This document shows, in pieces, positions 1 through 64,000 of a DNA stretch of 64,000 nucleotides. The first letter of the stretch is position 1; each line of letters opens with the position of its first letter. Origin of the DNA: Cyanophora paradoxa CCMP329 (lineage: Eukaryota; Plantae; Glaucophyta); assembly GCA_004431415.1 (NCBI GenBank), contig QPMI01000177.1, positions 1-64,000 on the forward strand. The letters are read 5' to 3'. Both the position numbers and the translations under genes were made by a program. The notes beneath the pieces are model-generated. The model saw only the letters and a list, made by a program, of their open reading frames with translations, did no database searches and was not told where the DNA came from.

Positions 1-34
1 GTCGCCGCCTGCTCGGCCGCCGGCTCCGGCTCCG

Positions 35-3000
35 CTAGCGCCGGCGGCGCCGCCGCTCCACCTCCGGCTCGGGCTCCGCCGGCGCCGGCGCCGGCGGGTC
101 AGGAGCGGCCGCCTCGCGCAGCGCCACGGAGATCGCTGCGCCGAAAGTATTAGAGGGCAGGGGGGGGCTGCAGGAGAGGCCGCCGCGCGGGCGGGGCGGG
201 GCGGGGCGGGCGGGGGCACCGCGGCCGCGGAGCTTGGCGCCGTCGAGTTTGGCGGCGGCGGCGCGGGCGGACTCGGGGTCGGCCATGAGGACGGTGGCCG
301 CGAACCAGCCGTCCCCCGCCTCCACGATGTCCGCCCGCTCCGCCCGCCCCGCCGCCGACAGGAACTCCTGCAGGGCCGGATGGAGGGAGGGAGGGAGGGA
401 GGGTGAGGCGGGGCGTCCCGCTGAGCGGGGCGGGGCGGGGCGGGGCGGGGTTGGGGGCGCGCCTTGAGGTCGAGCCAGCGGGTGGTGCGGGGCAGCTTCC
501 CGAGCACGAGCTCGCGCCCCGCCCGGGAGGCGGCGGCCCCCGCGCCGCTCTCCGCCCCCCGCGTGTCGGGCCGGAGCACGAGCGCCGAGCCCCGGAGCGA
601 CGCGCCCGTCAGGTTCCTCACCGCCCGCGCCGCGCACTCCGGCGTCCTGGCGAGGGAGGTTGGAAAGAGGGGGGGGGAGAAGGAGGGGGGGTACGCAGAC
701 CGGTACTTTGCGTAGGCCCTGCCCGTGCGGGGGCCCCCCGGGCGGCCCCCCTCCGTGAAGATCGTGAGGCTCGACAGGCTCCCCGCCCGCCTCAGCAGCG
801 CCTGCGGTTATTCAACGATCTTTGTTAAAGAGATCTAGTTCAGGGTTCTATGAGGGATCTTTTAAAAAGCTCTATTAGAGGGATCTTTTAAAAAGATGTA
901 TTAAAGGGATCTTTTAAAGGGCCCGCCTCAGCAGCGCCTGCGGGGCGGGGGTCGAGGGGCGGGGCAGCCTCAGGTCAGGGGGGGCCCTCCGCAAAGGGGC
1001 CCGATCTCTTTGGAGGACGAGATCGGTCCCGCACGGTCTCGCTGTTAAAGAGCTCTATTAAAGAGCTCTATAAGAGAACTCTATTAGAGGTCTCGCACGG
1101 AGAGCTCGTTGTTCGAGGCGTCGGGGGGGACGTTGAAGACCAGCACGCCCAGAGCTCCTCCCGCCCCCGGGGACCCGCCGCCAGCCGGCGCGGCCGGCCC
1201 CGGCCCCGCCTCCGCCTCCGTCTGCCCCGCCTTCCTCTTCTTCTTCTGCGGGGCCGGCTCCTGCGCAGCCGGCCCCGCCGGCGGCTCCGCCTGCCCGCGG
1301 GCCCACGGGACTCGGCTCTCCCTCGTGTGGAGCTCTACCGCGAGCCCTGCAAAGGAAGGGGCCGGGTCGGGTCGATCGGGGGGAACCCGCAGGGGCGGGC
1401 GGGCGGGGCCTGGGCGGGTCCGCTATCTTTCTTCCGCACCGCTGCCGCCGCCGCCGGAGGCGAGCGCCCGCTGGGCCCCGGCCGCGTCTTTCATGAGCAC
1501 CACCGCGCACGCCCCTGCGCGCCGCGTTAAGAGTTCAGGTGAAGCTGAAGAGAGGGGAGGGGTACGGGCGCACCGCCGCCCGGGCCGGCGGCGCAGAGCG
1601 TCGTCTGCTCCACGGGGCCCGCCTCCTTGAAGCGGTCGCGTACCCCGTCGAGGCGCGCCCCCGGGGGGAGGTCCCGGACCAGGAGCTGCCGGGGGTAGGG
1701 GGTTGGTTGGTTGGTCGCGGGGGTACAGGTCCCGCGAGGGGAACAAGCGCAAGCACCTGGCGGCCCTCGCGCTCCGGGGTGAGCTCGAGGGGGCGGGGGG
1801 AGGGCCGCAGGAGTAGCTGGCGCCCCGCGAGCTCCGCCCCGCCCAGCTCCCGAAGGGCCCTTCCCGCCTCCTCCAGAGTCGCGTACTGCGCAGCGGGGCG
1901 CGGTGGGCGCCGGGCGGGCGGGCGGAGAAGAGTCTGCGGGGTCCTACCCGAACGAAGCCGCAGCCCTCGGAGGGGGAAACGAAGGCCCGCAGGACCGCGC
2001 CGGCCCTCCGCATGAGGAGCTGCGGGGCGCGAGTCCGGTCGGATCGCGACGGCGGAGCAGGCAGGGCGCGGGGGGGAGACAGGGGCGGAGCACCTCGAGC
2101 TGCCGCTTGACGGTCCGCGGCGGCAGGTTCGCAACAAAGACTTCGCTCGTGATGAGACCAGGCGGCGGCTGCTGCTGCTGCTGCGTCGCCTGCTCGGCCG
2201 GCGCTTTGGCCTGAGCCGGGACCGGGGCGGAAGCCCGGGCCGGAGACGATTTCCGCTGCTTTGCACCGGCGGGAGCCGGGGCCGGGGCCGGGGCCGGGGC
2301 CGAGGCGGAAGCCTGGGCGGGGGCTGGGGCCGGGACCGGGGCCGGAGACGATTTCCGCTGCTTTGCACGGGTCGGGGCCGGGGCCGGGGCGGGGGCCGGG
2401 GCCGGGGCCGAGGCGGATCCCTGGGCCGGGGCCGGGGCGGGGGCGGGGACCGGGGTCAGGGCGGGGGCCGGGGCCGGGGCGGGGGCCCCCTGCTCGGGGA
2501 CGAGAAGGAGGGGCCGGCCGGCGAGGTCGGCCCCCGCCAGCTCCAGCACCGCTCGCGCCGCCGCCTCCGCCGATCCGTACTGAAGCGCCGGTCACGGGCG
2601 GGGGAGGGAGGCGGGGGGGGAAGAGCGGGAGGGGTAGCACCTCCACGAGGGCGCAGCCGGTGCGGCGCCCGTCCTTGTAGCGAACCGACACCGAAACGAC
2701 GTCGCCGGCCCGCGAGAGCAGCTCCTGCGCGGTGCCGCGTCACGCGGGGGGGCCGAGGAAACGGAAGGGGTACAGCTCACCTGGAGGCGGTCGGAGGAGA
2801 CGGAATCGGAGAGGTTCCAAACGGCGACGCGGCTCGAGGGGACCGCGTCGGGGGAGGGGGCGGGCGGGGCCGGCAGGGGCGCAGAGTCTGGAGGGGCCCT
2901 GGAGGGGGGCGCGAGAGAGGCGCGGAGGGAGGGGCGGGAGAGGGCGAAACGGTAGGACGGGCCGGGCGTGGTGGAGGAAGAGGAGGGGGAGGGGGAGGAG

Positions 3001-6000
3001 GCAGAGGCCTCCCGCTCCTGCCGCGGCGGCGTCGAGTTAGCAGTGAAGAGAGGACGGGACGGGGCAGGCCGGCCCTGAGCGGAGGCGGCGCACCGGGCTG
3101 GAACTCCGCTTGGGCGGGGGGTGGCCCTGCCCGAGGCGGATGCGCCTTCCGTCGAGAAGGGTGCGGGCGAGGGACTGCAGGGCGCGCCGCGCGTCCTCGA
3201 CCTTCTCGTACTGCCGGCCGGCGCCACCGGATCAAATTCGATCGACAGCGCTCGGATCAAATCTCCGTCCTCACCTCGACGATCCCGAAGGGCGCGCCGC
3301 CGCCCTTCTCCCGGGTGGGTACGTACGAGAAGACGACGCGCCCCGCCTGCTCCATGTGCTCCTGGGTACGGGATCAGATGGGAGGGGGCGCTTGGCGAGA
3401 GGGGGTACGCGAGCCTTCAGGGAGCGGTAGTCGGTGGAGGGGCTCAGGTTGGACACGAAGAGGCGGGGCGAGGGCGGCGGCTCGTCCGCCCCTTCGGCAG
3501 GCAGGCCGCCGGGTGCAGGAGGCGGCGAGGGCGGGGGCGGGGAAGGGGCGGCCGGCGGCTCGGGCTTCGGGGCAGGGGAGGGGCGCGAGGCGCCCGCCGC
3601 CTCGGAGGGCGTCTCCGGGCGAGCGGCGGGGGCGGGAGCGGGCGGCGGTGCAGGGGCGGCCTTCCCAGAGCCGGACGCCTCAACCGACACCGGACTACGC
3701 GGCGGCCCAGCCTTCCTCTTTGCGGCCTGCGCCGGATTCGAACCCGGGACAGAGTTGGGGAGCGAGCGGGCGCGCACCCGGACGGCCGCGGAGGGCTTGC
3801 CCGGGGCGGCGCCGCCGGAGGCCCCCGAGGCGCCGGCGGCCTCCTCCTCCTCCTCCTCCCCCGCCTGCGCCTTCGGTTCGCCCTCGGGCTGGGATGCCTC
3901 CCCCGTGGCGGCCCGCAGGATGCTGCGGAGCGTCCCCTGCGGCCCAGAGGCACGCGTCAGAGGCCGACTCTCTAGATCTACGCGGAAGCGGAGTCGGGGT
4001 TGGCGGGGGCGGGGCGGGGGGAACGGGGGCCACAGGCGTGCGTCAGGCTCCCAGCCATCTCTCTACATCTACGCGGGGGCGGGGGCGGGGGCGGGGGGGG
4101 GGGGGGGGGGGGGGCGGGGGCCGGGGGGTACGGGGCGGGGCGGGGCGACCTTCTTGACGCGGAGGAGGCGGGCGTGGGCGAGGCACTGGAGGTGGGAGCG
4201 GGCCTCGGAGGGCGCCCCGCCGTGCCGCAGCGCCCGCGAGAGCTCGTACGCGAAGTACTCGTCCACCTGTCAGGGGCGCGGCGTGAGCGCCAAGGATAAT
4301 AAGAGTTTAGGGACATTCCGTTTAGGATAATAAAAGTTTAGCGTCCAGGATAATAAGAGTTTTTAAGTACTCGTCCACCTAAGGCGAGCCGAGCGGCGCG
4401 GCGTGAGCGCCCGCCCAAGGCGAGGCGAGACGAGCGAGCGAGCGTCAAGGATGATAAAAGTTTAGGAAGAACACTCCGTTTAGGTGGGGGTTCATCAAAC
4501 GTTTGACGTTCAGCTTCTTGTCTGGGGGCGGGGGCGGGAGGGCGGGCCGTGGCGCACCTCGACGCCGCGGGTGCGGACCTCGAGCGCGACGGCGCGCGCC
4601 TCGGCCAGGCACGCCTCCCGCGCAGCGCCGCCCTCCTCTTTCGCCCGCTGCCAGTGCAGCTCTGCCGCCCGATCAGATCAAATCAGAATATTCTTCGGAT
4701 CAAATCTTCTTCGCACTGAGTAGGATGGAGTAGAGGACGAAGGTCGGCTGGATGCCGGCCTCGCGCATGCGGGCGTAGAGGTCGAACGCCTCCTCGTAGC
4801 GCCCCGCCGCCCCCAGGCCCTTCACCAGCGCCGCGTAGCAGTGCGCGTTCGCCGCCAGGCCCTGCGAGGGCGTCAGAAGAGGGAGGAGCGGGCTTAGTAG
4901 TAGTATATATATAAAGCAGTATCTTCCCTTAGGTTCTAGGCGGGCTGGGAGGGCGGGGGCGTACGGCGGCGGGGATGGAGTCGAAGAAGACGGCGCGGGC
5001 CTCGTCGACGCGCCCCGCGGCGCAGAGGGAGCGGATGAGCGCCGCGAAGGTCAGGTGGTCCGGCGCCTCCCCGCTCGCCCGCATCTGCAGGCCCCGACCC
5101 CTCAGCCGCCCGCCGGCCTGCCCTAGCACGGCTCATCTAGCCCCCCTAGCTCGCCCGCATCTGCGGGAGCCGGCCCCGGCCCCTCAGCCGGCCGCCCGCC
5201 CCTTCCGAGGCCCAGCGAGGCAGGGGGCGCCCCCCTCGCCCCCCGATTCGAGGCGAGAAAGGCGGAGGAGGGCACTAGGCGTGCCCGCGGGGGCGGCCGG
5301 TGTCCCCTCTAGCCCCTCTCGCCCGCATCTGGCACGGCGAGCGGCCCGTCGGCGGCCCGCCCGCCCCTTCCGAGGCCCAGCGGGGCCGGGGGCGCCCCCC
5401 TCGCTCGCTCGCCCGCCGGCCTGCCCTAGCTCGTGGGTGGGCTCCCCCCTAGATCTAGCCCGTCGGCGGCCCGGCCGCCCCTTTCGAGGCCCAGCGCGGC
5501 CGCGCACCTGCTCCATGATGAGCGCCGCGTCCGCCTCGCGCCCGCTCCCCGCCGAGCCCTGTGCCGCGCCGCTCAGAAGCGAGGAGGAGGGCGGGGGGGG
5601 GGGGAGCGCACGAGGAGGAGCGCGTTGAACGTCTCGCGGGAGGGGGCGAGGCCCGCCGCCCGCATCTCCGCCAGCGTCGCCATCGCCGCCTGAGGGGGAG
5701 GGAGGGCGGCTCGTCAGGGGGACAGAGAGGCGCGGGAGAGAGCGGGTTCGCACCTCGAAGCGGCGGCCCTCGACGAGGGCGGAGATGAGCGCGTTGTACG
5801 TCGCCGCCTCCGCCCGCAGCCCGTGCGCCCTGCCCCGGCGTGAGACGCAGCCGGGGGGGAGGGAGGGAGGGGGGTACGGGCGCACGGCATCTCGGCGAGG
5901 AGCGCCCGCGCCTCGTCGTAGCGGCCCCGCCTCGTCAGGCCCTGCGGGGGGGTACGGCGTAAGAGGGGCGGGGAGGGGGAGTTTCAAGGGGGGGTACCCC

Positions 6001-8156
6001 GGCGACGATGGCGAAGGAGCGCTCGTCGAGGGGTACGCCCTTCTGGGCGAACTCGCGGAGCAGCGCCGCCGTCGCGTCGATGCGGTCCAGAGCGCCCCAC
6101 TTCGAGGCCAACCGCTGCGCCGATTTTCGGTCGCAGCGACGGGGGCGCTCGGGGGGTACGGGAGCGGCGCGACCTGCAGGAGAACGTTCGCCGCGTCGGG
6201 CTCGTAGGGTACCCCCTCGTCCCGCATCGACCAGAAGAGCCGAAGGGCCCTCGCCTCGTCCCCCGCCGTGACGTACCCCTGCGAAAACCGCGGCCCCCGG
6301 CTCGCCGATCCGTGACGTCACGCAGGGAGGGGTACCGGGTGCGCACGGTGATGACGGGGGCGAAGGAGGCGTGGGAGGGGGCGGCCCCGCGGGCGCGCAT
6401 CGAGGCGAGGAGCGCCTCAGCCTCGTCCAGCTGGCCCGCCCCCGCCAGCGCCTGCGCAGAGTGAGGAGCGGGGCGGGGAAAGGGTGGGGAGGGGTACCGC
6501 GATGACGAGGTTGAAGGACTCCTCGTCGGGGGGTACGCCCTCGGCCGCCATCTCCTCGAGCAGGCGCTTGGCCCCCTCGAACTGCCGCACCATCGTGTAC
6601 CCCTGCGTTCAGGCGAGGCCGCGCTCAGGCGAACGGACGAACGTTCGGAGCCTGGCAGGATTCTGCCCCCCTCCCCCTGACCTTGATGAGGGCCTTGTAG
6701 GTCGGGAGCTTGGGCTGGAGGCCGGCCGTCCGCATGGCGAAGAAGGTCCGCTCCGCCGACTCGATGTCCAGCGCATACACGGCCCACTGCGCGCCCGCCT
6801 TCATGAGGCGGGCCTTCCTGGGGGGGCGGGGCGGGGCGGGCCTTCATGAGGGTCTTGAAGGTGGCCTCGTTGGGGAAGACGCCGTGCTTCTCGAAGGAGG
6901 CGATGAGCTCCACCGCCCCCTCCGGGCTCGGCTCGTAGACCTGCCGACGAGGGCCGGTCAGATGAGAGGCGGCAAGGGGCGGGGCGGAGGCGGCGCGCCT
7001 TGAGGAGGGTGTTCAGGGTCACGACGTCGGGGGGTACGCCCCGCGCCAGCATCTCCTGGTACACCTCCCGCGCCCGCTGCGGCCGCTTGCCCAGGATGCA
7101 CGCCTGCGCCCGACCTTGAGGGGGCCGCGCGCGGCCTGGCTTCGGCCCGGGGGGTACAAGCGTGCCTCGATCACGATGTTGTACATGTAGGTCGTGAGGG
7201 GCACGCCGCGCTCCGCCGCCTCGGCAAGGACCTTCTCCGCCGTCTTGCTGTTCCCCTCCCGAAGCGCCGCCGCGATCTGCCGCCGCCTCGTACCCCCCTC
7301 CGGGGCCCCGAGGGGGGGGGAGGGGGGGGGGCGCACCGACTTGCCCCAGGCGTGGTATTCGGGCGGTCCGGCGCCCTGCGCCCGCGGCCGCCTGGCCTGG
7401 ACCTCGGCCAGGGAGGACTCCCAGGCGCGGCGCGGCCGCCCAGCCTCCTCCTCCTCCTCGTCCGCCTCCGGGGGCGCCTCCCCGTCCGCTTCGTCCCAGG
7501 GTACGTCTCCCTCCTCGTCGTCCGAGCGGTCGCGCTCTCGGACGCCCCTGCGCGCCGGGCGCGCCGGTCCGCTGCGCGGCCGTCGTCAGCGCTGGGCGAC
7601 TCGCGCGGCGCCCCGTGCACGCGGGCGTGCCTGGAGAGGCTCCGCTGCGGGAAGGCCGCGTGCGGAGCGGATAGCTGCGCCGCTGAGGCAACGGTGCACG
7701 ACCAGCTGCGACGCGGGGGGGGCGCGTCAGGAGGAGGCGGCGGCCCCGCTCGCCCGCGTCGTTACGCACCTCGCTCCGGGGGCGTGGGGCGGCTTGAGGG
7801 AGGCAGCCGCGGCGCCGCCGCGCGCGAGCGTGAAGACAAGCTGAGCCCCAGGGCACGAGAGGGTCCTGCGCGCGGGCGCGGCTGAGCGGCAGCGGCGACG
7901 GAGAGCAAGGCGTGAGGCACCGGCCGGAGCAGACACATGCCTCGCACGCGACCTCGCCGTCCAGCACAATGCTGGCAGCTGGCTCCGCGAGGGCGGCTCG
8001 CTGCAGGGCGGCCGATCGCGCTGCGGCATACCCGCGGGGCGTCTCGTGATATCTCGCGGTCGGTGCGCTCCGGGCCGAGGGCTTCAGCGATGCGTGCGCT
8101 CCGCGGAAGAAGCCGCGCGTGAGCGGCCGCACGCCGGCTGCAAGACCGAGCGGCAT
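35..8156 (-). CDS. Multi-exon PPR-repeat protein with ~6 C-terminal RRM domains, probably organelle (mitochondrion) targeted
   Basis: Spliced PPR motifs at 4700-7300 (e.g. AREVYQEMLARGVPPDVVTLNTLLK, AKRLLEEMAAEGVPPDEESFNLVI, AFDLYARMREAGIQPTFVLYSILL). RRM starts at 35-3500 (RLFVSNL, RVAVWNL, EVFVANL..QYATLEEAGRALRELGG, LLVRDL, VLVFNV, LVLGKL..ARAAAAKLDG). Arg/Ala-rich N-terminus. The halves join in frame through GT-AG intron 4149-3937. Stop TAG at 35-37. Confidence 0.75.
2219..2480 (-). repeat. In-exon tandem duplication in an Ala-Pro linker
   Basis: GGAGACGATTTCCGCTGCTTTGCAC (AKQRKSSP) occurs twice ~102 bp apart among (GGGGCC)n repeats. Confidence 0.8.
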
Positions 8157-8665
8157 CTTCGTGTCGCTTCAGCGCAGCCTTGGGCTCCCGGCGCTGGACT
8201 TCAGCGCATCGAGCCGACTCCGACCCGCTTACTCAACGCGGCAGTCGCTGGCTCCGATCCAGGCTGCTGCGATTCGACTGCGAACGAAGCTGCCGGGTAC
8301 AAGCGAAACTTGTGCTCTAGGAAGCGTTCGATAGCGCCTTCACGCGGTTATCGCCCGTGCAAGCCCATCAGGCTCGCCGAAGTCATTCAGCTGGAGAGAG
8401 TGCAGGAGTGAGCTCGACGCGCCAGCTGGAGTTGTCGTGAGCCAGTTTCCGCTGCTCTGAATCCCCTACAGGCGTGCTCTCGCACGCGGCGCGGCATGCG
8501 AATCGAGGCTGATGTTTAGTTCCTGAGCAGCCTTTCGAAAGGCACGAGCACGACTCCTACGCGGCCGGCCGCTGGCGTTACATACCTCCGTGGCTGCGGC
8601 CCTCGTCGCTCCAGCAGCATGGACCGCCGCGGCGCCAGCTAGCCCTAGGCGGTACTTGCGCCATC

Positions 8666-9023
8666 ATGGCGCGGGTGTTTCCGACGAAGGATGACTCGCC
8701 GGACTCGCCGCTCGAGTCCCGGAGCGCCGAGGCCGTGCTTGTCATCCCGTCCCGCTACGCCTCCGCGGGCCAGCGCGGCCTCAACATCAACTGCAGCCGA
8801 TGGTCGCTGATGTTCAGTGCCGCGGCCCGGCCCGGCGCGGGCGACTGGGAGGGCTCTCGCCACGGAAGAAACAGCCGCACGGGGTCCCTGACCGTGCGGC
8901 GCCTGCGGCTGGAGGCGCCGCCGGCCTCCCTCGAGCGGCACTACGCGCTCTGCAACGCCGCCCGCCGCGGCACCTCCACCCGCTGGACCTGCGCCGTCGC
9001 TTTCCTCGCCCTCGTACGTCCCC

Positions 9024-9063
<40 letters not shown>

Positions 9064-11108
9064 GGATCGAATCCGAGCCGACCGACCGCCCACGCGCCCC
9101 GCAGCTCTTCGTCGCGTTCACGTCGGACAACCCCGCCATGTACCGCTACCTCCAGGTCGCGGTGGGCGGCCCGGGCCTCGCCGCCCTCTTCGCCCTCTCC
9201 TTCTTCCCGGCCGCCTTCAACAGGAGCTTCGAGGCGGCCGCCTTCGCCGTCGTGGTCCTCTTCAGCCTCTCGCAGCGGACGCTCTACGTCGTCCTCGTGG
9301 GCGACTCGCCGCACCTCCTGCTCGTCGCCCTCCTCGTCTTCTGGGCCGCCTGCTCCCTCCTCGGATTCCGCTTCCACGTCTCCGCCGCCCTCTCCGCCCT
9401 CCTCGTCCTCGAGTTCCTGCTCCCCTCGCTGCTCCTCCGCGCCGGGGGCGTGGCGGACGCCCTCGCCGCCTTCTCGCCCCTCGGGCTCGCCTCGTGCGTC
9501 ACCTCGGGGGCCCTCGCCGTCGGCGCCTCGTACCTTCGCGACCGCAACGAGCGCCGCCTCTTCTTCCAGGAGCTACAGGCCTGCCCCCGCCTGAGCCAAG
9601 CCTAGACGAGCCGAGCTTGGCTGACGCCTCTTCTTTCAGGTCGTACGGGCGGACGCGGAGGCGACGAGGCGCGGGCGGCAGGCGTCGGCGTCGGCGGCGG
9701 CGGCGCCGTTGCTGACGACGCCGCGCGGCGCGGTGGCCTCCTCCTCGCCCTCGTCGGTGGGGAGCCCCGGCATCGCCGGCATAGCCGTGCTCTCCAGCGA
9801 CGACGGCGCCTCTCCCAGCGGCAAGCCCGGCTCGCCGGCCCGCCCCCGCGCCCCGGCCCCGCCTCCTCCTCCGCCGCCGCCGCCGCCGGCCTCGCTGCGC
9901 CGCCGCCGCCACCGCTGCGCGCGACGACGCCGCGGACGGCGCTGGAGGCGACGGAGGCGGCCGCGGCGGCGCTGGCGGCCGCCGAGCTCGCTCTGTCCGA
10001 GGCGGGCTCGGACGGGGCGGAGGGGGCGGAGGAGGGGCGGAGTTCGGCTCGAGCGCCGCCGGCGGGGCCGCCGCCGGCCTCGACGGCGACTCGTCCTCAG
10101 CGTGGCGCTCGCGGCGCTCCTCCTCGCGGCCCGCCGCTCGTCGGAGGGCGAGGGCGGCGGCGCCGGCGCCTGGGAAGCCCCAGCGGGCCGCGCCGGCGGC
10201 GCGGCCGGCGGCCCGGCTCGGGCCCGGGCGCGCCCCGCCGCTCCGGATCCCGCGCCGCCTCGCACCGGTCCTCCCTCGCCGGCGCGAGCCGCCGCGGGAG
10301 CTCCCGCGCCGCTCTGCTGATCGAGGAGGGGGAAGCGGCGGCGGAGGAGACGCCCGGCGACCCGGCCGCCTCCGCGGCGGGCACGAGCGCGAGGCGGCGC
10401 CGCTCGCGGGCCCTGCCCCAGCTCCTCGTCCCCGTGGCCCAGGGCTCCGAGGAAGACGAGGGGTCGGTCTCGCCGGTTCTGTCGCCGGGGCCCGTCAGCG
10501 TCCGCAGCCTCCGCGCCGCCCGCCCCGTCAGCTTCCACGTGCGCCGTACCCCTCCCTCCCCCTCGCGCCCCCGGCTGACGCACGTACCCCGCAGCTCTCG
10601 GATGTCCTTATCTCTCGCTCTATGAAGCGCGCCAGCATAGCCGTCGCGACCGACGACGACGACGAGCCCGGGTCCGGGCCCGCCGCGCCCCGCGCCGGAG
10701 GCTTCTCCGCGCTCGCCGCGCAGATCGGCACCCCGCCCCCGGGCCCGCCGCCCGCCCCCGCCGCCCCGGCCCCGGGACCGGGCCCGGGCCCGGCCCTCCC
10801 CCAAGAGCCTCCTGCGCCGCGCCGTGCGCCGGCTCTTCTTCGGACGGCCTCTGGAGCCGCCGGAGCTCGAGGCGGGGTACAGGGCGTACTACGCCGACCT
10901 GACGTGGCGTCGCCTGCGCCTCCTCTGCCCCGCCCTCGTCCCCTTCTACCTCCTCACGGCGGCCGGCTCGGGCCTGCTCCCCGCCGCCGACCGGCACGCC
11001 CCGCCGCTCTCGGAGCTGGTGCGCCGCAGCGGGCTGGACTGGACCTCGAGCTCGGCCTCTGCGGCGCCCTCTTCACCGCCGGCACCCTCGTCGTCCTCGT
11101 CCGCCTCG

Positions 11109-11147
<39 letters not shown>

Positions 11148-11737
11148 CCCCCTTGCTTTGCTTCGCCATTTTGAGACGCGTTTTCTCGCCCTCAGATCCG
11201 GCCCCGCCGCCTCGTGCCCTACGGACCCCTCCTCGTCTCCATCGCCTTCCTCGTCGGCCAGGTGCCGTACCCCCCTCCCCTCCGCTCCCCTCCCTCGCCG
11301 ACCCTCGAGCGCGGCAGGTTTCGCGCCTGATCGCGCTGCGCCGCGTGATCCTCACGTTCGACCCCGCCGCCGCCGGCGTCCCCAGCCCCGAGTGGACCCC
11401 CGAGGTACCGCGCACAATCAATCTAGCAATCTCATCTCCGCTTATAACGTATTTTTAACACCAGTTCTGGAATAAGCTGAGCCACGTGGCGAACTTCTCG
11501 TTCCTCTCGAGCGCCTTCTGGCTCCCGCTGCGGGTGGCGGCCCTCAAGGACGCCGCCATGCTCGCCCTCGCCGCCGCCGTCCTCGTCTCCTCCTCCTCGT
11601 CCCCGCTCCGCTACCTCGTCCACTTCGCCAACTTCCTGCTGGCGCCCTCGGCCATCGCCGCCGTCGCGTGCTCGCGCTCCGAGCACAACGCGCGGCGGCG
11701 CTACTGCATCGAGAACGGCGTCCTCCACCTCCTCTGA
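8666..11737 (+). CDS. Polytopic membrane protein with two ~6-TM clusters resembling the M1/M2 regions of membrane adenylyl cyclases; no catalytic domain seen
   Basis: Two hydrophobic blocks (~8950-9570 and ~10900-11700). Each is preceded by an 'LE..Y' motif (SLERHY; ELEAGYRAYY) and followed by an 'E...RR.F/Y' motif (RNERRLFFQE; SEHNARRRY). The linker is low complexity. TGA at 11735-11737. Confidence 0.6.
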
Positions 11738-12038
11738 GTTATGCTTTCTGTTGGCTGTGCTTGCTTCAAAATGTATTCCCTTACTTATCTGCTGAACATC
11801 AAGGTTGACAGTAAACTAGGTAAATTTAGAGACGTGCTCGTGCTTTTTCGATTGCGCATTTCGAACGCAGAAAATGGGGGTCTAGGACTTCATTTGAACA
11901 CTTCAGCCTCTCCTCGACCTACCCTGAACCCCACCTTCCCCGCCGATCTCAGCGCTTGCGAGGCAAATTCGAGGAAGCGAATCTACTAATTAAACAAGAC
12001 TACATATCCTGCCTAAATCCTGCAGTCTAGAGTACAGC

Positions 12039-13616
12039 TTACAAGAAGAGCGCGAGCGCGGCAACGACGACCGCGATAACGGCGGACACGGAGGGCAGGG
12101 GGGCGTTCGCGACGGCGGCGCCCTTGGGGGAGGTCGAGGGAGAGGTCGAGGGGGAGGTGGTGCCGGCACCGCCCGAAGGGCTGGTGTTCGTGACGCCGAG
12201 CCCCTTGGACGTGTCGACGGTGCCCAGGTTGCCGCCGTTGGCGTTAACGAGGGCGATGAACGCCGCCGCCTGGTCGGGGTTCGTCATGAGGGTCTTGAGG
12301 ATCGAGGCAACGGCGTAGGCCGAGGCGCCGTCCTTGACGGTGAACTTGAACTCGGCGGTCGACGAGCCGGTCGACGTGCTGAGGGCGGTGCGGCGGCCGC
12401 GGCGGCGGGTGGCGACGGCGCAGGTGACAGAGTCGACCTTGCTGACAGCCGACGCCGACTGCAGGAACGCCTTCGTCATGCCGTCCCGGCCCGCATCGCA
12501 CTTGCCCTTGCTGATCGGCAGGGTCATCTTGAAGCTGCCCGAGGTCTTGTTGGCGGCTGTGCAGGCGGTCGAGAAACCGTCCTTAGCGTCGGTGTTGGCC
12601 GGCCAGCTGATCGACGTAGAGGTGGACACGGGCAGCTTGCCAGACACCTCGTCGATAGTAACCACGGGCTCGTCAGTAGCCGAGACGTACAGCGGAACGT
12701 TCTCCTGCATGTACGTCAAAAATCGCCCACATTGCGCGTATCTAACAAGACCGACGGACCGCGTTGTACTTGGCGTCCCGGGCCGCCGCGGTGCCGCTCT
12801 TCAGCGTGGCCTTAGTGTTCTCGCTAGCCCACCAGATCTTGCCGTTGATAGAGCTGTTGGAATTCGAGAAAGAGTTCGCAATGACTGCGGAGGAGTCAGC
12901 GAAAAGGAAGGAAACTACCGCAGCAAAGAAATAACAAACCGAGAGTCGGTGCAGCGCAACCGGCGTTCAGTCCAGCAATGACATCGTTACCAGCGCTGGC
13001 TATGGACAAAAGGTCAGCTCGAGCGCAAGCGTCACAGTCTGAATCATAGCTGAGCGCACTAGCAATGGCGCCAGTTGCCTTGTAGGTCTTGACGGCGGTC
13101 GTGTTGGCGCCGGACACGTACTCGAGCACGAGCGTGGCCGAGCCGACAGCCTCAACATCCGCCTGCTGCTTGAAGATGGTTGCGTTGGCGAGGCTACAGG
13201 TACAGTGAGCGACGCTGACAGGAGAGAAAAACGTAAGGACAAACGCACGTAATCTTCACCCAGCCAATCCCACCGGCCGAGACCGTGCCGGAGCCGGTCG
13301 AAGTGCTATCGGGCGTCTGGAGATTTTGTCAGCAGATGAACGGAAAAATCACTTTCGCTCCATATAAACTAACCGTGAAGTAAACTTTGGAGGGCGCGCC
13401 CAGGTAGGGATGCGCGATGTACAGCTCAACGTCCGCGGTGGCATTCCGGTCTTTGCGAGAAGACAGAATAACCTTGCCAGCGAAAACACCGACACCCTTC
13501 GTCTTATCAACAGATTCGTCCTTCAGCGCGCCGAAAATGTCATAAGTTCCAGTCTGAGCCAGCGCCAGAGCTGCAAGGGCCAGGAGGCCGAAGACCACCA
13601 GAGACGCGCGCGCCAT
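12039..13616 (-). CDS. Secreted, probably GPI-anchored Ser/Thr-rich surface protein
   Basis: Signal peptide MARASLVVFGLLALAALALAQ, TSPS stalk repeats, C-terminal hydrophobic tail (VSAVIAVVVAALALFL*), internal RRRGRRTAL motif. Confidence 0.75.
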
Positions 13617-14412
13617 TGCTGACTAAACGCGCTGCTGAGAGAAGAAAGCTGTGCTAAGGGTGCCTGACGGCCCGCTAGTGTCCTTGAGAATTTGTCGAAG
13701 GCTGCGCTGCTAAGTCTGCGCTGCTGTGCGTGCAATTGCAAGAGGTGCGCCTGGGAGAGCTAGCGCTGCGGTCAAGGAGCTTGTGCGGCTTCTGGCCTTT
13801 CGAGCCCCTGGTCAACCAGGTCCGCGAGAGCTATTTTTACACCCCAAGGCCGGCAACTCCAAATATGGTTAAGGCGGTTTCGTGCAGGGGCAATGCTCGA
13901 CTCTCGAGACTTGAAGTTTCGAGTCACCGACTCATTTCGTGTTTGCCCGCTATTGGCTGCTATGTTTGTTTCGGTGGGCTCACCGGGACATGGACAGTTT
14001 GAACTTTGAACCAGTTTGACTTCGACGCAGTGAACTCTGAAGTTCGAATCAGCAAATTCGAATTCCGGATTCGAAGTTCGAATATTTAATCCGGAGTCTC
14101 GAAATCAGAACTCCCGCCGGCGCGAAGCTAGCCGAATCATGATCAGCACGCCCAATTGCAACTTTTTTTGCAAGGTCATCGGCGACTCATCCGATCGCTG
14201 CAACTTTTTTTGCAAGTCTGACGTGCTTCGTCGTTGCTTCCGAAGTTCAAGTGCTTTAAAAAAAATTTTTTAAGCTTCAACTTTTAAAGTTCATGATCAA
14301 TCAGTACTACGGTATACGTTTCAAAGTTTTTTTTAAGGATATTTTAAGCCTTGAAGGCAAGCTTCAGGTTCTCGCTTACTAGTCACTGAGTGGTAAGTAC
14401 TAGTAACTACTA

Positions 14413-14698
14413 CCGTGTGCCACGGTGGTACTATAATACCGCGCCCACTTAATTACCGCGGTACCAAATTACCGCGTCGAGAATTTGTTATAAAACGCGG
14501 TAATTTGGTACCGCCGCACACTACTACCGCGGTCATTCGCTTCTGCGAAGTCACCCCATACAGTACCCCCCGAATACCGCCCCATACAAGCCTCAAGTTT
14601 TTTAAAACGCGGTAATTTGGTACCGCGGTATTTTGGCCACCCTCGGGCCGGAGTTTCTAACGCGGTAATTTATGCCGCGGTAATTTAGTGCCACACGG
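14413..14698. mobile_element. Tc1/mariner-type MITE with CCGTGTG termini and TA TSD
   Basis: TA|CCGTGTGCCAC ... GTGCCACACGG|TA; repeated internal TACCGCGGTA / CGCGGTAATTTGGTACCGC motifs in both orientations. Confidence 0.75.
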
Positions 14699-14723
14699 TA
14701 GTAAGTAACTTAATTGTAGATTA

Positions 14724-14952
14724 CTGTTTAATTCGCCAGCGTTTAATTTCGACTATATTCGCCAGACCCTCGCGCTGTCGAATATTTGACGCCGGCGAAT
14801 TAAGCCTTTGTATGGAGAGAAGGGTACCAGCGGCTGACCTCTCTATGGCGAAGTCGCAGGGTGTCGAAATCAAGACGCTGGCGGACTAATTTTCGACAGG
14901 ATTTGCGGGTTTTGTCGAATGAAAGTGCTGGCGGATATTAGTACGTTTACAG
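14724..14952. mobile_element. Second Tc1/mariner-type MITE (CTGT...ACAG, TA TSD)
   Basis: TA|CTGT...ACAG|TA; subterminal inverted similarity ATTCGCCAGCGTTTAATTTCGAC vs GTCGAATGAAAGTGCTGGCGGAT. Confidence 0.65.
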
Positions 14953-15087
14953 TAAGTTGTAACTTACTACAGTACGTTAGTCTACGTACTACGGTATACA
15001 TCACCTCAGGCCTAGGCCCTATAGCTAGCTAGGGTGACAGTCTACGACAGTCTAGTGCACCTCAGGTCCTGACTCCCGGGTCCTGAC

Positions 15088-15591
15088 TAGGGCTGGGTCC
15101 AGTGAAACCAGTGGAGGGTCGAGGGTCCCACTGCACTGACTCAGTGGAGATTTTGGCTCACTCGCACAAAGAAAATTGTATGGGACCAGTGAGCCGGACC
15201 TCAGCCAGCGCTGCGTGGGGGGGTATCCGGCGCCAAAAATTAGGACCCATCCGCCACCTAGCAATTTAGGTGGAACATCGTGGGGGTACTTAACGTCGGA
15301 GTGCCGCAGGCCGCGGCGCGAAGGGTGTACATGTGCACGTGCAGCGTCGAGAAGCACTGCATTTCTGACAATGCCTGCGTTGCAAATGACCTCTAAACAT
15401 ATCGAAAGCGCTAGCCCGTGGAAACAGTTCAGGCACGTAGTGCATTGAAGCTCAGCGAGATTTAGGTCGTTTTTGGTCGTTTTTCGTGTAAAAGAACACG
15501 TACCCCCCACTCACTGGTAGTCACTGAGTGAGTTTGACGCAAAAAGCCCACTGACTGAGTGGACCCGTGGGCTCCACTGAACCCAGCGCTA
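15088..15591. mobile_element. hAT-family MITE with 8-bp TSD
   Basis: TIRs TAGGGCTGGGTCCAGTG / CACTGAACCCAGCGCTA (15/17 match); perfect TSD GTCCTGAC at 15080-15087 and 15592-15599; subterminal CACTG/CAGTG repeats. Confidence 0.9.
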
Positions 15592-16482
15592 GTCCTGACT
15601 CCTGAGGGCCTGCTGTGTTCATTCAATGATTAACTCTGCATATAGCATATAGCTTTTTTGGCACAAGCATATGCATATGACATATTTAACATAGCTGTGC
15701 ATTTTTAGCTATAGCTCATAATCTTATGATATATCACATGTGTTCTTTGTTTGGATCTGTCGATCGCGAAGTTCGAACCATCATCGCGACAGAACCGGAA
15801 TCCCGGTATTCAAAATTCGAATTCCGGAATTCGAATCCGGTGCGAACCGTCGCGGTGTCTCCGGCAATTCCGAATAGTTCCGACTCGAATCCCGGCGCGG
15901 CAGTTAGAAGATGCAACTTACCAGCACATGTGAACTTCCCAGAACTTGATTCGAGTCAATCGATCCGAGTGGAGTTCCGAGTCGAATCCCGGCGCGGCAA
16001 TTACTGAATTCGAATAGTTGCATGGATCAACTCGAGGGCCGAGAGCAGTTCCGAATCAAATCCGTGCGGGGGAAGTTTGCATATCGATGGGTATAGTGCG
16101 TGGTTTGGAAGGGGTACCCGCGCGTACCCTCGTCGGTAGCGCTAGGCTAAGCTAGCTCGGGGCTATAGCTAGTGATGAGCGAGTTAGCGAGCTAGCTATA
16201 GCGCACGCGCGCGATTCTCGAACGAACCGCGGTCGCAAGAGCAGTGGCGCTGGGATCGGTCTTCTTCTGCTGAGTCTAGCTTGGCGAGCCCGGCATGGCG
16301 AGTGTCGTAGAGTGCCGCGGCCGACCGCGGTCTGGTCAGGCGACATTAGCGCTGCGAACCGCCCACGGACGGTCGATCACAGCTAGAGCTCAATAAGCTT
16401 CGAGGCTCGCGCTCGTGTGCCGCCCAAAAGCCGCTATAGCGTGCGCTATAGCTATCGCTCTCGAGTCCGTGCTCGTGTGCGA

Positions 16483-18143
16483 ATGCCGCCCGGCGGCGCT
16501 AGCGAGAGGCAGCTGCAGGGCGCGGATCGCTGCGCGTTCATCAACGTCGATGCGGTGACGTCAGCTGCAGGGCCCCCCGACAGGCGCGCACCGGAGCTCG
16601 ACCTGGCTCCGTTGGACGGCCTCCGCGCCCTAAGCGCCCTCCTAATCGCCGCGGGGCACCTTTTCTCGACCTGGCTATACACGGACGGACCCGGCGGCCC
16701 CCAGGCCGCCGTGCACTCGCACCCCCTCGACCTGAACCTTCCTGTATCTCTCTTCATTGTCCTTTCCGGTTTTACTTTGACGGCCGTGTACCCCGACGTG
16801 AGCCCGTCCCCCCGCGCCGCTCTCGCCTTTTTCGTCCGGCGCCTCGTCCGCCTCGCACCCCTCTACCAGTTTTCCCTGCTGCTGGCCGTGCCCGTCACGA
16901 TCCACTACAACGAGGGCTTCACCTACGGCCTCTTCAAGGTGCGGCCTCCTGACACTCACTTGAGCCCGAGCTACCCGCCTACCCGCCGCCCCCTCCCCCC
17001 CCCCCCCCCCCCCCCCCCAACTCCCCCTGGCGCGCAGATTATGGCGATTACGGCGCTTGGCTTGCAATCCCTAATACCCGACAGTGCGCTGCTATTGACA
17101 GGGTTGCTTTGTTACTGGAGCTGACCAGCGGGTGGGGCCTTGTTCAGCTGAGTTTACCTTCAACGGGCCGCTCTGGACCGTCAGCGCCCTCCTCGTGTGC
17201 TATGCCCTGTACCCCTTCTTTCTCCGCCCCCTCCGCGCCCGCCCCGGCTCTGCCCTCCTGGTTCTCCTCCTGTTCCTTTCCGTGGCGACCTACCGCCTCG
17301 CCTGCGACCACGTGGCCAGAAATGGCTTCGGAGGTGTGTACTATCTGCACCACTTCGTCGGCTACCGCCTTCCGGGGGTGCGTGGGTTTCGCGTCCCCCT
17401 CTGCCCAGCGGCCACGTGCACCGACGGGCCGCAGTTCGTGTGCGGCATGTGTGCGGCGCTGCTCGCCAGGGGGCACCGGCTGCCTCGGGCCTCCCTCTTT
17501 TCCGAAATCTGCTCGGTCTTTGTCATTGCGGTGCGCCAACCCTCCCCCCTGCGGCTGCGCCTGAGGGCGCTATGAGGGCGCTTCCTGACACACGACGTGT
17601 TCCGTGCAGAGCCTCGCCTCTGTGATGGTCACAACACGCGGCGACTTTCGCTCGTACACAGAGCTAACAGGGTGCGTCACGCTCTCCGTTCCGTCCCGTT
17701 GCCATGATGTCGACATCACTTCCTGCGCAGCACGCTGGAGTTCGCGCTCGTACCCCTGCACTGTGTCTGGCTCTGGGCCCTCGCATCCCCGGACTGCCGC
17801 GGCCCGACGCGCTGGGCCCTCCGCTCCCGCCCGCTCCGCCGTCTCGGGGCCGCCTCCTACGCGCTCTACTGCCTTCACATGCCGGCCACCTTTTGGATCG
17901 CCTGGTTGCTGGCCGGGGGGCCGGCCGGAGTTCCCCCTCGCGGTCTGGGGGACTTCAGCGGTGAGCGAGCGTTCCCTTGCAGCTTTCACTCGAACTCAAG
18001 CGTACGCAGGCTGGTTCTTCTTCCCCCTCTGGAGCCTGCCCCTTCTCCTCGCGGCGTTAGCGGCCATCGCGCTCGGGGCGCACGAGTACGTGGACCTGCC
18101 CTGCCGCCGGTGGGCCGCCTCTCGACTCGCTTGGATGCGGTAG
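16483..18143 (+). CDS. Acyltransferase-3 (OafA-like) membrane O-acyltransferase
   Basis: LDGLRALSALLIAAGH, SLFIVLSGF, FFVRRLVRLAPLY, FNGPLWTVS, PQFVCGM, SYALYCLH, HEYVDLPCRRW. Confidence 0.9.
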
Positions 18144-19413
18144 CGCGTGTACATTCTCTAGCATTTCAATAGGATTTTCAACAGGGGCTGCGCGGTCACG
18201 TGCGGGGCCGCTTGGGGTCGGGCACGGCGGGCTGGCTCGGAGGGGCCCGCGCCCTCCTCGCGGTCGCCGGCCTCCGCGACGTCGCGATGGCTTCCATGCC
18301 AGCTGCAGCCGCCGCGAAAGCGGCCGTGGCGACCTCGCGCTGCGGGGCCCGCCCGGGCACGGATCTAGAATTCGAAAAGGGAACGGGGCAGTGCGGAGAA
18401 CTGTTGAACGTGCGCGCGCGCCGCGGCTCTATAGCTCTATAGCTAGTGTTGCTCCATCGCGAGCTCTATAGCTACTGTTGCTTAAGCTTCGTGGATTATT
18501 TCCGGAAGTTCAACGGTTCGGACTCATGTTATTTCCGGGCGCCGCCGGGAGCCTTAGATCCGATGTCATGCATATGCATGATCATGATCCGATGATCATG
18601 ATCATGATCATGATTAGAGCGAACTTCGGAACTTAATTAGTACTATCATCAGCGGCTGAAGTGCTCATGATCAGCATAGTATACTATCATGATCATACTA
18701 GGATCTTTAAGATCAAAAATTCAGGCCGAGGTTCCCGCGGCCGAGTCCGTGCACGTGGCTCTGAGGTTCGAGTTGCAAATTAAAAATGGCACAACAAATT
18801 AAACTTGAAAATCGACTCATGATCAGGACCGTCGGACTTCGGGACTCCGGGAGTTGTCTGTAACGCCCGGCCGCGGGCCGCCCGGGCTGTGATATTAATT
18901 AGAGAAACTTGAAAAGGGAGGGGCGGGGGACTGGAGCCGGCGCCGGCGGCCGTCCCTCTCCGAGAGGCTCTCCTGACGATACCGCCCTGTACATGTTGCC
19001 TTGCCCCCGCCCCCTCTTTCCTTCTGACGATACCCCGCCGCAGCACGTGGAGAGCAACCACACACAGCACGAGGACAGGGGCTTCATGGCACCCAACGAG
19101 TACCCCACTGGGCCACCGGCCCTTTCGCGATCGGCCTCTCGGTTGAGTGTGAAGAGAAGCGGGACACGTACGCGTGGCGCTCGCCCTAGGCCCAGCGCTA
19201 GCTGCGGCTAAAGGCTAGGCCTAGGCTTAATCGAAGGCTAGAGGCAAGGGCAGGCCAGAGGTGGTGGCCTAGGGGCCAGCGCCGGCTAGGTATAGGCGTG
19301 CGCGTGTGCAGAGTTAGCTGAAGGTAGATTCATCAAGGCCAGAGTCAGCGTTGCAGGTCTCAGCTCAGTTCGGTAAGCAGCACCAGTAGCGGTCATTCGC
19401 ACACATAGTCAGG

Positions 19414-21357
19414 TCAGGAGAAGAAGGGGAGGGGCGCGGGGCCGGGGCCGGCGGCCGCGGCAGCTCCCGCGCCCGCGCGCGCGGCGGCCTCGAGGAACGC
19501 GAGGCAGGCCTGGTGCTGGCGGATCATCTCGTAGGCGACGCAGACGTGCCACAGGTTGTGCGACATCCCCTGCCGCGGCGTGAGCAGGAGGAAGGCAGAG
19601 AGAGCGGGGCTATGAGAAGAGCGCACGACGAGGTCGAAGGCGCCCGGGGCGAACCGCTCGGGCACGCGCGTCGCGTACTGCGCGCGCGCGCGTCAGCCGC
19701 GGGGCCGGCCGCGAGGGGTACGCGAAAAAAGGGCCGCACGAGGAGGGCGCCGAGGAAGAGGGCGGCGATGCCGTCCCACGAGAAGGGCAGGGGCATTCCC
19801 CCCGGCAGGTGCCACAGCTGCCCCCCGCCGGCCGGCCGGCCCGGGCTCAGACCTCCCTTTGGGAGGGCGGCGGGGCGGGGCTGGCGCGGCGGGCGCCGCA
19901 CCCGCTGGTGGACGAGGAGGGGTATGAGGTACAGGAAGACGCCGCCGTAGCTGCCGGGCCGCGCGGGGCCTTCAGCGATGCAGGAGGACAGCTACAGAAT
20001 GGAGGGCGCAGCCGCACAGGACGGTGCGGGCGAGGTTTCGCTTGGGGTCCCGGTAAGCGTGGCCCTGTCCCGTCGCGACGATCGCGCTGCCGGGGCCGGC
20101 CGGCCGTCCGGACGTCAGGCCGGCCGGCCCGCCCGCCCGCCCCCGCCAGGAGCACGAGGCCGGGGCGGCGCACAAGTACATGGGGAAGAAGATCGTGGAG
20201 TGCAGCAGGATCATCCGCGGGCTGCGCGGGGGTACGGATTTGGCGGCGGCGCAGGGGGGGTACGGGATCTGTGTGGTGGGCGCACCTGTCGCGGAAGCCG
20301 AGGAGCATGACCGAGAGGATACCCCCCAGGGACGCCGAGAGGATGCCGTTGCAGTCCCACCGGTTCAGCTGAGCGCGGGCGGCGGGGCGTCGGGCGGGGC
20401 GGGGCTAGGCTGAGGGGGGTACGGCGAACCGCGAAGTAGCAGCATTCGCTGTGGCACGCGAACGTGTGGAACACGGAGCTGGAGGCCAGGCAGGCGACCT
20501 CCAGCCTGGAGGGCGAGCCTCAGGCCGGCCCGCAGAGGGCGGGGGGGGGGTACGGGTGTGAGCGCACAGGCAGTAGAGGGTGAGGACGGAGGCGTCGTAG
20601 GGGGCGAGGTCGGGGTGTGAGGCGCTGCGGTAGGCGAGGAAGAGGAGGTAGAGGCACGGCAGCCCGTGCGTGTAAATGTTGACCGTCTGGTTGTGCAGGA
20701 ACGCGACCGAGCGCAGGCACGCCGCCGGCGACAGGCCGAAGCGGTAGCCCCCGAGCACGAACGGCACCTGTCGGAGCGGGAAGGTCAGCTGGGGCGGCGG
20801 GTTCGAATCGGGGCGGGGGCGGCTCGCCTTGATGGCGTCGGGGACTTCGTCGCGCGTGTGCAGCTCGATGCGCTCCTCGCCGTCGACGACGTCGTGCCAG
20901 AACGTCAGCGCCCGCCGCAGCCACGAGCCCGGTTTCGGCGCCGGCACGTCCTGCCACCGCCGCCGCGCGTCAGCGGCCGGCTTCCTCCGCGCGGGAGCGC
21001 CGGCCGCAGCGGACCTCGATCAAATCCTCGATGGCCTCTTCGAACTTCGACTCCATGGCCCCGTCGTGCGAGAAGTGGATATCAAACAGGTGCGCGTACG
21101 CCCCGAAGAGAGTGACCTGCGCGGCGGGTGAGGGGCGCTGCGAAGGCACAGCCAAGCACCGCCCGCACCCCAATCGCGGCGGCGGCGAGAGCCACGTAGC
21201 TGTCGAGGACGGCAAGGCAGCCCAGGAAGATTGTGAGCGACTGAACCGGCCGGGAGAGAAGCAGCGAGGCCTGCTCCGGGAAGAGGGGCCGCGCGCAGGG
21301 TCTGCAGCAAGTGTCCGTCTTCGGCTTCGCGTCGGCCGGCGGCGGCGCGGCGACCAT
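19414..21357 (-). CDS. PAQR / adiponectin-receptor-like (haemolysin-III family) membrane protein
   Basis: PFVLGGYR..CLRSVAFLHNQTVNIYTH, SSVFHTFACHSE, RWDCNGI, YATRVPERFAPGAFD, GMSHNLWHVCV; the zinc-binding His residues are conserved. Confidence 0.9.
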
Positions 21358-22036
21358 CGAATCTCTTAGCCTCCTCTTCTCTGATCCTCGTCTACACAGA
21401 TCGCCCCGCTCCGGTGCCGGTGCCGGTGCTGAGCGGTGCCGCCTTTGGCGTCACGCTTCCCGCCGGGCTGGGCGCGCTGGTCTCTTGAAGATATGGAAGG
21501 CTGCCAGCCGGCACTGAGCAAGCCGCTGCCTTCCGCCGCCGCAAGAGAGCAACGCGGCCACGCGTCGCCCGCTTTGATGCGGCGCGGCGTCGCCGAGCCG
21601 TTTGACGCCTGTCGCTGTGGGCTCAGCTGCGTCCGATCCGGACTGCGCTCGAGCTCAGGCGGACTGCGACTGAACGAATACTGTACCCAGCGAAGCGCTC
21701 ACGCTGTACCCGACACGAGTGGTAAAAACAATTACATATTCTAATTTGGCCCGCTAGCTTCGTTTCGTTTCTTTGCCAGTCTGGCACGCCACGGTGCAAG
21801 GGCCCTCCACCAGAGCGCGCGTGCAACAACACTCTAGCATAATATAGTACTGCGGCTGCGAGGCAGTTACAAGACTTTGACAGCGCTAGCTCAAGCTTCT
21901 AACGACAACCGCATCGCGCTTTTCCCTCAGATACGCAGCCAGTCGTCCAGCTGATCCAACGAACGATATCCGCTCAGCAGAAGCTTTGATTCGTGGGAAC
22001 ACAAGAGAGACAGAACTTCGGAAGATCAGAATTCGA

Positions 22037-25000
22037 ATGCGTCGGTCCGGATCGATATCCTGGGGCGGCGCGCTCTGCGCTGCCGGCCTGCTCGCCCTCG
22101 TGAGCGCCGTCCTCGCCGTGGATCAAACAAAGGGTGCGTGTGCATCATCGTGCGCGTCCGGCCGGGCCGTAACTGCCGTCCGGATCAAGAGATCGTGATC
22201 CTTGCGCGTGCGTCGGTTACTATAAAAAACACTCACCGCCCGGCCGCAGGCGTGACCCTCGAGGCGACGAACGTGGCTACTATGGACGTCCTCGTCAAGT
22301 TCGCAATCGTCTCCGCGGGGTGCGCTCGCGCCGTCCCAGCTGCAGCCGATTCAAATTTCGCGCCCCGGCCCGGCGCCGGCCCTTTCTCATGCCATATATA
22401 TGCATGGGACGCGCACGCACGCACGCGCAGGAGCACGCTGAAGCTGACCCTAGCCATCTCGAACACGAGCGTCGGCGCGCCGGGCGCCTTCTCGCTCTAC
22501 ACCATCCCGAGCACCGACTACTTCGTCGACGTCGCCTTTATGGGGTGCCCGCGGCCGCCTGTCCCTGATCATGAGCCGCGCTTCGAATTGATCGCTGCGC
22601 TTTGATCGCAGCTCTTCCGCGAAGCTGACGGCGGCCTCGCCGGCGGTGGCGTTCGGGGCCGACGGCAAGGCGGCGTACACGGTCCCGGCCGCTGCCAAGT
22701 TCCAGGAGCTCCAAGTCCTCGTCGCCGCCACCGCCGGTGCGTGCGCGCTTGGAGCTTCGCGAATTTGATCCGGATCCGCCCGCGCCCGCGCCCGCGCGCG
22801 GACCAAACGAAGATTTGATCGCGGCGGCGCCCGGGCAGCCTGCAAGGCCGAGGGCGCCACGATGACCTCCCCGGGGTGCTACTTCGCTGCGATGGGGTAC
22901 TCGGTCCTCCCTGCCGACGTGGCCATCTTCCTCCGCTTCACCGGCCTCGTCACCTACGGGGCCGACGGTGCGTGCTGCAGCTGCATTCGCCGCAGCTGTT
23001 TAATGGCAAGGGACGCTCATGGGGATCCGCAGCGGGGACGCTTAAGTTCCGGTCTCCCCCCTCGCTCCTCGACATCATGGCCGCCGCCGCGAGCGAGGCC
23101 AGCAACGGCACCAACGCCAACGCGTACCCTCCCTCCCTCTCTCCCCCCCCCCTTCCTCGCACGTTCCCCCATCCGAACGAAGTGCGCACCCGCAGAATCT
23201 TCTCTCAGGCGATGAGCCCCTACATCACCGGTGCGTGTACCCCCGGCTCCCCCCCCCCCCGGCCGCTAGCCGAGCGGGGTGCAGGGTCGACCTACGCGCT
23301 CATGCTCGACGTCTCGGGCGTCGACTCCTTTGACATCAACCTCTACAAGTTCTCCTTCGTGCGCCCCTCGCTCACGTATACTTGGCCCCCTCTCCACGCT
23401 TCCCCCCCCTTCCCCCCCCCCCCCCCCCCCCCGTCCACCCCCGTCCCCCCGCCTCACCGGCGGACGCCGCGGCGCCAGATGAGCAACGCGGGCAGCCTGA
23501 TGGACACGTCGAAGAGCGCCGCGGTGGAGGCGAACCCGCTGGCCCAGTACCTCGCCATCCCCACGCCCATCGTCTCGCAGGCGAGCAATATATAGCCGGA
23601 CGCCCTCCCCGAGCGAGCAGTCCCTTCCTCGAGCTCGAACTCGAGCGAGGCTCCTTTCAAAGGCGCCAGCGCTGACGCCGCCGGATCCGGACTCGCGATC
23701 GCAGACCGTCGCGTCGGGGGCGACCACCGCGGCGGGCACGTGGGCCGTCCCCGCCACCGGCCTCTCCAACGGTGCCCCGGGCCCGGGCCCCCCTCTCCGA
23801 GTCTGATGAGAATTCGAGTTGATCGAACCGCGCAGGCATCTACGCCATGGTCGCCCGGTCCAAGTCCGCCGCCACCCCCAGCGCCGGAGACTTCGCCCTG
23901 GTCCGGACCCCCCCGGGCCCCCGCCCCGCTCCTCGTCGGCGCGTGGAATCTGAACCCTGAACCCTCCCGGGCCCGCAGGCTGCGGTCCAGGCCTACCAGG
24001 CCTGCTCGGGCGACTGCCGCTTGCTCATGGGCACCTGGACGGTGCGAGCGCGCGCCACCCCGCCCCGCCCCGCTGTCGCCCCATGCTGGCCAGGCCTAGG
24101 TGTATACGTAGGCCTAGGCCTTAGAGAGAATATGTCGAGCGTAATGGCCCCCGCAGGCGACGGGGGACGACTGCCAGGGCACCTCGGACTCGAAGTCCAC
24201 CATCAGCGTCCGCTTCAGCTCCGTCGCCCCCGCCGGCGTCATGGTCCGGATCCGCCGCCCCGCGTCTTCGGTCTCGAATGACGAATTCGAACCTCTAATG
24301 TATCTGCCGGGCAACAGGTGACGTGGATCTTCCCCGGCGGGCTGTCCTTCCCCTGCCTCGTCACCAAGTACACGGGCGGCAAGGTGCGCGCCGCGGCCCT
24401 GCGCCGCGCCGCGCCCCCCCTTTAATTTCTCTGGATCTGCCCCCCGCCGACACCGACGCCGACGCCGCCCCCGCCCGCAGCTCGAGATTAGCTGCCTGAG
24501 CCAGGAAGGCAAGTCGGACACCTTCAAGACGACCACCTCCTGCATCAACCTCGCCCTCTCCAGCGACGGGAACACCGTGCGCCCTTGCTTCCGATTTCAC
24601 CGTCGAATTCGAAGAACGTGCATTAATGTTCCACGCCGCGCGCGCGCAGGCCGGGGCCGCGTTCAAGAGCGCGACCTCGAGCGGCAGCATCGGCACGTGC
24701 CTGGACACCACGCCGGCCGGCCTCGCCACGACCGGCGCCGTCCCCGCCTGCCCCGCCGACAAGTCCTACACCGTCGTCGGCCTCACCCGCTCCGCCGTCG
24801 GCGCGGTGCGTCCAGTCCGTCTAACTGACAACGAGGGCTCGGATCGCCGCTAACTGATAGCTATATATCTATCTAATAACGAGGGCTATCTAACTATCTA
24901 TTTATCTACAACTATCTATCTATCTACAACGTTAACTGTATAACTCGCGCGCCTGGACGTCTTCCCGACTGAACTGCTGAACTTCTTCCCGACGGGCCGA

Positions 25001-25743
25001 GCGCAGACCCTCACGGTCTCGGGCGACCCGAAGACCTTCGACGCGAAGAAGTTCGCGGACGACCTCAAGGCCAAGCTCGGCAACGGCGTCTCCAAGGCGC
25101 GCTAGCGCTAGCGCTTCGATTCCCCTTCGCCTGTCCTAGGCTCAGCTTTCCCCTCCTGATCCGGGCCGGCCCGCAGGTCGAGGTCCTCGGCGTGACCGTC
25201 GGCTCGGGCCGCCGGTGAGAGTCTCCCTCCCTCCGCTCATTTCATGACGGACCGTCGGACCCGCGTTCTAATGCCTTTCGAGCAGGATGCGCCGCACCGC
25301 CCTTCAGACCCAGAGCCTGCGCGTCGAGGTCCGCATCGTCCCGGCGAGCGGCACCCAGGCGTCCGCCGTGCGTGGTCCCCCACCCCCCCACCCCCACCCC
25401 CTCCCCACCGCCCCCCCCCCCCCCCACCCCCCCACCCCCCCCCCCCCTACGTTGAGCTCGGATATCGATTGGCGCTGGCAGGTCACCTCCAACTTCGAGA
25501 CCCTCGCCAACAGCGGCCAGCTGAGCTCCATCGGCGGCGTCACCGTTGCCACGGTCCGCAGACCTGCGCCGCTTGTTACGTCACCGAGTCCGAAGCTGAG
25601 GCGGGCCGGGGCCGGGGCGCGCGCAGGTCCAGACGACGAAGCAGACCACGACGAGCACCAAGGGCGGGTCCGCGGCCGCCGCGCGCCCGGGCCTCCTCTT
25701 CGCCCTCGCCGCCCTCCTCGCCTCCCTCCTCGCCGCCCTCTAG
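22037..25743 (+). CDS. Large secreted, probably GPI-anchored surface protein
   Basis: Signal peptide (GGALCAAGLLALVSAVLA), many short exons, GSGRR/MRRTALQTQSLRVEV motif, C-terminal AAAARPGLLFALAALLASLLAAL*. Confidence 0.7.
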
Positions 25744-26128
25744 ATCTGAGCAGCTGCGCATGCGGGGAGCCTCGGATGCACATGCTGTACATGTGTTGAT
25801 TCAGACCAAATGTATAGACTATCGGGCCAATGGCCGGGCCAAGGCTGAATTCGAAGGAGTCGACGTCCGTACTGCAACATCAGACGCCCCGGCCCGGCTG
25901 ACGCTGGTCTGATCTCGATCTATCCTGATCTACATCCATCTAGATCTAGATCTAGCTTGATTTGCTGTCGACCGCGGCCGCGCGCGGCACCGGCCCGCGG
26001 CACCGGCCGGCGCGCCACGGCGCGCGCGGGCGCCGGCGCGCATGGAGCGCATGTACATGTGTGGGCCGGGAGCCTGGGAGGCTGGGACCCCTGGGGGGGT
26101 ACCGTCTCCCCAGTCCCCCCGCGACAGC

Positions 26129-29100
26129 ATGCTGGATGCAGATGGCTTGGAGGACGTGCCTTTCTACTCGCAGATGTGCGCCGCAAACGCGGACGCGTCG
26201 CTGTTGGCGGAGGAGCCGGGCGCGAGGAGGCGCTCCCGCGTTCTGAACGACCCCGTGCACGGCCACCTCGTGCTCTGGGTGCGGCCGACAGCGCGTCCCG
26301 CCGCGTGCAGCGGTGAGACCGCTCATCCCGCGCCGCTGCAGCCCGAGCTGCTGCGTATCATCGACACGCCGGAGTACCAGCGCCTGCGAGATCTGAAGCA
26401 GCTCGGGGCGACGAGCGTACGTCACCCCTCTGACCGCTAGCGAACCGCTCTGACGAAAGCGCCGCCGCCGCCGCCCGGCCGCCGCCGCCGCTCAGTTCGT
26501 CTTCCCCGGCGGTGCGGTTCCCTCCCTCGCATCGGTATATATCTCTTTGATGCTTCTGAATCGCTTCGGCTTGCAGCAACGCACAGCCGATTCGGTTCGG
26601 ACGCCTGATCTTGACCCGTGTCACTTGCTTTCCGCTGACCGCGCTTCGGCGGCGCCCCTCGAAAAGAACACAGTGCGCCGCGCGTGCGCACTCGGCGTGT
26701 GCTTACGCTTTCTTCTGATTCCGCGCCCGCAGGCATCGGCGTGAGCCACCTCGGGGGCTTCATGGTGGATCGGCTGGCGGCACTACAGCCGGAGCTCGGC
26801 CTGGGGCGCCGGGAGAGGCTAAACGTGCTCTCACCGTACCCCCACGCCGCCCGCCGCGCGCCGCGCCCCGCGCGCCGCCGACGCGGGGCCCGGCGGCCGC
26901 AGGTGCGCCTCGCCGGCCTCTGCCACGACTTGGGCCACGGGCCCTTCTCCCACGTCTTCGACTCCGAGGTACCCCCCCGCTCGCCACGGTACCCCCACGC
27001 ACGATCGAAGAGCGACCCGGCAGTTCATTCCGATGGCGCGGCCGGGCTCCAGCTGGCACCACGAGCAGATGAGCGCCAGGCTCCTCCAGCACCTCGTCGA
27101 CGTGCGTACCCCCCTCTCCCCCCCCCCGGGCCGGCGCCGGCGCCGGCCCTGCTGCGTACACCGCGCGGCCGGCCGCTCACCCAGGGCGGGGGCGGCCGTG
27201 GCGGCGCAGGAGAACGGGATCGATATGGAAGCCGAGGACATCCGCATGGTGCAGCGCCTCATCGAGAGCAAGGGCCCGGGTCCTCCCCCCCCCCCTCTCC
27301 TCCCCCCCCCAACCTCCTCTCTCGCTCCCCCCTTGATCCTCCTTCCAGGTCCAACTGCGAACACCCCTTCCTCTTCGACATCGTGCGCCGTACCCCTCCC
27401 CGCACACCGTAACCCCCCCCCCCCCCCTCTCAGGTCGCGAACTACCGCAACTCTGTCGACGCGCGCCCCTACCCGACCCGCCGACCGCGTACCCCCAAAC
27501 GAGCCGCGTACCCCCCCCCCGCAGGTCGACAAGTTTGATTACATCGCGCGCGACTGCCACTACACCGGTGCCGCCGTACCCCTCCCCCCGACCCTGTACC
27601 CCCCCGCCCTTACGGGCCCCCCGCGCGCAGGGGTGCAGTCTTCCTTCAACCACCTCCGCCTCATAAACTTCTCCCGCGTCCTCGACAACCAGGCGCCCGC
27701 GTACCCCCCTCCCCTCCCCTTCCCCCCCCCCCCCCCCCGCCGCCGCCCTCACGTCTTCCCCTCCCGCGGCGCAGGTCTGCTTCCACCAGGTGCGGCCCAG
27801 AGCTAAGCCTGCGCCGCGCGGGGCTGCCTCAGCGCTCGCGGTCGGCGCGCGTCTGGGCGCTGACGTACCCCGCAGAAGGAGGCGTACAACCTCTACGAGC
27901 TCTTCCACACGCGCTACTCCCTCTTCCGCAAAGGTGTACCCCCTGCGGCCTCCCCGCCCCGCCCCACGCCGCCCCTGCCGCCCCTGCCGACCCGCTCTCC
28001 CCGCCCCGCAGTCTACACGCACAAGGCACGCCGCGCCTCCGGACTGCCCTATTCTCCGCTTTCTTTCCGTTCAGAGCTCACTGAGTGACGCGCCGCGCCC
28101 GCCCCGGCCCGCAGACCGGCAAGGCCATCGAGGTGCCCCCGCCCCCGCCCCGCATTCGCGGCCGCCAAGGCCCGCCCCACCTCCCCCCTGACCCCTCTCT
28201 GCCGCTGCAGTTCATGGCGCGTCGACATGTATCCTCTTCCTTTCCCGTACCCCCCTCACCCTCCTACCCCCCTCCCCCCCAGGTCCGGGACGCGCTGCTG
28301 GCTGCGGACCCGCACCTCGGCATCTCCGCCGCCATCGACGACCCCGCCGAGTGCGAGCTCGAACGCGTACCCCCCGAAGCAGCTGCCGCTGCGACGCCCT
28401 CTGACGGGACGCGGGGTACAGGTACGCGAAGCTGACCGACGCGATCCTGTGGGAGATCCGCCGCTCGCGGGACCCGGTGCGGCGGATCCGTACCCGGATT
28501 GATTGAAGCGTACCCCCGCGCTAGTTGACGGCGTACCCCACCCCGCGCCGCAGGAGCTGCGCGAGGCGCAGGCGCTGCTGAAGAGGATCGACCGTCGCGA
28601 CATCTACCGCCGTGCGTGCGGTACCCCCCTCCCGGCCACGCCGAGCCCTCACCGTACCCCTCCCGTCAGACTGCAACGAGCTCCTGCTGACGGACGAGTC
28701 CGAGAAGAAAGTCCCCGCCGTGCGCATCGCGCCGTACCCTTTCTGGGCAAGCCTCTGAGCGCTGTACCCCTCAGAACCCGCGGGAGCTCGAGCGCGCGAT
28801 CGCGTCGCACGCCCCGACGGGGTACGCTCCCCTCACACTCCTCCCTGCTGCCGGCGCAACCGAGCCTAAGCCGCCGCCGCCGCCCCGCAGGTCGGGCCTG
28901 CGCGAGTCGGACCTTCTCGTCCAGATCCTCAAGGCCCGCGGCGCCTCTCTCCGGGGGTACACGCCCCCGGCCGCCCGTGACTCACGGGCCGCCCGCCGCA
29001 GATCAACTACGCGATGCAGGAGAAGGACCCCGTCGCCTCGGTACCCCTCCCCCGCCCGTTCCCTCGTCTCGACCTCACGTTCGGCCCGCTTAGGTCCGGT

Positions 29101-29847
29101 TCTACAACTCGGAGCCGGGTACGGCGCCGGGCCTCTGCCTTGACGATGCCCGCCCCCGCTCACCGCTCGGCTCTCAAACCCTCGCCCCCGCCGCAGACTG
29201 CGCTCCGTTCGCCATCGCCCGCGAGAAGATCTCGGTACCCTAGGCCCTCCCTCTGCGGCACCCGCGCCCCTCACGTGCCCCCCAGCTCCTCATACCGCAG
29301 AAGTTCGAGGAGAAATGCGTACGCCTCTACGTAAGCCCGTTCCCATTCCCCTGCCCCATACGCATCGAGCCAGGATCACGCTTGCTTGTCCTCTTTACTC
29401 GCCCCATGCGCAGGTCAAGCGGTCCGAGATGGCACGTCTCACATCGTCCCCCCGGGCCCCCCTCCTCCCTCCTCTTACCCGTACCCCCGCAGCGCGAGGT
29501 CGCCACGGCCGCCTTCGAATCCTGGCGCGTCTTGTTCTCCCACCATACAAGGGGTACCGGAACTGACCAACGAGGGGTACAGGCACCGGAGCCAGCGCCT
29601 CAACAGCCCCATCTCATCCCCCGCCGTCGCCCGCTCGCGCTCCGCCGCGCCCCGTGCGCCCTGCCCCGCCCTGCGTCCCGCACCCTCCGTGAGACCCCGC
29701 GCGCGCGCAGGGTCGGAGGCGCCGCGGCCGCGCCGGCTGCAGCTGGAAGCCGTCGCGGAGGCTGGCGATCGCGAGGAGGGCGCAGGCCTAGGCCTAGGGC
29801 CCTCCGAGCCCGCCGCGGGGCCCGACCCCAAGCGGCCCCGCACGTGA
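26129..29847 (+). CDS. SAMHD1: HD-domain dNTP triphosphohydrolase, SAMHD1-like (no SAM domain)
   Basis: Spliced NDPVHGH, IIDTPEYQRLRDLKQLG, VFPGATHSRFEHSIGV, AGLCHDLGHGPFSH, HEQMS, VDVDKFDYIARD, LFHTRYSLFRKVYTHK; C-terminal PKRPR NLS-like. The start could be 26042. Confidence 0.93.
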
Positions 29848-29874
29848 GAGCGCAGCCACTAGTACTCTCATTGA

Positions 29875-29966
29875 ACATCTTCGCACATAAACGAGTGCTA
29901 GGCCAAACCACAAACCACATAAACGAGTGCTAGGCCAACATCTTCGCACATAAACGAGTGCTAGGC
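29875..29966. repeat. Short tandem repeat in the SAMHD1 3' UTR
   Basis: CACATAAACGAGTGCTAGGC occurs three times. Confidence 0.85.
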
Positions 29967-30271
29967 TTAAGTGCCTGGCCGGCGGTGGCCGCCATGGCCG
30001 GGGGCCGGGGCCCGGGCCCCGGGGGCCGGGGTGGACCGAACAGTCACTGAGTGGGACCACTGGGACTTCAGTGACTCTTCACGTCCCGTCAAGTTCGGCG
30101 TCAACGTCTTGAACCGTTGAACGGCCGGCAGTTCCCCCGGACTTCCCCGTAGATTCCGCTCTCCAAGAAAAATCTCTTCGATTTTAACATTCATGGCATG
30201 AATCCCACGATCATCGGCTGTACCCGCCTCCAACTGTCTTCAACTCCGCCCGGCGCCACTTTCTGCCAGCG

Positions 30272-33200
30272 ATGTCGCGGCGGGCAGACACGGCGCGTCT
30301 GGCGCACAGCGTCTTCTTGGTAGCGTCGCAGACCGCGCTGCTCGCACGAGAGCAAGCGGGAGCGGTCCTGCGCGACCTCCAGCACTCCGTCGACCCGGCC
30401 GCCGCAGCCAACGTCCTGAAAAGCGCGCTGCGTGTCAGGACGGCGCGTGGAGGGAGCGAGTCGCATCCTCCGCCCGGCGCCGCGCCGCATTCGGAGCCGC
30501 AGCCGCCGCCCCACGTGCAGCACGCCGAACCGCCACCGGCTTCTGGCGCCCCGGCCGCAGCCGCGGCGGGCGCCGAGAGCTTCAGCGACTCCGGAGCGCA
30601 CGCCTTTGCCCAGCGCGCGGAGCCGCCGCCGAGCGAGCCGCCGCTCGCCGACACCATCCGCTCGCACGCCTTCTCGGAGCCGAAGCCCGTGCTCTCGAGC
30701 GTCCGGGTCGAGGAAGCGGCGCACGAGGCGCCTGCAGGCCCCTCTTCGAGCGGCAGCGGCAGCGACAGCGCGGCGGTCGAGGGGCGGCAGGGCGAGGAGC
30801 GGCAGGGCGAGGAGCCGTCGTCGCCTGTAGCCGCGGCGGCGCACGGAGCGGAGGCGCCGCCGCATGCGGCGCAGGCCTCTTCGGCGGCGGCGGCGGCGGA
30901 GGCGGAAGCGGGGGAGGCGCGAGCGCACGCGCACGGACAGGGCCCGCACGCGCACGCCCACCACGCCCACCACCACCACCCGTCGCACACGGGGCACGGT
31001 GCCGCGCACAAAGCTCCCTTTAAGAAGCGGGTGCGCGGCCCCAGCGCCCTTTGAAGGGCGCGCCTGAAGCGCGGGCAGATTCCCAAGGAGCGAAGCGTGC
31101 CGTCCACGCCCATCTCCCGCGTCTGGCACTTCGGAGGCATGGCCGCCGCCGCCGCCCGCCCGCCCGCACCCGGCTCCGCCCCGCCCCGCCCGCTCCTGCT
31201 AACCGGCCCTGCCGCAGGCCTCGGCCTCAGCCTGGCGGCGGGTACGCTGACCGAGCTCGCCAAGCGGACGCTGGGGCCCAAGGAGGCACCCTCCGCCTCG
31301 GGGTACGACAAGGGGAAGGTCCGGCGCCTCCCCCCCCCTCTTCCCCCCCCCTTGAGCTTACCGCGCTTCGTTCGCAGGTGTACGCGGCGGTCCTTTCGGA
31401 GGCGAACGCGGAACGCCTCGCCGAGGCCCTCTGCCGCATGCGCGGTACCCCCCCTTTCGCCCCTTCCCCCCCCCCAAACGTTCTGAAGCTTGGGGCGGGT
31501 ACAGGCGCGGCGCTCAAGCTGGGGCAGATGCTCTCCATCCAGGACGAGCACACGATACCCCCCCAGGCGAGCCCGGGCCCCCTTCCTCCTCCACCCCCCC
31601 CCCTAACCCCGGGTACAGGTGCAGGCGGTGCTGGAGCGCGTGCGGCAGGGCGCCGACGTGATGCCCCAGCGCCAGCTCCACCAGGCGCGGCCCTACCCTC
31701 CCCCCCCTTCCCCCCCCCTTCCCCCCCGCCCATCTCACCCTCCCCCCACGCTATCCGCCCTCCCTTTCCATCCTATCCCCTTCTTATCCCGCCCCGCCCC
31801 GCCCCGCCCCGCCCCGCCGTCCCGCCCCACGTCTAATCCTGCATAGCTAGCCTAGTAGCTGCTAGCTGAGGTCTCCCGGCGCGCTCCGCCCCGCCCGCCC
31901 TGACGCGCCACCACCACCCCCGCAGGTGATGGCGTCGCAGTTCGGGGAGGGGTGGCGGGAGCAGCTCGCCGAGTTCGGGGAGCAGCCCATCGCCGCCGCC
32001 TCCATCGGCCAGGTCAGGCCCCTTTGTTTTGCGCCTGGCTCTTCTAGGCCCCGGCTAGCCCTACGACCTCTACTAGGCCGGGCCCCTTCCTGCCTGGGCC
32101 GCCACCTCCGTCGGCCAGGTCCTGCCCCTTTGTTTGCGTCTGGCTTTGTTTCGCGTCCGGCTCTTCTAGGACTCCTCCTTTACGAGGCTGGGCCCCTTTC
32201 TTCCCGCCCGCCCGCCCCCCGCCCCCCCCAACGCCCCCCTCCCTTCGTTCGCGCGCAGGTGCACCGGGGCGTCCTGCGGGAGCCCGCCGCCCTCCCCGCC
32301 TGGGACACAGGCGTACCCGGCGAGGTCGCCATGAAGATCCAGTACCCCGGTGCGTTTCCCTTCGCTTTGCCCCCCGCCTTCCCTCCCCCCCCCCCCCTCC
32401 TCCCCCGCTCATTCTTCCGGGTACAGGCGTGGCCGAGTCGATCGATTCGGACCTCGACAACCTCAAGCGCCTCGTCACGTACACGAGGCGCGCCCGTACC
32501 CCCCCGTACACGAGTGCAAGCCGTGGAATCTGACCTCGCGTACCCCCCTCCAGCATCCTCCCCGAGGGCCTTTTCGTGGACCACGCCGTCCGCGAGATGC
32601 GCGCCGAGCTGAAGGCGCGCCGTACCCCTCCGAACCGTATTACCGTACGTACCCCCGGCTCACGGCCCCCCCGCAGGAGGAGTGCGACTACCGGCGGGAG
32701 GCTGAGCACCAGCGGCGCTTCGCCGCACTCGTCGCAGACGACCCGCGCTTCAAGGTCCGCCGGGACCGCTTTTCTCGGCTTTCTTGAACCCGTCGTTCTT
32801 GAACCTGGTACCCCGCACCGCGCAGGTTCCGGCCGTCATCGAATCGCTCAGCTCCGAGCGCGTCATCACCACAGAGATGGCCCGCCCCGTACCCCCCAAG
32901 AGACCTCCGCACCCCTCCCGAACCCCGCCCCCGCAGGTTAAGGGTTTCACGATCGCGGAGGTCGCCAACATGTCACAGGTCCGTACCCCCCCAACCAGTA
33001 ATACGTACCCCCCGTTCGACGCTCCGGGGGTACAGGAGACGCGCAACGCGGTGGCGATGCGGATGCTGGAGCTGACGCTCCGCGAGCTCTTCGAGTTCCA
33101 CTTCATGCAGGCGCGCCGTACCCCCCTGCCCTCTGTTCCCTTACGCCGTACCCCCCTCACCACTGGGGGGTAGACGGACCCGAACTGGGGCAACTTCCTG

Positions 33201-34087
33201 TACGACCCCAGCACGGACCTCATCAAGGTGCCTCCGTACCCCCGGACTGCCGACCCTCGCCCGTACCCCTTCCCCGACCGAGCGCGCCCCCCGCAGCTGA
33301 TCGACTTCGGGGCGTGCCGGGAGTACCCCCCTGAGTTCGTCGACGACTACATTGAGATCGTCCACGCCGCCGCCGAGCGCGATCGCCAGGTACCCGGGGG
33401 CAGGAGAGGGGTACGTCGCCCGACCCACATCGTCTCACGTACCCCCCTCGCGCAGCGGCTCGTGGACGCGTCGATTCGGCTGCACTTCCTCACCGGCGAC
33501 GAGTCGAAGGTGCGCGGCCCTGTACCCCCCCCCCATTCGGAGCGCGCGAGAGCCGTACCCCGGCAGGCGATGCTGGACGCGCACGTCGAGTCGGGTTTCA
33601 TCGTCGGGGAGCCCTTCGCCGCCCCCGGCGCCTACGGTACCCCCTCCCCCCTCCCCTTCGGCGCTGTACCCCTCCCCCTCACGCCCCCCCGCCAGACTTC
33701 AAGAACTCGGGGATGACGCAGCGGGTGCAGCAGCTCGGCCAGGCGCGCCCTCGCTTGCGCCCGCGCCGCGCCGCGCGCCGGGCCCGCGGCTGACGCGCGC
33801 GCAGGTGATGCTGAAGCACCGTCTGACCCCCCCTCCCAAGGAGGCCTACTCCCTCCACCGCAAGGCACGCCCCGCTCCGCGCGGCTACGCGCGGCCACGC
33901 TCCGCGGCTCACGGCGCCCCCGGTGCAGCTCTCCGGAGCGTTCCTGCTCTGCATCAAGCTGGGGGCGGTGATCCCGTGCCGCGACGCCTTCCTGCGCGCC
34001 TACGAGGGCAACCGCGCCGCCGCCGCCGCCCGCCGCGCCGCCGCCACTTCGAATTCCACCGCGGAGGCCCGCCTCTCCACAGCATAG
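30272..34087 (+). CDS. COQ8: ABC1/UbiB atypical kinase COQ8 (ADCK3/4)
   Basis: [97 protein letters not shown]; 20 introns; TAG at 34085-34087. Confidence 0.96.
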
Positions 34088-34573
34088 CGCTAGAAATATA
34101 TATTTAGCGCTCCTCGTTCCAAAAGATAGATTTAGCGGCCAAGGCGGGCGCGCGCATCTAGGTCATTTGGCCGGCTGCAGTCTGAAGGACAGCTGGGATA
34201 ATCAAAATATAGTACTATTGAGTCCTCTGCGCGCGCTGCCTGCTTCGGCGCGACCTGAGCCCCATTCTCACTGATTCACTTGATCTATGAGAAAACGGGT
34301 GACGGCAAGGGTGTAAAAAGCTAAAGCTGCGTCTGCAGCCCAGCGAAGGGCAACGCTAACATCTGAAGGATAGCTAGCAAAACACAGGGCATCATCATAT
34401 CTATTTCTTCATCATTGAAAACAGAAACTGTCGATGTCGAAAATTTACTGCAGACTCTGGTAACGAAGAGCGCACAGGCTCTAAAAACGGCCCGAAAAGC
34501 CTACAAGCTCTGAGGAACCCGAAACAGGCTCTAAATTTGGAGGCGAGGCGGCTCGAGTTCAGCCCTCGCTCCC

Positions 34574-36739
34574 CTACCCCACCCCCTCGTCGGCGCCCTC
34601 GGCGTCGCCGAACTCGACCCGCACGTCCATCAGGCTGGCGACCAGCAGCTGCCGCTCCGCTCCGCTCATGTGCTCCGCGGCCCCCGACGAGACCTGCCCG
34701 CCCGGCCAGCGCTCCGCCGTCAGCGCCAGTTTGAATTTGATCTGACGCGGTCGACGCGTACGCACCAAGAGGTAGGAGAGGCGGTTCAAGGCGGAGACGG
34801 CGGCGATGCCGAAGGCGCCGTTGGGCTGGCAGGCCGCCACCGGCAGGCGCGAGTTGACGGCGAGTTCGCGAAGGCTCGGCACGTCGGACGCGAGGCGCTG
34901 CCCGCGCGCGCGCAAGGAGCGAGTCAGAGTGCGCCGAGGCGCGCCGGGAGATAGCCTAAGGCGGCTTAGTTGTGGCGGTAGAGACAAGGCACGCGTGGCT
35001 TGCTTGCAATCGGTAATCTTTATCATCATCTCTAAGGCGCGCCGAGAGCGTCCGGCAGAGATGCGTGCGCACCTGCAGGAACGAAGGGGGGATGAAAGCG
35101 AAGGGGCCCATGTGTACCCCGACGACCAGTCGCTCCAGGCGGGACCAGGGCGCGAGGGGAACGTTCCCCAGCGCCTCGAAGACGAACGAGGGGAGGACGA
35201 GGTTCAAGATCTGCCGCGCACAGCTGCAGGTTAGACAGCGTGGAGGCGGGGCCACGCGCAGCGCACGCACCTCGAAGTGCGGGAAGCTCGCGAGTGCCGA
35301 AGCAACCGCGGCCGCCGGACCGTGGTCGGCAGAGGGCGGGCGGAAGTCGAAGGAGAGGGCCCTGAGGGTCGTGCACGAGAAGATGGGCTGCACGTCCGTT
35401 TCGACGAGGCTGCTCGTGACTGCGACGAGGGACTGGAGCCGAGGCATCTCGGAGATGAATCCGAACCAGCCAAGGCAACAAAAGACGCTCAGCTCTGCAG
35501 GCGAAGCCAGAATGAGCACTTGATCGGCGCGCGCAGATGAGATAGCGAGCTCGGTAGCGCCGCACCTCGCATTTGCGTCAGGTTGCACAGAGGGCGGAGG
35601 GATTGCTCATCAGAGATGTCGGGGTAGGAAATAAGCTGGCTAGAGATTTGATCGCGGAAGGAGATTCCGAGCTTCTCCAGAGATGTGAATTTCGCCGCAG
35701 CTGCGAACACCTCCGCTGGAGAATCGCGGCCGTTGAGCTCGGCACAGAACTGCAAGGCTCGGAGCGAGGAGGCGAGTTGCCCGGAAGAGAGCGCGCGAAG
35801 GACTTGTACAGGCGCTGGAATCGTGAGGTCGAGTTCGAGCACCTGAGGCACGGAGCGATAGAGTCAGATACAACGGCAAAGTCCTGCGTGCGCCAACGCG
35901 CGTGCGGAACGGGCCTGCAGATTCGGGAGGAGGGAGATGGCCGACAGGGAGCTCGCGATCTCGGGCGCCGAATCGAGCGCCGCCGGGGAGACGCGCGCCA
36001 CGTCGAAGCTCACGAACAGGCTGCGCAGGCGCTGCATGTGCTGGACGGCGGCGATCGCCGCGTACGGCAGCTGGGCCGCATCCTCCCCGCAGAGGGAAAG
36101 GCTGAAATCCTCGAGCTGATCGCGGAAGGTCGCTGCCAGCTGGAGGAACCCGCTGAAGGTGATGCTGCCTCCAGAGACTACCATCCGCCGCACCGCCGCC
36201 CGCGCCTTCTGCGGGAGCGCTGCCAGCGCGGTGGCCGCAGCGTCGTTCGGCTCCCACAGAGCCAAGCGGCCCCACAGGCTGCCGTCGTCGATGATTCGCC
36301 GGAACCGACGGCATACCGCCCTCAGCTTTACGAGCTCGTCGGGCTGCACGTCGGAGAAGTCGTCTGCAGTTGTCAGATTCGATTCGAGGAGCGAGATCCG
36401 AGAGCACGGAGGAAACCAGCCCCAGTCCCTCCGCACTGCCTCAAAGATGATGCGGCACAGCAGGGCGTCGGGGAGCGCGTCCAGCGGGCTGCCGCCGGTC
36501 GCCATGAACGCGGCGACGCTAGAAGACGGCATCGGCGCGCCGCTGCTGGCTGCAACTGCTGCCGCTGAGCTGTGCAAATCCCCGCCTCCCGCCGCATCGC
36601 TTGCAGCTGGCGCACGTGGATCGACAGAGAAGTCAGCAGCGAGACCCTCCGGGCGTGTCCCGATTGAGCACGCGGGGTCACCTTCTTCTCCATCCACCGC
36701 CCCCGTGCGCGCCCGCTTCGCCCGCCTCTCGCGCGCCAT
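34574..36739 (-). CDS. F-box-like / LRR-like protein, paralog 1
   Basis: PLDALPDALLCRII ... LVKLRAVCRRFRRIIDDGSLW followed by L..L.L repeats; N-terminal RAKRART NLS-like. An upstream start is possible. Confidence 0.8.
34947..35034. mobile_element. 88-bp intronic insertion with 10-bp TSD, related to the 61106-61298 element (MULE-like)
   Basis: AGGCGCGCCG at 34937-34946 and 35035-35044; begins GGAGATAGCCTAAGGCGGCTTAG. Confidence 0.75.
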
Positions 36740-37011
36740 CTCCCTCACTTTGAGGGGGGAGGGACTTGAGGAGGGGTATCTTTGTCGTTGACGGTTCGCA
36801 AAGGGAGCCGCCGGGTAGTCCGGTGCAGGAGTAAGAGGGCTCAAAGCAACCGACGCGTCGCTATTGAGCAGCTCGCCCGAGCTCATCCTGCCCTCGCGGC
36901 ACACATCGCAACTTGATCGCAAGCCAACGTGAACTTTCGGGGGCGCAAGCTCGCATATAGCTAAGACAGCATGTCCGATACTACGGTTACGAACGACAGA
37001 AGACGCTTGCA

Positions 37012-40000
37012 ATGACAGCGGGTCCTGGCCGATTCATGGGTTCCCAGATCCTCCACGATGAACCTTGGCGACGGGCCTTCCCGCTGCTCCAGCTGATAGC
37101 TATCGCGCTCCTCGGTGCGCTGTCATCACATTACACTCGCGTACGTGGGCCTGATCGGCTGAATGGCCGCGCAGGAGTGGGCTGCTCGGGGCAGACATGC
37201 AGTCGCAACAACGTGGCGTCCATCTCGCTCTCCGCGACAGCGCCGTCCGCATACATGAACTCCAGCACGCTCACGACGGGCGCGAGCCTGATTCGCTACT
37301 ACCAGAAGATGGTGCGCATGTGCAGCCTGCGGCCGGGCGCACGTGATCGTGACGCGCACGGCAGGTGTGCACGTGGTCCCTGTCAGCGACATCGATAGCC
37401 ACGTCGGAGGCGATATGGATCGGCTTCCAGCGCTTCTCGCTTGAGCCCGACGCCGACACGTTCACCGTCCGCCCGCCGCCGCGCCGCCCCCCGCCGCCCG
37501 CCGCGCAGCCTCCGACGCCGCGGCAGGTCGCGGGCGCGGCGGGGAGCAAGGTGCTTTCGGGTACGGAGATGCCGCGGGCCGTTATCTACGAGGCGCGCAC
37601 CGCGCAGGTACCCCCGCCCGCCCGCCCCCCGCCCGCCGAGCATCCGCCCGCCGCCCGTCCCCACGCGTCTTCCCCGCAGGCGGCGTTCGCGAGTGATGGG
37701 TACGTCAATTACTGGGGCGTCGCCTCGCTCGCCGTCGCCGGTGCGGCTCGCCCCCCCCCCCTGCCGCGCCGGTACCCCCCGCCTACGCGGCCCGGCAGCG
37801 TCGTTCACGTGTACCCCCAACTCGACCCTGCGCCTCTACGGGCTCCTCTCGGGGGCGCTGCTGGGGCCCCCGGCCCCGACCATTCCGTTCTCCATCCCCG
37901 CCGTGACCCCCGGCCCCGGCCTCGGCTCGGCGCCGCCGTCCGGCCTCGGGGGCGCGCTCTCCCCCTCGCCGCCGCCGCGGCCCCTCCCGTGCCGCTGGGT
38001 CGTGAACGCCACCTGGCCTACGCCCCCCGCCGTCACCGGCGTACGGCTCTCCCTCTGGCCCACGCCCGCCCTCCTCGCCGGCGCGGGGTATAACCTCACC
38101 ATCGAGATCGCCGACCCGGCGTCGGCGTACCCCCCGCGGCTGGTGGGACGGGACGACCTCCTCTCGGCGACGGAGGCGCGGCCGCTGGTCGTCGTCGTCC
38201 CGGGGAGCGTCGCCCTTGTGGGGTACACGGATCCGGACAGCCCACGCCTCCTCGTCCGCATGGACTACCTCGCCCGTGCGTACCCCCCGCGGCTGTACCC
38301 CTGCCGCGCCGGCGCCTCGCCGCGCGGGCCCGCTCACGGCCGCGCCCAGTGCGGTGCCCGGAGTGCGCGAACGGCGGGGTGTGCCGGGACGGCGCCTGCG
38401 TCTGCCCCGCGGGCTTCCTTGGAGCCGACTGCTCCACCCCCGCCGCGCCCGGTTCGCCCCGCGCCCCGGCCCCCGGCCCCGCGCCCCGCCCCCACGCGCC
38501 CCGCGCCCCGCGGCCTGCTTTTTGTACCCCTCACGCCGCGGCTGCGGCGCCAGTGGAGTGGACGTGCGCGCCGGAGCACTACAACGCGTCGGACGGCTGC
38601 GACTGCGGCTGCGGGACGGTGCGCGGCTCCCCCGCCCCCGTGACGCGCGCTCCGATGCCTGACCGAGTTCCCCCCCTCCCCTCAGTTCGATCCGGACTGC
38701 GGGTCGGGGGAGTCCCGCACGGCGATGGGGGCCTACCACGACGGGACCCCCGCGCACTGCCCCGTGCCGGCCCCGCCCCGCGGCAACCGCACCCTCGTCG
38801 TCTCGCCCCGCGGGGACGACGCCGCCGGCGACGGGAGCTACCGCGCCCCCTTCCGCACCCTCCGCGCCGCCCTCGCCGCCGCGCGCGCCCGGAGCCTCCG
38901 GGGGGGTACCATCTACGTGCTCCCGGGGCGGTACACCGGCTGGGGCAACCGCCGGCTGGTCTGGGAAGACGTACCCCGGAACCTGACCCGCTGCTACCCC
39001 GGCGGTGAGCCGGGCAGCGGCGCAGCCCCTTTCTTACGCCGCCACTCAGCTAAGCGCCGTCGCCTCGCAGGGCCGCCGAACTGTCCCGACGTTCCTTTGA
39101 ACCTCACCATCGCCGGCGCCGGCACGCACACCGTTCTCTTCGGTTCGCCCGGCCCCGCCCCGCCCCGCCCCGCGCTCAGCCCCGGCCCTTCGGCCAACCT
39201 CCCGCGGCGGCGCGGCGGCAGACCTGCAGAACGTCACCTCGTGGCTGGCCGTGAAGACGGCGGCGAACGCCTCGGGCTTCGAGTCGTCGTTCGCGCTCGC
39301 AAACCTCACCGTCATGCGCGGCTGGGGCTCCTGGGTGCGTGCGGGGCGCGTACGCGAAGGCAGAGCCGGCTCTGCGCCGGGCCGGGCCGCTGAGGGCAGC
39401 GGCGGCGTCCTCGGCAGCGCGGCTCGGCGCTGACGATACGGCGGGACCACCCCTCCATGCGCGGCTCGGCGAACGTGCTGGTCGAGGGCGTCCGCTTCTG
39501 GCGCAACGTCGCCATCCACGGTTCGAATCCCGGCCGGCGCCTTTTCGGACGCCCCCGCCAAAGCTTCGAATTCGGCAGTGCGGTCGGCGCCCACGGGCTC
39601 GGGCGCCTCGGGGACACCGGGCTGGACGACGGAGGACGCCGCGCAGTACGACGGCGGGGGCGCTCTCTACGCGGACAGGCCCGCCCCGCCCCGCCCCGCC
39701 CCGCCCCGCCCCCTCTCCGGCCTCGCGCGCCGAGCCGCCGGCACAGCACGCTGCGGCTCACCATCCGGAACTGCACCTTCGACTCGAACGCCGCCTGTGC
39801 GTCCGCCTCGCCTCGCCCGCCCGCCCGCCCGCCCGCCGCCACCGCCGCCGCTGACGGTCGCCTCGCCCTGCGCCCGCCCCCCAGCGCCGCTGGACCTCTC
39901 CTTCCCTCGGGGTTACACCGACTGGGAGGACGAGGTCCGGCCCCCCGCTCGGCTCCGCTCGGCTCCGCTTCGTCCCGCCATTCTCGTCGGGCTCATCCCG

Positions 40001-43000
40001 TCCGGCTCCAGGCGCTCCTGCGGACGCTCTCGACGGGCGGGGGCGCGCTGCTCGCCGGCGTGAACGACTCGACGGTCGAGGTCCGAGCCGCCCGCCCGCC
40101 CGCCCGCCCGCCCGCGCCCTCGTGCCCCCCGCCCGCCCCTCCTCCTCCTCGCTCACTCTCGCCCCCTCGCTCAGGACTGCGTCTTCGTCAACAACTCGGG
40201 GGGGATGGGCGGCGGCGGCCTCGCCGTCGTTGGCGGCAGGTGCGGCCGGACCCGTCGACATCCTCGCAACTGGTCGAGGCTAGGGCGGTTCCTTCTCACG
40301 TCGAACCTGCAGCGGCATCGGAAGCCTGTACGGCTCCCTCAACGTCGTCATCCGCCGCTGCGTGTTCGAGAACAACATCGGTGGGCGCCCTGGCTTTCGG
40401 GCACTCCGTCGCTTGCCATTCCGACGCCGGCGCCGTTGCGCGCGCGCGTGCGCGCGCGCAGCCACGACGGGCGGGGCCGGCCTCGCGGTGCGCGACACGG
40501 CCAACACGGTCGTGTCCGACTGCGCGTTCCGCAACAACACGCTCCGTGCGCCGCCCCGGCCCCGGCCCCGGCCCCCGCGCGCCCTCGCCGCCGCCGCATT
40601 TTCCGACCGTGGGCGGGCGGCCGGCAGACACTGTCTACGTTACGGACGTGTACGGCAGGCCGCGCGACACGTCGGGCGGCGGCCTGCTCCTGGAGGGCGG
40701 CGCGAAGAACGGGGTGCGTACTCCCGCTCGCGCTGTCTCTCGGTCGCGCCGGCCGGCTTGTGCTCACGTCCGATCCAGGATTTCTTGGGGGGAGCCAACA
40801 TCTCCGTCGTCCGCTGTGTTTTCGATGGGAACCGCGTCGGCGCGCCCTCGTCTTAAAATTCATCTTCCTTCCCCAATGCGATAGCCATATACATTTAACC
40901 CGCCCGCTTGCAGTCTGGACGAGGAACATGTGGGTCCCCGACATTCACATCGGCGGCGCCGGCTTCGCGATCCGCAACGGCCGCGTGCGCTACGGCTGCC
41001 CGGGCGCCCACTTTCGGCCTGACCATGCCGCGCGCGCCGCTCGGCCCCGCAGAACATCACGGTCGCCGACAGCAACTTGACTCAGAACGTGGCCGGTCCG
41101 CACGCCGCGCGCGGCCGCCAGCGCCCGGCGCCAGCGCTTTGCCGTGCGCCCGCGGGCGGCTGAGCCGCGGGGGGCGCGGCAGACGCGAAGGGCGGCGGCG
41201 GCCTCGTTCAGTCCTCCGCCTTCGTGCGCTTCCAGGGGTGCCTCTTCTCGAACAACAGCCAGAGTCCGCCCTCTTCTGCTTGGCCTCGAGCCGTCGTAAT
41301 CGCGCATCTCTGATGCGCCCCGCAGCGCGCGCGTTCACGTACGCGGGCGGCGGCGGCCTCGAAATCGGAGCGTCCCGCCAGGCGAGCGAGCGAGCGCGGG
41401 GCCGGGTCGCTCCGGAGAGCGGAGCAGAGCTGAGCAGAGCTGAGCTCGCGCGCTCGCGCCAGGTTGTGATGGAGGCGTGCGCGCTCGCGAACAACTCCGC
41501 CTCGGGCGGCGGCGCTGTCTCCCTCTCAGCTACTCGCGAGGTGACCCGCGCCGCCCCCCAGCGTCGAGCCCTCGCCGCGCCCCAGGCCGACCCCCGCGCG
41601 CCGGGCGCCGGGCGCCAGCTCCTCATATCGCGCTGCACCTTCTTCGGGAACACCCACTGTGCGTCGGCCGGTCCCGCTTCTAATCCGTTCCTGCCCCGCC
41701 TTGAGGTTCGTTGCGCCGCGCCAGTCTCGTCATCCAGCTTCGGGGCCGCCATCCGCGTCTACGAGCTCGTGCGCCTAGCTCTTTCTTCTGGGCTGCAGCT
41801 TTCGCTAAGGTTCACCGTCGCGCCAGATCGAGTACCTGCTCGTCTCTGACAAACTCGGATTCGTGCCCCCGGACTGGAAGGTAGGCTGCTTGCAGCCGCG
41901 ATAGCTATGGGCCCGGAAGCCGCGCCGACCGCTGAGAGCGTCCGCCAGATGCTGCCCCCCGGCATCCACCTCCAGGACAGCCTCTTCGAGAACAACGCCG
42001 CCGCCTGTGCGCGCGCGCGGCCCGCCCGCCCGCGCCGGCGCGCACGAAAAGCTCTTCAAATTCACGGCCGTCGCCAGATATCGGAGGCGCGCTCTTCGTG
42101 CAGGGTCAGGGCATCCCCGCCGCGGCGAACGTCACGATCCGAGGGTGCACGCTGCGCCAGAACTCTGCCCGCCTCGGTGCGTTCGCTCGCGCCCCGGGCC
42201 CCGAAAAGCTTCCGTCGCTGACCGCTGCTGGCCGGCCGGGGGCGCAGGCGGCGGCGCCGTCGCGGCCCGCGAGGCGCCTGTCTTCGTGATCGACAGGCGC
42301 GGGCCGCCCCGCCCCTCGCGCCCCGGCCCCGCCCCGCCTCTCACGCCCCGCCGCGCCCCGTCCCGCCCTGCACCGCAGCCTGTTCGAGGGGAACACGGCC
42401 TTTGCCGGCGCCGCCCTCTACGCTGACGAGGCGCGCCTCGCTGCCTAAGCTTAAGCTTTTGATTTTTCTTTGATTTCCCTAAGTCCTAAGTTCCCTATGT
42501 TTCTTTGATTTCCCCAAGTCCTAAGTCCCGAACGATCTCGTTTCTGACGCCTAAGCCTGCCCGGTCCCAGGTGTGGGCCACGAGCTACTCCGCCAGCAAC
42601 TCGACCTTCCGCCGCTGCTCCGCCGTCCGCGGTCTGCTGAGCCAGGCCGCTCGAAGGCCTCCCGCCCGCGCCGCGGCCGACGCCCCGCCCGCCCGCCCGC
42701 CCGCCCGCCCGCAGGGGGCGCCGTGTACGTTGCCGCGACGAACAACTTGACGGCGGACGGGTGCGCCTTCGAGGCCTGCGCGGCCGTCGGCGGCGACGGC
42801 GGCGCACTCTTCTCCGAAAACGCCAACGTCGACGTCGCCGTACGTCCTTCTTAAAGAGAACTGAGCGCTAGCTCGAGTAACCTCGCCGCAGGGCGGGCGC
42901 TTCGCTGGGAACAGGGCGGACGGCTACGGGGGCGCGGCGGTCTTCAAGGGGGAGTACCCCTCCCGCCTCGCCGTTCGGGGCGCCCTCTTCGAAGGGAACC

Positions 43001-46000
43001 GCGCGACGAAGCGGGGCGGGGCGGTGGCCGCGATGGAGCAGGCGCGCCCCTCCCTCGAGGGCTGCAGCCTCATCGGCAACACCTGCGCGGGCCGCGGCGG
43101 CGCCCTCTCCGCCCGCGGCTTCGCCCGCGTCGCGCTGCTCGGGGCGCGCCTCGCCGGGAACCGCGCCGAGCACGGCGGCGCCCTGGACCTCGCCGGGCGC
43201 GCCTCGGTCCGTCTTGAGGGCGGCTCCGTCGAGGGCGCGGCGGCGCAGCTGGACGGCGGCTTCGCCTGCGTGCTCGGCTCGGGGAGCCTGGAGCTCAACG
43301 GGACGCGCCTCTCGAACTGCTCGGCGGGGCGCGACGGCGGCTGCGTGCACGCCTCCGAGTCGGCGTCGGTGCAGGTGAGACTGGGGCGGGGCGGCGCCGG
43401 CTGCGGCGCCGGCCCGGCTGCCGGCCTCTGATCGATCGAGGCGCACGCGCAGGCGGCGGGCGCGGCGCAGCTCGCCGGCTGCGCGGCGGGGCGCGCCGGC
43501 GGCGCCCTGCACCTCTCCGACCGCGCGGAGGCGGCTCTGGACGGGGCGGCGCTCGAGGGCGGGCGCTCGGCCGCCGGCGGCGCGGCGTACGCCGGCGGCA
43601 CGGCGCGCCTCCGGATGAACCGCACCCGCGTCGAGAACAACTCGGCCTCCGGTCCGCGCCCGCTCGCTCGCTTCTCCGGCGTCGCGCGAGCCCGGGGGCA
43701 TTACTGAGCGGGGCCGGCGGGCGGGCGGGCGGGCGGGCGCAGGCTCGGGCGGGGCGTTCGTCGTGCGGGACGCGGCGGCGATGAGCGTGGCGGACAGCGC
43801 CGTCCGCCGCAACGCGGCCGGCGGCCCCGGCGGCGTCGTGCGCCTGCCTCCCCTTAAATTTTTAGCTTAGAGCGATCCGACGCGACGCCCCCTCTGACTC
43901 GGGTGAGCGCGCGCGCGCGTTCAGGTGAGCGCCCACGAGAGCGGCCGCGTCCTCTTCGAGGGCTCCCTCCTCCTCGCCAACAACACCGCCGCGGTCCGTG
44001 CCCCGAGAACAACGCGCTTCGATTCGCGATCGGCTCGCTCCGACCTACGTATACTCAAATATTCCTGCTCTGGCGACAGGACGGGGCGGTCGTGTCGCTG
44101 GCGGCGACGGCGGCGGTGCCGTGCGCGGCGGTGGCGGTGGACGCGTCGGCGGCGGTGAGCGCCTCGGGCAACGCGGCGCGGCGCGGCGGCGGCGTCGCCT
44201 TCTTCGAGGCGGCCTCGGGCGCCGTCTTCTGCCCCGTCTTCCAGCGCCTCGCCCCCGCCCCGAGCGGCGCAGCCGCCGCCGCCCCGAGCAGCACAGCCGC
44301 CGATGACACCACCGGCGCGTACGCGCCCCGCGCCGCCGCCGGCGCCGCCGCCGCCGCCGCCGCCCTCCGCGTCCACACCGCCGGCGCCGCGCCGCCGCCC
44401 ATCGCCGCCTACGGCGCCCTCGCGGCGAGCGGCCCCGTCTCCCTCTCCGTCCGCCGCACCGGTGCCCCCGGAGAACGCGCGCTCGCTCGCGCGTTCGCCC
44501 GCCTCACCGCGGCGCAGACGGGGCGGGGCCGGTGGCGAGCTCGGGGGCCACGCCGCCTTCGAGGTGGAGCTCCTCGACGCCTACGGCCAGGCGCGCCGGC
44601 CCCGCCGCCCGAGGCCGGCGCGGGCGGCTGACGCGGGCGCAGCGGGTGGCGACGGACGCGGGGACGCTCGTCTCCGTCGAGGCGGCCTCCGCCAGCGGCC
44701 CCGTCCTCGTCCGCGGTCCGCCCTTTTGGAGGACCCGGGCGAGAGGGGCCCGACCCGGCCTGCCCGCCCGCCCGCTCACCCAAGCGGGCGGTGCGCGCAG
44801 CGGCGGCGGAGGTGAACGGGAGCTTTGCGGGGGACGCGGGGCCGGCGTCGGCGGGGTACACCGTCGGCGGCGTGGCGCGCTTCGACGACCTGCACGTGAC
44901 CGCCGAGCCCGGCGCCGCGCACGGGCTCCGCTTCTCGGCGCGCCTCGGGCCGGCCGGCGCCGAGGCGCGCGCGACGGCCTTCCTCCCGCTGCGCGGCTGC
45001 GTGCGCGGCGAGACGCTCCCGCCGGCCTCGCTCGTCTGCCACGTCTGCCCGCCCGGCACCTACTCCCTCTCCGACAGTCCCCGCGTGCGCCCGCCCGACC
45101 CGCCCTCCAGACTTCGAAGTCGGCGCCCGAGCGGCGGCCCCCGCAGAACGCGACGTGCGAGGAGTGCCCGCTGGGGGGCGACTGCGCGGGGGGCGCGGAC
45201 CGCCTCCGCGTGGCCCCGGGCTACTGGCGCCCCCCCGGGGAGCCCGAGTCGTTCTTCCTGTGCCTCAACGACGAGGCGCGCCGCTCCGCGTGCCTCTTTG
45301 AGCTTTGACCTTAGGGCGCCTCTTCTTCCGCTTTGATTGATAGTGTACCTCTCGCTTAACCAAAGACAACCTAAGGATCCATATTAATGCATATGCATCT
45401 ATCGCTAAACCATACCTACCACACATACCGTTCGCTCAAACGAAGACAACAACCTAAGAATGCCCGCATCCAACAATCACATTCACCTCGCTTTAGCGAA
45501 GACAGCAACCTAAAGCTGCCCGCATCCATCCGTCTCGCCCGCGCCGGCGCCGACGCCTCGGGCGCCGCCTGACGCCTCGGCGCAGTGCCTCGGGGGCGAC
45601 GCGTCGGGCGAGTGCTCCGAGGGCTACTCGGGGTGCGCCGGCGCCCGCCCCGCCCCGCCCCCCACCTACCTTCTCAAAGACGCGCGGCTCGGGATCGCAC
45701 CTGCGCAGGCCCCTGTGCACGGTCTGCCAGCCCGGCTACGGCCGCCACCATGGCTTCGGCTGCAGGCGGTGCGCGCCTCGCCCGCCCGCCATTTCTCGAC
45801 CCCTCCTTCCGCCCGCGGCCCTGACGCCGGCGGCGCGCCCCGCCCCGCCCGCGCGCAGGTGCCCAGGCGCGGGGGCGCTGCGGCTGGTCTCGCTGGGCGT
45901 CGCGGCCCTCGTCATCGGCGTCGCCCTCCTCCTCGTCTTCTCCGCCTGGCGCCAGGTGCTGGCCGCCCCTCGGGGCCTCCCCCACCCGCCCCAGCGCTCG

Positions 46001-49000
46001 AAGCTCAGCTCGCACCGGCAGAACGCGGCGGTGGCGCGGGGCGCGGCGCTGCCGGGGACGGAGGTGCGGGGCGGGCAGGCGGGGACCCTCCTCAAGCTCT
46101 TCGTCACCTACGCCCAGGCACGCCGCCCCTCCATGCGCCCCCCCCGCCCTAGAAGATCCAGCCATATGCGCCCTCCGCCCGCGCGCGCCTCACCCTCGGG
46201 GCCGCCCCTCCCCTCCCCGCCCCGCAGATCCAGGCGATGGCGGTGGACCTCGACCTCTACTGGCCGGGCCCCTTCGTCAACCTCCTCTCCGCCCAGGCCG
46301 TCCGCCCCGCCCCGCCCCGCGCAGCCCCGCGCAGCCAGCGCTACTCTCGTCTCTAGGCGAAGCCGCGCTGACGCGGGGGCTCCGGGCGGGCGGGCGGGCG
46401 GGCGCAGGCGATGTCGGTCTCGATCGAGTCGGTGGCGTCGCTTGACTGCATGCTCGGCCTCGTCGCCCCCGCCCCCTTCCACGACCAGGCCCGCCCTCGT
46501 CTCTCTACTCTTTGCTCTTGCCAAGCGACCCTTTCCAACTCTCGGGCAGGCGTACCCCCTCTCGCCGCTGCTGGCGCCCTACGGCAAGCTCGTCGCGGCG
46601 CTCTGCCTCGTACCCCTCGCCCTCCTCCTCCCCGCCCTCTTCCTCCCCTTCGTCGCCGCCTGGTGGCGCCTGCGCCGCGGGCGCGGCCGAGGCCGAGGCC
46701 GAGGCCGCCCCCGCCGCGGGGGCGCCGGAGAGGCGGGGGAGGCAGGGCCGGAGCCCGGGCCCGAGCCCGAGCCGGAGCCGCCCCGCCCGATCCTGCCCGA
46801 CCTCGTCGACCTCTACGTCGTCGCAGCCATCGTCTGCCTCTTCCTGGTCAGGAAACCCTCTCGGACTCGTTCGTGCCGAGCAAGCTAAGCGGCGCGCCGC
46901 ATGGCAGGTCCATCCGGTGGCGACGCGCCAGATTCTCCGAATCTTCGCATGCGCCCGCCTCGGCGGCCGCACAGTCCTCGTCCAGGACATGCGCGCCCGC
47001 CCGCCCGCCCCCAGCCCTACCATCCAACCAGCCCTCGACAACCTAACCAACGCGGGTGCAGGAGCGTGGCGTGCTGGACGGCGGAGCACTGGCGGTGGGC
47101 GCTGGGCGCGGGGGTACCCGGTGTCCTCCTCGTCGCCCTCGGCATCCCCGCCCTCGCCCTCGCCGTCCGCCCCGCCCCGCCCCGCCCCCGCCCCCTCGCC
47201 CCGTCCCCCGTCCCCGCCCCGCCCTCCCCCCGTCCCCTCCTCACCCCGCCCCCGCCCGCCGGCCGCGCAGCTGCTGCACTGGAACCGGGTGAAGCTGTTC
47301 GGGCCGCAGGCCGACCCCCGCGCCGTCCGCCGCTACGCCTTCCTCTATGCCGTGCGCCCCCTCGATTCGCAGAAGGGGGCGAGCGCGGCATAGGGACCCC
47401 AGCCTAGAGTTCGAAGCCGATCCCAGCTGGATAATTAGGCTTACATCATGCGTGTGCTTGCATTGCGCCGATCCCAGCTTGTAGTTAGGCCGCTCCTAGG
47501 GCGCAGCCTACAATTAGGTCGATCCTAAAGGGATTCGCTAGAGGGATTCGCTGATTCCACGCGCCCCTACAAGCCGCCTCCTTTCCGCGGATTCGCTGCC
47601 CTCTCGCCTCTCTCTAAGCGCCTGACCTCCGCCCGGCCTGCGCGTCTCGCGCAGGGGTACCGGCGCGGCTTCTGGTTCTGGGAGCCGGTCACCCTCGTCC
47701 GCAAAGTCGCCGTGCGCACCCCCCCCCCTTCCCCTCCCCCTCCCCCCCTCCCCCCCCCTCCCCCTGCGCAAAGTCGCCCCGCCCCGCCCGCTCCCGCCCC
47801 GCCCCGCCCGCTCCCGCCCCGCCCGCCCGCGCCCGCCCCGTCCCGCCCGCGCCCGCCCCCACACGAGATCCGGAGCGCCCGGGGCCGGGGGCGCCTCCTC
47901 CTCCTGATTCCCTTAGCGGCTCCCAAGCTAAGCCGGCCCGCTCGGCCCGCCTCTGACGCGGCCGGCCCGGCCCGCCTTCCCCCCCCCCCCCCCCCCCCCC
48001 CCGCAGGTGCTCTTTATGGCGGTGTTTTTTTTCCGCTCGGGCCGCACGCAGTCCCTCCTCGCCCTCGCCGTCCTCGGTCCGCTTTGCTTCGCCTCCGCTC
48101 GGCTTTGCTCGGCTCTGCTCGGCCCTCTCGTCTCGACCCGGCTGCCGCCCGCGCAGGCGTCTTCTTCGCGGCGTCGGCCCGCTTCCTCCCCTTCAACTCC
48201 CGCCTCCTCCAGGCCCGCCCCCGCCCCGCCCCCGCCCGGCCCCGCCCCCGCCCGGCGCTATGAGGCCTAGGCTGAGCGGGCCGCCTCAAGCAATCTTGGA
48301 GCCCCGGACCTTAGCCCTGCCCCCGCCCCCGCCCCCGGCCCCGCCCCAATGCTGAGCGGGCGCCCCTGTAATCAGGCGTACGATCTGGCGGGGATGGGCA
48401 CGAACGCGCTGACGCTCTACCTCGGCCTCTTCTTCTACGCCTCCCCGTGCGCCTCTCGCCGGCCCCAGGCCCCGCCGGCCCGACCCGACCGGATCGGGGA
48501 TCTTTCGGGGCGCCGGCGCCCGCTCCTCCCCCGCCCCGCCCCGCTTAGGCCCCTCCCGATCCGATCAGGCCAGAGAATGATAGGGACGCCCGCCCCCCCC
48601 CCCCCCCCCCCCCCTCCGCCCGGCTGCTCCTAACGCTCACGCGGCGGGCGGGCGGCCTCGCCGGCTCTACTCCTTACGCGGCGCGCGGCGTGCGGCAGGC
48701 GGACGCGGGGAGGCCGTGGGCGGGCGGGCGGCGAACGGGGTGCCGGGGCGGGGCGAGGCGGAGGGCACGCCCGACGAGGCCGCGATCGCGGGCACCCTCT
48801 TCGGCGCCAACCTCGTCCGTCCAATGACCTCTGCCTGCTCGCCGACGCCGGCGGCGTCTAGCGGGCCCCGCTGACCGGCGGCGCAGGCCTTTCTGGCGCT
48901 GACGGCGGTGCTGGCGGTGCGGGAGGCCGCGCCCCACTTCGCCCGCCTCGCCCCGCGGCCCCTCGCGTCCGCCCCGCCCCGCCCGCCCCGGCCCGCCCCT

Positions 49001-49305
49001 CCCGACTTGGTGTGCAGGCGGGCGGTGGCGCGGGCGGGGCGGCGCTGCGGCTGCGCGCGTGGCTCGGCGAGGCGGGGCGCCGCCGGGACTGGGCGCTGAG
49101 CCCCGCGTCGCCTTCAAGACTTCGACGGCGGAGGAAGCACAGGAGGCGGAGGCGGCGCCCAAGGCCCAGGCGGCGGCGCCGGCGACGCCGCAGCCGGGGC
49201 GGGGCCCGCGCGCCTCGCCGGCGCCCGAGCTGCTGCCGGCGGAGCTGCTGCGGGCGTCGCCCACGCCCGGCGAGGAGCTCGCCCTCGAGGAGGCACGCTT
49301 CGCCC

Positions 49306-49345
<40 letters not shown>

Positions 49346-49607
49346 GCCCGCCCCTGTGGCCCTCTCCCCGCCGCCGCCGCCGCCCTCCTCGCCCGGCCCT
49401 CCTCGCGACGGCCGCGGGGGCCTCGGGCGCCGCCGGCTGGCCCCGCTCGGCGTGTACCCCCGCCCCGCGGCCGAGCGGCCCTCGCCGGCGCCCACGGCGA
49501 TCTCCGCGGGCCTGCTGACCCCGGGGCCCGACGAGGGCGCCGAGGGCGGCCCCGGAGCGGGGGGGCGGCCGCCCGCTGTGCCTTCTGAAGAGCTTTTACA
49601 GCGCTAG
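37012..49607 (+). CDS. Giant receptor-like membrane protein: signal peptide, EGF-like, parallel beta-helix (GGA/FxxN repeats), Cys-rich region and multi-TM C-terminus
   Basis: CPECANGGVCRDGACVCPAGFLGADC; GDGSYRAPFRTL; many FEGN.A..GGA repeats; CHVCPPGTYS, CEECPLGGDC, APGYWR, CSEGYSGPLCTVCQPGYG; TM region with RRYAFLYAGYRRGFWFWEPVTLVRKVAV. Confidence 0.8.
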
Positions 49608-50142
49608 GAACACCCGTTCGAGAGTTATCCGGCCTCCGCCATTGGCCGTTTCAAACTACGCTTCTGCTCAAATATGCATCGATATCGGCTCAATTGATTA
49701 GCTCTCGTAGAGGTTAGCTTTCAATGTTTGGATTCTTGCCTATCTATAACTCTTTAATCGATATCCACTCTTTTGTTCAGTCCGTTCATTTCAGCTCATG
49801 ATCAGTTCATGTTGTCCTGTGGTTGATTGTACTTTGTCGCTTTTCTCCATTCGAGGTATAGTTTAGCTGCTTCTCGCCTAAAGCTAGGCTTTCATCCCAT
49901 ATTATATTTTTAGCTTCTACAGAGGTTCAGATTCAGATTTATCCATCCCGTATTCAGATTTCAATTCGCTTTTTTCGCGGTCAATTCGCCACGTGCGCCG
50001 AAATCTGTCTGCAGCTGACTCATGATAATTGCACGTGACTGCTCCCCGCTGATCATGATCAGAGCCCGCGTCCCTCCACTGTACATGTGCATGCCCCCGC
50101 CGCGGACGCGGCGGTCCAACGCTTGCCCAAGATTCCAAAAAT

Positions 50143-50211
50143 CATCATTTGCAAAAAGAGGTTTGGGACCAACGCTACCGTGCATCATTTGCAAAAAGAG
50201 GTTTGGGACCA
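50143..50211. repeat. 29-bp direct repeat, two copies
   Basis: CATCATTTGCAAAAAGAGGTTTGGGACCA twice with a 40-bp period. Confidence 0.85.
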
Positions 50212-50278
50212 GAAAATCGAAACAGATCTAAAATAAGCTAAGCTGACGGAGTAGTAGGGTTCGCGTTCCAATTCGCGC

Positions 50279-53200
50279 TTAAGAGGAAGCGTAGCCAGTC
50301 GAACGGCAGCTGGAATTTGATTTCGCATTCGAGGCTTCAGCGGAGTGCGCCGGTACCGGTACCGGCCGCGGCTGCGCAGGCGCAGCCACGCCGGCGAAGA
50401 CGAGGCGCGTGTCCCTCAGCATGAACCGCAGGTGCCCGCGCCCCACGAAACCGAGTCTCTTCGCAGCCGTCTCCGTGACCTGCTCAAGTCCGTTGGATCA
50501 AATTCCACTTGGCCGCGGACCGCGAGCCTAGAATAAAAGTAAAAATGATATCGCCCGCCTTCAGTTTGCTGAGATGTAGGGAGCTGAGCGACGAGACTGC
50601 TCCGGGGTCCGTGAAGATGGGGAGGGGAGAATCGACCTCCAGGACGTCGAGCGACGGCGCGTCCGACACAAGGCGCTGTGCGGCACGACGTGAGAATTCA
50701 GGAAATTCGAAATCGAACATGAACGAGGGAGTCGAGCACTGCGTGCACCCCGGCTGCGGAATGTCAGCGAGCACGCGCGAAGTGCGTGTACCGTTGCGCG
50801 TGACTATGGCCGAGGCGTGAATTTTGCAGCTGCAGAGGTTGGGCCAGACGAGGCTCGTCGCGGCGAGTCTCTTGAACGCCTCCACGCAGAGACGAAGGTT
50901 GGCGTGCTGTGCAAACAATGCAAACATGCTTAAGAGGCAGATCACTAGGGGCCCGGCCGCGTTTGGCGCGCCGGGGGTGCAAGGGGGGAATCGGGATCTA
51001 ATGAAAGAGTAGTAGTGGCACGAACATGCACGGGGCAGATGTAGATCGACCCCGGCCCAGAGCGCGCGGCAGGTTGAAGTAGTAAAGATAGACACAAGGG
51101 TCCGGCCGAGTCGCTGGAAACAGCGGCGCGTGGGGAGGGGGGCAACCCCCTCCCTGCCTGGCCGGACCTATCCGAGCAAATTTTTTTTTTAGTAAAGATA
51201 GACACAGATTATATATGATTGAAAAGAATAGAAAAGGGCTCAGCGGCTGATATGCAGACGCTGCGATCTAACCGAATAAAGAAAAGCCTGAATGAAAGGC
51301 CAGATTCAGCGCACTGTATATGAAAGGTTGTTCTGGAGCGGAAAAACGCTGTCGAGCATGGGGGTGAGCGGCAGCCAGCGGCGCCGGTCCTGAAGAGAGC
51401 CGTCTTGCGAGAGCATGGTGAGGCGGCCCGCCGCCTCGAGCGCCCGCAGAGCCACGCGGCTGGCGCGCTGCTCGCTCCCGCCGCGCATCTGGTAGACAAG
51501 ATCTTGAATTCGCGAGCAGAGGCTGCGACATCTGGCGGCTGCGAGCAGAGGCTGGATCGCAAGGAAAAGCTACGCGGTACGGGCCAATCCGGCCCACGGG
51601 CTGCGCTTGCTTCGGTGCACGTGCTGCGGTGCAAGCTTGATGCCGCAGTGCAGTCAAAAGTAGTCCAGGCGGCACGGGTACCGTGCGGCGTACGCGGCGC
51701 ACTGCGAGGGAGAATTTTTAAGTAATTCCGTGCGGCGTACGCGGCGCAGTGCGAGGAAGTGGAAATCTAGAGGAGATCGAGCAAGACAGGCTAGGGAGAA
51801 GTGGTTCCATGCAGAACCGCGGAAGGAATTCGAAGACCGGAATGAGAGAGAAGTTGGTTTCCAGGCTTCAAGTCGAGGAAAACTGGCCTTCGCTAGAACC
51901 GCGGAATTCGAAGGAATTCGAAGACCGGAATGAGAGAGAAGTTGGTTTCCATGCTTCAAGTCGAGGAAAACTGGTCTTCGCTAGAACCGCGGAAGGAATT
52001 CGAAGACCGGAATGAGAGAGAAGTTGGTTTCCATGCTTCAAGTCGAGGAAAACTGGTCTTCGCCCTCGAAAACCTTTTTTTGCATGGACGGCCGCAGCGA
52101 CAAACACGTGTCGCTCCCACCGAATTTCGGCACATTTTTGTTGCAAACTGGACCTCGAAAACGGCCTCATAGAAAACTTTTGGCTGAAGCGAGGGAACGG
52201 GAAGCAAGGGGGGGAAGACCTTCGGTCTTCTTTTCCCCCCTTGCAATTAATATTTGGATCAGCCATAGTATAAGTCTACTGATTATAAAGGCGTGCACGA
52301 CTCGCAATCGCATGTCCCACCTCGAGAGACTCGTGGCTGGCGAGGGCGGTCATCAGCTTGGCATCGACAATCATCCTCTCGTCGGCAAGCGTGAGAGAGC
52401 GCAGCGACTGTAATTGGGACAAGACCGAAAAGTCAATGTTAAAGACGTCCTTCCTCACGGAAATCGTCGTGTGCTCGAGAAGAGGCATGCTGTTGAGGAA
52501 GCCCAGCCAGCCCAGCGAAAACAATGGATCGAGGACTGCCATGCAATGCGCACGTGCAAGTGCACGCCATGTATACGTATACGTAATTAAAGAACAGCAT
52601 TGCATGATGTATCGTGTACAAGATATAAACGGCTCACCTCGAAGCTTCGTCAAGGCGCCCAGCGACCGAAGAGCGACTTCGCTTGCCGTCGGCCAAAGCT
52701 GCCCGCCGTGAACTGCCGACCGACAGGAAAGCTGCAGGCGTTCCAGCAAGGTGAACTTCGACGCCGCCACGATTGCTGCCGTGAGGTCATCCCGCTCGCG
52801 ATCGTCGGCCAAAACCGCTCTGAATGAGAGCGCCCGAAGGGTGGAAGCGAGCGGGGCCAGGCCTTCCAGAACAGATGCATGGAGGGGAATGTCCAGATCG
52901 AGAGCCTGATCATGATCATATGCATGAGCTCGAGTTCATGATCAGAAAATCATATGGCCAATTGTACTAGTACGACGGTAATTATAAGCTAAAGCTAAGC
53001 TGAACATGACGCACCTCGAGTTTCGAGAGGAACTGGATGGATGCGAGCGGCTTTCGAAGAATGGACTTGGTGCAATGCGATGAAGCCCATGGCCAAACCG
53101 TAGATTTGAGGCCGATGTGCAGGCTGCGGAGGCTGCCGAGTTTTTTGACGGCCCCCACTCCAGAAAGTTTAACGCCTGTCGCAGCTGCATCGTCGAAGGA

Positions 53201-53613
53201 AACGTACAGCTCCTCCAAATGCTGTCGGAATGCTGAGAAGAGGCGCCCGTAGCCCGCCTGGCTGATGCTGCCGCCCTCTAGAGAGATGCACCGCACGGCC
53301 TTCCGCGCCTTCCACGGCAGCTTCGCCAGCGCATCTACCGCCGCGTCGTTCGGATCCCGCAAAGCCACTCGGTCCCACAGGCCGAGGCTGCCGTCGTTCA
53401 CGATCCGCCGGAACCGCCGGCAGACCGATTTCAGCTTCACGAGCTTGTCCGGCTGCCCGTCCGGCTTGCAATCGATATTGCCGTCGTGTGGGTCGAGAGG
53501 CGACATCCGCCTGCAAACTGGCTTGAAAATCCGGGCCCCCCGCGTGGCCAGGAACAGCATGCGGCCCAGTACTTCGTCTGGCAGCACATCCAGCGGGCTG
53601 CCGCCGGCCATCA
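50279..53613 (-). CDS. F-box-like / LRR-like protein, paralog 2; apparently intact, with a Helitron-type element in one intron
   Basis: GGSPLDVLPDEVLGRML...LVKLKSVCRRFRRIVNDGSL. Exons are collinear with paralog 1 on both sides of the insertion (ESLE|HANLRL; RLVSDAPSL vs RLASDVPSL; VTETAAKRL vs VSSGAAEHM). TAA at 50279-50281. Confidence 0.75.
51097..51189 (+). mobile_element. 93-bp structured, oligo(T)-tailed SINE-like insertion with 17-bp TSD
   Basis: TAGTAAAGATAGACACA at 51080-51096 and 51190-51206; absent from the homologous site near 63170; hairpins closed by GAAA and GCAA tetraloops. Confidence 0.75.
51813..52062. repeat. ~82-bp tandem repeat, three copies, inside the Helitron
   Basis: AGAACCGCGGAAGGAATTCGAAGACCGGAATGAGAGAGAAGTTGGTTTCC... 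repeated three times. Confidence 0.9.
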
Positions 53614-54838
53614 TAATAGCCTCCACGATCGACGGACCTGTAGGAGACTATTAAATCACGGTCATGCATGCATATCTTCAACTTAGACTTCAAGGCTTTA
53701 AAATAGAAACTGGCAAGCGCAATGGCAAGGTCGATCAATTCGTTGATCAATGGCAGGCGCACCGCGGCCGCTCGCAATCGTGCACATGGGCGCTTCTGCT
53801 ACGTCGCTCTGCGTGCTCGACGCGCCATGCGCGTACACGTTGCCTGCAGCTGTGATTGGAAAAAATCGATCGCGAAGTTGAAATTTACAAATTTGCAATT
53901 AATATCGGCGCGTGGGCGCAGGTCAATATTAAATATAATCTCGGGCCCGGGCGCCAACGACGTACGCGCGCCGTCCCGGCCCGCCCGAAAGTCGAAATTC
54001 GAAATCCGCGATCGGAGCATATCATATCTAGAGGGCTGATTACGGAGCACGCGCACCGCTCGCGAAAGCTGCCTCCACTCTGCTGGATATCGATGCGGAG
54101 GCGTGCGTCTCGCATTGCTCGCGCACAAGAACTGCAAGAATCACGCCCGATTGCAATCAGCTCACATCGTCGACCCCTTGATTGCCAAAGCTCACCTTCG
54201 CTGCCGTTTGAATTCGCCGCTGCTCGCGACAGCTTAAGCTTCGCGCTGCTCGAGCTCGAGCTCTCGCGCGCCATTTCGTTTGGGGGATTGAGCGGGGTGC
54301 GGGTACGTTGGCATTGGATCATTAGGGGGGGACTGCGGGAAATTATAATTAAGGGAATAATTCGTGGGGGCCAATTGCAAGAATCAAAGGGATTGAATCG
54401 CGACCGCCGCCGGCGCCGGCCGCGGGCCGGCCGCGGCGCGCGCGGGGGAATTTTCTTTCGCAGTTGGCAATATATATAGTCCAGCGTATATACCGTAGTA
54501 CGTAGCTCGCCTTTCGTGACAAGGTATAAGGCTGTTGGGCTGGAGAGGGACCTCCCCCGGTCAACCTCGAGCTCGTTTCACAGCTAAGATCTTGCGGGCC
54601 TTCCGAAGGCATTCGCGAAAAAGCGGTGCGACGGGGCCGGGGAAATCATCATCATGATAAGGATCGGGAGAGAATTCGATCAGGCTCGGTGCACTGCGCA
54701 TGCAGCAGCCTGCCACGGCCGGCCGGTCGGGGACACTGGCGCACAATATGGACACGGGCCCGGGGGCCGGGTTACAGAAGAAGGCTGCCGGGCTCGAGAG
54801 CCACAGCCGGGGCGGCCACGGGAAGGTTTAGCTCTAGG

Positions 54839-54963
54839 TCAGGGGAGCGGGAAGCCGGGGGCCGAGAAGCGCCACTCCAGGGTACGTGGATCGTACGAGA
54901 TGAAGCGAGCACCCCGCTGCGGCAGATATCAGCGAGGAAGAGGATAGGGGGAGTAGCAGAGAA

Positions 54964-54994
<31 letters not shown>

Positions 54995-57900
54995 GCGGGC
55001 GGGGGCCGGCGCACGTTAAGGCAGTAGCGCTCGAGCTCGAAACGGAGCCGCGAGTAATCATTCCTCCGCCGTACCCCTTTAAGCACGACCAGCGCCGGGC
55101 CCGCCAGCGCCGGAGCTGCGCGGCACGATAAATCTCGCAATAACCTAGCAGGGCGGGGCAGGGGGGGGAGGAAGGGCGCACCCGTGGCGGGGTCCACTCG
55201 GACGCTCCGCTGATGGAACTCAACCGCGCCGGGCAGGCAGGCGCCCCGCAGGTCCAGCGGGCCTACCAAAATCGTGAGATAGGGGAAGGGGGCGTGGGGG
55301 GGGGGTACGGGATGAGTGGGCGTACCATCCCACGTGATGCTGCCGCGCTCAGGATGCGAGACCTGGCGGAAGGAGGGCAAGCTCAGGGGCACGCAATTTT
55401 CGGGTCGTTCTAGGGGGGGATACCGTGAAGCGGCGGACGGAGGCGAGCTCGGCGGGGGACATGGCGGAGAGGGCCGCGGCGGGGGGGTACGTGACCAGGG
55501 GCGGGGGGAGGGGTACGATGTGGCTCGGCCCGGTGCGTGTCGACGATTCGAAGGCAGTGGGGAACGCCGCCCGCCGCCCAGGGGACGTGCCAGCGGGAGG
55601 GTACGCGGACGGGGGTGCGGGCGCGAAGCGGGGGGAGGCGGCGCCGGGGGATACCGACGCGGCGGCGAATGCGGCCTCGAGCCGCTCCATCCGCTCCTCG
55701 CTCAGCGTGCGGGCCGGTCGCGCGCGCGCCCGCGGCGCGCCCACACGGACGGCGCGCCGCGGGCGGCCGCGGGGAGCCTCCGCCTCTTCCGAGCGGCCCG
55801 GCTCGAAAAGCCGCGCCGGCGACCCCTCGGCCGCCAGCGGGGGTGGGGAGGCCGGGGGCACATCATCAGAAGCGCCGGGCCCGCCGGACGCCGATCCGCC
55901 GGAGGAAGCCGCGGGAGGTGAGGCGGGTGCTCCTCCGAAGACGAACGGGGTCGCCGGGTCCGGCGAAGGTGGGAGGGGAGAAGAGGAGAGAGGGCGAGCC
56001 TCAGTCGCGGAGAGGGGGCTGACGAGGGGGGGCCCAGACGCCTCGGCGGCTCCCGCTCCGGCCCCAGCGGGCGGCTGAGACGTCGACGCAGCGCCCTCTG
56101 ACGCCGGCGGGGCCGGAGAGACGGCGGGTACCAAGGGCGCCGTCTCGTCCGAACCCGAGGAGGGCCGCGGGGGCACGCCGCCTCCGAAGACGAAGGGGGC
56201 CGGGCTCGTGGGGGGAGGGGAGGCGGGGGAGCCGAAAATGAAGGAGGGTACCGGGCTGGAAGGGGAGGGGGAGGGGGGGAGCTCGGCCGCGCCAGGCGAG
56301 GAGAAGGTGAAGGAATGGCGCGCAGGGGCAGGGGCAGGGGCAAGGGAAGGGGTAGGGGCCCGGGGCGGGGAGGGGGAGAACGAGAAGACGGGCGGGGAGC
56401 CGGGGCCGGAGTTGGGCGAGCTCGCCCCGGCGGCCGCCGCGGCGCCGCCGAAGGAGAAGGACGGGCGGCTGGGGTCGGCGGGCCCCGCGGGGGAAGAAGG
56501 AGAGGCAAAGGGCGAGAACGCCTGAGGGGGACGGGGCGGGGCCGCCTCGGCTGCCGCGGCGGGGCGGTCCGGCCGGGCCGAGCCGAGGGCAGGGAAGGAG
56601 AAGTGGGGAGAGGCGGGGGCGCGGGGCAGGGAAGGGAACGGGGCGAAGCCGGAGGGGAGGGGGAAGTAGTACAGAGCGGGGGCGGGGCGGGCGGGAGGGG
56701 GCGACGGGGCGAAGGCGGGTGGGGGATCGGGTCGAGCGAGGCGGGGGCGGGGGCGGGGGGCGCCTGCAGGGTACGCAGGGTGGATGCCTTGGGACGCAGT
56801 CGCACCGGAAGACGGGGGGTACTGGGGGTGCCGGAGGGCGCGGAGGCGGGGACGCCGGCGCACGAGGCGAGGAGGGCGGGGGGGAGGGCGAAGAGGAGGG
56901 GGAGGGGCGGGGGCGGGGGCGTCGGGCGGCCCGGGCCGTCGTCGGGCGCGCGCGCGGGGCCGGGGCAGGCCGGGGGCCCGTCAGGAGCAGAGGGGGGCTG
57001 GAGGAGAAAAGGGGTACGGCGGAGGGCCCGAAACGGATCTCTCCGACAGGCGAGGGCGGGTCGAACGAGATCGCGTCCTGCGGGGGTACATGCTCGAGCA
57101 CGGAAGGGGAGGGGGAGGGGGGCGAGGGGGGTACGCTCACGGGAGCCGCGGCGGCAGCGGAGAGGGCGCGGGCGGCCTCCGCAGCGGACGGTCGCTTGGT
57201 CGGCTCCTGGTCCCACATCCGCCGAATCAGATTCGCCAGCGCAGGTGGCCACGCCGCCAGCTCCGGACGCTCCCCGTTTGCGATGCGGCGCAGCACCTGC
57301 GCCGGCCGAGCTCGGCGGGGGAGAAGGGGAGAAGGCGAGGGGGGGGTACGCCCGCGCACATCCATCGGGGGGAGGTCCGGGAAGGGCGGTCGGCCGGAGA
57401 GGGCCTCGTTGAAGAGGACCGCTGCGGCGAAGACGTCCGCAGCCGGCGTCGGCCTGCGCCGGACGCGGTCGGCTGGGCGCGGAGAGCAAGCTTGGAAAGG
57501 GGGGTACAGGGGCGGCGGACGGACCTAGGCGCGATGGACGTGAGCAGCTCCGGGGCGCTGTAGGCGTCGGCGCCGGCGGGCTCAGAGGCGCCCACGTCGG
57601 CAATCTGAGCGGGGAAGATAAGCCCTGGAAGAGAGCGGCGAGTCCGCCGGGAGGGGCGCGCCTTGTAGGCGCGGGAGGCTCCTGTCGCTCCGAAGATCTG
57701 GGGAGGGGTACGGCGGTTCACATCAGCAGGTCCAGGAAGAAGCGGGGGTACGAGGGCGGGGGCGGGGAGCGCACGAGGACGTTGGGGGGCCGGAGGCGGC
57801 CGTGGGCTGCGCCGCAGCGCCCGTGGAGGAACGCGAGCCCGGCCGCCACCTGCCGCGCTGCGCCCGCGCCGGCTCGCCTCTCGAGAGGGGGGTACGCGAG

Positions 57901-58860
57901 GCGCTGAGTCGAGGGCGCGCGCACCGCAGTCGAGGGCCTCTGCGGGGGAGATCCGAGCGGAGCGGAGGCTTCCCGAGGCGCGCTCGCACACCACCGCGAA
58001 GCGCTCGCGGGGCGCAGCCACGAGGCCGTAGACCTGTACCCGGGGTCGCCGGCGAGCCCGGGCGGGGCGCGGCTGCGGGCAGCGGGGCGTGCGTGCCTGG
58101 ACAATCGATGGATGACGCAGCTTTCTGCGCGCGGGCCGCGCGTCGAGTGGTGTCCGGCCGCGGGAGAGCGGGGCCCGCTCACCCCGCGGCGGCGGCCTGC
58201 CTTCGGAGCGCGGTGCGGAGCTCTTCGGCCTCGCGCTCGCCCGCCGGAATGAGGAGCTCCCGAAGCGCGACGGCGTGGCCCGCCCACGCCCCCGCCAGCA
58301 CGCGCGTCCCGCCGCCCGGCCGGCGCCCGATCTCTGCCGCCCGGTCGACGAGCGTGGCGCGCCGCGGAACGAACAGCGCACGAACCGCGGCCCCTCGTCA
58401 CGTCGGTGGCGGGAACTACGTGCAGCTGCTCCGAGCTCGAGTCTCCTGCGCACGCGGCCGGCTCGATCAGCGCGCGCGAATTCAAAAGCGCAAACGAGGC
58501 GGGAGGGAGCGCACGAACGGTTTTGAGCAGATCGCGCATCGTGGTGTTCACCGGGAGCGGAATCGGAATCGTCACGCTCGCCCGGCAGACGGGGCACTGG
58601 ACCCGCGCCGAGTTGCAATTCGCCGCGTCTGCGCGGTGCCTCATCCAGGACTGCACCCGCTGCAGCTGCTCCCACTGCTGCTCAGCGTTTTTCACGCCGG
58701 GGAGCTCGCGGATGCAGCTGCGGCAAAAGCTGTGGTTGCAGACCAGCGTCGTCGGCTCCTCGAGCGCGTCGAGGCAAACGCCGCAGTTGAATTCGTGATG
58801 CTCATGGTCACCCGCTAGAACACCCGCGTGGCTGGCTGTCGCCCGCATCGGGACAGCCAT
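54839..58860 (-). CDS. RING finger - TKL-like pseudokinase - FxFG/Pro-rich region - Nup98/Nup145N peptidase-S59-like domain fusion
   Basis: C3HC4 RING CGVC..LVCNHSFCRSC..CPVC; kinase LRHPSIVQVYG, LAFLH..HGRLRPPNVL, IADVG, YSAPE, DVFAAAVL, MWDQEPTKRPS; FSFG/FIFG/FVFG repeats; C-terminal VRRFTVSHPERGSITWDGPLDL...GARFISYDPRTLEWRFSAPGFPLP*. Confidence 0.8.
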
Positions 58861-58902
58861 GGCCAGTACCGGTACCCGGCTGATATCGGTCCCCCCGGAC
58901 AA

Positions 58903-60570
58903 ATGGCGAACGAGCTCGAGAGCCGTGCGAAGCGGGCGCGCACGGCATCACACAGTGAAGGTAAGCTCGGCGGTAGATCGATAGCTGAGGTCTGCGCCGC
59001 CGGCTGAGCGCCGCGCGCTTTCCCTCGCGCGCCGCGGCCGGCGCAGCGGGAGGCGATGCGAGCGAGCAGGCCGGCCACGGGACGCACCGCTTCGCATCGA
59101 GCAGCGATGCAGCCTCGTCCGCGAGCGGTGCGCTTGCCGTTCGGCCGCCCGCAGCTCGATCGCGAGCTCGATATCGATGATTCGAATTCAAATCGTTGAC
59201 CGTGGCCGTGCGCGCGCGATATTGATCCATTGCAGACAATAGCGCATGCTCAGCGAAGGTTGCGAGTGGTCTTTCAAGCAGAGGAGCAGCTCCGCCGAGC
59301 GTTGGAGCGGTGATGGCGGCGCCGGCCGCGGCCGGCGGCAGCCCGCTGGACCTTCTGCCGGACGAGTTGCTGAGCCGCGTGCTGTTCGAGGCGGCGCGGC
59401 GAGACTGGACCGAGCGGCCAGTGTGCGCGGGGACATCGCTGCTCGACCCGGGAGACGACGAGCCCGACGTGCAGCCCGAGGAGCTCGTGAAGCTGAAGGC
59501 GGTGTGCCGTCGGTTCCGGCGAGTCATCGATGATGGCAGCCTGTGGGGCCGCGTGGCTCTGTGGGAGCCGAACGACGTCGACGCGGCGCTGGATGCGCTG
59601 ACGAAGCTGCCGGAGAAGGCGAGGGCATCCATCCAGCGCGTCGTTCTTAATGCAGCCAACACCAGCATCACATCCACTGGTCTCTGCAAGCTGGCAGCAG
59701 CTCTTCGTGATCAGATCGAGGAATTCAGCATTTTCTTCACTGAAGCAAACAGCGACGCTGATCATGATCGGTTTCCCTTTGTTGGGATCGTTCCAATCAT
59801 CACCATGCAGCGTCTCCGCAGTCTTTGCTTTGGGGTGTGTGAGCACCCGTCGGCGTTCGTTTCAGCATTCACAACGCCTTCCGTTCGGGAGTCCATATGC
59901 ATGTCGTTTATATCCTTCCTTCCGGATCTTCAGGTCCGGGAACCGTGACTCTCGATCTAAATTTCCGATTAGTGATCATGAACTCTAGATCTAGATCTGA
60001 ACCTTGCAGTCCGATTCTTATTCCGACATGTCCCAGATGCTCGAACTTGACATGCCTCTTCCTATCTCTGTCCTAGAAGCTCTAGATCTCGCTTCCGGTC
60101 CCTTCGCTTCCTCGCTCCGAGGGCTGGCTTTTCGCGCCGTGTTCAATGCAGACGAGCATCCAGCAGCAGTTTTCGCTGCAGCAGCCAAGTTCAAGTCTCT
60201 GGAGAGGCTGGCGCTCTCGTTCTTCCGCACGGACTCGGACGATCCAGACGCGTCCCTCCCCGCTTTTCTCCACCCCGATGCTCTACGCCCGCTGGGCAGC
60301 CTCGTGCATATGCAAGGTGAGTTAATTCTTATATAAGTTGCGAGGTTCAAATTCGATCGTTGATTTATATATCTCGCTGAATCGCTGATCATTTGACTGC
60401 AGAGCTTCGAATAGACGGGTTTCTCGGTTGGATTGGATTTATCTCCACTATGCCTCGACTGCACTCCCTTCTCATCTCTATGGATCAGAAAACAGCGGGG
60501 ATTGTCATTGACACGCGGCCTCTTCTTGCGGCTGCCAGTCTCAGGTCGCTTGTCCTTGACTACATTTCTC
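58903..60570 (+). pseudogene. F-box-like / LRR-like protein, paralog 3, truncated at its 3' end by Helitron-derived sequence
   Basis: First exon MANELESRAKRART; GGSPLDLLPDELLSRVL...VCRRFRRVIDDGSLW. Similarity to the paralogs stops after SLRSLVLDY and the downstream exons are not found. Confidence 0.7.
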
Positions 60571-60677
60571 AGAGTCTTTTGAAACAAAGCAAGATGCAAT
60601 TGCTTTTGCTGTTGCGGGTCTCCCATGGCCATCTCTCGAGGTGCGAGTGCACTGCGGCATACAGGTTCTCGTACTCG

Positions 60678-60729
60678 GCTAGCTGCACGTTCTCATAGTC
60701 ATGCATGACTATGAGAACGTGCAGCTAGC
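60678..60729. repeat. Perfect 52-bp palindrome
   Basis: GCTAGCTGCACGTTCTCATAGTCATG|CATGACTATGAGAACGTGCAGCTAGC. Confidence 0.95.
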
Positions 60730-61105
60730 AGAGAAGTCCTCGTTCGAGAAGCACGTGAAGCGCGCGAAGTGCTCGCTGCATACTGTACCTACCGACATGT
60801 CTCTTCCGGCATCGGCAACGGTCGGGCAGTACCCGTGTAGGCAGTGCTCTACCGTCTGTCCGTCGGCTCCTTCCCTTCGCCAGCACGAGGCTGCACACGC
60901 CAGAGGTAAATTCTGTGATGCGGGGCTCAACCAGCTCAATGTAGTGACGTTGCCCGCAATGCAGAGGCTGCCGAGGATGTAGTCGAGTCCGAGTGCAGCA
61001 GCAACTCGTCCGAGGAAGAAGCGGATCCGACGTCAGGCCGCCGGAAGCGAACAGCCAGACGGGCCACGCATAGCTGCGATCATGAGGGCGGAGGCTGGAG
61101 CGGCG

Positions 61106-61298
61106 GAGAGATAGCCTAAGGTGGCTTAGGTGTGGCGGTAGAGTTTAGACTCTGCTCTGTCGGGCAAGATTTGCTTGCACTGGGTGTCCTTTATCAACTC
61201 TAACCGTCCCGGGCGGCTGGCGCACGCAGGTACGAGGCCTGGTCATCAAATCCCGGACAGGCGAGGTACGCCACCTAAGCCACCTTAGGCTATTTCTC
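61106..61298. mobile_element. 193-bp MITE with 27-bp TIRs (MULE-like GAGA ends)
   Basis: GAGAGATAGCCTAAGGTGGCTTAGGTG ... CACCTAAGCCACCTTAGGCTATTTCTC (26/27 match). Confidence 0.8.
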
Positions 61299-63644
61299 AT
61301 CATGAGGGCTGCAGCTGGAGAGGCGCTTCGAATTCTGCATCGTCTCTGCGGAAGCACAAAGAGAAGAAGCACCCTCCAGGTGGATTCTATTTTCATGCAC
61401 ATGTGGATTCGCGGTTCACTGGCTGAATTGTCGATATCACCGGTCAGATATCGCTCCTTGGGACGCACTGCCAGCTCTTACTACGACGTGGAAGAAGGCG
61501 TGGCCGCGAAACAGCACTTTTTGGACGTGCGCCTGCTGCGCCGAATATCGGCCTGCCGCGGACTTCCCCAAGTGCCCCTTGTTTCCCGCGTCGCTCGAGA
61601 TCTTTACTCCGCTCTGGGTCTACAAGTGAGCCCTCCGAACGTGTTTTACATTTCCACTGTGCAGCACTTATCTGGGTGCAGGGAGGATGTTGAGGCTCCC
61701 CCGCCGTGGCAGAAAGAGCTCGGGATTGAAAAACGCGAGGGGTCTCTGCTGCTGCCGCCGGCCTTTCAGCGCGTCACCGGCACGGAAAGCCGGCCGGGCC
61801 TCCATCAAATGCTAGCCGTACTCAAAGTCGAAGGCGACTCGGGCACCTTCGTCGAGTCGTGCCCTGGCAAGATCTAGATGTGCAGCTGCAAGGTCGCGTG
61901 CACGAACATTCCGCACTTTCGTCTGTGCCAGCGCTGCATTCCCTCCCTCAAGTCGGGCAACATGCCTCGAACGGCAGTGGCGTTGTGGGACTTCGGCTAT
62001 CTCCCCGAGGAGCTAAGCAGCCTGAACGAAGCGGAACGAAAGCTCATTGCAATCGTTAGCGGCGAGACCCGCATCCGCACTCACCACCCTTCAGGCCAGC
62101 GCTTCACTCGTGGCAACTGCATCTCATTCTTCAACAAGATCAACGAACTCGTCCTCGTCCTCCCCCGCACGGCTGGGCAGTCCAAAACTGTTTACATTCA
62201 AACTGAGGGTGCACCTGTCACCATCACTCTGAAAGTGCGGCCCTGGCTCATTCGACGCGCTCTCTACTGGCTGAAAAAGGATCGCGGCCCATTGTAATAT
62301 TCACTTTCAGCCGTTTGCAACAGCTGATGACACCATGTGCGCGCGTTTCGCAGAACAATATTCTGCACGTATAAAAACATCGACATCAGCGAGGAGAATT
62401 TGGCGACTTACAATCGCAACGTCATGGTTGTCCCGCAGGCAGGCGATGTTGTGCATACAGCAGACGGGCCTGTCAATTCCTCCGAAATACTTGAGTCTGC
62501 CCGGCATTTGCCGCTTGACGAGGATCCCGAAGACGCCGATGGAGAGCTTGGAGACGACGTGTTGAACACCATGTCGACAGAGCACGTTGGCGTCATCGGC
62601 GACGGGCATCCAGAAACCGCCAATGAAGCCGTCAAGCGAATGATCAACAGGAGCCTTCGTGCAAGGGATCAGGTGTTTGCTTTTTGTTGCAGATGCAGAC
62701 TCTGCTTTCGCGACGTCGACGTTGATGCTGTTTGCGGCGCGCGTAGACTGTTACTGTTCCCCGCAACACGGCTCCTGTCAACGAGTTTGAACACCCGAAT
62801 TTATTCGGGCTCATGTGCCCGTGCTCTCGCAAGACGGCCCTCTTCAGGACCGGCGCCGCTGGCTGCCGCTCACGTGCACCCCCTGGTCGACTTCCGCCCC
62901 GACCCCCTACAGAAGGCCTGGATTGCCTATGTTTACGGCGAGCCCTCTACATGTACAGACAGCACCATCATCTAGCTCGATCTTTTAGCCAGCTGGTCAG
63001 GGTTAGCGGTAGGCCGCGCGAACACAGTTGATGCGCAGCGTTTTTCCGCTCCAGAACAATCTTTCATATACAGTGCGCTGAATCTGGCCTTTCATTCAGG
63101 CTTTTCTTTATTCGGTTTGATCGCAGCGTCTGCTTATCGGGCCTTTTTTGTTTTTTTCAATATTAATCTGTGTTTATCTTTACACTTCAACCTGCCGCGC
63201 GCACTGGGCCGGGGTCGATCTAGATCTGCCCCGTGCATGCTCGTGCCTCATTAGATCCCGATTCCCCCCTTGCACCCCCGGCGCGAGAATCGCGGCCGTG
63301 CCCCTATAAATAGATATAGGACCTGCAGTTGGCGACGCGCGCGCTCGCGCGATCGGTCAAGCGCGCGCGCGCGACTCCTCGCGCGGACGCGGCGAAAGGA
63401 CTCCGAGCCCTAGGAGCCTCGTGAGAGCCTCGGACTCCTCGTGTGACCGTGAGAGCCTCGGAGCCCCCGGGCCCCTTTTTTTCCGCGCGCATGACGGAAT
63501 CTCTTCGAAAATTCGGAATCCGATTTTTAAGCGCGTGCGAGTTACTCCTTCGTCTAGATCTTGCACTATGTTTACGATTACCATTACGAGACGATTATGA
63601 GAGAGAAATTATGAGAGCAAGCTAAAACTTGAAGATACCGATAT

Positions 63645-64000
63645 CTAAATCAATATCGAGAGAACGAAAGCAGCCGCGACGCTGAGGGCCATCCCGAGGA
63701 GTCCCTGAGACGAAAGACGTCGGCTTTAATTCGAATTTCAAAAGTTTGCAATCGAGAGCATATATACTATAGCTTTGATACTATAGTGTCAAAAATGTAA
63801 TCGAAGTGCGCTCACCATGGCGGAGGTTGGACGCATCGACGCTGCAGCATTCACCCAGTAGGGAACGGCGCTGACAGAACCAACAGGGGTCCACCGGAAA
63901 GCCTGCGAAATATTGGTCAAGGAAAACGGCAATAGAATCTCGACAAGCGCGAGCGCACGTTCGCGAAAACGATGGGAGCGAACGGCTGTTGGCCGGGAGC
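63645..64000 (-). CDS. 3' end (last three exons) of a gene entering from the right, with a GPI-signal-like C-terminus
   Basis: Spliced APGQQPFAPIVFAN|AFRWTPVGSVSAVPYWVNAAASMRPTSAM|GLLGMALSVAAAFVLSILI* through GT-AG introns. Confidence 0.6.

Follow-up and report, generated by a model that had tools for sequence, protein, structure and literature searches.

The glaucophyte alga Cyanophora paradoxa carries a locus that raises the question of whether a RING finger, a kinase fold, FxFG-type repeats and a Nup98-type docking domain belong to one protein and, if so, what such a protein would do. The locus lies within the window analysed here, a stretch of 64,000 nucleotides of contig QPMI01000177.1, for which the original prediction had read all four parts from the DNA letters and proposed either an E3 ligase tethered at the nuclear pore or a nucleoporin decoy.

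Gene structure and expression

The whole coding region occupies 54839..58860 on the minus strand, exactly the span given by the original prediction, and runs from an ATG at 58860-58858 to a TGA at 54841-54839. It comprises 16 exons with 997 codons plus TGA, and when these are joined they yield a single 997-residue frame with one terminal stop that is identical to the Cyanophora paradoxa model tig00000760_g3937.t1 (P0001) of EukProt. This public protein collection already lists a gene model with RING, pseudokinase, FxFG and S59 parts and its Pfam domains.

The gene is expressed and spliced. At least 12 of its 15 introns are present as GT/GC..AG joints in RNA-derived contigs from three samples of two studies (read as CT..AC or CT..GC in the contigs of runs X1, X4 and X5), while the remaining three introns of the 16-exon model are predicted. 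No intron joints of the gene were found in the DNA run X8. A spliced RNA contig of 1226 nt covers the RING and the entire kinase, and the introns at 55116-55181 and 54917-55014, both in the S59 part, are also seen in RNA. The FG region is covered by unspliced RNA contigs at a similar depth, which over the gene is low (about 2-8), and at the 5′ end RNA contigs end at 58845/58846 and so miss the annotated ATG by 14 nt. Several long RNA joints (55524-56641, 55859-58050 and others) were rejected as chance products, their sides being 20-21 nt in low-complexity DNA. Where the DNA is 78-81% GC, all three frames are open over >450 codons, so that open frames are weak proof of coding here. Frame analysis by GC3 gave no discrimination between frames in the Pro-rich region.

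The RING finger and the pseudokinase

The N-terminal part contains a C3HC4 RING finger (aa 26-92; 58585..58785, minus strand), identified by Pfam and by alignment to a Cyanophora paralogue (P0009, tig00000788_g4078). All eight zinc ligands are present, in the pattern C26-x2-C29-x11-C41-x-H43-x2-C46-x2-C49-x39-C89-x2-C92, and all align with those of the paralogue. The second loop is 39 residues long, and an arginine stands immediately after the last cysteine (CPVCR), the usual 'linchpin' place. The RING had been claimed from the outset, and the claim is borne out by Pfam matches above the curated cut-offs, both to zf-C3HC4_4 (E 8e-9 with the raw open reading frame; E 2.5e-8 and 34.4 bits with P0001, cut-off 30) and to zf-C3HC4 (31.1 bits with P0001, cut-off 21).

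The paralogue has 531 amino acids and is 38% identical over 363 residues. It shares the RING and kinase front, including a conserved linker after the RING, but is without the 19-residue insert in the RING loop and ends in an unrelated 177-residue tail that has neither FG motifs nor a Nup domain.

The kinase-fold domain that follows (aa ~130-375, exons 2-10; 57159..58404, minus strand) was recognized by exon-wise matches, by comparison with P0009 and by Pfam Pkinase, which scores 68.2 bits over aa 152-371 of P0001 (E 9.7e-19; cut-off 31.7). The loss of catalytic residues that had been predicted is evident when the two proteins are aligned. The beta3 lysine is replaced by arginine (VALR, aa 157-160; 58260-58271, minus strand), HRD by HGR (HGRLRPPN, aa 250-257; 57781-57804, minus strand) and DFG by DVG (aa 274-276; 57590-57598, minus strand), whereas the paralogue has intact VALK, HRD (HRDVKPGN) and DFG. 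Two further losses go beyond those originally listed: the alpha-C glutamate is a glutamine (58185-58205, minus strand), and the glycine-rich loop is disrupted by an insertion when aligned to the intact loop of P0009. The APE motif (57548-57556, minus strand), the aspartate of DFG and the asparagine of the catalytic loop are retained. Judged by these residues, the kinase domain is a pseudokinase and, because P0009 has an intact kinase, the gene evidently descends from a local RING-kinase family.

The FG region and its junction with the kinase

The kinase fold is followed by a Pro/Ala/Ser-rich disordered region with 26% proline (aa 376-876; 55493..57158, minus strand) that matches no Pfam family. 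All of the motifs claimed by the original prediction (FSFG, FIFG, FVFG twice, FSFS and FTFS) are present in its coding frame, clustered at aa 555-729 (55934..56458, minus strand): FSFG at 555, FSFS at 579, FTFS at 604, FIFG at 627 and FVFG at 643 and 726, the first five being spaced 16-25 residues apart. The six FxF[G/S] motifs are confined to the coding frame, and none of 20,000 composition-preserving shuffles reaches this count. Four FxFG plus two FxFS in ~500 residues is nevertheless a density well below that of true FG nucleoporins. The protein lacks GLFG repeats, and aa 372-880 gave no match to GLEBS (PF21240) or to any other family at E up to 0.1, a search that a short motif could escape.

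The connection between the kinase tail and the FG region depends on a predicted 100-nt intron (GTGCGCCGGC...CTGCAG; 56764..56863, minus strand) that shifts the frame from one to the other and is also in the public model. No joint for it occurs among the RNA joints listed, in which 56863-56929 is masked as a repeat. The spliced frame that leaves the kinase meets its first stop only at 56004, deep in the FG region, so that retention of this intron would end the protein upstream of the Nup domain. The frame of the FG region opens at 56980 and has no ATG before its first methionine at aa 812 (about 55.7 kb). The GT donor at 56863 is the sole one able to restore the frame, and its first ten bases are the same as those of the RNA-proven intron 54917-55014. 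Separate transcripts for the RING, kinase and Nup parts would have undone the original prediction. For the RING and kinase, the single spliced RNA contig argues directly against such a separation, whereas the FG and Nup part is joined to them by the open reading frame, the unique donor and the public model, without a spanning read. On this evidence the RING, the pseudokinase, the FxFG motifs and the S59 domain very probably form one protein.

The Nup98-type domain

The C-terminal residues (aa 877-997; 54842..55492, minus strand) are encoded by five exons (55424-55492, 55326-55362, 55182-55262, 55015-55115 and 54842-54916, minus strand) and form a Nup98-type autoproteolytic (S59) domain, as recognized by Pfam, PDB matches and language-model features. 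A match to this family had been both claimed and set as a test by the original prediction, and Pfam PF04096 (Nucleoporin2, Nup98-96 autopeptidase S59) scores 49.7 bits with aa 850-997 alone (E 5.8e-13; profile 6-141 of 148) and 43.3 bits with the whole of P0001 (E 5.3e-11), against a cut-off of 28.4. Matches in the PDB to Nup145N (E 0.011) and Nup98 (E 0.15) are colinear across the entire domain, and language-model features give 0.95 against S59 clusters. When family and PDB searches were made exon by exon, four of the five Nup-like exons returned nothing, whereas with the last exon alone the top-ranking family was PF04096 (E 0.017; profile 123-143), and Kelch_1 was matched as well. An AlphaFold2 single-sequence model of aa 850-997, built without a homologue alignment, had a pLDDT of 43.5, and a Foldseek search of the PDB with it gave nothing meaningful. 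A Kelch identity for the last exon was rejected, as the E of 1e-15 to designed Kelch repeat proteins is a 14-residue match (YDPxTxEW) summed over six identical repeats; a TPR identity for the S59 region was rejected on account of the same summing artefact with designed TPR proteins.

The replacement of the catalytic His-Phe-Ser, also foreseen, is by Gly993-Phe994-Pro995 (54848..54856, minus strand), located from profile coordinates and the sequence. These residues fall at positions 142-144 of the PF04096 profile, which we take to be the His-Phe-Ser place from the C-terminus of human NUP98. They are followed by Leu-Pro-stop, and a Nup96 part is absent downstream. Having Gly-Phe-Pro and lacking a Nup96 part, the domain is predicted to be incapable of cleavage. 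In yeast Nup100 and Nup116 the S59 domain stands at the end of the protein and there is no Nup96 to release, as is also the case in the Cyanophora protein.

Relatives and novelty

For the relatives of the gene, exons were searched singly and the joined protein was searched as P0001. Word searches found no relative with the RING exon and none with the FG region, where low-complexity words swamp the search, and with the S59 region of P0001 they retrieved only the protein itself. Besides the gene's own model, a search with exon 1 brought up RINGs of a generic kind (TRIM-like animal proteins), and of all its matches only P0009 also shares the kinase. Scans of metagenomes brought up no relative. 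The apparent combination of a RING, a dead kinase, FxFG motifs and an S59 domain was found in no other organism and nowhere else in the literature among those searched. The original statement that no protein with this architecture has been described holds for these searches, but a model with these Pfam domains is in EukProt and the RING-then-kinase order is known from the plant protein KEG (PMC3697954).

Arabidopsis KEG (Keep on Going) is an E3 ligase with the order RING, kinase, ankyrin and HERC2-like repeats (PMC3697954). By domain order the Cyanophora protein resembles it, both being archaeplastid polypeptides in which an N-terminal RING is directly followed by a protein-kinase domain. The Cyanophora protein differs in that its kinase is dead and its tail consists of FxFG motifs and the S59 domain, with no Pfam match for ankyrin or HERC2-like repeats.

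Discussion

We propose a pore-docked RING ligase built as a four-part chimera, and to this proposal as a whole, including the ligase function at the nuclear pore, we give a probability of about 0.5. The C-terminal domain would be a docking module only, as in yeast Nup100 and Nup116, and would bind the sites used by Nup98 on Nup96 or on Nup88/Nup82, thereby placing the protein at the pore. By its FxFG motifs the linker would lie within the FG phase, or make contact with it and with transport receptors. Using an E2 that it recruits, the RING would attach ubiquitin to proteins of the pore or to cargo in passage, and the kinase fold, though dead, would be a substrate-binding or regulatory scaffold, like the Tribbles pseudokinases for the COP1 ligase.

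Tribbles pseudokinases bring substrates to COP1 (bioRxiv 10.1101/313767), and the Cyanophora pseudokinase may similarly serve a RING ligase as a scaffold that recruits substrates, with the difference that Tribbles and COP1 are separate proteins whereas here the two elements are fused. HOS1, a RING E3, is one of the structural components of the plant pore (PMC12626886). It would share with the Cyanophora protein the placing of a RING ubiquitin ligase at the pore through a nucleoporin-type module, which for the latter is predicted. However, HOS1 docks on the Y-complex via an ELYS-like region, the Cyanophora protein would dock via a Nup98-type domain, and the sequence relation between the two is one of RING class only. 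Molecular-glue degraders reportedly rest on recruiting the RING ligase TRIM21 to the autoproteolytic domain of NUP98 (bioRxiv 10.1101/2025.01.07.631691).

Among the alternatives, the one that survives best, although we consider it unlikely, is a young chimeric gene without selected function, the product of recent fusion or exon shuffling, which is weakly transcribed and in decay. Its presence in a single species in the searches made, the catalytic residues gone from two domains and the low RNA depth are all compatible with such a gene, and the GC-richness of its linker would leave the frame open by chance. Decay is at odds with a frame kept by all 15 introns, with the intact lower-GC exons (the RING exon and the last five, with S59), with the retention of all eight RING ligands and with an S59 core whose score still exceeds the Pfam cut-off. 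The pattern of loss in the kinase, with APE, the DFG aspartate and the catalytic-loop asparagine kept, is moreover typical of pseudokinases.

Next comes a sensor or decoy ligase, which we judge improbable: a TRIM-like Cyanophora family of RING-(pseudo)kinases would swap its C-terminal modules as baits or sensors. The FG and Nup98-like tail would mimic a pore protein grasped by viruses or other invaders, an 'integrated decoy' of Nup98, such that invaders seizing Nup98 or its docking sites would bind the decoy and, with binding as the trigger, be ubiquitinated. P0009, which shares the RING-kinase front but not the tail, is in keeping with module swapping, and the loss of catalytic residues from the kinase and S59 domains with their folds kept is as expected for binding modules. 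Against it, no pathogen link and no diversifying copies came to light, and a single such gene was seen. Were this reading true, a deep-branching alga would possess an innate immune ligase that guards the pore.

A slighter chance again is that the gene is Cyanophora's own Nup98 orthologue, a structural nucleoporin that gained an N-terminal RING-pseudokinase rather than an accessory ligase. In Nup98, Nup145N, Nup100 and Nup116, too, a disordered region with FG-type motifs precedes a C-terminal Nucleoporin2 domain (PF04096), and unusual repeats have been described in Nup98 paralogues, for instance the NIFN as against the GLFG forms of Tetrahymena (PMC5450191). In contrast to that family, the Cyanophora protein adds the RING and pseudokinase, has neither GLFG repeats nor a GLEBS family match, carries six FxF[G/S] motifs only, has Gly-Phe-Pro for His-Phe-Ser and no Nup96 part, and its divergent domain is weakly similar to the solved domains of Nup145N and Nup98 (E 0.011-0.15). 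Least probable is a merged model, in which two genes arranged head to tail on one strand, the first for the RING and pseudokinase and the second small and Nup98-like, are joined via an unused intron: the junction intron 56764-56863 has no joint among the RNA joints listed, the GC-rich DNA leaves all three frames open and the ATG at aa 812 could start a linker and docking domain without FG motifs, but without that intron the kinase frame runs stop-free into the FG region, the FG frame, for all its frame-specific FxFG excess, offers no ATG before aa 812, RNA depth is similar over the whole stretch with no lower-GC intergenic gap, and the donor at 56863 is unique, canonical for the gene and part of an intron that the public model also predicts.

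The Nup98 autoproteolytic domain has, to our knowledge, hardly been described in any role but that of anchoring FG nucleoporins. In the pore-docked ligase that we propose, a Nup98-type anchor apparently freed of its protease chemistry is combined in one chain with a ubiquitin-ligase finger and a catalytically dead kinase, within a glaucophyte RING-kinase family that takes on different tails. If the protein does reside at the pore, it would represent a second, independent route to a pore-built ligase besides plant HOS1 and a natural counterpart of the drug-induced pairing of TRIM21 with NUP98. It would also provide a tractable case of the reuse of a pore-docking module.

Gene structure and expression

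The gene under study lies on the minus strand (58860 to 54839), in a region of 65-81% GC in which all three minus-strand frames are open across hundreds of codons. Its motifs occur in changing minus-strand frames, as would be expected if the gene is split by numerous short introns. In the raw, unspliced ORFs, Pfam detected a RING (E 8e-9) and, weakly, the C-lobe of a kinase, and the Nup-like pieces gave no Pfam match.

Four public sequencing runs were aligned to 54300-59300. Contigs from X1, X4 and X5 (three samples, two studies) contain short skips with CT at the plus-strand start and AC or GC at the end, and hence represent minus-strand GT..AG or GC..AG introns, while X8 has no skips at the same places and is therefore DNA. 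Twelve introns are RNA-supported, with boundaries shifted by ≤4 nt where a joint was ambiguous: 58445-58513, 58334-58385, 58125-58182, 58033-58095, 57858-57924, 57698-57774, 57605-57661, 57453-57523, 57293-57355, 57077-57139, 55116-55181 and the last, 54917-55014. Two of the twelve (58034-58096 and 57605-57661) have GC..AG ends, the others being GT..AG, and six carry a GTGCGC donor; intron lengths are 52-100 nt. A run of ∼35 C (minus strand) in the last intron, at 54952-55015, was counted as a repeat and reads were cut there.

A 1226-nt contig from X4 extends from 58845 to about 56980 and includes every RING and kinase exon, and unspliced RNA contigs of similar depth cover 56930-57076, 56390-56594, 55814-56210 and 55510-55778. 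RNA contig 5′ ends fall at 58834-58846, the nearest being 14 nt inside the annotated ATG (58860); a second in-frame ATG is present at 58848. Removal of the ten upstream introns yields a clean RING and kinase-like ORF, whose frame meets no stop before 56004. A different frame from that of the kinase tail holds the FxFG motifs and the beginning of the Nup-like domain; it opens at 56980 and has no ATG until the Met at residue 812 (about 55.7 kb). Within 57076-56560, the only GT donor that restores this frame free of stops with an intron of 40-160 nt is at 56863, and its first ten bases are identical to those of the RNA-proven intron 54917-55014. The predicted 100-nt junction intron thus spans 56764-56863 (GTGCGC donor at 56863, CAG acceptor at 56764). 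No read across it was seen in the aligned runs, where repeats at 56315-56387 and 56863-56929 were masked. Two further frame-keeping introns with GT..AG ends are predicted at 55363-55423 and 55263-55325. The 16 joined exons comprise 997 codons and one terminal stop: a spliced, expressed single gene with four parts, linked by the predicted junction intron.

Exon 1, searched against 1.84 billion representatives, matched P0001, a 997-residue EukProt gene model of Cyanophora paradoxa (tig00000760_g3937.t1), at 100% identity. It is identical end to end to the RNA-based model, so the annotators' pipeline picked the same 15 introns.

The gene is flanked by two F-box-like ORFs, one downstream on the same strand (52985-53626, minus) and one upstream and divergent (59310-59945, plus), which share 43% identity (E 4e-38) and match Pfam F-box-like at E 2e-4 and 1.6e-8. 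Proteins of the F-box class, too, are parts of ubiquitin ligases.

Domains of the predicted protein

In a Pfam search of P0001, the originally predicted C3HC4 RING matches zf-C3HC4_4 at residues 26-53 (E 2.5e-8, 34.4 bits, cut-off 30), and all eight zinc ligands are kept. Alignment to P0009, a Cyanophora paralogue (tig00000788_g4078, 38% identical over 363 residues), reveals a 19-residue insert in the second loop, and an Arg directly follows the last RING Cys. Among the best 150 RING matches, P0009 alone also has a kinase match, and its kinase is normal (Pkinase, 139.8 bits). Its two transcripts,.t1 and.t2 (P0009 and P0151), encode a RING and an apparently active kinase, with a 177-residue tail giving only faint ubiquitin-like and VP9 matches (E about 0.05).

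A kinase fold lacking catalytic residues had been proposed, and residues 152-371 indeed match Pkinase (E 9.7e-19, 68.2 bits, cut-off 31.7). Compared with P0009, the Gly-rich loop reads GRRPGGG for GHGAMG, the β3 Lys motif VALR for VALK, the αC Glu motif RRQAAAA for RREAAIL, the catalytic loop HGRLRPPN for HRDVKPGN and the Mg-binding motif DVG for DFG; APE is kept in both. These losses relative to intact P0009 indicate that the kinase was inactivated in this lineage of the RING-kinase family.

Residues 376-876 (26% Pro, 18% Ala, 15% Ser) match no Pfam family. The FxFG motifs claimed for this region are borne out: six FxF[G/S] motifs (four FxFG) lie at residues 555-729, the first five spaced by 16-25 residues. 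The two alternative frames of this DNA contain none, and no shuffle out of 20,000 reached six. No match to GLFG or GLEBS was found in the region, which is an FG-like linker, much sparser than a transport-barrier nucleoporin.

The C-terminus matches Nucleoporin2 (PF04096, the Nup98-96 autopeptidase S59 domain) at residues 877-992 (profile 6-141 of 148; E 5.3e-11, 43.3 bits, cut-off 28.4), and the Pfam check of residues 850-997 alone raised this to 49.7 bits (E 5.8e-13). Language-model features placed the domain in S59 clusters at 0.95. The last exon alone (54842-54916) has PF04096 as its best family (profile 123-143). A PDB sequence search matched Chaetomium Nup145N (E 0.011) and Nup98 (E 0.15), each once and colinearly over the full domain; designed repeat proteins ranked above both, as artefacts of summing over their repeats. 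The last-exon stretch SYDPRTLEWRFSAP resembles a Kelch-repeat consensus. Against designed proteins with six blades its whole-sequence E-values fell as low as 6e-15, although no individual match is significant; for a short query, such values against repeat proteins call for caution, and a Kelch identity was rejected. By profile coordinates, Gly993-Phe994-Pro995 occupies the place of the catalytic His-Phe-Ser, agreeing with the proposed replacement of HFS by GFP; the exact register presumably follows that of the human NUP98 end against GARFISYDPRTLEWRFSAPGFP. Two residues and a stop follow, with no Nup96 part.

Relatives and proposed function

Word searches with the FG region, RING exon and S59 region found nothing beyond P0001, metagenome scans found no relative, and sequence searches found no other protein with the same tail or architecture. 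A full-text literature search likewise found no paper on a RING-pseudokinase-FG-S59 architecture or on Cyanophora nucleoporins, in line with the claim that none had been described. From its sequence, the protein appears to be a variant combining known domain kinds, found in one species. That it is a functionless young chimera is unlikely, although this is the best-placed alternative. A decoy or sensor ligase is slightly harder to credit, and we doubt a little more that this is the genuine Nup98 of Cyanophora carrying an added part. A merged gene model is the least probable. The observation in the original prediction is confirmed, and its interpretation is partly supported: the architecture as a single protein is supported, with a pore-tethered ligase as a plausible role.

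The S59 domains of Nup98, Nup145N and Nup116 bind the N-terminus of Nup96/Nup145C and the propeller of Nup88/Nup82. From knowledge of the family, an S59 domain without its nucleophile would serve for binding only, and its docking would therefore place the RING at the pore. The sparse FxFG linker may reach into the FG phase or touch transport receptors. KEG, with a RING and then a kinase in one protein (PMC3697954), is a precedent for the domain order, and the dead kinase might act as a scaffold, as the Tribbles pseudokinase does for COP1 (10.1101/313767). In plants, the RING ligase HOS1 forms part of the pore (PMC12626886), and we propose that the Cyanophora protein may likewise bring a RING ligase to the pore.
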